A DNA stretch of 63,707 bases, filler included, from Cercozoa sp. M6MM (taxonomy: Eukaryota > Protista > Endomyxa: Ascetosporea): the NCBI GenBank assembly GCA_040357565.1. It is 6 parts of 6 records of this genome, joined end to end, with 100 filler letters (N's around TTAATTAATTAA, not from the genome) between each part and the next. Parts side by side here need not be neighbours in the genome. Positions count along the whole stretch, not along the records: positions 41,172 to 60,342 come from JBDODJ010000215.1; 5 more parts are not named here. One strand, written 5' to 3'. Position 1 is the stretch's first letter, and each line of letters begins with the position of its first letter. Below the pieces are notes generated by a model that did not search any database, was not told the DNA's origin, and was given only the letters and a program-made list of their open reading frames with translations. The translations under genes and the position numbers were made by a program. Shown here piece by piece: positions 1 to 63,707 of this stretch.

Positions 1-69
1 GTAGGCACACGCACGTGTGCCTACTGTCTTGTACTGAACAAATTCAAATTCTGAACGGGGGTCACTCAG

Positions 70-708
70 GCCTCAACGAGCTGCTGACTTCGTATTCTCC
101 CCAAGGCACAGTTTTACTCTCGGCGAAAGGGGGGGTACAGTGCTCACTGTAGGTTGTGTACGTTCAACGGAAAGGAAGGTCGCAAACAACCACTCATACG
201 ATGCTACACCAGGCAAAGGCAGCCATCTTGGTACTTGAAACTGACTATTTCGCTGTTTAAATACTCACTACATTCGAGTTTACTCAGAATTGTATCGCCC
301 AAGAGCTGCTTGCCTCTCGAGTTCCTCAGTTCAGCTCAATTTTGTTCTCAACTTGGAACTGCAGCTCGTCTCGACCGGCATGCATACCTTGTGTCGTGTC
401 AGAAGAAACTCGTGAACTGGCACATGCCAGACTCAGACTAGGCGAACATGCTGCTCAGCATTCCTCATCGGCGCTTTCTCTTCTCCTCTGTGGTAAAAAG
501 GAACTTTCAGCCAGGTCTAGGCTGGTATAATACAAGTCATGTGGATGATTGGAACGGCCAGGAGCGGAGGTGGTGTGGCGCCAACACCGGATGTCGACTG
601 CGTAGTGCCAGCTTGAACTTGCAACTCACTGAATTCCTAGTTCAGTTCTTTTTGAGACAGCGTGATATTTATACGGCGCACGTGCACTGGCAGTCAGTTA
701 ATTACTGA
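70..708 (+). CDS. 3' part of an intron-containing gene of unknown function (runs off window start)
   Basis: Exon-like blocks bounded by CAG/GT (e.g. GLNELLTSYSPQGTVLLSAKGG from about 70); last block QRDIYTAHVHWQSVNY* ends at 708. No family recognised. Confidence 0.3.
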
Positions 709-938
709 TAAACACAGTTCACAGTAAATTCAGTGCATTTATCACTAACACGAATACTGGGCAGTTTTCATGGTCTCCTGCAGCTGCCGTGCCAACTAAC
801 TGACTGATGTGTTTCCGCGCGGAAACTGGAAAAGAGCACCAGGGAGTTGTAAACCTGCTCGTGGAGCTGAAAGAAGAGAACTCTCTGGACCTCTATCAAG
901 GCTGAAGCGAGTGGTTTTATAGGAATCGCCTGCTGCGT

Positions 939-2767
939 ATGGGCTCGCAACCCGTCTTTTCGGACGCAAGTTTTGAATCTCGTTATAGCGTAGGATTTTT
1001 CTCGCAGCCTCGCGAATATTGTCTTTCGCTAGGAGACAGAAACTGCTATGACCCAAAAGCAACTTTCCGTCACGTGCCTGAAGCAGAACAAGTCGTAGGA
1101 AAGGAGCGAGTTTTTTCTCCCCGGGGGTTGAAGTCAGAGCACCGAACGAAACGAAAGCACTCTTCCCCAGCCACGACGGTGGTATGCAAACGCGAACACG
1201 ACGCAGATATTCTTCTATGCCGCAAGAAGATTCCTGACGTTATCGCTGTCGATACAGTCGAAACTCCCGTTGTATTGAATTGGCTGAAAACTCTTCATGA
1301 CCGTCTAACCACAGAAGGAGAAGAGAACTTTGTCGTGATTGTACGTGGTTTTCCGAATCTCAAAAACAAATCTAGCATATGATGGCACGAGCAACCTGGC
1401 GCGTAGCCCAAATGCAGTAACAACCCGGAGCACTTGGTGTTTGATGCGATGCGTCTGTGCTTTCGCCAACGTGCAGAGGCTGCGACTATCAAGTGGAACC
1501 TACGAAGCGACCGACGGTACTTTGAAAGGTTTTGCGCGGTGTTGAAGAACCTGATAACTCTGCTTCGCGCCGGAAAACGGAAAACCATCCGTGTAAACTG
1601 AATGTTGACATTTTACCTCACCTGCAAGGTGACTCAATGTTTTTCGTTGTCAATCAGGCCCTGTACTACGAACTGATAGAGTATTTTCAAGAAGGAGGTC
1701 AAGCTTCACTGAATCAAATCGTTGCTGACCTAGCAGCGACCATGGTAAATTTAATTTCTTTGAATTCCTGAATCGTAATTCATATAAGTAAGTTAGTCAA
1801 TTGCATTCGTTCATTTTACATGTATCCGGCAGAGGGTACCAAGATATTCACTCGGAATAATCGCTGCGCCCCGAGGGTGGGTGTTTGGAAAATTCGCTGC
1901 TGTTACTTCAAACGGCAACGCAATCGTGCTTTCTCCAAGGATGATGCAGCACATCGATGAAACCTGGGTACGCCGGGAAGGCATTGACTTGAGAGTCAGT
2001 GACCAGGTGCAGTATGTCGTGGTCGTCGAGAAAATGACAGTATTCCAACGATTAATGCAATCGCGTTTCATAAAGTCACATTGCGTCATGAGTGTGTTGC
2101 ATTTAAATTTATCCACATTGCCAATAGTCTTTTCGTACATTTCTTCTATTTGGTTGGATTGACAAGCAGTAACTGGTCAAGGGATGCCACCTTTGGCTTG
2201 CCGACTGTTTTTGCGGAGGCTACTCGACGCGCATCCTCACCTTCACGCTCACTGTCTCGTTGATTTCGACCCGTATGGAATACATATATACTTGAGCTAT
2301 GCCTTCGCGCTCAACCCGCAACCCGAAGCGTATCTCTACGCTGCACCGGAGCTACAATGGACAGGTATATTTGATATGCGTCGAGGGGAGCGCGGTAGTT
2401 AACAAGAATCACGTACCCCAAACAGGCCTTCATTTTTGGTGAAATCAAGAAACTGGCTCTGGTTGAACATATGCTGCAACTTAACGACAGAGACGAAGCA
2501 CGCCTGCATTTCGTACGAAGCCGGCTCCTAGTGGCGTTAAAGTGCGTCCCGGAAGGACGACATCACAGAGGACTTGTTCGCGTCTTAAATGCCTGTGAAA
2601 CTATGCTTCGAGTTGGGTAAAATGTGTATCCTGTAGGCTTCCTAAGGCAAGTCAAAATTCGGGTATTGTGCAGAAAAAAGGCAGAAATTGAGCTTTTGAA
2701 TACATACCAAGATGACTACCTCGGCGACTCACTTCTCCGTAGCCTGTGCCTTCACTCAAGCACGTAA
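939..2767 (+). CDS. SPO11: Spo11 / topoisomerase VI subunit A homolog (meiotic double-strand-break transesterase); apparent frameshift near 2433-2437
   Basis: Spliced translation gives KTIRALYY (catalytic Tyr motif), RYSLGIIAAPRGWVFG, VVVVEKMTVFQRL (TOPRIM Glu), ITGQGMPPLACRLFL, LVDFDPYGIHI (DxD), WTGL, LNDRD and KKAEIELL in Spo11 order, joined by GT-AG introns. Start codon uncertain. Confidence 0.9.
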
Positions 2768-2957
2768 ATAACGATGGTGTGCGGCCGGGTTATTTTACAG
2801 TATGCGATGTATCGCATGTCGGCCCGTACCGTGACGCTATAGCTAACTTTTACTTGGATTAGTAGAACTACGATACGACAGTTGATCGTAGTATATGCGA
2901 TGTATCCCGCCCGACCGTCACGTCAGGCACGTGCCATCCGATCAGACATATCCTTCG

Positions 2958-4498
2958 CTAGAAGGTGGAGCAGCTAGAGACACTTACCGTTACACTTGCG
3001 TCTTCGCTTTTCATAACGGTAGGGCTGGTACGACTCGGGCGATTGTGATTCCCTTGCGGACGCAACTGGGTTGGCGTATCAGCATTGTTCCGGTCGCCAC
3101 CAGAGTGCACTGGCACTTGAGAGTCGCCATGCATGTCATTGTTGGAATCGACATGCGGGTCAGACGCGCCTTGGTTACCAGTTTCGCGAGGTGTCTTTTC
3201 GTGTTCACTCGTGACACAGCGTCGCTTGCGTGCTTCGCCGTCGACAGAAGGTGTGTGTTCTCGCGAGCGGCGTTGCAACTGCAAGTTCAAAGTTAAAGAA
3301 ATCTCATAGAACTGGAGTTGCCGTACCACAGAGACTGTCGACACAAGAATACCGGAGTCACAGAAGCGTTGCCTTTGTGTCTGCAAAGAAAGATAAAACG
3401 AGTGAAAAGAAAAGCGACTGAGTTGCTGTTGCTACCCGAGTTTGCTGCAGCAACTGTTTTGCGCGCTGAGCGATTGATTTCTGTCTGTAAAAGAAAAACA
3501 GAGTTAGCACAACGGACAGTGAAAACTAAATTGCGTACCGAGCAGCCATAGCATCGAACTGCCGAACAAAGTCAGCGGAAATGTCGACAGCCTCCTTGAC
3601 TCGCTCCTGGTGGTGTTTTTGCAGTGCTTCTTCTTGCTGTCGCAGTTGATCTGCCTGTTTCCGAAGTTGATCGTCTTGGTTTTGACACCGCTCGTCTTGC
3701 TTTCGAAGTTGTCTCTCTTGCTTTCGAAGTTGCTCCTCTTGCTTGCAAAGTTGCTCCTCTTGCTTTCGCAGTTTATCCTCTTGCTTTCGAAGCAGTTCTT
3801 GTTGCTTTCGACGTGTTTCGTCTTCTCGTGTTTCGTTCTCGAGCCGTAACTGTTCCTGTTTTAGTCTTCGCTGCTGCTCGTCTTGTTCCTGTTGCTGCAA
3901 TCTCTGGCGCATCTCTTGGAGTTGCTTGGCCGCGTCTTCTTGCAATCTCCTCTCCTGCAGTTGCATTCGGCGCAACTCCTCTTGCAATCGCTGTTGCTCT
4001 TCCTGCTTGAGTTTCAGCTGTTCTTTCAGTTGCCGACGTTCTTTCTCGAGTTGTTGCTTCTGCTCTTGTTGGTGCAAAAAGTCCTTCTCGCGCGAGCGCT
4101 GACGCGACAAGAGCGCCTGAATACGTTGCTGCTGCTCGATCGCCGATTCGCGCATTTCCTGCACATTCCCAAGTCCGAAACAAGCGAAAGAGACGAACGG
4201 AAGTACCGTAAGCTGCGCATTCAACAGGACCACCTGAGCTTCCAAGCCGTCGCCTCGGTGCATCTCTGTGTTTTTGGGTTCCTCTCGTTGTGCTCGCCCA
4301 TCCACAAAACTAACAGAGTCGTGAGTCTACCTTGCTGAAGCGCTGTCGACATCGAATGCAACACTCGAGCGACTTGACGCTCCAGTGTGTCCTATCAGCG
4401 CACTTCAAACAAAGCAGGAAATGCCGATGAAGAATGTGATTTACCAGAGAGACACCAAATTCGGCAAATCCTGTCTCCTCTGGCAAAATTTCTGCCAT
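2958..4498 (-). CDS. Q/E/R-rich coiled-coil protein of unknown function
   Basis: Long exon (ORF 3526-4305) with LRKQEEQ-like heptad repeats; flanking low-complexity exons. Confidence 0.55.
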
Positions 4499-4738
4499 TT
4501 TATCTGCTAACAGACTGCTATAATGACATCAAAGTAACTTAGCCGGCCGCCAGGCCGTCTGATCATGATGCTGGTCGTTTCTCTTTTTTATTGGTCACAC
4601 AAACAAAAAAGGCGGCGCTCCTGTTGACTGCGAGTGCGCGACACGGCCGCCTAAGGACTGTGTGCCTGTGCTAGAAGTCGCGTAGTTCTCACAGTGTGAC
4701 GAACCACTCGTATTGTTTGTGATATTGGCCAGCCACAA

Positions 4739-5364
4739 ATGATCGCGAGAGCCCGTAAGGTACGGTCGTCGTATCGCATCGCATATTATTTTCTCGCGAA
4801 GATGCGATGTCTCCGTGTTTGAGCTCAGGCAGTGGTTGACTACTGGCACCACCCACATGGCATGAAGACGACGCACTTCTGGGGCCCTGTCGCTAACTGG
4901 GGTAGCTGATCCCCTCCTACATACGCCCCAATGTGTAGCCGGATCCGAGCTTGCACGTGTCCTCTTGTCTGCGTAGGCTTTGTGCTCGCTGGCCTTGCCG
5001 ACTTGAAAAAGCCGGTCGAGTTTGTTTCGGTAGCCTCTGCCTTTTGTTTTAGTGTGTTCGGCCTGTAGCATGCGCTTGCACTGTACCTAGGGTCCCATGA
5101 GTTTCGCGCTCTGTGTGTACTCAATGCTGTTCATGCGATTCGCGTGGATGGTCCAACCGCGCAACTACCTGCTGCTTGCGTGCCATATCTCGAACGAGAC
5201 AGTGCACATGTACCACCTGACGCGTAACTTGCCCCTTTCACGTTTTACCGACTTTATTCTTGCCGACCTGAATAATTGGATTTGGATCACAATGTGCAGG
5301 AAAAACGCTTTGGGTAATGGACCAGAAGCAGCAAGAGGAGCAATCACTCGTCCAGGCCGAGTAG
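4739..5364 (+). CDS. MPC1: Mitochondrial pyruvate carrier, MPC1-type
   Basis: Spliced: [88 protein letters not shown]...[14 protein letters not shown] and [19 protein letters not shown] are MPC1 hallmarks; 4 GT-AG introns. Confidence 0.95.
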
Positions 5365-5594
5365 GCCCGAGTTCACTAGAGGCGGGTTTAAACCATCCGT
5401 CTCGTCTGTTTCTACGTTGCTTTCGTTTTGCCAATTTATTGATGGGGTTCTCGTCTCTCACCAAGTCCTCCGCGCGGAACACCAGCGTTTCCGCGGCCCG
5501 GATTAAAACAGAAGGAAACGGAGTATAACGTATTTTCGCGAAAACGAACTAAGCGGGAATGCTGGAAACGACCGAACACGGTGTTTGCCTGGAC

Positions 5595-6528
5595 CTAGGT
5601 TTGGCTCTGCGTGCTCTCAGCAGTCGGAGTCTGCTGCTGCGCGGCCTGAGTGCTCTGCGCGTCGGGTCGCTTCTGGCGCTTGCTGCTGGGCCAGATGTAG
5701 CGCAGGTAGCCCGGGTTGTCAATGTCGTTGCCTTTGGCGTCTTGCAGGGCCTTCCAGTTCAGCCAAGCCTGCAAGCACAGGGCCAAATAACTGTACGAAA
5801 GGAACCCACAAAGACTGGGAGCAGAGACACCTGTTTCTCCTTTTCGAGACCTTTCTTGATGTTGCGCACTCTCCTGTAAACGCGCTCGTGAGGTCCAACT
5901 CTTAGAATAAGCTCTCGCGATCGAACGTACCTCTGCGAGTTCTCCGGCGAGCGCCACTCGGCACTATTTTGCCAGACCTGGGTTGTTTCAAAAAAAAAAG
6001 TGAAAGCACAGCACCCCAATCATTCAAGTTAAGAACGCTTTCGACTTAAGGGTACCGCATACACCAACAGACAAGATGCGGTGACACCAGCGACCTGCCA
6101 GAGCATAGTTAGTCCAACCCACAGACAACAGAGATGGTATGGCAGGTACATAGATCTGCGCAGCCTTGCCATGGCGCGAACGTTCGTACACCTGCGCAGT
6201 TTAAATGTGTGCACAACATAACACAGTTCGAGCTGTCTCAACTACCTTGCTCTGCTGCTCAAGGGCGTATCGAACCGACGCTGCGTGTTCCAATGTGCCT
6301 CTGCCAACAAACACAGTTTCGCCGTGCTTAACGATAGTGAACACAACGTACCTGCCTGCACGTGTACGAGGAAGTGCTTGGCCAGCCATGTACGCCTGAG
6401 AAACAACAAATATCGCCTCTGGTCATAAGCACTCTTGTTGAAGGCTTTCGCGGTACCGGTGTGACCTGCAGTGGCGCACCGCCAGACTGCATACGGCGGC
6501 CTACCAGGCACTTGATGCGCGTCAACAT
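5595..6528 (-). CDS. Small probable mitochondrial single-pass membrane protein of unknown function
   Basis: Seven exons splice in frame: MLTRIKCLVGRRMQSGGAPLQV... (basic presequence-like), IYVAGVTASCLLVYAVW (one hydrophobic span), ...AWLNWKALQDAKGNDIDNPGYLRYIWP...QT*. Confidence 0.55.
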
Positions 6529-6752
6529 ACAACAGAACCGCGTTCACGCACTTCAATCGCAGCGAAGTTGGAGCAAAGCGCTCGACGAACGATCCCGACT
6601 CGAACGGCCCAAATCGACAACAGTTGTTATTGATGGGCGCGATGAGTCGACAAAAGCAGGAAGACCTATAAGACGCAATTTCACTCTGTTCTGTAGGTTC
6701 TACAGCGATTGTACAAGTGTATAGGGCGTGTTTCAGGTCTTAGAAGTCACCG

Positions 6753-8880
6753 ATGTCTGCGCTTCGGTTTGCAGGAGATCGACTGGGCTCATTGGTGCGT
6801 TTCGCTCGTGTCCTATTTATTGCCAGCCATACGATTTATGGAACTGTAACGGTATAGCCCCCACTGCGACCATTGTCGCTGCAACTGCACCGCGGCTTCC
6901 AGCTACCGCTGTTCCTTGCTTGCGGTACATTTTGGTTGAATTTGCGAGGCAACGTGCACGCTCTCTGTGTTTACACAGGTGGTCACAAAGGCGACTTTGT
7001 CGCTCGATTCGTCGATCTAAAGTACCGTCTCTGGACTTGGCATGTGTTAGTAATCCATAGTTACAATTCAGTGACGAGAATGCTCGTGTACGGATACAAC
7101 GTGGCTCATTGTCTTTGAGGTAGAATTATATACAGTATTTCATGCTGTTGTACGAGTTTTTTTTACTAATTAATTCTGGCAGATACGGCGGCGAAATTTG
7201 CTCTGAGTTGCGCGGCGAAAGCGTTGGAAACGACCCGTGTGACCTTCCGCCGGTTCGGTAAGCGTTTCTTCCGGCCCGAGTGATTGTTGAGTCTGTTTGA
7301 ATCGAGAACTGGTGCAGATTTGCTGGTGCATCAATTGAAACCATCAAACAACGTTTCGAAAATGACAACTTTCCATTTGATATCTTTGGTACGCTTGTAT
7401 CTTGTTCTGCTTGTTGTTTGAGCGAAGTTGATTCACACTCAGACAACGACATGAATGAGATCATGCGACTGATTGACGCTGCGGCGATGCAGAAGTTGCA
7501 TACGATGTGAGTTATCTTTTTTTTTTTGTCAACTCCATGCTGTCTATGATTACTCTTTGTGTAGGACGCCGAGTGATATATGTAAAATGTGCGACACCAA
7601 AGGTGGGCTGTTTCAGACAGGAAGTTGTGTATGAAAGGAGGGGATAAAGTGTGGTGTGCTCAGGCGGCGCCTTTCTGGAAGAGCACGAAGAAGACGAAGT
7701 GCTGAACGCGTTTCCTTTTGAGCTTTCGGAAGAGCAAGCATTCGTTGCGCTGACTGACATTGTTCGCAATGATGTAGTTTTTACTCTCGCTCATTTCATT
7801 CTTTGTTTTTCTTTTTTTGTTTTCTTTTTCTTTTCTTTTGCTGTTCCTTTCTCTTCCTTTCTATTTGCTGTCCCACTTTCCACCCTACCTGTTCTCCCTT
7901 CTTTCTCTACCGTAAATCTAGAGCTTCCTTCCTCGTTCCTTCCCCCATCCTCCCAAATCCTTCCCTTCCCTCCTTCTTCTGCCTCAGCTAAACTTCCTCT
8001 CTTACTGTCCTGCAGTTCCTCGACCTGGCCAGGGAACGAGCCAAGGCACACACTCCCGAAGGCTCCTTGTTTGTGGACGTGTCCCTGCCAGGTGAATTGG
8101 ACCCACTGACTTCACAAGACAGCTGCGACAGCGGTAGCAGCAACTGCAACAACACGGAAACAGCGACGATGCCGTTCGAACTGTCGCCGTCGCTGTTGTG
8201 CCTGACGCCGTTCCTGTGTCACTTCTGCGAGGAGGACCTCCTCCAGTACACGCCTTGCGATGGTACCTCTGTTGCACACGTGAACGTGTGGCCTTTCTTT
8301 CTCATGCACAAAGTAATGAAACTCGTAATGAAACTCTTTTCGCATCGCAGGCAAGATGCAAGCCTTCTCGCGAGAGGAATTCGCGCAGATTCAGCAGCAG
8401 GTGCGACGCAACCGACGCTTCAGCGAACGCGCACACCGCGCGAAGCTGCGTCAGAACTTTGAAAGCTCCGAGAACGCCAAAGTGAACGATTTCTTGCATG
8501 CGCGGTGAGGCCAGTGGTTTCTTTCTTTTTGTGCGTGCTTCTGACGCGAAATATGTGTCGCAGCTTTGGCTACCGTCGAGCGGCGTCGCGTGAGCCTGCA
8601 GTTTCGCCGGAGGAAGCCGAGGCCAAGGCACTGTCGGTGTTGCACCTATCGGCTCACTTCTCGAAGCACGAGCTTCTGCGACGCTTTGCGGAACTCGCCA
8701 AACAAACGCATCCGGGTAGGCTCGCGCCTGTGTGTTTCGTCGCTTGAGTCTGTGTTGTATCCCGTTTCTGTGCTACCGTGTTCAGACACCGCTTGCGGGC
8801 ACGGTGGCCACGGCAGTGCCGAGGAGTTCCGCCAGGTGTTCGAAGCCTTCCAAACCCTGCGCAAGCTGCGTTCGCTGTGA
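6753..8880 (+). CDS. Multi-exon protein with a C-terminal J-domain (DnaJ type III co-chaperone)
   Basis: ALSVLHLSAHFSKHELLRRFAELAKQTHP|DTAC...AEEFRQVFEAFQTL: the HPD motif is rebuilt across an intron. An intron at about 8505-8563 (GTGAGG...CTGAC...CAG) joins it in frame to the upstream exons. Internal exon structure is only partly resolved. Confidence 0.65.
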
Positions 8881-9157
8881 TCCAGGCCGTGGCGGATGCA
8901 CGTGATGGACCGAAACTTGGCTTGACTAGTGATTGGTCGAATCTGACTCGACTTGCGCGCATTGTTTCTTTCAGTTGATTTAATTAAGACGTATCGGTCC
9001 TGTACGGTATTTTTTACTATACGCGGCGCGGTAGCTTGCAAAGCTGACTCTGAATCCTCATGATGACGTGCGGTGCCAATGAGCGGAGCCGAGCGTCTCG
9101 TCCGTTTCGCGGCATCTGTTCGGTTTGCTCTGACTTTTGTTACAGCAGGAGGAACAC

Positions 9158-10348
9158 ATGTCAAGACAGCACGTGGCACTGACCACCAACGAACGCACGT
9201 GTGTGCACACGACAACGTGTCTAGATAACGATGAACTGCTTTTCGAGATTGTGAAATATCTTGACACTGTCTGTGACCTTCGATCACTATCGCTCACTTG
9301 TCGTCGCTTCCATAACGTCATCGCCTGCAACGATTCCGTGGTATCTGTGTATTCAAGGTGGCCAACAGACTTGTGTCACTGTGCATACTGTGGGTAGTGG
9401 CGGCCACTGGCTGGCGTGGTTCCTGACGTGTTGGAGGATCATATAGATGCACTGGGCGAGAGGAAGTGGCGTAGGTACAACATGCCTCCTGCGCGTGCTC
9501 ATATTTGAGTTTTTTAACCGCAGTCTAGTGATGTTCCGACACGCACAACGAGAGAGTGCTGGCGTCACCGACGGCGCTTGCCGAGTGCCCGAGATAGAAA
9601 CGTGTCACCTGATGGCACCTACCTCGTCACCCAGTCAATTCACTAGGTACGCGGTCGAAGTTCTGCCGTACTTTCAATATCCAAAACGCTGTAGCGACGG
9701 CGTGTTTTTGAAACTGCCAAAAAACCCGTCGAGGTGGCCGCAGTTGGTCACCAAGAACGATGCACCCAGCAACAATGTGTCCAAGCTGCTGAAACTGCCG
9801 TTCGGCACCGTGTGGCAGTTCCGCTGTCCTCTCATTGCCGATCGGTACACACAACACAAACTTGCCCTCTGTATTAACATTTGACCCATTGGCGCGTGTG
9901 TCACAGGTCAAAATTTGAAACCAGAAGCAGCGCAAATCCCGACATCGATCAAGACACCGATCAAGAGCACCTGACACAGGTAAACTTACAGTTTCTTTTT
10001 CTCCATGACTGTTTGAGCTAAAACACGTTTGGCAGATGAGCGTGGACTTCTGCACGGTGTGTCGGAAGCAAGTGCACTACGTCGCCACCGAGCAGCAGTT
10101 GCGCGAGCACGCAGAACGCGGCGACTGCGTCTTCTTCGATGACAACGCGGCGTGGCTTCGCTCTGGACAACGCGGTACCGATGATCTGGAACATCGAAAC
10201 TTATACAGGCAGTATTTCATGCTGTCTTTCCTTTCCTGTATTTTGTGCACTGGATAGAACAACGGAGACCTGTCCGCCGGTATGGCGGGTGTGTCGTCAC
10301 GTGATGCAGGTGATGTACCTCACTGGCTGGCTGGTCAGGTCGAATTGA
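9158..10348 (+). CDS. F-box protein with a C-terminal Cys/His module (IETC...FRCP...CxxCRKQVH...HAxxGxC)
   Basis: N-terminal LDNDELLFEIVKYLDTVCDLRSLSLTCRRFHNVI is F-box-like; C-terminal WQFRCP ... DFCTVCRKQVHYVATEQQLREHAERGDCVFF. Confidence 0.7.
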
Positions 10349-11389
10349 GTATCCGAAATGGCTATCACTTACTTGGAACGAAACTGGCGGGTGTGTGACG
10401 GCGGAGCTATATAGATCGCGATCTGTACGCAGTCTTATACGATACCCCGCGTCCATTCGACGAGTTAGTCCGAGTTGCGTACCGTAATGGAGGCTTCAGT
10501 GCCTCGCGATTGAGAAAACGCTGCGTCACGTGCTTAGCGAAGGAAAGTGTCGCACGGTGCCGGCCAAGGCGACCCCAGACCCAAATGTTACTGTCAACAT
10601 CAAACAACCTACTCGGCTGACTACTTGCTCCGCGTGGAAGCAACTATCAGTCATGCCAAATAAGAACTGAAGTGTTTTGCTAAGGTTGAGAGCTGGTAAC
10701 CTAACAATTGAGTGCTGCCTAGCTTGGCATACCCTGTGTTTGGTAGAGTGGCGAGCAGCTTGAAACTGCTGCAAGAATTGAAGAAAGGCCCTCTTTCCAA
10801 TACCAGGTACCTCAAGGGATACTGTGCTTGTCGACACCAAAGCAACTGACTTGCTCTAGCTTGAGTAGGCAAGAGGGTTTTTTCTTTTGCTCATCGTCGA
10901 ACAAACCTCTCAACACTCTCAACTGTAACGACGGCCCTACCTTGGGGTAACCTTCTCTCTTCTGATATCTTTCGGCTAACTCGTCTGATATTGAGACGTC
11001 GAATGAACACTAAATTAAACGACCTACATTCTTGCTTTTCTTTAGTCGTTGTCTTCACTATAAGTGACAATCTCACAATCAACACAAAGGTGCTGACACT
11101 TGCAGAGAACGCCGTTCGCTGAATGACAGTGGTATCTTTTCGATGAAACATCGCCCGCATGTGATGCGATGGTTAACTTTCGCCGAAAGTTCGTCGGTCG
11201 TTTTGGATTATGGGGTAGCCTTGGTGTGTTGGACTATTGTATGTTGGTGGCGTTGTTAGCCATTTGAATTGGATTTCGGCGCGGTTGACCGACCTTGACC
11301 AAGGTGTGCACCGCACATGATCGGATATTTGGTAGGTATGATCGGATGTTGAGGATTCGGGTGCATTGTCACAACTTGCACGGAACTGT

Positions 11390-12492
11390 TTATCTCCTCC
11401 GCGTGCTGACGTAAGCGGGTGCCTGTTGGTCGGCACTGCTGCTCCTGCTTGCGTTGCTGCTGCCGTCGCTGTCGTACCGCTGCGTAATACACGGAATACA
11501 GCCCTGAGGTAGATAGATATATACACATACCTGCTGGTAGGTGGCACCGTAGGCGGTCGTCTCGTGCGAGCCTCTGCCTCGACCTCTACCTCTGCCCCTG
11601 ACTCTGCCTCTGCCCCTGACTCTGCCTCTGCCCCTACCCCTGCCTCTGCCCCTGTAGGTGTAGGGCATCGGCATCGGCATAGGTGGATGGACAGGAACAT
11701 GGATAGGAACATGGACGGGAGGTGGAGGCGGCATCGAGAACGGCACAGACCGCGGACGGTGCTGCACATATGCCGGTGCCGCTTGCTGCTGCTGCTGCTG
11801 CTGCTGTTGTTGTTGTTGTTGTTGGAAGGACTGGAAGGCAGGTGTTTGATAGGAGGCCGGAGCCTGATAGGAGGGAGGCGCGTAGGCACCAGGTGCCTGG
11901 GTCACGTAGGAAGGAGGTGCCTGCGACGGCTGATAATCCGGCACGTACTCAGGCGACCTGGCCGCGGCAGAAGTGTCCTCTTCGAGCTCGCCTTCCTCCT
12001 TTACCAGCAGCGACAGCAACTTCGAGTGCGACATGCGCTGCCAGTGCGACGGCACTTGGAACAGCACGTCCTGTCAAAAGGGAAATATATGGAGGACTAT
12101 GTGAAAAGGTGAACAGGGGGTCCAGTACCTGCTCACGCGCGTGTTCGATTAGCGAGTTCCACGTTGTGTTCGATGCCAGCGCTGCCGAGTCACCCACGAC
12201 CTGTTTGAAAATGAAGAAGAGGTCGAAAATGAATGAGTACAGACGTTAAGGCAGAGTACCCATAGTGCCTTCTTAGCACGCGTGATGGCCACATTAAGCC
12301 GACGCACATCGGCCACGAAGCCGAGTCGTCTACCTCTACAGTGAGGTAATAACAGGGAGTACACAGGGATATCAGAGATAAAGGACATGACGGTACTCAT
12401 TGGAACGCACGCAAGACAGCACAATGATATCCTTCTCGCGTCCCTGAAAGAAGTCAACGGTCTCCACGGTGGCGCTGTCCTCGCTGCGTGCG

Positions 12493-12534
<42 letters not shown>

Positions 12535-12634
12535 NNNNNNNNNNNNNNNNNNNNNNNNNNNNNNNNNNNNNNNNNNNNNNNNNNNNNNNNNNNNNNNNNN
12601 NNNNNNNNNNNNNNNNNNNNNNNNNNNNNNNNNN

Positions 12635-12681
<47 letters not shown>

Positions 12682-12769
12682 TAAAGCAAGTTAGTTGTAC
12701 AGCTTCTGTGCCGTGGAGAAACCTGGCATGCCCTTCTCGATCAGGAAGGCCGTGATACCCTACTCACAT

Positions 12770-12867
<98 letters not shown>

Positions 12868-14584
12868 CTAAAACCACCAAGGGGGATTCATGTGTGAATT
12901 GCAAAAGATACCTCTCCAAATGGCGGCGAATCTCATTCCGCTGCTCCTTATAGGGCGTGATCACACCGATCTCAACTTGCTGCCGCTTCTTCTCTTCCTG
13001 CAGGCATGAGCGTATGGAGGTGGTGCACAACACAAGAAAACACGGATACACAGAGTGAACGGCGGTGCTGCGCCAACTGAAGCAGCTTTGCCACGAACTT
13101 TGCCTCCTCCTTGTTGTACCTACGATGTGGCGCCAATGGATATGCATACCATTGATTTCGCGTGTACTCAATCAAGTGATAGATAAGGAAGAACGCACGT
13201 AGATGTGCCGCGCCTCTGCTCCTGTCCGCGCAGGTCGAAGAATGCGAAGGGCAGCAGCGGCTCTTGCGCGAGCCACGGCAGTGACTGCATCACTGACGAG
13301 TGATTGCGCAGTGCACCACCGTAGAACTGACGGTTTGGCCTGCATGGTCATATAATGGGTAGTTGCAGCGGGTACAGTCGCAAGTGGGGACAATGGGTAC
13401 CAAGCACTGATCTCCGGTCGCATTCGGTATTGGATCGTGAGCAACTGGACGTCTAGTCAGATGGGGGTGACTGGGTAACAGAGGGAACGAACAGTGAGTA
13501 CCAGTGCCGAGTCGCTGCAGTCGCTCAAACAGCGAGCGTTCAAGGTTGCGTCTACATGCACAATGTAAATGCAAAAAAACCAGGCGTTCACACCACAGTG
13601 AAAATGAACACACTTGTAGTCTGACTCGAGTGCGAACACAGTCGGCGGCAACTGTCGAGGATCACCGACCAGCAAACAAGCACGAACGTTGTACTACACA
13701 AGAGAGAGGTGTCACACATGGAATGCCAGGGGGTAAAAGCTAAACATAACACACCTGCAACGGAATGAGCGTTTCCATTTCCGTGCTTTGTGCAGCCTCA
13801 TCAACAACGACAAAATCAAAAGCAACGTCGCTGCTGGCTCTCTGCAGGTCACAAAGATCATATCGGAAACAACGGTGAGTGACGCTGCGGTACCAGCGTG
13901 TGCAACCGTCGCGATCTGCGCCACCACTCGCGAAGTTCGCTGCCGCCAGCGCCACTCAGCTGTCGTTGCACATACGTAACGTTCAAATAGATTCGTACAA
14001 ACTGAATAAACGGATACAGTGCAGAAGACGACTTCGGCGTCATCGACAAAGGAGAAGGCGAGCGCGCGTCGTGCACCTCTCTCGTCTTGGTACCTGTGCA
14101 TAGTCAAGGAGGTGCAACCAAACACAGGACACTCGTTTGTCTGATCTATTGTACAGTGCATTGAGACGTTCTAGCAGCACTTTGTAGTGCGCGCGCTGCT
14201 CTGCCGCCGCCACGTAGCTGTTCGATCGGTACAGTGTATGGTATACTAGTGACATTGAACTGTGCGATAGAGTACGCAGCAATGAAGCGCTGTGTTTCGG
14301 CGTTCTTGCCGACGAGCGCTCCCCGCAGCTGTCGCCTTCTCTGTGAACACGAACGAATAAAGTGTTAAAAGAGTAATGTTGCATAGTGGGACCTCAGCAA
14401 AAACGTGCTCGGCATGCTGCAGCTTTTGTTTTGTCGTTGCGACACTGCGCGCCAGTTCTGCCGGTCTCTAAGGGGAGAACAGCAGTAAAAGTAAACCAAG
14501 ACAACACAGATATGAGTCTAGTATATACCTCGCGCAATTTAAGAAAATTGTCCACTTGGGTCGACAGTGAAATCACAGACACCT
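11390..14584 (-). CDS. SF1 UPF1/SEN1-family helicase (senataxin-like), C-terminal part; N-terminus lost at contig break
   Basis: Motifs in order: VVFCTLSGAG, FDFVVVDEAAQSTEMETLIPL, LVGDPRQLPPTV, SLFERL, LTIQYRMRPEIS, YNKEEA, IGVITPYKEQ, TVDFFQGREKDIIVLSCVRS, GFVADVRRLNVAITRAK; then a Q/P/RG-rich tail. Confidence 0.9.
12535..12634. other. Scaffold gap (100 N) inside a (CA)n/(TG)n intron of the helicase
   Basis: Plain N run; the helicase continues on both sides. Confidence 0.95.
12770..12867. repeat. (CA)n microsatellite in intron
   Basis: About 48 CA units. Similar tracts at 12495-12680, 14610-14675, 18020-18094, 31902-31934, 60443-60553 and 63668-63707. Confidence 0.95.
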
Positions 14585-14621
14585 GCATGCACGTGTTGCA
14601 ATCGACACGCACACACACACA

Positions 14622-14675
<54 letters not shown>

Positions 14676-14775
14676 NNNNNNNNNNNNNNNNNNNNNNNNN
14701 NNNNNNNNNNNNNNNNNNNTTAATTAATTAANNNNNNNNNNNNNNNNNNNNNNNNNNNNNNNNNNNNNNNNNNNN
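14676..14775. other. Artificial contig-join linker N44-TTAATTAATTAA-N44
   Basis: The 12-mer at 14720-14731 has stops in all six frames; the identical construct occurs at five sites. Confidence 0.95.
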
Positions 14776-14828
14776 CTGCGCGCTCTCTCATTTGATTGGT
14801 TGCAGCCTTTGATTGGACTTGTTATACC

Positions 14829-17800
14829 TGGTGCAGAGTGTCAGTCTTAAGGGAGGCAGCGAGCACTGCAAGCACCGTCAACTAATAGTACACTCACATC
14901 TTGATGTCCATACTGAGGAGCGACAACTGCTAAAGTACATACCCAGATGACTCCGACAGTGAGACGGGCGCGGTATTCGCTTCTCACGGTCGAGTCGTTA
15001 CCACAACTACAAAAACGACCACGTGTGAAGGGGCAGAAGGTATCAACGCAATGAGTTCGTCGTACCTTTTGCACAAATACGACCCGGCAGAGAAGTGTTG
15101 TTCTTCACAGGAAACGCAGGCTGTTCCCGTGTAACCAGGTCTGCACGAGGAGGAGTCTTGATCCAGGTGTTCATGGAGTAACTTTAACATTTCGAAGGAA
15201 ACGTACGCACAACGACGAGTGAAGAAACGGCCGGTTTCCTTCGAAATGTTGCTCAAGTCGAAGGGAGTCCCTGCTTGAGCTTAAACATGCAAAGCACAAC
15301 ACATGTGTTGTTGTTGTAAGCGACAACGCACCAGGACATGCGTCAGGGTTTGGACACCTTCGTCAGATGTAGTCACTATAAGAGTTCATACTCGCGAATA
15401 AAAGAAGTGAGGTACGGCATTGGCGCAACGTCATCGGCGGCACTCCAGCATCCCTGTGCGCATGCAATTGTTCTGTGGACACACGTTTTGTCTGTGTGGA
15501 TGCAGTGTGGATACAGGCAGCGGCAAGACGAGACTGACACCGACGAGAGGACACACAGCGCATGATGGACACGGCACGCACCTCTGCAGTGCCGTGTCTA
15601 ACAAAGGCTGCCTCTGCGAGCACCCACTCCTGCCGGTCGAGTCGACAGCAGCAACTACACTGCGCTGCCGCAGGCGTGGCCACCGGATCACACTGTGCTG
15701 GTGTGCAGTGACACGTTGCAGGGCAGGCGACTCAAAAACGGCCTCGATCGTGACGGCGCTCTCATTGTCGTTGCTGTGGAGAAATCTGCGTCGCTGCGTG
15801 TACTCGACAGTGTGCTCGATCGGACCAGTTAGAGTCACGTCCATTGTGTCCTCTTGCACGACGGCGGAGTCGACTGTGACTCGCCATGACTAAGTTTACG
15901 TACGTTTACAAGGTAAGAGTGTGGGGGCATTCTGGGGTGGGAGAGGGGAGGGGTAGCAGTACCAGAGTGCCAGTGTAGCGAGTGTCGCTGCCAAGTGTCA
16001 AGTGGAACAGGCGCGTCTGCTGAGCCTCACGCGGGTGCTCCTGCTGCAGCAGCGACATGTCGCTTCTCTCCTCCACTCGAATCGACAGTGCTGCGTCTCC
16101 GATCTGTCCCCCACATACATACCTTCATGCCCCATAGACACTTAGATGTAAGGCACTACCGGCAACACAGCGTTTGCGTTAATGTGACCCCACGTGGTAT
16201 CAATGATCCAGGTGTTGACTACTGCACCGTCAGCAATGATAGGTACGTGTACACGCACATGTTGTCCAGCGCACTGCTGCTGAGCAGGCGCATGGTACTC
16301 GAGGGTCACGTGCAGTTCCTCACTTGCGTTTCTGCCATTGCCACACATACAGTTCTGGGCAGACAAACCACAAGTCTAACCATATTAAGCTCGGTCCTAC
16401 AGGAGGGAAGTGGACTTGAGCAGAGGCATACAGGCCGTGACTGTCTCGACTCGCGCACCGCCGATGGAATATGCCATGTCACTGGAGACACCATTGTTTC
16501 TTGCAAGTATGCACTTGAGTCACAAAATGACTGACTGGTACCTCGCAGAAGGCAGCAGCTGACTGCGAAAGTGACTCAGAATGTTGCCTACAAGTAGTTG
16601 TCCTATACTCAAGACAAAAAGCGCGATACTAAAGTTACCAGTGACCGCAACAACATGCGTCGGTGAGTGCACCGCACTGGCACCCTTGCAGACGGCCTGT
16701 AGCTGTAGTGTGTCGCACATAACAGCAGCAGGAACAGAGAGGCCGTGCTCCTCGAGAGTGCAGGGGTCGCACAGGACGACAGAATCGTTGCAGCGGGCAC
16801 GTATCAGGTACCGCAGCGGCAGAGAGACGTCGTGTGCTATCTCCATGTGACCGCCCCGGATGAGTATAGGTGACACCGTCCAATGCATGTTTCCTGTCGT
16901 TGTGGTCACTGCTGCATCGACGTCGATTGTCACTTGGTCGATCGGGACAGATGGTCGGATAGGGAGTGTCATGCGTCGGGCTCCCTCAATGAGTACTCCG
17001 TATCCCGCAGGTTGCACAGTGCCAACCACCTCGCCGCCGAAGCAAGCTTGCCACGCTGCCTGTAGACCCTCCACACGCAGTTCCATCAGGAGCACTCTTA
17101 TCTGAGTTCTCGCAGTGTCGACTCGCTGCCGATCCAGTAACTGCAGCACCACAGTGGGAGCACTGGCTTCCTCCTGTGGCACCAGCACGTGCTGCACAAT
17201 GTCGCACATGTCACTCACTGGGAACAAGGCGTCCTGCGACTCTGTCGGCGTAGGGGACTCCTGTGCTGTCCACGTGGCTCGCTCTTCGTCTCTGTCAGCA
17301 CGTAGTGGGTGCCTTAAAAATAGATACACAACAAAAGGGGAGAGGTGAGTCTACACAGCGGCGATCGCGACGAGTGCCTTCACCTGGAGAGTCGCCAGTG
17401 TCGCACTCGCCACCACCAGGTGTCCGTCTTCATGACAACGTGCACGCACGCGTTGTTGCACTGTTTCAACTGACAGCTGTGCGAATGGCGTTGTTGTTCG
17501 GTACACTTGTCGTTCTGTCAGACACACATACATTACTGTTAAATCTACACACTACTGAGTGACAACTACAGGCCGCACCGACAGAGTTTCCCAGACTAAA
17601 GTCGAAGTACACGTCTGCAACACTGCAAACGCACACAACAGCACACTGTGGATTGCCAGGGAATGCTTTAGTTGTGACAAGTCTGGGATGTGTGGTACTG
17701 GTCAAGTTGTTTCGAGAGTTGACGGAGGCACAGTAGTCCACATTGCCACGGAGTCTCTCCCGCCAGTGTAGCTCCCTGACCTGTCCGGTGCTCCAAGTGC

Positions 17801-18039
17801 ACACCCAACGGAACCACGAGGTGCGATCCTTCAAGAAACTGATTGAGTGGTGCCAACAGTGCTGCCGCCAACTCGCGTCGTGAACCACTAAAGTCTACAG
17901 CTGCACTTTTCTGTCGCAGTTGCACGTCGAATTCGAACCTCTGTTAAATAAGAGAGAGTTAACAAGCGTAAGCGCAGTCTAAATTTAAACTAGTTGAGTC
18001 AAAGTGTTGTGTGGGAGTGTGTGTGAGTGCGTGTGTGTG

Positions 18040-18095
<56 letters not shown>

Positions 18096-19170
18096 GCCAC
18101 CTGCAGCCAAGAAGCATCGCGCGCCAGGAGACTGCAGCCGCCGTCGCGAACAGTTCGACCGCCGCTCAGCTGCCGAGGAGAAGAAATTAAGGCCCGCTTG
18201 CCCACTGCTTCCTGGAGTGCCACTGCTTCTGCTCTCGCCTAAAGCAAGGTTCAGTTGGACACTTTACTGGCAAGTGCAAAGACAGAATAGAAACACACCT
18301 CGCGCTCGCGTTTCAAACCCTTCCTGGCGGAGGGTATCACACTCGGGAAGGGAAAGGCCAGTACGGACCACTCGTGAATATCGGCGATCGAATCAAAGCG
18401 TCCCGTCGCTGAATTCGGTTCTCGCTTGAAGAACCTGTTCAGTCTGCGCACAGATGATCCACTCACTCCTTTTTTTGCTGATCGGGAACTGGCGCATACC
18501 CAATCACAGGATGTGTGGGCATGTGGTTGTGCCGATGAAAGCGACACTCGATCGTCGTTGACTTGTAGGAGAAAAAGAAGTTCTGGTTTCTGAACAGATA
18601 CTCCTGTAAGTTTTGCGCCACCACCAATTCAATCACCGAAACAGAGCCCCACCCTCCAGATCCGGAGTCTGTTGAAAATTCGCGGTGTTCGTGGTCCCAA
18701 CAGCGACCATTCTGACACCGCAGGCCCGCCAAGGAATGCGAACGGCGCTCCCTTGTCGTCAACTCGGACACTTGTCCCTTCTTTCGGCTGGTCTCTTGCA
18801 GGGCCACGAAAGAGAAAGCAAAGTGATCGACAGCGTTCGTTGTCGCGTATTCGGCCGGCCGAGTCTCTTCTTCGTGCTTCTCCACAAACAGGTTGGTATT
18901 GCCTGTCAGTGCGTTCTTCTGCTCTTCCATTCTCGGCACTTTGGCTCGGTCGAAGGTGACTCCAGCGGCGACATCCACCGACTTCACAACGTTCGATACT
19001 CGAATGTAGGTGCATTTAGGTGCACCATCAAAAAACGCAAGTCTTCGCGCAGAACCACTCTTGCTGCCAATTCCACTGCCGTTTGCGAGGTTAACGCTTG
19101 CACAAAGCAAGACGAGGACAACTCGCAAGAAAAGCCGACGCGAAGCAAGTTTCCGCCAATGCTGAGGCAT
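14829..19170 (-). CDS. Large probable cell-surface protein: signal peptide, long ectodomain, Cys-rich (EGF/ephrin-receptor-like) module, then a hydrophobic span; truncated at contig end
   Basis: N-terminal hydrophobic stretch LFLRVVLVLLCASVNLANG; distal QRCVPCPSCAVCP and CRPGYTGTACVSCEEQHFSAGSYLCKSC followed by LTVGVIWVLLAA. That all exons form one gene is inferred. Confidence 0.5.
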
Positions 19171-19580
19171 GACTCTGCACCCCACGCACGTGTGCTGAAC
19201 GGCGCGGAACAGACTGTGAGGGCTCGCTGCGCAGGCGAGAGCAGAACCACGCGCCCAGCATTCATTTCAGAACCGAGCACACGCCCGCGTGTCCAACAGT
19301 AACACATGCCACTCCGCAATCGGATTTTCTGGATTTACAAACTCAAAGTGCCAGTCGAGTGCGAACTGTCGTGTCGACGGGACCTTTGAAGAAACTGAAC
19401 TATACTCGACTGACGTGATTAATTAAGTGATATTCGACAGCGCTCGCTTTGCCGAACCGAGTACTGTACCGTATATTTATTAGTTGACACGACAGCAAAG
19501 CGCAAACAAGCAACTCGCGTCGAACGAAGCAACGCAATGCGACGACATATGATCGCCAAACCGGAGAGTCGTAAGAAGTG

Positions 19581-21017
19581 TCACAAGAGGCCACCGGCTC
19601 GCAAACTTTGCTTGATCAGGATGTCCTTCACAGCATTGAAAACATGTGCTACATTTCCGGTGTCCGTCGCACAAGTGATCTGCAAGCAGACACTCATATG
19701 TACGCGTGTAATCAATAAAACTGCCGTGAATGTGAGGGGAAAAATTAAACTTACGTGCGTGTAAATCTCTTTGTCTTGCTTGTTTCGCATCTCGAACTGC
19801 TCTCGAATGAATTCACACCCTGACTCGTAATCTTGTACTCCGTCGTAGTCTGGCCAGCACGTCGTGAGCGGCACTTTTCGAATCTTTTCCTCGAACAGAT
19901 CGCGCTTGTTCAAGAAAAGAACGATTGAAGTCTCAAGGAACCAACGAGAGTTGCAGATCTCGTCGAAGAGGTTGAGCGCTTCAATCATTCGGTTCGTGGT
20001 CTCATCTAAGCATCAATGACCAAGAATGACAAAGGTCGGTGCACGCATGGTAGTCACATCACCTTCGTACAGCACTTGATCGTATTCCGAAATGGCAGCG
20101 ACGAAGAGAACGCAGGTTACGTTCTCAAACTTAACAATGAAAGCGATCCAGATCAAAAGAGTATGCACAACAACATCGCCAGAAGGTAAACTGACACAGT
20201 GTATCCACTTCTTTCGCTCGTTTCGTTGGCCACCGACGTCGAACATCTTAAAATGGTTGCCTTCAATCTCGAAATTCGTCTCGACAATTCCAGTTGTTCT
20301 CACGCGCGAGCGAAGCACATCTTGTTCAGACGGAATGTAGTCGTCCTTTTCGATATCGTCGATCCGCTCAAAGAAAAACTGGCCGCTGCCAAGGTCAAAA
20401 TACTGTCATTATACTATTTCAAGGTGAAAGTTGGAACTGTACCTGTCTGGAAACTGGAAGTGAGCACGTTCCTCGAAGGTAGCTTGAATTCCTTCATCGG
20501 CCCACAGGATTCTGACGTACTCGCCGACAGTGGAATTGATTTCAGCGTCAATCTTCAACTCTTCAATCGCTTTCTTCGCTTCTTCGGCGCCCTCTCGAAT
20601 CTTTGTGTCGTGTCCTTTTTCGGCGAAAGCATCACTCATTTCGCAAAGAGTCTTCATCGCAGTGATCACGTTGTTGTAGATAATGTCTACAAAAGATACT
20701 GACTAACAGGAACGCAATACTCTATCTGGCAACGATACCCGTGTATCCCTTTCGTTCTTCCTCTGGATAACCTTTGCCGTACAACGTGATCATTTGTTTG
20801 AACAAAGTGGACTTGCCTGCACGCGCAAATTAAACGAAGAACAAAGCAAAAAAAAAAAAAAAAAAAAACGGTGTAAACCTGATTCGCCAGCACCAAGAAG
20901 TAGCAACTTCTTCAAGGCTTCGTCTGCTTCCTGTTCTGCCTGGATATTTTTTTCCATCTCTTTCGACCTGGCCATCTCAGCTCGCTCTTCGTCGGTTAAA
21001 TTTCGACCCAAGCACAT
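19581..21017 (-). CDS. Heterotrimeric G-protein alpha subunit
   Basis: [64 protein letters not shown], ending GGLL*; 6 GT-AG introns traced in frame. Confidence 0.98.
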
Positions 21018-21493
21018 GCTTGAGAGTTTTTCTCCTTGCGAAACAGTGCGAGGTGCTCAGCTACGAAAACAGACTCCTTGCTTCTGGATGCAGATACTAG
21101 CGACTAAAGCGCACACTAGTCCCGTCAATGAGGTCTACGGGTGGCCAATGGCACATCCTGGGCTGGCCCAATGTCCGCGCTGACCAGCATGATTGAACAA
21201 GATTGACGACTCGCCCAGTGACCGAGAAATCTCGTGCTCCAGGTAAAAACACAAAGTATTGCCACGAGCTGCGTTTACCTGCTTGTTCCGGTTAATTAAA
21301 ATCCCATAATGCTCAGCACAACATGATGTAAGAGAACTCCCCGATACACAATCATTGAGCCGACACCGCCCCTGAAGCGAAATCGATCGAGCTGATTTTT
21401 GTGAGTTTCACCTGAGCGGTGCGTAGTGAAGAGCGGTGCTGTGAAAATACAAAATTAATAGCATTGGAGCGACTGAAAGCGTAAAAGGCGGCG

Positions 21494-22811
21494 ATGATGA
21501 ACACGCCAGGATTTGGGGCGCTCCCATCCGATCACCAAGGTTCGTCCTTTTGTATTTTCTGGTGTTGTTGTTGTCCTTTATCCGTACGGTCTCATTCTGT
21601 GAGCAGATACTATGGAGTTCTCGGAGTTGCCCTCGTCGTTCAGTGCAGTGGGCGATATAGGCGAGCACGACATGATGAGCATGTCGCCGATGTTTGGACC
21701 GAAGCGACGCAAAACGCTTGGAGGTCACGTGCACACCCAGTTGCCGCTGGACGCACCCGACCACCACCGCCATCACCACGATTCGCACGACGAGTTCCAC
21801 CATCGGCACGACGAGCACCACCAGCACGCACACGAGCAGCACAGCGAGCACCAGCAGCAGCAGCAGTATCACCAGATAGAGCACCATCAGCACCAGCAGT
21901 ACCAACGCGAACACGACCACAATAGTCCACACATGCATCCAGAGGCCAGCATGCACACTGTCAGTGAACAGCATCCACAGCAGCCGCACGAGACTCAAGA
22001 AAGCGAGTCACAGCCAGACAGCGGTGGTGTGCCACTCGACGGGCCAGGTGTCGCTGTCGAAAGCAGCCACAACGACGACAACGACAACGACGACGACGAC
22101 GACAACAACGACGACGACGACGACGAGTTTGTCGTTCCAAAGCAGGTGAGTTGTTTCCACAGTGTACTCGGTGTACTCTCTGATCCGTCCCTTTACAGGT
22201 GGAAGAGGCCGCACGCGCCGAGGCACTGGCGCGCATGGAGGAGCGTGCACGCGAGAAGGAGCACACGGAGGAGATGCCGCACGGTCCCTTGTGTGGGGCC
22301 TTTCGGATTGTGACGCGACTGAGTCAGACGACTTTCCACAACGATCAGATTCCCCTCACGCTGGGTCGCGATCACAGTGCGCGACGGCAGGACCGGCACT
22401 TCCACGCCATCGTGCAGAGCGGCGACAAGAGCGTCTCGCGCTCGCACCTCGAGATCGACTGGAGTCAGCAACGTGGCTACACTCTCGTCTGTTGGAGCAA
22501 GAACGGCATGGAAGTCGACGGCGCCGACTACGTGCCTTCGCAAGAGTCGCGAGAGGACGATGACCCGCCGTGCGTGCGCTTGCCTTTGGCGTACCTTGCC
22601 TTTGCACTGTTTCTCTTGGTTGCATGTACCTGTATAACCTGACTGTGCTGCTGTATCCTCACACAGCGACCTCACTCGCGTACGCATCGGTCGCGACACG
22701 GTGTTCTACTTCCAGCTGCCGCGTGGCCACTGCGACGAGGAACTGCAGATGCGCACCGAGCAGTCACTCCGCCAGCTGCGCGCTATCAAGAAACGCATTC
22801 GCTACTCGTGA
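21494..22811 (+). CDS. FHA-domain protein (Fhl1/FoxK-type FHA) with His/Gln- and Asp-rich N-terminal region
   Basis: LTLGRD...KSVSRSHLEIDW...WSKNGMEVDG...VRIGRDTVFYFQLP (GR, SxxH and NG FHA motifs); NLS-like PKRRK. Confidence 0.85.
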
Positions 22812-23133
22812 GCTCGAGCATATCGTCGCGTACCGTACTGTACGCTGACTACGTATACGATAGATACCTACCTTATCATACGGTATAGTCAGTTAGTTTA
22901 GTTTACGCGAGTCTCGTGACACTAGCGTAGAGCACCCAACCGGGGGAAATTGGCAAGCTGTGCTGTGCTGTACTTGACTAAGAGTATCAATCGAATTAGA
23001 TGGATGTGGCGGTCTTCGGCAGCATACTGTATGCATGTTGATCAATACCGACATCAAATAAAGCGAAGGATACATTGTTACACGCTGTGCAATACAGTAC
23101 TGCACTGTATGCATTTAATTCTCATGCATTACG

Positions 23134-23849
23134 TTAACTCCCTGAGCGGTAGCTCCGGCGAATGCGTGTCCGAACAGTGCGTCTGGAGCGCTTGCGACCT
23201 TTCATGTCAGTCACAATGCCTGCGCGTGAATCAATCAGCATGCATGTTGAACTGAATCTCACGAAAGAGCACACACCCTGTGCGTCGTCAAGGTCGTCGG
23301 ACAGTGCCATCAGTTTGTGTGATTGGTCTTCCACCTATGCATGGCATACGTCAGGTCAAAAGCGATTTACAACTATACAGCGTTCCGTAGATTACCGTGT
23401 TCTCGAGATGCTCGTTTTCAATTCGAAGCTCCTCCACCTCGTTCTGGAGTGCCTCCAGTTCGCTGGCCATGGCACGGTTTTCGTCCTCGAGTTCTTCCAT
23501 GTGATGTGTGACGCGCTCGTAGTCGCGCTCGACACGCGTGAGATCACGCATGCGATCCTTGAGGCTCTTCAGCTCATGCAGTGCAGCGTCCCCTTGCTCG
23601 GCACGAAGCGACAGCTCTTCGATCATGACAGCGTCTTTTCGCGCACGTCCTTCATAGTACTTGTGCATTCGAACCGCAATCTCCAGCAACTTGTCGACGT
23701 CAGCATGCTCCGCCCGAAGCATCATGTGCAGATTGTGGATGAACTGCCAAATAATCCAGGAGGCACTACATGTATCTAATTACTTTATCAGGAAAGAGAA
23801 GGGTTGGCGATACCCGCGCACTTTGCTCGTTTTGCGAGCTCCGGCCCAT
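23134..23849 (-). CDS. Small coiled-coil protein
   Basis: Exon 23351-23725 is E/L heptad-rich (HMEELEDENRAMASELEALQNEVEELRIENEHLE), with spliced downstream exons. Confidence 0.5.
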
Positions 23850-24099
23850 TCGCATCGTCGTCCGTTTCGTAGAGCTTCGGTAACGCATTGTCGGATGGTT
23901 AGCGATGCAGAGGCCACAGAAACTGAAGTTAGCGCACTGACTGGAGCCGGGGAGAGCGAGTTTTAAATCCGAAACAACGTACGTCAACCCCACGAGACTT
24001 TTCCAAATCTGTTAAAACTACCGGTTCTCGGAGAGTCTCAAACTGAATGATCAAAACTACCGACCGTACCTCTGTACAGCTACCGTAACTTTAGTGCGA

Positions 24100-25877
24100 A
24101 TGCCGTCTGCTCTCTCGTCCCAGAAACACCTGATCGCCAGCCTTTTCTTTCCTATCGAAGAAGTGCACGAGAGTCTAAAAGATGCTCAGAATATTATTGT
24201 ACCTTCGATGACTCGACTGCCGAGGCAAGAGAAATGCACGCACGAACTGCTTGGCTATTTTCCCGAACGCGTACACTTCAGATGCGTCCAACAAGGTGTC
24301 TGGAAAGCGAGTTTGGAATTTGCCATCCTAACGACTGAACTGCCGGGGGGGGGGGCAGAGAGTGTTAGGATACATGCGATTTGTGCTGCGAACGACGTTC
24401 GGATCCCGCTCCCAGGGTGCAAAAAAGAACAGCGACAAAAGAAAGTGGTTTCTCAGCAGTACCTGCGATCATTGCGAAGTGGCGGCGACTTTTCTCGATA
24501 CCTCCGATTTCCTGGGAGCAATCGTTACAGTTTCTTTTAAATTGAACAGAGATCATCGTTTTTTAAGGTATCGATACCATGAGAGCCCAAGGAGAAAGGA
24601 CCTGAAGGAAGGGAACCGAACTAAGAATGCTGCTAGTGAGTGCCATATCGTGGTCGGCATAAACGCTTGGAGCTGCTAGCCATGCCCAGACCTGGAAGAT
24701 GAGTCCAATTGTGTCTGCAGCAAGCAAACCATCACACACGTTTCCAGTTGCCCACCCCCCCCGAAATTAGACAGGAAGATTGCTCGAAAGAAACTTACAG
24801 ATCAGAAAGCAGCTGATGCAAAAACCAGCCCAACGATTGAAAAACTCCACACGACTGCGCGACCTCGGAGAAGGTGCATCTCGCGCGAAGTCGTCCTGGA
24901 GGACAGGTGCGACGATTTAAACTCATATATTGATTGCGAGACTAAGTTTTACGTGTGTCACCGTGCCAAAGTGTGTTTGAGTGGGATGCGCCGATGAACG
25001 TGGCTGCTGCAGCGCGAACCGACGGCCTGCTTGCTCTTTTGGTAGCAAAGCTGCCACTGGAGGGCCCGACGAAAGGCCTAGGTTGCGAGGACCCTGGAAA
25101 TAAATCGGACTGGTTTGTTGTAGCCAAATGGCTTCACGTCTTGCCTCCAGCTCAGCAACAGGCACTGTTTGTTGCAGCCACTGTGGTTGTTGCATTTTGG
25201 GTACAGGCGCTGCGCCTCGCGCATTCTACATGCAGTGATAAATGGCTAGTGACGTGCCTCTGGTTTTCTGCTTTCGGATCGCAACTTCCCGAATCAGTTC
25301 AAGTCTTCAACTGACATACTAAAGTTTTATCGTAACTTCGGCCCGCAGTCAGGCATCGACTGACACAGTGTTAGTAAATTTAGTCCGAAGCACCCTTCAC
25401 ATCGCTTCGGGCTCCTCGAATCACAATCACCCCAATGGCAAATGCAACAAACACAATGCAAAGATAGCAGGTTGCTAGAATCCCGATCAAGTAGCCACGT
25501 CGCTTCATTTGTCGGTGTCGTTCAACCTGTTGCAACTAGCCGGGGAGGTAATCAGACTGTCAAGCCGGACCCAAGCCCAAGGTGTAATCAGAAACCTGGA
25601 ATCGCGTTTCCAAAATCTGTGCTTCCGTCCGAGGTGCTCGCATGGAAGGTGCCCGCAAAACAGGTCTCGTACCGACTGAAGCGACCGCTTCATCGCTGCT
25701 GTGTCGTCGGTTGCCAGCGGGTCTGATCATCGACGAACGGCCACGCGTCGGCGGCAAGGAGCGCGACCTTGTGGCTCTCGGTGAAGTGTCGACAGGACGT
25801 AGGGTTGCCACTGAGACGTCTCTTGAAATAACGCCGGCGTCTGACAAATCCATAAAAGTCCGACCATGGAGATGCAT
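24100..25877 (-). CDS. Possible low-complexity hypothetical gene (boundaries unresolved)
   Basis: Successive minus-strand S/R/P-rich ORFs (25560-25877, 24923-25195); no family recognised. Confidence 0.25.
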
Positions 25878-26360
25878 GTGCCTGCAAATAGAGATTTACA
25901 GCCTCGATCATTAAATACAGCTTTGATTATAAAACGCTGGTTCAGCACCTTAAAGCACCTTCTATCTCAAGCATTCTTGCGTGCGATGGCCGAAGAGGGT
26001 TCTGAATTAAAGTGAAACCACATTTAATCCAGGAGAGGTAATTTACCGCACCCTGGGGCACCCCGCGAAAAAACCTGATGGAACCTCAAGGAAAACTGAC
26101 CTCTGGCTCCTGCTGCAGCATGCCGGGTATAGTTGATTCGAGTGAGGCCAATTGCTGAGTAGACCACATTTTCTACTACGACTGTCAATTTAGTATACAT
26201 TTACTGCAACTCGAGCATTTTTCAGCAGTTTCTGCGCCACGTCGCGTGACAAAAATATACTAAATTTAGACGGTCGACTATACTCTTTTCGGCTTCTTAC
26301 AGTAATTTACAAGTTACACAGCGAACCCCATCGATATCCTCTTGACCAATTGCAACCTTG

Positions 26361-27986
26361 ATGGAAACGTTCGGTTTCTGGACTCCGCAGTCACGAAACG
26401 CTGTCCTTGAAAATAACTGACGAAAAGATCGCTTAAGTTTCTGTGAATAGACGTGCCTTAAACCTAACGCTGACAATGTTAGCTCACACATCAACCAGAA
26501 GCGGAGCTCTCAACCTGGTTCGCGAATTTCGAAGAACAAAATCGGGTATTTCTAACAACGAACTGAACTAAACTTATAATTTGTTGTCGGTATCGATAAA
26601 ATTTGATTATCAGGGAACTTTGAACTTGACCGAACCTATCACGGAGAGTGGCTTGATGGCAAGTACCATGGGAGTGGAACACTATACTTAGAAGGTGGCC
26701 GGTACCAAGGCTCATTTGTCGAAGGGAACTTTGAAGGACAGGGCCAACTGTTCTTGCGACGTGGACCTGGACCAGAGCGCCTGTTTTACGATGGCGAATG
26801 GAAAGGTACTGACTTGATGCAGAACCCAGCGAAACCTTTTCTACTATTTCATAGAGGGCCGATTCCACGGTCAAGGCCAGTTGCACTTTGCCAGCGGGTG
26901 TATTCATCAAGGACAGTTCAAGAATGGTCTTGCGCATGGTCAGGTATGAAAGCACTGACAGCCTCAAGTACCAGCGAAAGTACTCCTGCGTCATCGACAG
27001 GGTGTGCGCACTTGGAAGAGTGCCACTTATCGAGGCAATTTTAAGAACAACAGAATGCACGGTCAGGGCGTACTTGTTGAACAAGGTGTTGTCCACACTG
27101 GCTTTTGGATGAACGGATTTAAAAAAGGGACTTCCATGCACGTAGAATTTCTTCTCTTTGGCAGGTGTCGCGAAAGAACTCAAACCTCGCGCTCATTGCA
27201 GAGTTCGTGCGAGGCGTTGCTCGGTGCGGAACCGTGGGTGTCTTGGACCCCAATGCAAAAAACACGAGCTCAATCGAAACCGCTGTGAGCGAAAACAGAC
27301 ACAAGAACATTGAACGCACCTTGAACGCACTGCTGGGCGAGCATAGTGCGGATAACGCCTCTTCGGATACCTTTGAAGTTGCGAAACGAATGCCAGAGTT
27401 GGTTCTCCAGGATCCCGAAAGCGAGGTGATAGAACTTTGCAAAAAATCCATCCTGCACGAACGCGAGTTCCTACGCAAGCTCGTTGACACTCCGATGGCC
27501 GATCTCAAGCTACGTGAGGACACGGTCCTGTTGGTTCAAACACTGTACCAGCAGTACCGACATAAAGGGCGCCGTGGTCGCACTAAAAAACAAATACCCG
27601 CTCGCTACCTACCGGAGCTACTCGTAGCTGTCGATCGGAAGTGTGCGCTCGCTGCTCAGCGACGACGCTTTCTCAGCGAACTTCTCCTTGACTTGGGCAG
27701 TGTTCCGTTGGTATCTTCAACGTTTTCTACCACAGTTGAGTGATGCTGTACACTCGATCGAATGAATCTCTTTTAGTCGGTAATACCCGGTGCAGTTCGA
27801 GACGATGGGCCCCCGCAAGTGCCTCTCGCTTTGAATGAGGAACTGGCTGTCACCGTGCTAGAAGAAGCATCTGTGTCGCTTGAAACGGTGCTACGTACCG
27901 TTGCCTACATAAAACACGAATCTGATGCGTCGGCGTCAGTAGCACTGGCATCCAGTACTCCCGAAAAAGCTGAGGTCATGAACTGA
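26361..27986 (+). CDS. MORN-repeat protein
   Basis: YHGEWLDGKYHGSG, YQGSFVEGNFEGQG, YDGEWKEGRFHGQG, HQGQFKNGLAHGQG, YRGNFKNNRMHGQG. Start approximate. Confidence 0.85.
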
Positions 27987-28228
27987 GTTTCTTGGACTCA
28001 ACTGATGAAACGACCTCTGTCGCTATTCCTGCGCTGTACCACAGGCTTAAGTAAACTATAGCAATTTGTTCTAGTCGGCTGTGCGCCTAATGCCAGTATG
28101 GTAGTACTTAAACGACCGTAAACTCACTGGCGGCAGCATAACACGTAACTCACTGTAACATGACGGTTATCGCGCGGCAAAAACCAACAACGGTGCCGAT
28201 TCTTAGTATGTGAGGTCGGCAGTCGACT

Positions 28229-31200
28229 TCAGTTGGAATCCGGGCCAAGCCGCGGCGTAGGGGTCGCAGAAATCGACTGCCAGCCGCACAGAACATCCCC
28301 CATCTCCTCGTTCATAAGAACTGCAGTTATCAGATACAATAAAAGACTGTCGACAAAGTAGTTATTTTCCAATATTATCACTGTACCATTGGCGCTGTTA
28401 CTGCGACAAAGACACGGGGATTCGACCCGCAAAACTTCAATCGAAGCGCTGCTTGAGGAAGAAACGCTTGAGCCCGACACGATGTACTCCGTCTCATCAA
28501 TGTCGATGTCGTTGCATCTCGCTTCCTCCTCTAAGTCCGACGACGGCAACATCTTTAAACATCAACCGACTATCGACGAAAAGTGCATTTTACCGAGACG
28601 AGAGACACAATCAAGCTTTCGCCGACTGCGCTTCTTTTTGCGGAAACGCCGTTGAATACGACGGTTTCTTTTGCGGCGCCGATGCCGTCGCGCTCCCGTA
28701 GTCACACCAGACCGTGTGCTTTCCTCTTCTACAAGGGCGGGAATTCAATTGCAAGCGATACTTCAAACTGATGACGTCACCACCGAGTTCTGCAGTTTTT
28801 ATGTGATTTGATGTTGTTAGTTTAGTTGTCTTCAAGCTTGCTACGGTAGTGTTTTTTTTTTAGAGTATTGATGAAAAAAATGTGTACCCAGGATAAGAAT
28901 ATTTGTACACCTCGCACAGGTACCTTTCAAAGCGCACGAGTGTCGATGTCTTGGCTTCGCTTTACGTCTCCTTTGACGTCTTCGACGGCGACGCAGTGGC
29001 GTCGAGCTCGGGGTCGAAGTCTTCTTGTTCTTTTTCTTCTTCTCTACAGTATGACTTTCACCGAGGAAAGTAGACTTTTGGTTTTGTGGGTACCGTCAGT
29101 GTCGTTAACGGCTACTTTTCCACGACACTGCGCGCCGACTTTGGGGATTGCGAAATACTTGTTTGTTTAATCATACCCTTTAAGTTTTCGAACAGCCAAA
29201 ACTTGCATGATACCAGTGCTTTGCAAGACCGCTGCAGGTCTTTCAGTGTCGCCACGTACAGAGCAAAGTGGCGATTGCAAATTTTTCGCAAGGTGTGGTT
29301 GACTTTTGCCGATGTTGACCTTTCGTAAAGTTGATAACGCACGTCCCAATCGAGTATCGTCAAGCATTTCTTCGTCTCCTGCGAAGCCTCAGTTCAGTTT
29401 TTTGCGCATCGACGATGTACGATATACCAGGCAACAGATACCCACATGGAAGTCAGTTCCGAATTTGCTTAACGACTTGTGGTTTGACGTCATCCAGCTT
29501 CTATAAGACCGACTTTGCTCTGGAAAAAGTGCCTTGGATGTCCACGCATATATGCACAGGGCACGGGTGAAGAGTACCCTTCATTTTCGTGATATGTTCT
29601 TCAATCTCCACTGCGAGAGACAGAGCGCGACTCAAACGTTCTCTGCGGCGGCGATGCATTGAAGGACCAGCGCACCCTTCAACGACATTTGACAAGACTC
29701 TGGAAGGGTATTCAGTTTCGGCTGACCGCAGGCAAGTTCGGCTGGCTCGCAAAGCCTTCTGCGATAAATCTCTCGGCGTGTCACTTTTCTTCGCTTTTGC
29801 CCCTCGCTCCACAGCCACAACCGGCACTTTGATATCCGAGTCAGAAGAAGGGAGCTGCGAAGCCAAGATTGCACTCAGTGGTCTCGTTTGAAGCTTGTGT
29901 TTCAAGCCCGTCATTTTGCAGTCTAAAGCTTGCTCGCCACGGTGCCTCGAAATGATGTCATCCACCTTGTGCGTGAGCAGCATTTTTTCTGGGGCGGCCG
30001 GAGCGTGCATTTCCTTTGCTTTTTCGAGATGAACGGGTTTTTGTGATAATGTACCTACAAGTATCAGTTCGTGAAAATCCCAAAACAAGCACGATGCCAA
30101 CTTATGTAAAGTGTTTACCATTTTTGATTGAGCGACGGGCGCTCGCCTTGGTCCCTGGCTTCTGTGATATTGTTCTTGGCCTATCAAAATCACAACATTA
30201 AGTTACAACAGCGCAGTAGCGTCTCTCACTCAACACACTTCAATCGCGGCGTCCACGCAGACGGAAGCGAGGGTGAGCGATCCGACTGCTCGCAGAGCGA
30301 CGAGTCCTCGGTTTGTTCAAGGAGTTCAAGGTGCAATCGCGGGATTGTGCGAGTGCTCTTTGGGTTTTCACAAAGCTGCGGGACTGTGTTGACAAACGGA
30401 GCACTCACAAACCCAGCGACACTCACCGAAGATATGGAGCGACGCTCTTTCAGTTTAGTCTGTTTCGGCTCCAATTCACTGCTTTGAACCACATCACTTG
30501 CCGATTTGCCGCTACTTTCGAAGGGCCTTGGTGTCTTCACTTGAATCCGAAACACTGTACTTCGTTTCCGTGAGGCTGCCACGTTTGTTCGCCGGGAGCT
30601 CGATGTACTCGAATGAACAGTCGCACTGTTGCTCTCAAGTTTAAGGGTCTCAGGGCTTGAAGGTGCTCGCTTCGCCGTCGTTTTGCTGGCAGCGCCGATG
30701 CGGTTCACTCTGGATCGTGATGATTTTGACGAAAGGCTACGAGTGTCTCCGGAACCGTCTTTCGTTGCTTCGCGAGTACCCTGCTGTTCGAGCAAAATCT
30801 CACTTCGGGCTTCAATCTGCACATCGTGATTCAAGTGTAATTTTCTATAAAACGGCAACCGTGGCAGGTGTCCAGTAAGTTAGAATGAACCAAAGTGGCT
30901 TTTTCGAGCAACAAGTTGATGGTAGAAGCGAAATCCGCGCCAATTCTTTTAAGGTCGATTCCTGAAATAATAAGGTTGAACGGCTTGAACCGCCAGCCCC
31001 CCCCCCGCCGCGAGGAGGAGCGCACGGGTGTAATGGTCCGACTGAGTTCCTGCAAAACTTGTCTCGAGGGTGTAACTGCAAGTGACCCCGCATTGGCGCC
31101 ACACAACAACTCGTCCGGTAGACTCTTTGGTAAGTGTGATACCAGGGTGGTCTTTGAAACACTTGTAATTTCATGGTCCTTGTACCTTTAGATTTCTCAA

Positions 31201-31734
31201 CTCGCCATGATGATTGATTATAAAAAATAAACTTTGAAAGATCCGCCAACTTTGGAAGAAGCCTAAGAAGCAACAACTTTGAACCGACGAACGAGAAGAG
31301 GCATGTTTAAACTTAGTGTTGATAGCGAGCTCACGAAAATACATGATGTACCTGCTTGCGTATGGTTCTTCCATCAGTGATAACAGAGGCGCCTTTGCTG
31401 TCGATTGACCTTCAAGTGACTGCATTGCTTCGAGCGAGTCACTTGAAGCAAAGAGCGACATATCATGCGCGTGCGGCATGTTTTTTTCTGAGCCTGCTCC
31501 GTCTCTTCCCTCACAAGCGTAGAAGAATGTTTCGTGTCGTCTACTGTGACCGTCTGTCGACAGAGCAAGTTCGCTTAATCACCCCGCAGATCAAAGACCA
31601 ATCAACAACTGAAAGTGTATTTAAATTTACGAAAGTCGCAAAACAACAGCAATTTTCCGGTCGCAGCTACCCGGAAAAGTAGTTGCTTTAAATGGTAAAT
31701 TGTGGGAGAAAGCGTTGGGTCCGGCATTGCCCAT
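28229..31734 (-). CDS. Large S/R/K-rich hypothetical protein, possibly N-myristoylated (MGNAG)
   Basis: Long same-strand ORFs 30226-30858, 29501-30193 and 28229-28552; no domain recognised; may be more than one gene. Confidence 0.35.
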
Positions 31735-31897
31735 ACTCGATTTAAGTCGAGCCCTGCGGGTACAGCAACAAAAGAAATCCAAGTTTAAATGTACAAATTG
31801 TAGCATTTGTGTGCCGAAAAATGTGACCTGCAAGGTTGGCTGACGACAAGGAAAAGAGAAAACCATTGTGTTACGATTGTGTTTTGAGTTCTGTGTA

Positions 31898-31934
<37 letters not shown>

Positions 31935-32034
31935 NNNNNNNNNNNNNNNNNNNNNNNNNNNNNNNNNNNNNNNNNNNNTTAATTAATTAANNNNNNNNNN
32001 NNNNNNNNNNNNNNNNNNNNNNNNNNNNNNNNNN
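31935..32034. other. Artificial contig-join linker
   Basis: N44-TTAATTAATTAA(31979-31990)-N44. Confidence 0.95.
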
Positions 32035-32955
32035 GTATGTATGTATGTATGTATGTATGTATGTATGTATGTATGTATGTGCTATCTTGACATGTGACAG
32101 ACCATTGCCGAGGAGGGCGAGGCACTCGCAGACGTTTCTTCTGTGGTTGCTCGTCAGCTCGAGAAGGCTACGCTTGGCCAGATTTCGCCCGGCCGAGGCA
32201 CGCCGGACCGACTTCTCGTAATCGAACATACAAATCTGTTGCGACACCTCCTCGAGTTGAATCACTTTTGCGTGCTTGAGTAGCGTACGTACCGTGACTA
32301 GACGCCAGGTCGCTGTGGCACAGTCGAGTGACTGCTTTGGAGACTCGAACTCGGCTGAGACCTTCGCGTCGCTCCAGTCGAGTTGCGTTGCGTAGTTAGG
32401 TGCAGCGAAATGTTATCACTCGACATAGTATCCAGCGCAGTAGAAAACTATGTTACGGTATGGAAACCAGTAACTAAGGTATTGAAGACGACTAAATAAA
32501 GGAAGTAACACGTCAGTTAGAATGGCGTCGATGCGGAGGATTACAAGACATACCCTTGTAGAAAAGGTCGTCGAAAGCTCGACGGCTTGTTGATGGCAAT
32601 TAAAAGAAAACAGCCCAAGCCCTGCAGTCAAAGTGCATGAGATGTAGAAAGCTTGACCCAAGCTAGGAAGTCAGGTCTAGCAAAACAAATCCTTCACTAT
32701 AAAACCATACTGGTTCGGATTTGATCGTCCGCGCTGACGAGTAGTCAGATGACAACTCGACTGGTTGAGAAACGCTATGCCGTAACAACTACGCTACTAG
32801 TCGAGTACACGCGACGTGCTTGGACATAACTGGACGTCAGTTGGCTATAGTCACCGTGCCAGCCTTGGGCTGAACTGAGTTTAGTTGCAAGTCGGGTCCG
32901 TCTCGAGTCGATACGAGAGTGCGACTACTGTAAGGTCACAGCGGTACGGTAGGTC

Positions 32956-35900
32956 TCAGGCAGAGCGCTCGGACGCTGAAGAGGCGCTGTCGTCGCGATC
33001 GTCGTCGCTCAAGACGCCGATTTCGATGAGCATTGTGCGCTGCTCGCCTGCAGACAAAGCACAGACAGACTGTACAGACGACTGGCAGAGGACAGGACAT
33101 GTGTGCGCTGGTACCGGTTGCTTGGAGTTCGGTCACAAGGTCCTACAGGATGGGGGGGGGACAAAGTACAGGTAGGACTCAGGTAAGAAAGGTGCGGTGA
33201 TGGTACCTTGTACAGGTTCGAATAGATGAATCGCGGGTACAAATCGCTGGCCATCAGGTCGTTAATTTCCTGTGTGAGTCAGCCAGTACACCCGACACAG
33301 ACAGACAGAAGAAGGAGAGGGTACAATGACAGACTCGGAGTACATGTGCTCGCACAGGGAGAACACTGTGCCGACGTTGCGCTGGTCTCCAACCAGTACT
33401 AGTGTCTGCACACACACACATAGTATATACATACATATATGTGTGTGAATATATTTATTCATTCATATCTCTATTTGTATCTCTATCTTTGTCGATATCT
33501 CTATCTATACCAAAGCATATACTGGACAAATATCGCGGGGTACAGGACTGCGTCCCAGGCGTCCCGGCGCTTGCTGCATCACGGCCGTGGACTGCGCGAC
33601 CTCGGCAGATGAGCACTGCTCGTGCTCGTCGTCCTCGTCCAGTCGCGTGGACAGACGGAGCTTCCGCGTCAGTGTGCGCCACCTGGAATCAAGAATAAAA
33701 CAACGGCAGATATCAGGCAAGAAGGGAACGAAGGAAAGGCAAGGAGGGAAGGAAGGAAGAAAGCAAGGAAGCAAGCAAGGAAAAGGAAGAAAGCAAGGAA
33801 AAGGAAGAAAGCAAGGAAGAAATCAGCAAGAAAGCAAGCAAGGGAGGAAAAAGCGTACCTCCTGTGGTGACCGCCTTCCTGTTTGATAGCCGACTGCGAC
33901 GGAGTGGCCGTCTCCTGTCAGAAACGCACACCAACATTGTTGCAGCTACAAAAAGACCCTCCAACAAAGACGCAGAAACAGCTTACATGTTGTCTGACCA
34001 CTTCGTCCATCACTTCGACCAGTTGAGCTCTTCGTTCCTGCGAGAAAGCAACAGCAGACCCTCCTGATTCACTACTAGGAGCGCGAAAACTCACCTTGCA
34101 TCGCTCGAGATTTCGCGCCTTCAAGTTCACCTGTTTTCGCGACTCCTCGCTCACGTACATGTCAAAAATTCGCAGTGCCTGCTCGCTGCAACCACGCGCT
34201 GCCAGCAGCAGCCGCGTCGACTGCGTCTCCCTGTAGCCAGCGAGCAGAAACTAAGAATACAGAAAAACACACAAAACCACCAGGACAACGCACTAACCGT
34301 AGTGCATCGCGAACGAGATCCCGTAGATCCTGAACCGCTTGCCAGAACAAAATGTTCTCCACTGCACATACGCGTTTCAAGCAACTACCTTGACCACAAA
34401 AACAAAAAACTGGCTACCGGCAAACTGCTCTTGCAAGAACAGGCCAAAAACTGTGCGCGCACGATCGCTTTGCATCATGCTTGAGTAGTCCCTGGGTGCG
34501 CACACATTAAATAAAATCAAAAATCCAAAACCAAAGAGCCCAACAAACGCACTTGATAGCGTCGGGAGTTTCAAGAGTCAGTTCCGGCGGCTTTTGGTAT
34601 CTGTGTCAGAGAAGAATATCAAAAGTCACATCACTTTCAATTTGATTGACGTACGATCGCCACAACGGCAGCGGAACGATAATGAAATACACGGCGAAAA
34701 CGCCCACCAGAAGCACAAACGTGCTGAAGCAATCAAATCAACGACTATATAACATACTGCAAACACAAAAAACGGATACCTCCACGGGAAGGTGTCGACA
34801 TCAACGAGCGAGTCGTTGACGGTTTCGAAATTATTCAGCACATACCACGGCGGCAAGAAGAGCACTCCGACACTGCAACTCAAAATCAAACGAATGAAAA
34901 AAATAAAAAAGCAAAAAGAAAAAAAACTGAAAAAATGATGTACAGGCCACACAGGGCGAGTTCTTGCTTCAGCTTGAAGGCCTCTGAGAAGGAGTTCATT
35001 CGACGCGCCAACACCAGAAAGAAAAGTGCGTAGACCTGTGGACACAACACAGATATAAACACGCATGTGTGATACAGTCAGGAAACACTTGTGCACTGCG
35101 AAAAGTGAAATTACGCCAACAAACAGCGACAGGGCCAGTGCAGATCCTGCACTCATCGCAGACAGAAAGTAAGGTAGTGAAAAAGGAGGGGTGGGGTGAA
35201 AGCAGTACCCTCCCAGTAGAGGAGGCAGCCGTCGCCTTTGAAGGTTCGCAGAGTCTCGCTCGTTGCCGTGACCACCTGATCGATCACACCATCAGTGACC
35301 GATCGTCACACAAGAGAGAAGCCAAAGATACGGTGGCGGGAATCGTCAGCAGAACCGTCATCACAAGGCACACCAGTCCTGTTGTCATCCATCAGTTGCA
35401 TTTTCGTTATTGTTTTGTTGTTGTGGAGAAACTCTGTACCCAGACGACTGCCCCTGAGAAGCTTCGCGTGCAGGCGCCACCCTATTCCAGGGAGACTCAC
35501 ATATCTATCCCCCCTACATGATAGAAAGACAGAGAGAGTGTACAACTCTTGCGCACTTTTATTTTATCCGTCGTGTCCTGGAATCCGCTCTGCACACACA
35601 GCAAAAAACAATCAAAAAACAACAACAGAATACAACAAAGAAACAACACAAACAACAACGACAGAAAGAAAACAACAAAAAGAGAAAGGGGCACCAAGGA
35701 CAGTACGGAAGCTCGTTCGGCGAGTCGTTCGTGGCGATTGCGAGCGCGTGCGCGTTCCTTTCACAAACAACAACAAAAACAATATACACTGTGACACCGA
35801 TGTGTTGTAGGCAGTAGTACCTCGTCCTCTAGCATGCGACGAGTCAGGTTGAAGTTAATGTACAGTGCCGCACCGCGCACCATGAACTGACACGAAACAA

Positions 35901-36421
35901 CAACACTCACCACACACAACAAGAAGGCAAAACGGAAGCAGCTGAAGCAAGAAACAAAAGCTACCAAATTGAGCAGCAGAATCACGCCGAGGTAGCCTCC
36001 CCACAGTGTGAGCCAGCACGGGAACACCTGCACTCAGTTGGTTAGTTAAGCAACAGTTGATGCAAAAGGGCAAAGCACCTCGCTGTAGATGCGTTGTAGT
36101 GACAAGAACAGCGTCCACAGCATCAAAACGAACACGATTATCAAAACCAATTTCGGTTGCCTGGCGCCTGTCAGTGCCAACAGCATTTTTTCAATTCTTT
36201 TTGTTTTTTTGTCAGATAACTTAGTCAGTCGATCACACCAAAGAGAAGAAAAGAATACGTATGAAGGCTGCCCTCCGCCGTGAGTGAAACAGCTTCGCAC
36301 CCAGCAGCATCAATGGTAGCACTATGGCGCTCCAGAATACTCCTGCAGAAAACCTCGTTTACCTGACGACAATAGTGAGGCCAATCGTACCCAAGTATGA
36401 GTTGACATGCCACTCGACCAT
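32956..36421 (-). CDS. Multi-pass (7TM-type) RGS protein
   Basis: MVEWHVNSYLGVFWSAIVLPLMLLGAKLFHSRRRAAFIRARQPKLVLII..., VFPCWLTLW, further hydrophobic spans, then the RGS box FGLFLQEQFAVENILFWQAV, ALRIFDMYVSEESRKQVNL, VFSLCEH-EINDLMASDLYPRFIYSNLYK. Confidence 0.88.
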
Positions 36422-36879
36422 GTGCTTGGGTGAGACGAATCAAGTCGTTACGTATGCCAAACGAATTCACACAGAGCACACACACGCGCACACACAATGA
36501 TGAGTGTGTTGGTGCCCCCAAATGATCGGTAACACGTGAGCTGATCGGCTCGTCTGCTGTCGACCACCTCTTGAGGTTTCTAGACTGTAACAGCTCCCAG
36601 CACGGCTGTCTGTCTTAAGATCTGCCGTTCCTATTAGCCAAGTTCAGGCCCCAGCACAACCCAGCTCGACGGAAATTTCTTTTTGCGGGAAGAAATATTG
36701 TTGGGTGATTGATTGCGCACGCTGTGGTACCTTTTGCATGGCAACACAAAAGGGACATTGTAATTTTACAATGATCAATAGCCGCGCGGCACAGTAGTCG
36801 TATTATCAATATTATGCCCTCCTGGAAATTTCGCTCAGTCCGGCAGTCCTATCAGCTGAAAAAGCTACTGCTTTACTGC

Positions 36880-37638
36880 TTATTCATCGTCTTGGTCTTC
36901 GTCAGACGGCTTCTCGTCGGAGGGCAATTTACCACCAGCGTAGAAGGTACCGGTGTCGGCGTCAAAGTGACCGCTAACAACGGTGCCATCAGCCAGTTTA
37001 AACGCACCGTCGCCTGACGGACGCGAGGCGGCCGAGTACTTCGCCGAAGTCCAGAAGCTGCCGTCACTGAGCACCCATTTGCCTACACGTATTACACTGG
37101 GGTGTATCAACTGATCTTGAAACTTAAGTTTTTAGCACACACCTTTGAGGAAGACACCGCGGTCCCATTCGCCACACAACTGATCGCCGTTCTGCACCAT
37201 CACATAGGTGCCGGCTCCGTGACGCTCGTTTTCAAAGAAGGTGCCTTCGTACACGTCGCCGTTCGCGAACTTGTATACACCTGCAGGAGGACACATACAT
37301 TATCAAAGTCTCACTCTGGCAAAACTGAACAGAGAAAACCGTACGGTACCATTGCCGTGCCTCCAGTTGTCCTTGAAGTCTCCCGTGTAGACACTGCCAT
37401 CAGGATAGAACATCTTGCCTCGACCTGTTCGCACGCCATTGACGTAGGGACCTTCGTATTTCGCGTGCTGCTCTGTCCACTCGTACACGGCTTTCTCGCA
37501 GTGCTTCCGACCATCCACAAGCTCGCCCACGAAGGTGTCGCCATTCGGGTATTTCACGGTGCACGCGCCGTCACGATCGGCGTACTCTTGCGGTTCCTCG
37601 CTCCCTTCGTAGGTGATTTCGTATCCCAACTCTGCCAT
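36880..37638 (-). CDS. MORN-repeat protein, radial spoke head 1 (RSPH1)-like
   Basis: About 200 aa, almost entirely MORN repeats (YPNGDTFVGE, YEGPYVNGVRTGRGKMFYPDGSVYTGDFKDNWRHGNGVYKFANGDVYEG) with an acidic tail; 2 introns. Confidence 0.8.
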
Positions 37639-38154
37639 CAAGTTGAACTTGAACATGCACAAAAAGCGACAGAAGAATGGGCTTAAAGCAAGGTACCTTC
37701 ACTCGCTTCAGACATGGTTCGCGCCCTCAGTTTATTTGTCGCTGGCTAAGCTCCATCTAAGCGCTAATTTCAGCAAAGTGCTACACGTATTTGCGTCGAT
37801 CCGCGCGTAAGAATGAAGTTGTTCTGCAATACAACTTCGATTTATCTGGAGCAGGCGGTTGGGTGCTTTGCCACAACCTTTCTTCCTCCGCACCTTGCTC
37901 TGTTTTTTCTTTTTTGGACAAAGTTACTCGGTTGTTTTGTCATATGGGAATATCAAAATGCGATGACTCATCAAGTACAGTACCGTCCGCAGATCTTTGG
38001 CGCACGCACTATATTGGATTCAAACCTAGTGAGTATTGTGCAGAGGTTCAACGGTTTAGCTTGATTGCAAGTGCAAATTGTGGGGCTGTTGTGTCGCGTT
38101 TTGTGCGTGCTTTGGTGAGTGCATGTGATGTTTTCAAACCCAGAAGAAGAGAGA

Positions 38155-40601
38155 ATGTACCGTCTGCTCGTGCACAACTGTTCGCAAGTGGTGACGGTGT
38201 CGCGCGACCCGTCAGTGCAGTTCAAAGTGGTATGCTGAGATCGATATGTTTGTTCGAGATTTTGAGAGAGAATAATTCAGGGCGACGACTTGAAAGAGTT
38301 GAACATCATTCCGGACGGTGCAGTGGTACACGTGTTCTTCATTAGTTTGTGTGTGTGTTTAGACTGAAGGACGGTTGTTGGTGTCTCAGTTAGTCGATGC
38401 AGAGGGCAAGATCGCCTCGGTAGGCACGTGGCACGAGGTGCTGCAGCACCTGCAGTGCGCCTCCTTGGCCGACGTCGTCGCCGCCGGACTCGTCGACACT
38501 GTAGTCGATGCTAAACGTCAGGTCCTTCTGCCTGGTGCTTTTTTCATCCCCTTTACTTCCCTCTTTACCCCTCCCCCTTACCCTTGACCCCCTAAACCAG
38601 GCTTCTGCGATGGGCACACTCACGCGTGTTTCGCCGGCGATCGCGTGCACGAGTTCGAGCTCAAGTTGGCCGTATCGAGTTGTTCTTACCCCCCCCCCCG
38701 ACCCTTTTATGCCCCCCCCCCCCCGCAGGGTGCGTCCTACATGGAGGTGCACGCGGCAGGTGGCGGCATTGGCTACACGGTCGAACAGACGGCGCAGGCC
38801 TCGGAGGATACGGTTTATACCCACCTTATCCCTTTACCCTTTACCCCTTGCTCCTTACCCCTTATCCTTACCCCTTACCCTTACCCCTTTATCCCTTACC
38901 CTTTACCCGTACCCCTTTATCCCTTTACCTCTTACCCCTTTACCCCTTTACCCCTTACTCCTTACCCCTTACCCTTACCCCTTTATCCCTTTACCCCTTT
39001 ATCCCTTACCCCTTTATCCCTTTACTCCCTGGCCTTTACCCCCTTACCTCCCGCAGTTGTACGACCTGCTGAGCAAGCGTGTGACGCGTATGCTGCGACT
39101 CGGAACGACTCTCGTCGAAGTCAAGAGTGGCTACGGCTTGTCCAAGCAACGCGAGCTGCGCATGCTGCGCGTCATCGATCGCGTGGCACGGTAGTTTACC
39201 CCCCTGTTTAGCCCCCTGTTTACCCCCTCCCAGTGAGCATGAGGCCGACATTGTGTCGAACTTTTGCGGAGCGCACTCTGTGCCCAAGGGCATGACCGCT
39301 TCGGATGGTACCCCCTGCCCTCCCTTACCCCTACCCCCTACCCTCTTTACCCCTTACCCCCCCCCCCCAGCTGCCGACGATGTGATCGCGCAGTTGACGC
39401 AGGTGAAGGAAGACACAGGGTACCCACACACGCACTCTTATCTATCCAATTTTTTAATAATGACGCTCCCTTAATTAAAATACATCTGCCCCTTTACAAA
39501 ACAACAGTGCCACTCTGTGCGACGTGTTCTGCGAGACCGGTGTTTTCGAACGCGACGACACCGAACGCATCCTGCGCGCTGCCACCGAAAAGGTACGAAG
39601 GGGGGGGGGGTAAACTGAGGGAAGTGAAGGGGGGTAAAGGGATAAAGGGGTAAACCTTCAGGTGTGTGCAGGGCATGCTTCTGAACTTCCACGGAGACGA
39701 ACTGAGTCACACCGGCGCCTGCGAAATGGCCGCCGACTTGGGTGGTAGCTTTACCCCCACCCCTAGCCCTACACCCTACCCTCTTACCCCCTCCCAGCCC
39801 GAGCGGTGTCGCACTGTGAACACGTGACCGAGGAGGGCATGCGCAAGATGGCGGAGAAGAAGGTTGACTGTTGTCTTACCCCCCTTACCTTCCTTTACCC
39901 CCCCCCCAGGTGGCAGCAGTATTGTTGCCGACGACGGCGACGGTGTTGCAGATCGAAATGCCGCCGGCACGTGCGCTCATTCAGCATGGTATTTGCGTCT
40001 TTACCCCCCTCTTTACCCCCCTCTTTACCTCCCTCTTTACCCCCCTCTTTGCCCCCCAGGTGCAATCGTTGCTCTGGGTTCTGACTTCAACCCGTAAGAT
40101 GTTTTACCCCCACCCCCTTTACCTCCTCTTACCCCCCCCCCCCGTAGGAACGCGCACACGATGTCGATGCCGCAGGTGATGCATCTGGCCTGCACACACA
40201 TGCGCATGCAGCCTGCTGAGGCTCTGGTGGCCGCCACACTCAATGCTGCCTACTCCATGGACCGGTTTCTTATCCTCCTACCCTCCTACCTTCTCTTACC
40301 CCCCCCCCCCTCACATACACACACACACACACACACATACACACACACATACACACATACAGAGAGGCGACGCACGGCAGTCTATGTGTCGGCAAGCAGG
40401 GCGACCTGGTGCTGCTGGCAGCGCCGACCTTTGCGCACGTGGCCTACCAGTCGCCTGCGCCCATCAGCGCTGTCTTCAAGAACGGTACTGGCTTCCCTTT
40501 AACCCCTACTCCTCCTTTTACCCTTACCCCCCCCCCCCCCCCCCCCAGGCAAGCAAGTCTTCTCAGACGCCAATGCCGCGCTATTCTCGTTTGAGCACTA
40601 A
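38155..40601 (+). CDS. hutI: Imidazolonepropionase (HutI/AMDHD1), histidine catabolism
   Basis: 16 exons splice in frame: PGFCDGHTHACFAGDRVHEF, GASYMEVHAAGGGIGYTV, GTTLVEVKSGYGL, GAHSVP, DVFCETGVF, NFHGDEL, SHCEH, LLPTT, ALGSDFNPN, ATLNAA, GKQGDLV. Confidence 0.96.
38535..40548 (+). repeat. Degenerate (TTTACCCC/CCCTTA)n tracts filling hutI introns; longest 38815-39055
   Basis: Directly visible in introns 3-7 and 10-15; intron 9 (39593-39671) carries the G-rich orientation. Confidence 0.9.
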
Positions 40602-40719
40602 AAAACTGCACGACTCGACTGCTCAATTCACTCCCGATACCGCACGCGTACTGACTGAGTTAGGACTGAGTGAGTCCGCTGCATCGAGTTATCCGCGCCA
40701 GCGCAGTTTAGTCTGCAGG

Positions 40720-40946
40720 TCAGGCGGGACTGCCGCCGCTGAGTGCACTGCTGGTGAGGAAGTGCCGCAGCACCACCAGCGGCCGCGTGTCCTCGTTGTC
40801 ACTGCACACACACATACATGGGGGGTAAAGGGTGGGGTAGACTGGGGGTACCTGGGCGAGTGCATGAGTGCCGGTACAAACACGGACAGCAGCTTGTCGA
40901 GTGCGATGTTTTTGCCTCGTCGCAGCAGCAGTCGCAAGAAGCATAC
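40720..40946 (-). CDS. Last two exons of a RhoGAP-like (OCRL/INPP5B-type C-terminus) protein; remainder lost at contig join
   Basis: VCFLRLLLRRGKNIALDKLLSVFVPALMHSPSDNEDTRPLVVLRHFLT... resembles the FLxxLL...LxxxF...LL.P...HFL end of OCRL-type RhoGAP domains; it is not DHODH sequence. Confidence 0.45.
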
Positions 40947-41071
40947 CTACACACACACACACATACATGCATACAGGCATACATACATACACACATACAC
41001 ACGTACATACACACATACGTACATACACACATACATACATACATACATACATACATACATACATACATACA

Positions 41072-41171
41072 NNNNNNNNNNNNNNNNNNNNNNNNNNNNN
41101 NNNNNNNNNNNNNNNTTAATTAATTAANNNNNNNNNNNNNNNNNNNNNNNNNNNNNNNNNNNNNNNNNNNN
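41072..41171. other. Artificial contig-join linker
   Basis: N44-TTAATTAATTAA(41116-41127)-N44; different genes on either side. Confidence 0.95.
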
Positions 41172-41235
41172 ACAGGGGGGTAAATAGGGGGTAAACAGGG
41201 GGGTAAACAGGGGGGTAAACAGGGGGGTAAAGCAC

Positions 41236-43085
41236 CAGCGAGCGCGACGCAGCTTGGCGGCGTGGATCTCCTCGCGCTTCTCCACCACAGCACCGAGCAG
41301 CTGCCGCAGCTGCGTCAGCATCGGGTCACTCGCCACGTCCGCCTGGAAGCAGGGGTGTCAAGAGGTAGCGGATGGGTCAAGAGGTAGCGGATGGGTCAAG
41401 AGGTAGGGGATGGGTCAAGAGGTAGGGGAAGAGTCACGCGGAAGGTGGGGGGAGGTAAAACCTACATGAGCCTTGGTGGCGTCCAGGTCGCCCTGAGGAA
41501 CGTTGGGACATGACACGTTGATCACCAAAAAGTCGGCACTGTCATACAGCTTGGTCACGCTCGTCACGTAGTCTTGCACCTGGGGGGGGGGGGGNNNNNN
41601 NNNNNNNNNNNNNNNNNNNNNNNNNNNNNNNNNNNNNNNNNNNNNNNNNNNNNNNNNNNNNNNNNNNNNNNNNNNNNNNNNNNNNNNNNNNNNNTGGACG
41701 CAGGCTAGCGGGGGTCCGTAGGGGGAGTAAGTAGGGGGCACCCAGAGGGGGGTAAGTAGGGGGGTAAAGGGGAACACACTTGCCAAAACGCGCCTTGAGT
41801 CGCTGCAGCGCCGCGTCGACGCCCTCACTCGGCAGGCCGTACCGATTAATCACGGCCTCTACAAAAGTACATGCATATATAGTACATGCATATATAGTAC
41901 ATGGATATATAGTACATGGATATATAGTACATGTATATATAGTACATGTATAGTACATATATGAGTACATGTATACATAAGTACATGTAATATAGTACAT
42001 GTCTATAGACATGTACATATGTACGTATATGTTCATGTCGACATTTGTACACAGGTACCAGTGCTGTCGTCCTTAAAGACGCGAGGAAGTGGGTTGCCCT
42101 GTCGTAACATACAATTTATATATATATACCATGTATGTATATATATATATATATATGCATGGGTATACAAATGTATATGTATATATATGTAGGTATACAT
42201 ATGGATATGTATATATATGTAGGTATACATATGTATATGTATATATGTAGGTATACATATGTCTACCTGTTGCGGCTCAGGCACGACACTGCCGACCTCG
42301 ACAAAGCCAAAGCCTTGGTCCAGCACACTGCATACATACATACACATGTACATATACAGAAACATACATAGAGATATACAAAATTACATACATATACATA
42401 CATGCATACATGTATATTATTTAAGGGTACGCATCCACACATGAGGCATTCTTGTCGAAACCCGCCGCCATGCCTGCGTACCGGGGGGGGTAAAGTGGGG
42501 GGTAAAGTGGGGGGTAAAGTGGGGGGTAAAGTGGAGGGTAAAAGGGAAGGGGTAAAAAGTGGAGGGAAGGAGATAAAGTGGGGGCGGGTGAGGGGGTAAA
42601 AGAGGGTACCAACAGGCGAATCGACGTGCAAGTGACCGCAGATCGAAGTGCGCAACATTGCCCTCTCCTCTGTGTCACAGGGGGGGGGGGGTAAAGGTAC
42701 AACACCACAGCAGGCACAAGTACCCTCAGAGAGATCAGCGGCGTGACTGCCTAGGTTAAGGAAGCGCCGCACATGCCGCGGCTGCTGCAGCACGCGCATG
42801 CAGACCGAGTGCAGTGTCTCCGGAGACAACACGTAGGCTGCAGTATCCCTCAGATATACACGCAGGTACCAATCCGAACAAACCAGACCTACATGACACC
42901 GGCAGGAACAGGCCCAGCGGCAGCGACTCCAACGGCATCTCGCCACGTGCCACGGCCAGTGCAGTAGGCACCACCAACACTCCCGTCGCTCCCAGCAGCG
43001 CCAACATGCGGCCCGAGAACGGCGACTTTGCCGAGCCGCCACCCGCGGCGCGCCCGAGCTTTGCGGTCGCGGCGATCGATCTCAT
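41236..43085 (-). CDS. DHODH: Dihydroorotate dehydrogenase, class 2 (mitochondrial), N-terminal part; C-terminus lost at contig end
   Basis: Presequence and hydrophobic span (MRSIAATAKLGR...MLALLGATGVLVVPTALAV), SPETLH, PVGMAAGFDKNA, GFGFVEVGSV, QGNPLPRVF, VINRYGLPSEG, DYV...ADFLVINVSCPNVP. Confidence 0.95.
41595..41694. other. Scaffold gap (100 N) within DHODH
   Basis: Plain N run next to poly-G; probably hides the GVNxGKNK exon. Confidence 0.9.
41865..42420. repeat. Purine-pyrimidine alternating minisatellites in DHODH introns (15-mer AGTACATG[C/G/T]ATATAT; about 30-mer ATGTATATGTATATATATGTAGGTATACAT; CATA-type)
   Basis: Tandem copies at 41866-42040, 42170-42260 and 42330-42420. Confidence 0.85.
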
Positions 43086-43346
43086 TTTCCCACTACTGAG
43101 TGGCACTCAACTGCACGCGCACACACCCACACACTGTGTACCCTAATTATCAGGACGCTTCTTTTGTACAATGGCGATCGAGCCAGGACACAGGACAATC
43201 TGAACCGAAAAAAACCCGGACACTCCCGCAAGTCACCACAAGGTTAGAGGTCACTCGAAGCTTATCAGGTGCGTGATGATTGTGCTGCAGGTGCACTGCT
43301 GACACGCGGGAATGGTGTTCAGCTGTTTTGTTGCGCGCAGACTGAG

Positions 43347-44364
43347 ATGCTGGGAGGAATGAGATCAGGCCGCCGTGCTGCGCAGCAGTTTGTGCGTGTA
43401 TCACGCCAGCAGCAGAGCCGCATGTTTGCCCGCATGCGTGCCGCCATGGTCGTGAGGTAGAAATTGTTGTATTTTGTGTGTGTGTGTGTGCGAAACGCTT
43501 GTCATTGACTGGTGTGCTTTTTGACTTGTCGCAGCTCGCAGTCGATGCTGTTGTCGAACGCAACGGGTGCGTCGCTGCTGGAGGCGATGGCTTCGGACTT
43601 GTTGTCGTGCGAGGAGGAGGAGGATGACGGTAAGGACAAGTTAGTACTGCTGTGAGAGAATGCCTGCTTCCCCTTTGTGTAAGCTTGATTTCTCGCCTCG
43701 TGTGTGTGTGCGTGTTTTCTTTTTGTTTCCTTGTTTCACATTGTTTTTGCGTTTTCACGTGGCTTCTCGTGTGTGTGTGTGTGCTTTGCTTTGCTTTGCT
43801 TTGCTTTGCTTTGCTTTGATTTTGGGGCTGAGGGCTGAAGGTGGTTCTGGCAATTCGAGAAGGTTTGGGGACATCAAATACGGTTGGGAACGCAACTGCG
43901 TGAGCAGCCTCAGCTACCGGTACACGGCACGCTAGCTTTGGAGCTAACAATTGTCAGCGTGTTTGTGTTCTTTGTGCAGGAACGCCAGTTCTGTTGTGTG
44001 CTCTTTTGTGTCCCCTTCGTACGTTTCTTTTTGCCTTTTGCAACCTTTGCTTGTGTTAGCTTTGTTTTGTTGAGTTGCATTTCAATATAAATGGAGAATA
44101 CAAGCTTGGAGGAATTTTGTTTTGTCTGTGTGTGTGTGTGTGCTTACTTTGCGTGTGTTGTGTGCTGCACAGACGTTACACGTCCATCTTGATGATTCCT
44201 GTGCTGTGCCTGCGCAGACAATAGCGGGAAAGCCCGATAAGCCAGTGCTTCCTCCTTCCCTCTTTTGCCCCAGTGTTTTGAGAGTGAACGCATGGCCGTG
44301 CTCTGTGGTCTCTGTCTCGAGTGCATTCTTCTGTTTGTTGGGCACAGCAGGCCCAACAATATAA
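43347..44364 (+). CDS. About 70-aa mitochondrial-type microprotein (plant NFD6/NOXY2-like pattern) with candidate alternative last exons
   Basis: Exons 43347-43456 and 43535-43629 give MLGGMRSGRRAAQQFVRVSRQQQSRMFARMRAAMVVSSQSMLLSNATGASLLEAMASDLLSCEEEEDD, ending at a strong phase-1 donor G|GTAAG. Family similarity is from recall and weak. Confidence 0.6.
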
Positions 44365-44791
44365 AGATGTCGACTGAGCGGGCGTAGTGCTGAACGTCGT
44401 TTCGTCGTAGTCCGCTGTTGCGTCTTCCGTTTCCCGTTCGGATCGTGATTAAACCCAGCTTTGTTTCTTCCTTTTTATTCGATTCCTGCACTTTTGCTGC
44501 CCATGGTTGGCAAACACATACCAGTATAGCTGAGACGCAGTACTGCAGCGCAGCCGGCCGCCTCGCGAGCTGACGACCAGCGTTTTTCGCCGCCATCTAG
44601 ACCGACAGTATCGTATGCTGCCCACGCGACGTGATAATTGCAAAGATCCCACGGTGCTCCGCGAGGACGGAAGAAACGGTCGCGACCTGACCAGAATGGC
44701 TTCTGCTTAAGCTTGCTGCCTTCGCATCTCATGTTGCGAGAGTGCTTTGGGCGAAACAAACGTTACGATTTGACTCAGAACCCAGGCAGCA

Positions 44792-47123
44792 ATGAGTAAC
44801 TATGACTTTCTGAGCGGCTTCAAGCAGAGTGCTGAAACCAGTTCTGTACGAAATTCCTTTGAAATCTCGCCTGCTTGAGTTCTTTCTTTCCGTATACTAT
44901 GCAGGGTCCAAACCTCAATCAATTCGACCCTCTGTCGAAGGAATGGAGTGACACAGACGAAGGATCGAGTGTCTCGCAATCTGAACAATCGGGAGTGCGC
45001 GAGATCTTTTCGCTCGATACTGGAGAAGACGATGAGGCACCTGCACGAGGTTCCTTGATCGTGCGCAAGCCAAAAATGTCTCCTACAGCAACTCAGTTGA
45101 CAAACATGTTTCTCGATTTGAAAGGTACTGCAGTTCAGTTTAAATGTGCCTGTATTGGATAATTGTGCAACCCACCCTATCGACAAACCCAGCGTGTGCT
45201 GTTTTTTTTTCAGTTGAAGACTTTCAGTTCGCTGTTGACCAGCAACAACGCACAGAGAAATCGTCGCCTTCGAGCTCGGTGTCACCCAGCGTCGAGGAGC
45301 AACACTACCACCTGAGTCATAACTTGACCAAGGCAGATGCAGAAGACCTAACAGAGTTAAGTGACTGGCTCGACACGGGTGGTAATATCGTCGTAAACTG
45401 CAGAAACCACTGTTTTTCTTTGGATCTCTCGCAAATTCACCTCAGGATTTGAACGAAAGGAAATACAGTCATCCTCAACCTCGCGTTCCATTGAAGGTTC
45501 CATAAGTAGCGGCTTTGGAGACGCGGATATTGTTGACAGAAGCGAACGCGGTCTGAAGTACCGCAGATCGGTTCATGAAATCAAAACCTCGACGTCCTTT
45601 GGCGCCGTTCAACAAACTATCGACGCGGTAAGAGTTGCGTAGTTATGGACGCATTGAACCAATTTCTGTATTGTCGCCGGTTGTTTTTTACCATTACCAG
45701 GTGACCAAGGCCTACAATCACTTTGATCGAACCGACGTTCTCCAAGAGCGCTTCCACAGGTACAGTAGATTTATCCATGTTTTCGACGTGTTGAGTTGAG
45801 TATAAGTTTACACGCGTTTGCAGAATCGAATGGAAGTTTGAAGTCAGCGGAGAACCGTTCTTGCTCTCGCTTGTGCATTATGTAAGACTATTCACCAGAG
45901 CTACATCAGCATGGATGTTTAAACAGTTATCTGGAGACGATGAAACATCCTCGAACAAAAGAAGGATTGATGTCAACGGTGCTCTGCGGCTTTTTTGTCT
46001 TCAGTATCTCTGAGATGTCTTCGTGCAGGGACGTTGGTTGTTGAAAAGCGACTTCGTGGCATCGAGGCACTTGAGAATTGCGACTACGAGGTGATACTAA
46101 AGAGCAAGCAAGAACGGCGTATCGCCAGAGCGTTTGTCATCGTGCAGTTTGACAAGAAGCTCTCGCTCGGTACAGGAGTTTTCGCGTCTTCAGTTCTTGT
46201 CTCTATATTTATATATATATATATTAGCGAGCGTACTATTGTATTTGCAGGCTCCTCGAAAAGCGATTATCGCAAGGGTTTCAAGTACGGTAAAATAGAT
46301 TGTCTTTGCCACTCAGCCAGGGGTCCTCCGGGTCTTCGCCTTTCAGGCTCCCTTGTTTTAATTTTCACAGACCTCGTTGTCGGAAACCTGTCATTTGATT
46401 CAATGCGAGTTGACTATGCCGCCAGGCAGGTTTCCGACAACCTGACTCCTCGGTCGGTTTTCCGTTCATAAATTGTGGTTTGTGGACAATTTTTTGACTG
46501 ATGCTTACCAGAGAGCTCTGCACGACGGAGCAGCTAGAGAAAAATTGGGAAAGACGTTTCAGTCAATCGGGCAACTGGCGAAAATCAAAGTAACCCCCTC
46601 TATTTGATTGCTGAGTACCCCTTTGCCTGAAAAGGTGTATCGCACCAGGCCATATGGGTAATTGTACATTCTAGGAACGAAATACTGTGGAAATTCCTGC
46701 TCGAAGGCACCCCTAGGCATCTAGAGTTGGTCCATACCACGTCTAACGGCAAAGTAAAGCTGTTCCTTGATGGGAACATTATTCATCGGCAGAAAAAAGC
46801 TCTTACCTCGCCAAACGACCACTTTCAGCGCGTGTGCTGGTACCTTTAGTTGCTAATTTTCGGTACTTTAGTCTTTCATTGCTGAACCACAGGGAAGCTG
46901 TCGTTGAAATTGGTGAGCACGCTTGTGAAATAATAGTGGAGAAGAGCTACGTAAGTTGCAAACTTGTGCGTGCGAGCAACATGTTGGTTTTGAAACTCGG
47001 ATGGTGGGTTTACTGCTTGAGCAGAAAGCGACGACATACAACTTGTACTGCGACAAGGTACTGCAGTTGACAAATGAGGCTTGCCGCTTCGGCTTTGTGA
47101 CATTCTTGTGTTCAGTTTGGTGA
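44792..47123 (+). CDS. Protein with an acidic/Ser-rich N-terminus and two FAIM-like beta-sandwich modules
   Basis: IEWKFEVSGEPFLLSLVH...NKRRIDVNGTLVVEK and ILWKFLLEGTPRHLELVHTTSNGKVKLFLDGNIIH...EIGEHACEIIVEK...TYNLYCD match the FAIM pattern W-x-F...LxH..SGK..(I/L)x(V/L)(D/N)G. End approximate. Confidence 0.6.
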
Positions 47124-47466
47124 AACTGCTATTCCCATGACATGGTATTCTCGCTGTATGCTCAGGTCCCTTTCGAAGCCATGAGGCGAATCGTTCGCAA
47201 AGCAAATCGCAGTCGTTTTTGAAAACGAATAAAAATTGTTCTTCAGGTTGCAAATTTGATGGATCGAAGGACACTGAAGAACTATTTTTGTAAATTTACA
47301 GTGCACGGAAGTGCAACGATTCGGAATCGAGCCAAACTGAAGCCAGGCAGCTGCCTGCAGTAAAACTGGAAATGGAAAGCCGAATTAGTTCTAAATAAAT
47401 ATCTCGGACCTTGAACAATCATTTTACTGTCCTCGTACCTTAGTCTGGCCTCAGACTCAATGCTAA

Positions 47467-50400
47467 ATGAGAGCCAGTCGCAAAGTATCTTCCGCATTGC
47501 TAGCTCTAGTCTTGTATGCGGTCGAGACATGTGCGACGTTTAGCATACTTGAGCAAGTAAATCCTCATTTAGTCTCTCCGAGCCTCACTTATCCCCCCTC
47601 CGAGTTCGTTAGTGTGACTTTTCGTTTGACGGAGTCCAGTTGATCATCCCGCAGTCTCCACGAGCAGTCATTGTATGTTCCAATATAATCCTTCTGCCAT
47701 TTTACCACCTCATACCTCGCCGCCCCCACACCCTCCTCCTGTTTCTCCAGTGCCCCGGTCTGCCTGCGACGTCATTTTTTGTTGACTTCGACCTTGCTAT
47801 CAATGATCCGACACGCGTCGATGTTGATAGAGTTGGCGTTCTGGCCACCTCTGGCACAGAGGTAGTTCAGCCGGATTACGTGCAGTGTAAAGTACAGCCT
47901 GTGCTATGGGTGTGGTGTGCGTTATACCGTCAGTGTCGGGCACCTCCACGCCAGTTCGACGATGGCTGGCTGGCAGAGCGACCGGGTCAGGTCTGCATCA
48001 CCGACCAACTCAGTGGCATACATAAGTTTTACTCTACTAGCTTAGGTGAAGTGCCTTTGACACCGTATACCCAATAAAAGCTCCACAGGGCACACGTGTT
48101 TTCGGCAAGGCATTCGCGTGGCCAACAACGTCACGGCCGATCCCTTGTGTCTGCTTGTGTATTGCCGGTCTTCTGTCGGACGATCGCGCGGCTGTCCCAA
48201 TGTGCTCATCAACAGGTATTTGTTAACACTTGTGCGAGTTGGCAAAGTTTAAAAACAACCTATGCCGTAGGGTCAAGTTTCGAGCAACACTGACCGTCGC
48301 TTCAACTTTTAGGTACGAGACAGCTTTCAGTATTATTGTAGGAGCCGATACCTGCAGGCAAATACCCGAGGGGAGTAAGACACTAGAGGTTGAAGGAACC
48401 GGGTTCGAAGTCACCTGCAATCGCAATGGTAAAGAGACCCTCGAAGGTACCAGTATTAGGCAATGCCTGCTTGCAATTGCAGCTGTTCGGTGTCGTGATG
48501 CCGCCTCCCAGGACGTGCCATGTGAATGCGCCAACGTGTTATCGCCCACTCAGATGATCCTCGAGTTCGCAATGCCACTCGATGCCACGCAGTTCCAAAC
48601 AGGCGCCCTGCAGGTCAGTGTGAGTGCCGCAGGTTCCGTTCCCACTGAGTTCGTCACCGTCGGTATCTTCCTGCTTTAGTTTATCGAAAAAGGAGAGTGT
48701 TGGGTGCGTAGGCACCTTTGTGGAGACTCAAAGCAACAAGGGTCTCCGTGACTTTGCCATCGCTTTTGGAGTGCTGGCGGGTCTCTTCTTGTGCTGGCGC
48801 ATTCTGGTACTGTGAGTGTCTCGTAACTTTTTTTTGGGACCCAGGGTATCTCGGACACACAGGTGTACTGCCGTGTGCAACTCAACAAATCGAGTGACGC
48901 ACACCTCTTCGAAGAGACTTTTGATGAGACGCATGCGCCCCTGTACCGACTTTAATTTAACAGACAACATCGGGAGCCCAAGTTCAATTCATAGAGCAAC
49001 TTGAAACCTGACTTTCGTTAATACTCAATCCCGAAAGTCCGAAGGCCACACCTCCTTTTGGCCTGAGTTCCGGGCCCACTCGACACACTCGGACGCTCCA
49101 AAACGTGTTTGCGACTGTCCGTGGTAGTATGCGTCTCCCGACAGGCACTGTCGTTGCTGAGACGCCCGCTGGTCCTCTGTACTCTTTGCTTTAAAAAATT
49201 GCTTCTCTGAAAACACGTGCCGCTGGCAGTTCACTCCAGCGAGTGCTGGGTTCGGGCACTTTCGGCGTCGTCTACCTCGCCTGCACAATGGACGGCACGG
49301 CAAAATCATACGCTCTGAAGATGATCGAGATTGATGCAACGTCTGACGAGAGGTATCGCTCGTAGGAAAGAAAATTGTTAAACCTTAGATGTACGATGAA
49401 AGCAATGTGGTTTTTGCAAAACAGTGTCGTGTCAGCTGTGCTGCGCGAGAGTGAAATCATGGGCACACTCAAGCATCCAAACATTGTCAACTGTACTATA
49501 CCTCCTCCAGTATATGGATAGAGTTCGAATCTTACTAACTGGGCCTGTGTCGATGTTTGCGTAGTCTATGGAAGCTTCTTGTACCCACCTCTGCACGAAA
49601 CGGCGGACACATTGTCGTCGCACTTGTGTATTCTACTGGAACTGGTCGAGGGAGGCTCGCTGCAGGCACAGTTGGTACAACTGTTTGGGTGCTGTAGTAC
49701 TAGAAGTAAACCAGCCATACAAATACTGCACCGCAGGCACAACTTCCTGGAAGACGCTTGGGTGAAGACACAGCCAAGTGTCTGACCAAACAGGTACTCC
49801 TTCTTTCTAAGTAAGTTTAGGTGCAATTGACCAAGGAAAAAACAAAAGTGGGTGTCACAACTGAGAACAGTTGCTGCTGGGACTGCAGTACCTACACAAG
49901 AAGCGCGTGTTTCACCGCGACATTGTAAGTTTAAGCTCAAGTTGTTTTTTGTTTTTTGCTGACCCGGCCTGCTGCTTGCGCAGAAGTGCGGCAACATTCT
50001 CATGTCGCCGGAGGGAGTGGCCAAACTCGCCGACTTTGGCAGCTCGCGCTTCGTGTCCACCGGTGAGTTAAATTTACCGAAATTGACACTGAACAGTGTG
50101 TCCCTTTCGTGTTTAACTCGTGTCTGCAGCATCAGACAGAAAGACACTGGCGGGCACGGTGCAGTTCATGGCACCTGAAGTTGTAATCCATCTTTTTTTT
50201 GGGCTTCAGTTGTAGTTTCTCTGAAAGTACCAGGTTTTGCTTGGTGTCAGGTGCGCCAGTCGGGCTCCGGCTTGAGTTCCGACATTTGGTCGTACAGCAC
50301 TCTACGAGATACCTGCATACCCTTACTACTATCTGTATTGTGCCGATTGCTTTGGTTGCATCTAGATGTGGGGCAACGGTGCTGGAGATGCTGACTGGTA

Positions 50401-52059
50401 GGGCTCCATGGAATGAGTAAATTAACTTCGTGCTACTATGATACAAGATGTACGACCCCGGGGAGTGCACAGGTGTGAGTCGCAGCACGCAGTGCTCTTC
50501 CAGATCTGCTTCACTCAGCGCATTCCGCGACTGTAGTTTTTTTCTCTTCTGGCTAGTGTACTTCCGTGCCTGTGTATTCGTGTACTGTACAGCCTTTCGA
50601 GAATACTGCACATGTATGCATAGACCTTCGACAGTGACACCTGAATGTCGTAACTTTCTGCGCCGCTGTTTCGTTCGCAATGTAAACTCTCTGACCAAAG
50701 TAGACAGTGCAGTATGTGTATCTTGTGCAAGTTACCCTTGGACAGGCAGCCAAGCGACCGACTGCCGAGGAATTATTGCAGCACCCGTATTTCTTACCGA
50801 ACTCAACTGGCCAGTTGTTCAGGTTGTACAGTAATGTATTGTCAGGTGGCTGGCGGATGCGCAGATTCCCGAGTGTCTGGTGCAGTCGCTGGCGTCGCAG
50901 GGCAGTTTGGAGTCGTCGAGCAGTCATGACAGTTCTCACAGCGAGACCTCGTCGCACTGGCAGAAGATGGAAGCAGCCCAGGTATGATTTGATGCCAAGG
51001 CAATGCCTCCTTTCCTGCCTAGAAACACACGGTGTCTACTCAGAGAGCGACCGAGCATGCGTGGATGCAGCGGCAGCAGCAGGCACAGGCACAGCCCTAT
51101 GCGCCTGCTACGCTCCACCATCCGCCTGTCCACGCGATCGCTCCGGGACAAACGCCCTTGATGCAGACACCCTTGATGCAGACACCCTTGATGCGGACTC
51201 CCTTGATGCGGACGCCCTTGATGCAGACTCCCTTGATGCAGACACCCTCGCAGACACCCTTGCTACCAACACCTGCATTCGGATACACACCTCCCCAGCC
51301 GCACATGCAGATTCAGAGTAGGTTCTGTCCGTCTCTTGGTATGTCCGTACGCTCATGTGCTCTGGTGTCTGGGGTAGCAACAGTGCGCCCGATCTCGTCA
51401 GTCTCGGCGACGGAGGCCTTGGACGCAGTACTGCTCCAGCGACTCTCTGGTACTACTGCTCATGGTGTACATATAGTACATGTATTAATGCCATGCACGA
51501 CACAGGCCAACGCGTCAGTAACGCTCAGCGCGCGCAGCTCTTCTCGCTGTGGCAGGGTCAGTTGTCTTGTCCTTCTTGCACGCCTTGCTTTAGCATGCTG
51601 GTAGTACATGGTATTCTTTATGACTGACTTAGGCCTCGACGTGCTGGTGTCGCAGTCGGACGGTTCCAAAGTGCGAGATCGCTTGCGTCTATCGACACAG
51701 CTGCTGCTTCAGTTGGACACGGGTCGTCTGCATACTGACACGAGGTATCGGTGCAGGCCCTCAAAGAAATTCAAGACATCGAGATCTGATGAACTGGTGT
51801 AACTCTAGTTGTCTCCGAGTGTGTCCTGCCACGCTCTCTCTGGGCGCCTTTGCACCAGACAAGACGTTGTTGCTGTGCGACCTGGTGCCACTGAGCGACA
51901 CGCCTCGTCGAGGTCAGTCTGCCTTGTCTGCCGTGTTGGCATTGTGCTTACTGATCTCTGACAGGCCAGGGTGTGACGGTGCTCGTCGAATTCGCAAGCT
52001 CTACCGAGCGACAGAAGGCACTGCTGGCGGCGAGAACTTGCTCGAGCTTGAGATCTTGA
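47467..52059 (+). CDS. Single-pass receptor-like Ser/Thr kinase with a STE11/MAP3K-type catalytic domain
   Basis: Signal peptide MRASRKVSSALLALVLYAVETCA, beta-rich ectodomain, TM FAIAFGVLAGLFLCWRILV, in-frame spliced linker, then LGSGTFGVVY, ALK, LKHPNIV, LELVEGGSL, HRDIKCGNIL, KLADFG, GTVQFMAPEV, SDIWSCGATVLEMLTGRAPW, RPTAEELLQHPWL. Confidence 0.85.
51148..51262 (+). repeat. Coding 15-nt tandem repeat encoding (Q/R)TPLM
   Basis: Six full CAGACACCCTTGATG-like units plus QTPS and QTPLL variants, in the kinase C-terminal exon. Confidence 0.9.
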
Positions 52060-52183
52060 GATAGGTCCCAGAATTTGTTATTACGATCAGAGAACGACCC
52101 AGAAAGACTTGTCTGTTCTCCGTTCTTTCTCTCTTCAATATACTTAGAGTAATAGACGTGCGCGTGTGCCAGTAGACATCAAA

Positions 52184-53995
52184 ATGGATAGGTCGGAGCT
52201 AGATCGCCTTCTAAAGCTGTAAAGACTCTTGTCACAGACTATTTTTCCCGGGTCCTAGTAGCCCTCTACCTTTTGCTACCATACCCTAGGCCAGAGGAAT
52301 GGCGTCAGGGGGAGTTTGAAAACGGCTTCAATGCCGCCGTGTGGTTTCGCGAGATTGCTGGGTAAATCAAAGTACCTCTGCAACCTCCGCTATCGATTGA
52401 CCTGCCCTTTGCCCCATAGCGAATTGATGCGAAATTGGCGCATCATCGTGACTACGTATGCTGACTACACCCTCGAAAATTATCTCTTTTCCAATTGTAC
52501 GGACGGTTTTGCAGTGCCGAAAAACGCTCGGTTTATGCGCTCGGTGAGGTGGAGTTTTATCTGCAGCACGCCGATCACTTCATGGATCCGTTCGCGCACG
52601 CTTCTAGTCTCGTAAGAAACACTTTCCGCACTCTTTTGCTTTCTCATTCTGGATGCGTGCATGCCACGTCAGTTCTTTTGTTCAATTTTTCCTTTTACTT
52701 TTATTCACTTGCAGCAAAGAACGACATCGGGCAATTGGTACTTCCATCGAGCAGGCACGGCAAAGAATGGCAAGGAAGGCGCCTACAAGGGCGGCTCCTA
52801 CAAAGGGTTCCCTCTACTCTCGCTGGCTTTGTACAAAACTAGAGTATGTTTTGTTTTTGCAAAACAAACAGACTCGACCTGACGTTTGGCGATCCGGGGC
52901 GCGGCCTTGTGGGCGGCATGCTGATTCGAACGATTGTAGACACTGAATCCAACACTGTTATTGAGGTGAGCTGACTGACTTTGTTTTTTCGTTTATTTTT
53001 CTCAAACCGAAATGATTGAACAAAAAAAAACCGTCTGTATCCAAACGGTGTTGATTCCAGGGACCGTGCCGCACGGTGGACACGCTACTGAAGGCGAGTG
53101 GTGCTTCAAGCATCGTGGACTTTGTCGGAATGGACAGTTTCCGGCTTGACGCCCTGTCCTCACTGTCTGAGAGTGTATTTATTTTTCCTTTTTTGTGTTT
53201 AGCTCAGTGGTGTTTAATTTGGTTTGGCAGGAGTACGAGGCGCCGCTGCTGTCGCTGTGTCGACCAGAGGAACAGAAGCACACGACCAATGACAAGACAC
53301 TCCTGGCGTCTCCCAGGTGACTGTTTTTCTTTTCTTTTTTATTCACTCAACCTTGAGAAAGGTGTGCTTAGAGTGGGCCTCACGCTGAAGAAAGACACGC
53401 CGCAGCGTCGCTTGTTTCAGATGCGGCCGCTGCGTTTTTTGCTGTCGAATTTGCTGCAGGAGGGTCATATCCGCAAGTACAAGCATGTAGACTCTCTGTC
53501 CTGGACCTGCCTGGCAGGGACTTTTATTCTTGTGAGTGTTTCAGTTGGCCGCCTTGTCGCTCTATGTGAGTCTCAACGAGGATGCGGAAAGCGTGCGCGA
53601 AAAGGCCAAGCTCGGCAAGGTGCAGCTGCGCAACTACGTTGCCCACTTCAGTAAAGGCCTGTCTGTGTACGTCCTACTAACTTCACCCGGCACTTCAGGT
53701 GTTTGACCGATGTGTTGTCAGCAGCAACGTCTGCAAGCAGAGCGACGAGAGCGAGGAACCTCCCGCCAAGCGACGCCGTGTGCAACTGCCGACCGCCAAA
53801 ACCGATGTCGCTTCGCTCTGCACACTCTTCGGTACTGCACCTAGTCCTCAGTTATTCGGTTGTAGATTAAAGCCATCATTTTGCTGGTGTCTTGATTCAG
53901 GCGCACTGTACGACCCGGCATCCTACGCCACGGTGCTATTCCAACCTGAGACTAGTACTCCAACCACGCGTACGAACACGCCTGGCAGCGAGTGA
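52184..53995 (+). CDS. 3-methyladenine DNA glycosylase (MPG/AAG)-fold-like uncharacterised protein
   Basis: WFREIAGELM, LGEVEFYL, DPFAH, QRTTSGNWYFHR, YKGGSYKGLDLTFG, GGMLIRTI, IEGPCRTVD, SPRVGL, MRPLRF parallel the AAG motifs IAxxLL, ExEAY, VLIR, GP, PRVG, PxRF. Confidence 0.65.
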
Positions 53996-54328
53996 TTTTT
54001 TTCATTCGCTTCAGTTCGAACTGAACAAAACTGCGCTGAACGTTCAGTTGACGGTATTTTCGTTTACCGTACTGAATTCGAGCTTCAGGGAAACTACTGA
54101 ACATCCACCTCTACCAGTAAGCATAGCCTGCTGTACCGTACGTACGTAGAGAGAAGGTTTTTTTGTTAAATCTTCTCACGATTTTCCCCGTGGCGGAAGG
54201 TCGAGTTATTTTCACATACATATCGATCTGGTACACTGCCGCTTAAAACCGGCTAACTGGTGATCATGATTTCGTTTAGCTGCTAGCTTGAATTTAACAC
54301 GACACGGGACGCGCAGATGGATGCGATT

Positions 54329-54425
54329 TTACTTAAGTGAGTGGCCTTGTCCCGTAAAGGCCTGGAAGTTAGCGGGCTGCCGCAAACACAGACGAGTACA
54401 AAAGGACAAAAGGAAGGGCCACTCA

Positions 54426-54516
<91 letters not shown>

Positions 54517-55560
54517 ACAGGCCGGTTGGGGTCGGCTCGGCCTCCGCGCGGACCACCTTGGTCGCCGCCGCCACTCGGGCCGGGCGGACCGCCGCCGCCG
54601 GCGTTGAAGCCACCAAAGCCGCTGAAGGCGCCGCCGCCGCCGCCTTGTGCGCCCTGCAAAGCACACACAAAGCGTAAAGAGGAATGAAGGGCCTCAAGAA
54701 GGGTGTCGGTACGAAGGCGGCCATGTCGATGGGCGGAGCATTCCAGCGCAGGTCTGCAATGCGTTGTTGCACGGCACAAAACGACACAAGACATATGCTG
54801 TCCAGTTGTACCATTGTAGATAGCGCGTCCGATCACAAATTCGGCGGCGTAGACAACGATCGCAACGATGGCAGCCACCATGAAGACATCTGCACAGTCG
54901 GCAACATACGCGCAGCCGAGGCACAAGACACACGCGGTGACATACCAGCAACCCACGACGGCGTCTCGTTGTCGGGATCGTTGCCGATCTGCCGATTGCG
55001 TACGAGAAACATGATGAAGCTGACTGCGTAGCCACACACATGCACACATGCACAGGTCGAAAGGCAGAAAAGAAAACTCGCTGTGCAAGTGACTCACTGC
55101 CATTCATGATGAATCTGAAGCACGAGAACAGCGTCAGGCACATGATCTGCAATCCGAGCACACATCATACCACATGTGGCAGGTGTTGGTGTATGTGATG
55201 GCATCCCTACCTGCTGCATGTTAATGTATCGAGGCAGGTCGCGAAGTGACATGAAGCCAATCATGAGAAGCACAAGATCGAACATTGCCGAAAAAATGTC
55301 GAGCGTCACAAAGTTACTGCGTTCGATTCGATGTAGATGCTTTACACAACGCAGGACAGCAAATGTGCATAGCGTACAGAATGACAACGACTACATGCGC
55401 ACATAGTGCGATTTTGAGGTACTTTGCGTATTTCTTCGACTGGTCGGTGGCCTCCAAGCTGCAAAAACACACATTTCTCCTCAAAAGTGCCTTCGATTGC
55501 AACGAAACATCATTAGAGGTGCTGATACAGGCTTTCCGGCCCAGCAGGAAGCAGGCACAT
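54329..55560 (-). CDS. About 4-TM membrane protein with a Gly-rich tail and a C-terminal SHP box (p97/Cdc48-binding motif)
   Basis: Hydrophobic spans IALCAHVVVVILNFV, IFSAMFDLVLLMIGFM, IMCLTLFSCFRFIM and MFMVAAIVAIVVYAAEFVIG; ends PANFQAFTGQGHSLK* (FxGxGxxL). Confidence 0.7.
54435..54512. repeat. (GA)n microsatellite in intron
   Basis: About 39 GA units, read as (CT)n on the sense strand of the minus-strand gene. Confidence 0.95.
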
Positions 55561-55869
55561 CCCTCGTCGACTACAGGATACGCCAGAAACGTTTGCAGTC
55601 CATTATTTTCTGATCGGGATATCCTCCTTTATTTTGCGGTCAGCGCTCCGGCTTCCGGCGGCCGATACATCGCGCTCGCCTGTTATGATGATATTTGTGT
55701 ACTGTATGTTTGCTACCCGAACAAAAGTGCAAATCTGTGTTTCGAAGAACGTGAGGTCACTTCCGATCGGCTCCGCGCGGAAAACGATGCACCAGCTGGT
55801 CACGAACCACGAAACCACGTTGGCTTTTTCTGCATGTCGGAGGGTGCAAGCTGGCATCTAAGTGTTAGA

Positions 55870-58800
55870 ACTGCTTGGGCACGTCCATGTCGCAGCCAGT
55901 GCCGTCGTTTACGGTCCCGGCAGGGACCAACATCACAAACGAAACGCAGCCCACAGAAGGCCTGACCTGCATCTCAGGTGCCAAGTGCACGCTGTCAAAG
56001 GAAGCGACCGTGATTGAACCGTGTAACGAAGGGTTCGCATGCGTTGATATTGATCTCATGCGGTCCATTGCCAACGGCTCGGTTTCGCCAGAAGAAGTAG
56101 AACTAAACGATACCAACATTCCTCCAGATCGCTATGGTGCCTGTCTTCCGTGCTCTGGTCTCGGAGCGCACTGCCCCAACGGCACAGTGAATCAGCTGTA
56201 CGTGTCCTTATCGATGCTGTGTCAAGCTGGACACTTTTGCCCGAATGGTAAATTCTACTCTCCGGCATTGCATCATTCTTGGAACTGTGCAGCAGCGATA
56301 TGGTTGAAACGCAGCCAGTGCGCAGATACCCTGCCCTGTGGGCACATTTTGTCCCCCTGGAATGCCTCGTCCTCTTCCTTGCAAGATACCCGGTTTCTAC
56401 TGCGCTGAAATGTCGACGAATCCCGCCGATCTGCCCTGCAAAGCTGGGTTCTATTGTCCGAATGCGTCGATGCAAGTCGAGTGTCCCCGGGGTAGCTTCG
56501 AATTGAACAGGGATATAATTTTAATCAACGGCATTCTTCGTGTACAGGACACTTTTGCAAAACCATGTCAGTATCACCTTCTCGGTGCCCGTTTCTGGCG
56601 TTGTGTCCTCCCGGTACATTAAAGTGGATGTCATCCTCCCTCATACCTTCGCCCAGGATTTTTGAGCTACAGGAACCGACGCTCCGTCCATCGTGTGGAC
56701 TGGCTTCATTGCTGTGGTTGGTGTGGTGCTGTGCTTGCAGTTTCTCATAAAGTTCTGGCGTCGCTTTGTGTCCAAACGAGAGACCAGGAAGGCAAAGTCA
56801 CTCGAAGACACTCAACGCGAACATGAGTTGTTCTGCGCGCTCCTGAGAAGCGTCGACTGCGAGTCCCTGGTCGAGTCAGTCAGCTTTTCTGGTTTCAACA
56901 TCAAGAAGACTGCAGTGTCGGTGCAGTTCCAAGATCTCGGACTCACGCTGAAAGCCAACAAGCAAGTTGTGCTCAAGAACGTTAGTGGCGAGTTCCCGGC
57001 TGGCAAGTTGATCGCTCTCATGGGACCTTCAGGCAGCGGCAAGACGTCCTTTCTGTTCACACTCTGCGGAAAGGCGCACTACGGTCAACAAACAGGTACT
57101 TCCCCAAGATTAAAAGACACTCTCAGAAACTATTGCACCTTGTTTTCTTTAATTTACAGGCGAAATATTGCTGAACGGAACTCCAGTGAGGATAAGAGAC
57201 ATTCGAGGCGACATTGGCTTTGTGTAAGTTCACACTAATAGGTTCATTGCGTTCGTACGATCGAGCAGTTGGCGCTTGCTTGTCCAGGCCGCAAGACGAC
57301 ATTGTGCACGAAGAACTCACCGTGAGGCAGAACATTGCCTTTTCAGCGGCTCTGCGTCTTCCGGTGGGAACCGCGTCCAAGCAGCGCAGACTCATCGTTG
57401 ACGACATCTTGACGATGCTCGGTCTGTCCGAAATCCAAAACACGCGAGTTGGTGGAGTGACACGTCGCGGCATCTCCGGTGCATTGTGTTGCTTGTCGCT
57501 TATGCTTTGATCTATCCCTGTTCGGAGCTGCATTTTGTGCAGGTGGACAGAAGAAGCGCGTCAACATTGGTCTTGAATTGGCAGCGCACCCGATGCTGCT
57601 GTTTTGTGACGAGCCTACCTCCGGATTGGACAGTACAGCTTCCATGGAAGTGGTGCGAGGCTTAAAGAAGCTGTCGCAACTTGGCACATGCGTCGTGACC
57701 GTGATTCACCAGCCGCGTTGGGAGATTTTCACCATGTTTGATCTTGTCCTGCTCTTTGGTGCCGGCGGAGGAATGGCCTACCTCGGAGCAGCGAGTCGCG
57801 CACCCGAGTACTTTGAAGATCTTGGCTTTCAGGAAGCTACACCTGGAAGCAACGTCGCTGACTGGTACGCTCGTCGCCTTATGTGCGTTCACTCTAAAAT
57901 CATAGATGCAGTGTGCACCGGCAGGCTGGTAGATTGCATCAGCGGCAGTGTTCCAGTGTTGGGGAACCCGACTTTCAGGCCAGTAGATCTGTTTGACATG
58001 TGGCACTCACAAACAGAAGAAGAGAAAATGGCTTGGTGCGCACCTCAATCGCCGAAAGCGACAGGCGAAAGACGCCGGAGCTGGGTGGCAAAACCGCCAC
58101 ACCTCTCCGGATTACCGCCCAAATCGATAGCTGACTTGACCGATTTGTTCATGAGTAAGCAAGCTGTTCCGCTGTGATTGATATCACAACATTTTTTTAC
58201 TTCACTTTGGATGTTGCTGAGCAGAGTGCGATGCCGACAACTCGGGGTGCTTGGACAAACAAGAAGTGACGGAACTCATGAAAGTCATTGGCATCGCGTT
58301 TGAGGAAGCAGATGCTGACTCGTTTTTTCGCATGTTTGACCTCAACAGCGATGGGCGGATTGAGCTTCATGAGTTTTTGACTGGAATCACCGAACTCTCG
58401 GTGTCGAACTCTCGGAAACGCGCGTTTCAGAACCTTCTTCGTCAGTCTCAGTATCATTCTTGTTTTTGACTTATCAGTATCTTTCCAAACACAGGCATGC
58501 TCCGAATTGTATTCACTAGAATAGCAATACCGGCAGCTGAAGCGCCGGAGACAGATGACGAAAACGCGCAGCAGAAGCACCGCCGCGTCACTGTGCAAAT
58601 GCGCAACGTCAAAGTGAAGCTGTTCTCCGGCGCGCGTCGCAGTGCCGAGACGGCCCGATACATGGCACTCCTAGGCACGCGCACCAGTCCAGGCTTCTTG
58701 CGGCAGTTCGCAGTTCTCCTAGAACGCAGCATCATTGTGGAAGCTAGTCTGGCGGCCACTTTGGCCATGGAGGCTGGTCTCATTCTCGTGGGAGCAGTGC

Positions 58801-59742
58801 TGGTCGGCGTCATCCAAGGAGCGGCCTGGGCACTACCGTTGTACGGATCCATGGTGCAAACAGCTATCGTTCTCATAGGCACACTCGACGTGGCCTCATC
58901 GCTGCGACTGTTCGGCAAGTCAAAGTCGATCTACTGGCGCGAGGCGGCGAGCAACGTCAACCGTTTCTCCTACTGGTCGGCCAAAGTGACAACGCACACG
59001 CTGCTGCACGTCTGGAGTCGTCCGCTTTTGTTTGTGCTCGTGTACTACAATCTGATTCTGCCCCGCACGGCCTTCTCTCGCTTTTACGCCGTGTTCCTTG
59101 CGACCACCTTCTGCACCACCGGTACCAACCAACACCGTTAACAACCATAACCTAGAGGATGCGACTCCAGCTTCGCACTGTAGGAATGGGCATGCTGTTT
59201 TCCACTCTGTTCGGACCATTAACGGCACTGGTAGAGAGATACTTCGATTTACATGCATGTCACACTCCTGTGTCGGTCACTTCTCCATCCGTCTCTGACA
59301 GTTGGTAGCTGTCGTAGTGCCAGTGCTGTTGGGTGTGTTCTTTGGCGGCTGGAGTCCTCCGCTGAAGTTGATGCCGGACTGGCAGCGCGTCGTTGCCTCG
59401 GCATCCTTCGTATCAGACAATCTACAGACACACAAATCTGTGACACCATTCACACCCTGTGTAGGCGCGTTGGGCCGTCGCAGCGTTGCTCACCGACGAG
59501 TTGTCAGATGTGCCACGCCATCTGGTAAACTTAAATTTGCTGGGGTAAAGTCTCGCAGTTATCAGGAGGGCGAATCTGTCAGTGTGTGACAGGAAATCGT
59601 GCGGGACGGTATCTTTTTCAAAACCGGGTTCACTCTAGATGACTGGACCTACGCCGTCGGCATGCTGTTTCTGCTGGGCGCCATCTTCCGATCGCTGTCC
59701 TTCTTCGCACTTGTCGGACGCCATCGCGGCAAGCAGCGGTGA
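55870..59742 (+). CDS. ABCG half-transporter with a Cys-rich ectodomain (plant ABCG24/28-like layout) and an EF-hand pair
   Basis: CxxGxFCP/CxxGFYCP repeats, TM, Walker A GPSGSGKT, QDDIVHEELTV, ISGGQKKRVNIG, LLFCDEPTSGLD, VIHQPR, EF loops at about 58230-58372, TMD with IYWREAAS. Start approximate. Confidence 0.92.
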
Positions 59743-59849
59743 ACGGAAGGACGGCATGTTTTATTTGGCACACGACAGTGTTAGATTAAGTTATCGCAGG
59801 GCAGTACGGCTGATACAGTATGCGATGCACTAAGTTATACGATAGTTGA

Positions 59850-60160
59850 CTACTTGAACCACCGATCGAGACTCAGGCCGGCTCGCGGTTTCCGTTTCTT
59901 GGTGTCGCCGCGCGTGCGGTCGTGCCGTCGCGAGCGAGCAGTAGTGCCGCCGGTGTCGACTTTGGCAGTGCTGACTTTGGCAGTGTTGGTGGTGCTGCCG
60001 AGGCAGCGTTCGACGTGGCGCTCACGGAGTCGTCGCGCGCCCTGCAGCAGCGTGTTGCAGATGGGACACCGCACCTCGGGTTCTGCAAGACACAACATAA
60101 TGTGGATGCTGGAGACTACCCCTACACACTACTGTCTGGGTGTACATATACATGTGTGTA

Positions 60161-60221
<61 letters not shown>

Positions 60222-60340
60222 GTGAGTATGTGTATGTGAGTATGTGTATGTGTATGCAGAGGAAGGACCAGGCTGAGGAAGCAGGCGACGTTTCTTTGGC
60301 GGCGGTTGCTTGTCCATGTGCTGGTCCACTCTGTCCCTAT
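59850..60340 (-). CDS. C-terminal fragment with NLS, UBZ4-type zinc finger and terminal PIP-like box (DNA polymerase kappa-like tail)
   Basis: PPPKKRRL; VRCPICNTLL...RERHVERCL; ends KKRKPRAGLSLDRWFK*. Catalytic domain is not in the contig, so identity is inferred. Confidence 0.6.
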
Positions 60341-60342
60341 CC

Positions 60343-60442
60343 NNNNNNNNNNNNNNNNNNNNNNNNNNNNNNNNNNNNNNNNNNNNTTAATTAATTAANN
60401 NNNNNNNNNNNNNNNNNNNNNNNNNNNNNNNNNNNNNNNNNN
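60343..60442. other. Artificial contig-join linker
   Basis: N44-TTAATTAATTAA(60387-60398)-N44. Confidence 0.95.
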
Positions 60443-60554
<112 letters not shown>

Positions 60555-60572
60555 GTGATTTTGAGTGCGCAG

Positions 60573-61001
60573 CCGTCGGATTACTCGAAACAGAAGTTCC
60601 AAGAAGCGCGGCCTCTGATTCCACTCGATCACATCCTTTCCAAAGACTCAGTATCGATCGAGGAGGTTTCGGTCCCGCTGCTCGACTTCCACCCGTACTT
60701 TTGCTTCAACTAAAAGTACAGTAGCGGTAAGAGGGGTTTACAAATCACGATGTGCGTCACACTATCCAGTATGGTTCGACGAGCAATGGAAGGGAACCGA
60801 CTGCGACTCGTGACAAACTTTGCTGCTCGCAACTACTACAAACGGACCGCCGATGCAACTGCCAGTGCGAGCAGTGGCGCCATCTACACGGCACGCAACG
60901 GAAGCTTCTGCTGGCCTGAGCCACAACACCGGCAAGATCATTCGACGCCCACTCGTATGCTCGCCGAATGCTTCTACTTTGTTCCTGCTGACCAACCGTA
61001 G
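60573..61001 (+). CDS. Possible 3' fragment of an unknown gene
   Basis: Exon-like block after a CAG acceptor (PSDYSKQKFQEARPLIPLDHIL...) and ORF 60750-61001. Confidence 0.25.
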
Positions 61002-61377
61002 TCACCTTCAAAACCTCCGACGGCAAGTTCTAGTGTACCAATATTTTACAATCATGCATAAATAGTGCAAACTGAGAGCTAGCGCTCCACGAAGTGGACG
61101 TGGATCAGTACTGTCAGCACCAATACTAACGCAACAGGAGCGCGCTCTCCGGCCCACCAATGCTATCATAACGTAAGGAATCAATAGTGTAGTCGCGTGC
61201 ATCAACTGAACCGCGTCCTGCCGGCGCTGTCGTGTGTTATTTTACAAACATACATCAAAAGTACAGTAGGTAGGTCGCGTCGGGATGCGCTAGGAAGCGC
61301 CATCAGCCGAAGCGACGAAACGAAGCTTCTAAGGGCGACAGAGTCAGGCTGATCCTAGGCGAAGCGCGACAAGAAGC

Positions 61378-62287
61378 TCACGCGCGCATCCAGAAAACAC
61401 TGAGCAGCAGTGCCGACACGAGCTGCACTGGGGAGGAGGACAGTAACGACGGGGCAGCGTCGACCGGATCGGTCTCCTTGGGCGGCTCGGTGACGATCTG
61501 TTCGCAGTCGCCGCCGGTGCACTGAACGACGCGCGTCAGTACGGTCGGACAACTGGTGCCGTTGCCTGGGGCACAGAGTAGGCACAGTGCATGAATATGT
61601 GCACGGACACAGAAGGGAGTACCACTGGCAGCAACGTCGATCGCGAGCTCTTCGGTCTTGTTGCACCCGGCGGAGCACTCATTGACGTCATTGTAGTGGA
61701 ACTCGCCTAAGCAGACGTGAACAAAGATAGGTAGGTGTGAGTATGCAGGTAGGTGTGGAGGTACAGTCGATGTTCTGCACAGTGGGGCACAGGCCACCGC
61801 TGCAGGCGACGGTGCGCGTGCTTGAAGAAGGACAGGCTTCGCCGTCGCCACTGGCCTGTATGTGGGGCAATAATAAAAGGGGATAGGGTATAGGAGGTAG
61901 GTACCGCAGTTTGCACGTTGAGCGTCTGTTGTTGCTCACATTCGGCCGAGCAGCCTGCCATGTCGTTGTTCCAGGTGTATTGCTGGAGGGCAAATTGGGG
62001 GAGGGGGTAATAGAAAGTAAAATGGAGAAGGAGGTTCAAGTACGCAATCGATATCGGGCACGCAGTCGCCGCCACTGCAGGTGACTGTGATTGAAGAGGC
62101 TGGACACTCCTCGCCCATGCCCTTGGGCTCTATGATAATGTACAGAGTGGATACAAAGACACAGAGCAAGGAGTACTATACCGACATCAATCACGAGAGT
62201 CCGCTGCTTGGTGCACTCCGCAGTACAAGTTCCGTCGACGTAGTGCGACTCGCAGTCGATCGAGCAGGCACCCGTCTCACACTCCAC
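61378..62287 (-). CDS. 3' part of a GPI-anchored surface protein with divergent thrombospondin type-1 (spondin-like) repeats
   Basis: At least 3 repeats DC-x-C(S/T)A(E/G)C-x-(E/A)..G.G..CP-x-C(S/T)GG(D/L)C; C-terminal DAA then hydrophobic LVSALLLSVFWMRA*. Confidence 0.7.
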
Positions 62288-62313
62288 TATATATATATAT
62301 ATATATATATATA

Positions 62314-62413
62314 NNNNNNNNNNNNNNNNNNNNNNNNNNNNNNNNNNNNNNNNNNNNTTAATTAATTAANNNNNNNNNNNNNNNNNNNNNNNNNNNNNNN
62401 NNNNNNNNNNNNN
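62314..62413. other. Artificial contig-join linker
   Basis: N44-TTAATTAATTAA(62358-62369)-N44. Confidence 0.95.
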
Positions 62414-62467
62414 ACACACACACACACCCGCCACCACCATCACTACCACCACAATGCTTTTGGACAG

Positions 62468-62695
62468 AACGGCATGCTCGTACCCAAAGGCTGCTACATC
62501 ATTGACGCGGCCTTCGCAGCGGAGCAGCATGGACTGGAAACCGAAAAGAAGCGCAACGACGCCTACTGCAAGGTTAATGACAGCCCGACGGTGTGCGCCG
62601 AGATCAAGAAGAGCAAGATCCGTCCGTGCTCGTCAGCTGCCTCGGCGACGGCCACGCTCGCCTTCGGTGTCGCCGCTGTTCTGGCCCTAAACTAA
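62468..62695 (+). CDS. Last exon of a Cys-containing, probably GPI-anchored protein
   Basis: ...KIRPCSSAASATATLAFGVAAVLALN*: small-residue omega region plus hydrophobic tail. Confidence 0.55.
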   Translation, partial: NGMLVPKGCYIIDAAFAAEQHGLETEKKRNDAYCKVNDSPTVCAEIKKSKIRPCSSAASATATLAFGVAAVLALN

Positions 62696-63126
62696 ACTGT
62701 CGTACAACATAATAACAGTGACTTTGCGTTTTGTACCTTCACTGATTAACCGGTAAACGGAAGATAAAACGAGTGCATCGTTGGAATTTAAAAAGCGGGT
62801 GCAACGACAGCCAGCTTGCGGCTGCGAAGCAGCCTAGTTGCGATCGTTGATTTGATGTCCCTGCTCAGCTTTAGCTGTTACAACTGGCTTTTAAAGTACG
62901 GACCGCAGCTGAAAAATAGAAAATAGGTACTGTACAAAACCGACAGCACTGATGTGATAATCTCGAACATTTTGAAAGGATATCGATATTGCAAAACGTA
63001 AGTCCCAGCCAAATTGCTCATTCGCCCGTACGCTCTCGTACTGTAGTGATTTCTCCCTTTGTGTTCCACAACGATCGTACTGTGGTCTACCGTAGCACCT
63101 CTAGTGGATCTCCACCTCTTAGGATC

Positions 63127-63654
63127 ATGAAGTTCCTGGTACTGCTTTGTATGTTTTTGATACAGTCGTCGCATTTGTTTTTCCTCTGGATAAACGCTCA
63201 TTGCTCTGTCTGTGGCAGGCCCTGGCTCTCGTTGCTGCCGTCCAAGCGCAGTTCAGCTACAAGGTCATTGAGGGCGGCGATTGCGAGAAGCGCTTCAAGG
63301 CTTGCCAGCTAGATGTTGAGTGCGCCAAGACCTTGCTCGATTACTCGGCTGCCTTTAACCGCTGCGTCGAGAATGCGTGCCAACTTGAGGGCCTCTCCGG
63401 CTACGAGCGCATGAAGAAGCATCAGAACTGCGATCACAAGTGTGCCGTGAACCCGTACGACTTCACGCTCCCGCCAGTCGACCTGCAGCACAGCTGCCGT
63501 GAGATTGAGGGCAAGGGCCGCCGCGCTGGTAAGAATCACCTTGGTCATCATTTTCTCAATAAATATGAATGTACATTTTATCTTACTCATTGCGCGCGTG
63601 TGGACAACAGATGAAGACGCCGACGGCCAATTCGAGTACGCCTTTAAGCAACAG
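63127..63654 (+). CDS. 5' part of a secreted Cys-rich protein (runs off window end)
   Basis: MKFL|ALALVAAVQA-QFSYKVIEGGDCEKRFKACQLDVEC...; signal peptide rebuilt across an intron; next exon DEDADGQFEYAFKQQ|GTATG. Confidence 0.7.
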
Positions 63655-63666
63655 GTATGTTCAATT

Positions 63667-63707
<41 letters not shown>

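Follow-up and report, generated by a model that had tools for sequence, protein, structure and literature searches.

Can a gene for a very small protein give that protein several different ends through splicing, and could such an arrangement be shared between an amoeba and plants? The question is raised by a locus of the rhizarian amoeba Cercozoa sp. M6MM (assembly GCA_040357565.1), which has since been named Lemnamoeba sinaloensis (PMC13746701). The window, that is, the whole stretch of DNA analysed here, is 63,707 nt long, and the locus lies on the part at 41172-60342 (JBDODJ010000215.1). Runs of N at 14676, 31935, 41072, 60343 and 62314, flanking TTAATTAA, are apparent joiners of separate contigs. 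The constant part of the gene is laid out as follows; here and in the second list, features called likely or candidate were read from the sequence only.

43269..43340, plus strand: likely 5' UTR intron, 72 nt, GT..GCAG, with 6 nt between its end and the ATG.
43347..43456, plus strand: coding exon 1, an Arg-rich, acid-free, amphipathic N-terminus and predicted mitochondrial presequence; covered from 43359 by a transcript contig, and the NCBI proteins begin here.
43457..43534, plus strand: intron 1, 78 nt, phase 2; missing from the spliced contig.
43535..43629, plus strand: coding exon 2, a small/hydrophobic helix segment followed by the acidic patch EEEEDD, closing at the single phase-1 donor; present in the contig and the NCBI proteins.

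The microprotein starts at the ATG at 43347, and exons 1 and 2 together hold 68 codons plus one nucleotide, so the donor at 43629/30 (G|GTAAG) is in phase 1. The coordinates and translations that a first-pass annotation had assigned to the gene were correct on re-translation. The same annotation described an Arg-rich, acid-free N-terminus, and this description stands with one correction: residues 1-52 contain no acidic residue, eight Arg or Lys and a hydrophobic moment of 0.81, and the first acidic residue is number 53 (53, 54 and 59 in the three plant NFD6/NOXY2 proteins compared). By composition and amphipathicity, the N-terminus fits a mitochondrial presequence, and a mitochondrial location is predicted. 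A single-sequence AlphaFold model, which gave one helix over residues 4-62 (pTM 0.48), was uninformative.

Beyond the donor, the protein can be continued in a series of ways:

43630..43655, plus strand: donor GTAAG and read-through tail GKDKLVLL, stop at 43653-55 (MES1912162.1).
43863..43903, plus strand: acceptor 43863, tail GLGTSNTVGNATA, its stop overlapping a donor-like GTGAG at 43900 (MES1912161.1).
43980..44073, plus strand: two candidate acceptors, 43980, with a 26-aa tail and a branch-like CTAAC at 43944, and 44060, with the tail ALFC.
44173..44192, plus strand: acceptor 44173, tail DVTRPS (MES1912159.1).
44218..44240, plus strand: acceptor 44218, tail DNSGKAR (spliced contig).
44274..44281, plus strand: candidate acceptor 44274, tail VF, with the strongest pyrimidine tract of the array.
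44348..44364, plus strand: candidate NAGNAG acceptors 44348/44351, tails AGPTI or GPTI.
44411..44448, plus strand: candidate acceptor 44411, tail VRCCVFRFPFGS; the ATTAAA at 44448, with T-rich sequence after it, may mark a common 3' end.

Every tail given in the first-pass annotation was reproduced on translation (DVTRPS, DNSGKAR, VF, AGPTI/GPTI, VRCCVFRFPFGS and GKDKLVLL), and its upstream acceptor at 43841 gives way to the annotated one at 43863.

Which of these endings are actually made? A 220-nt contig matches 43359-43456, 43535-43629 and 44218-44244 with 0 mismatches, both introns being removed at canonical ends. Its second junction, from 43629 to 44218, is a 588-nt GT..AG skip leading to the tail DNSGKAR, which bears out the expected use of donor 43629. 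This contig has only 27-28 letters past the junction, under the 31-letter bridging rule, and a depth of 6.6; it comes from a single run, taken as RNA by guess (share 0.05), and, as the lone contig on 42600-60000, it is silent on the other acceptors and on levels. A 29-nt intron just past the contig end (44245-44273) was considered and not adopted.

The annotation adds further endings. A word search with the exon-2 frame led to one protein, MHM6MM_004480 (Cercozoa sp. M6MM; cluster n=3), and the three NCBI isoforms under this locus tag share the 68 residues and then continue with GKDKLVLL, DVTRPS or GLGTSNTVGNATA. MES1912160.1, whose number falls between the three isoform accessions, was absent from the isoform cluster and the word-search matches. 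The 'update' step of the funannotate pipeline adds transcript-based isoforms. Funannotate with transcriptome reads, this step included, is reported for the M6MM annotation (PMC11069148), and the locus tag is unmentioned in four supplementary files of that article. The three NCBI isoforms most likely derive from the assembly that also supplied the window and so provide no independent genomic evidence; their records show neither transcript support nor abundance, and the read-derived junctions amount to the one in the low-depth contig. By transcript or annotation evidence, the constant 68-residue part has at least four C-termini. The splicing-switched C-terminus proposed in the first pass is supported for four tails (DNSGKAR in the contig; DVTRPS, GLGTSNTVGNATA and GKDKLVLL at NCBI), the acceptors at 44274, 44348/51 and 44411 being still predictions.

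The terminal introns that start at donor 43629 span 233-781 nt, which is exceptional for Lemnamoeba sinaloensis: its genes are reported to have 13 introns each with a mean intron of 82 nt, a value that replaces the approximately 60 nt assumed earlier, and its intergenic DNA is compact, with a median distance of 162 nt (PMC13746701). A long TG-rich intron in an abundant gene could simply collect cryptic acceptors beside one or two main ones, with function confined to the constant part of the protein. We regard such splicing noise as unlikely, although the single junction in read-derived contigs and the poor pyrimidine tract of acceptor 43863 are both in its favor. So is the number of acceptor-like sites, which over 1.16 kb stays at the shuffle level (8 vs. 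6.7, p 0.35), and so is the character of the units, among which no joining sequence repeat was found and whose RNA fold is ordinary (z 0.01). The absence of a repeat between units also led us to reject recent tandem duplication as the origin of the array.

The position of the stop codons argues against noise. In 44130-44470, a stretch picked post hoc, all five acceptor-like sites that pass the filter have phase-1 tails of at most 13 codons (four independent sites, since the NAGNAG pair has one common stop), and none of 2000 dinucleotide shuffles of this stretch reaches five short-tail sites (mean 0.78). The shuffle check suggested in the first pass, that of a YAG followed by a quick phase-1 stop, yields a short-tail cluster beyond chance. 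The background rate of short tails is 0.28 (426 sites in the window), and outside the array no 300-nt cluster of the window holds more than three, which makes the array the densest of the window. Over the wider 43630-44790, six of eight acceptor-like sites are short-tailed (p 0.045); the simple filter overlooks two annotated acceptors, 44173 and 43863. Moreover, about 0.8 kb has been retained in a genome with the reported intron and intergenic lengths given above.

Some tail ends overlap other splice signals. The donor-like site at 43900 overlaps the stop of the 43863 tail, and splicing there would delete that stop. At 44057-44060, the 43980 tail ends in a TAG that doubles as the acceptor AG of candidate 44060. 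TGA tail stops lie within donor-like GTGA(G) at 43652-43657 and 43900-43905.

The first-pass annotation had ascribed a layout with many last-exon isoforms to the plant NFD6/NOXY2 genes, and this layout is real. A degenerate motif gave 70 plant loci with 27 distinct peptides, and a 19-sequence profile made from them matched 1429 proteins, including ones named NFD6 or NOXY2; the best 120 of the 1429 all come from land plants where named. Against the PDB, this profile found nothing beyond one match at E 1. A phase-1 G|GT stands 28-30 codons after the core Ser in 27/27 distinct loci, and in 12/12 hand-picked groups (from 10 clusters) the isoforms split at one point into conserved tails: a read-through tail like GTLCCTSPGL, tails like ELGLSVPR and DGIDGT, and, in seven groups, GT. 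Among 25 loci read, the 16 with more than 2 kb downstream all have an acidic tail exon; in 15 of them it is joined by a second conserved tail exon, which ends in Arg in 10; these tail patterns were drawn up after inspection of the loci, which are mutually related. The micro-tails, of 2-10 residues, are conserved from eudicot-type to grass-type loci, and the amino acids of the ELGLSVPR tail are kept across synonymous codon changes. That the plant counterpart keeps its tails further argues against noise in the amoeba.

In the plant genes, TGA is the final codon of 31/31 conserved-tail exons listed, and a TGA stop in donor-like GTGA(G) also ends exons of the ELGLSVPR and DGIDGT types (L006, L027, L028, L040, L059). 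One NFD6/NOXY2-like copy, L051:2324-2623, is without the first intron and forms one ORF into the read-through tail; the locus that matches it, L059, retains the downstream tail exons. We take At2g15000 and AT5G47455 to be further members of the family. NOXY2 itself is reported as At5g11630 (PMC11979336), and noxy2 mutants are described as showing mitochondrial aggregation and resistance to antimycin A (PMC8358658), which, if the homology discussed below holds, suggests a role in mitochondrial stress. The product of At2g15000 is reported to begin at residue 65 by top-down proteomics (PMC9957804); should this gene belong to the family, the mature plant product would be little more than core and tail.

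How might the amoeba locus work? We think it probable that the constant 68-residue protein, likely mitochondrial, is completed by a short tail picked from at least four, either by competition between acceptors or by the absence of splicing, and that these tails adjust what the mature peptide binds or how long it lasts; these functions are predicted. Donor 43629 would be spliced to one of several competing acceptors, or left unspliced. The first 30-35 residues would act as a presequence that is cleaved after import, leaving a mature peptide of perhaps 35-50 residues composed of a helix, the acidic patch and a variable tip. The tails would alter the charge and the last residues directly behind EEEEDD, and the tip would then be what probably governs partner binding or turnover.

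The spacing of the units bears on how the choice could be made. The first-pass annotation placed each acceptor tract almost at once after the preceding stop, and the measured stop-to-acceptor gaps are 25, 33, 66 and 46 nt. Gaps of this size are too short to hold separate 3' ends or cassette introns, which suggests competition among the acceptors inside a single terminal region, presumably with a common 3' end near 44450-44500. The "terminal micro-exons" proposed earlier would thus more probably be alternative 3' splice sites of this one region. No more than 36 nt separate junction and stop in the packed units, and a later intron is not evident, so junction-driven decay is unlikely, and the nonsense-mediated-decay rheostat also put forward in the first pass becomes less likely.

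The choice of acceptor could instead act on the RNA, by setting the length of the 3' UTR, from about 850 nt in the read-through form to tens of nucleotides, and hence mRNA stability or translation; the tails would be short merely to be harmless. The quick stop in all options would fit this, as would the long 3' UTRs of the read-through and 43863 forms and the segment 43900-43979, which resembles a normal 80-nt intron (GTGAGC, CTAAC, TGCAG) downstream of the read-through stop. In the same vein, intron retention in AT5G47455 is reported to respond to SC35/SCL loss (PMC5362245). However, moving among the packed acceptors changes the UTR by only 45-75 nt with no evident downstream intron, and the plant tails hold their amino acids through synonymous changes, as in the ELGLSVPR codons. 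We therefore consider an RNA-level switch improbable, more so than noise, and retain the variable protein tip as our explanation.

Is the amoeba gene a relative of NFD6/NOXY2? The two have much of their design in common. Like AT4G17310 and its kin, the amoeba gene encodes a protein of about 75-105 aa with a long acid-free basic N-terminus, a short Ser/Ala/Leu-rich core in one exon between a phase-2 and a phase-1 intron, and a single donor that leads to a read-through tail plus several short tails (GTLCCTSPGL, ELGLSVPR, DGIDGT and GT in AT4G17310-type genes). In contrast, the constant part has 68 residues in the amoeba and 89-100 in plants, the acidic residues form a patch before the junction in the amoeba and lie in the tail after the donor in plants, and acceptors are spaced by 45-75 nt in the former and by hundreds of nucleotides in the latter. 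The tails themselves do not match beyond a weak G-K-x-R likeness; by inspection, those of the amoeba fit neither the DGIDGT/DCNDDV-like nor the ELGLSVPR/GQEKTR-like plant pattern.

Sequence searches alone did not connect the two. A word search with the amoeba protein and phmmer against 1.84 billion representatives returned its own locus alone as a relative, two further phmmer matches (2180 and 541 aa) being taken as compositional, and no relative was found in the ESM Atlas, Pfam, PDB sequences or metagenome contigs. The plant profile (27 flowering-plant exon-2 peptides) scores -0.9 bits against MES1912159.1, not above shuffles, and hhalign of this profile with the amoeba protein gives E 0.25.

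The hhalign alignment, with one gap, nevertheless sets the amoeba donor in the plant donor column: it lies 29 codons after Ser39, or 30 with the gap, for a plant range of 28-30. In this register the amoeba core matches the plant consensus in 9/21 columns, and of the invariant plant residues P, H, A, A, A, S and L, the Pro is gapped, the His is replaced by Ser and the first Ala alone is kept. In anchored tests, which were devised after the alignment was seen, p reaches about 0.002-0.004 in the best cases. The fixed-register score of the last 31 residues has p 0.0035 over 32 columns, is equalled in 0/2000 shuffles for the core 19-21 columns, and is reached by 50/51,933 31-mers of the window; among the 1,849 window 31-mers that end at a phase-1 GT[AG], the amoeba ranks third. 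With free gaps, the anchored alignment has p 0.04-0.09 when the full sequence is shuffled and 0.007-0.065 when the acidic end is kept in place. The flanking intron phases agree (2 then 1), and the upstream phase-2 intron lies 7 nt before the core Ser in the amoeba vs. 28-34 nt in the 17/27 plant loci with a listed acceptor, a displacement of 7-9 codons.

The kinship suggested in the first pass draws no support from profile and hhalign scores and some, weakly, from the anchored register. On this sequence evidence we lean towards regarding the amoeba gene as a diverged relative of NFD6/NOXY2, and have not filed it as a member, although it behaves like one in its workings. More tentatively, and at rather less than an even chance, the phase-1-donor micro-tail switch may have been kept in a mitochondrial microprotein family since before the split of plants and Rhizaria, with the tails turning over. 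A competing account, which differs in ancestry alone and to which we also give somewhat under an even chance, is that the locus works as described above and is unrelated to the plant genes, the multi-tail layout having arisen twice. The non-significant profile and hhalign results, the missing Pro and His, the displaced upstream intron and a presequence likeness that is compositional alone favor two origins; the donor standing in the plant register and the match of both intron phases count against them.

Among known systems, tandem NAGNAG and other alternative 3' splice sites also set one donor against competing acceptors, and the pair at 44348/44351 is itself a NAGNAG. Compared with such sites in general, the amoeba has at least five serial acceptors, all of which run into a stop of their own within 2-13 codons. 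Cases of alternative splicing kept across kingdoms are described as rare, the standard case leading to mRNA decay, as in the unproductive splicing of SRSF5 that is common to animals and fungi (PMC4379411). SRSF5 splicing triggers decay in a splicing factor, whereas the amoeba choice changes how a predicted mitochondrial peptide ends; the span would also differ, being plants to Rhizaria rather than animals to fungi. The isoforms themselves are already known, those of the amoeba as NCBI hypothetical proteins and those of plants in RefSeq. The multi-tail design is undescribed, for amoeba or plant, in the literature found, a search that lay outside most subscription journals and the primary NOXY2 paper, which may cover splice forms.

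If the switch is common to plants and the amoeba, the conservation of protein-changing splicing would be pushed much deeper. Even without homology, plant NFD6/NOXY2 genes are shown to carry conserved alternative micro-tails, and the amoeba locus, which fits the whole switch in 0.8 kb, opens a direct question: do the last few residues set the partner or the half-life of a mitochondrial peptide?

Next to the locus, the minus strand at 41415-42380 holds parts of a gene for dihydroorotate dehydrogenase (DHO_dh in Pfam, E 2.7e-6 and 0.28). This gene seems to begin near 43000, in a head-to-head arrangement with the microprotein gene, which makes a common promoter possible. On the plus strand at 5091-5525 of the window, there is a frame that resembles a mitochondrial pyruvate carrier subunit.
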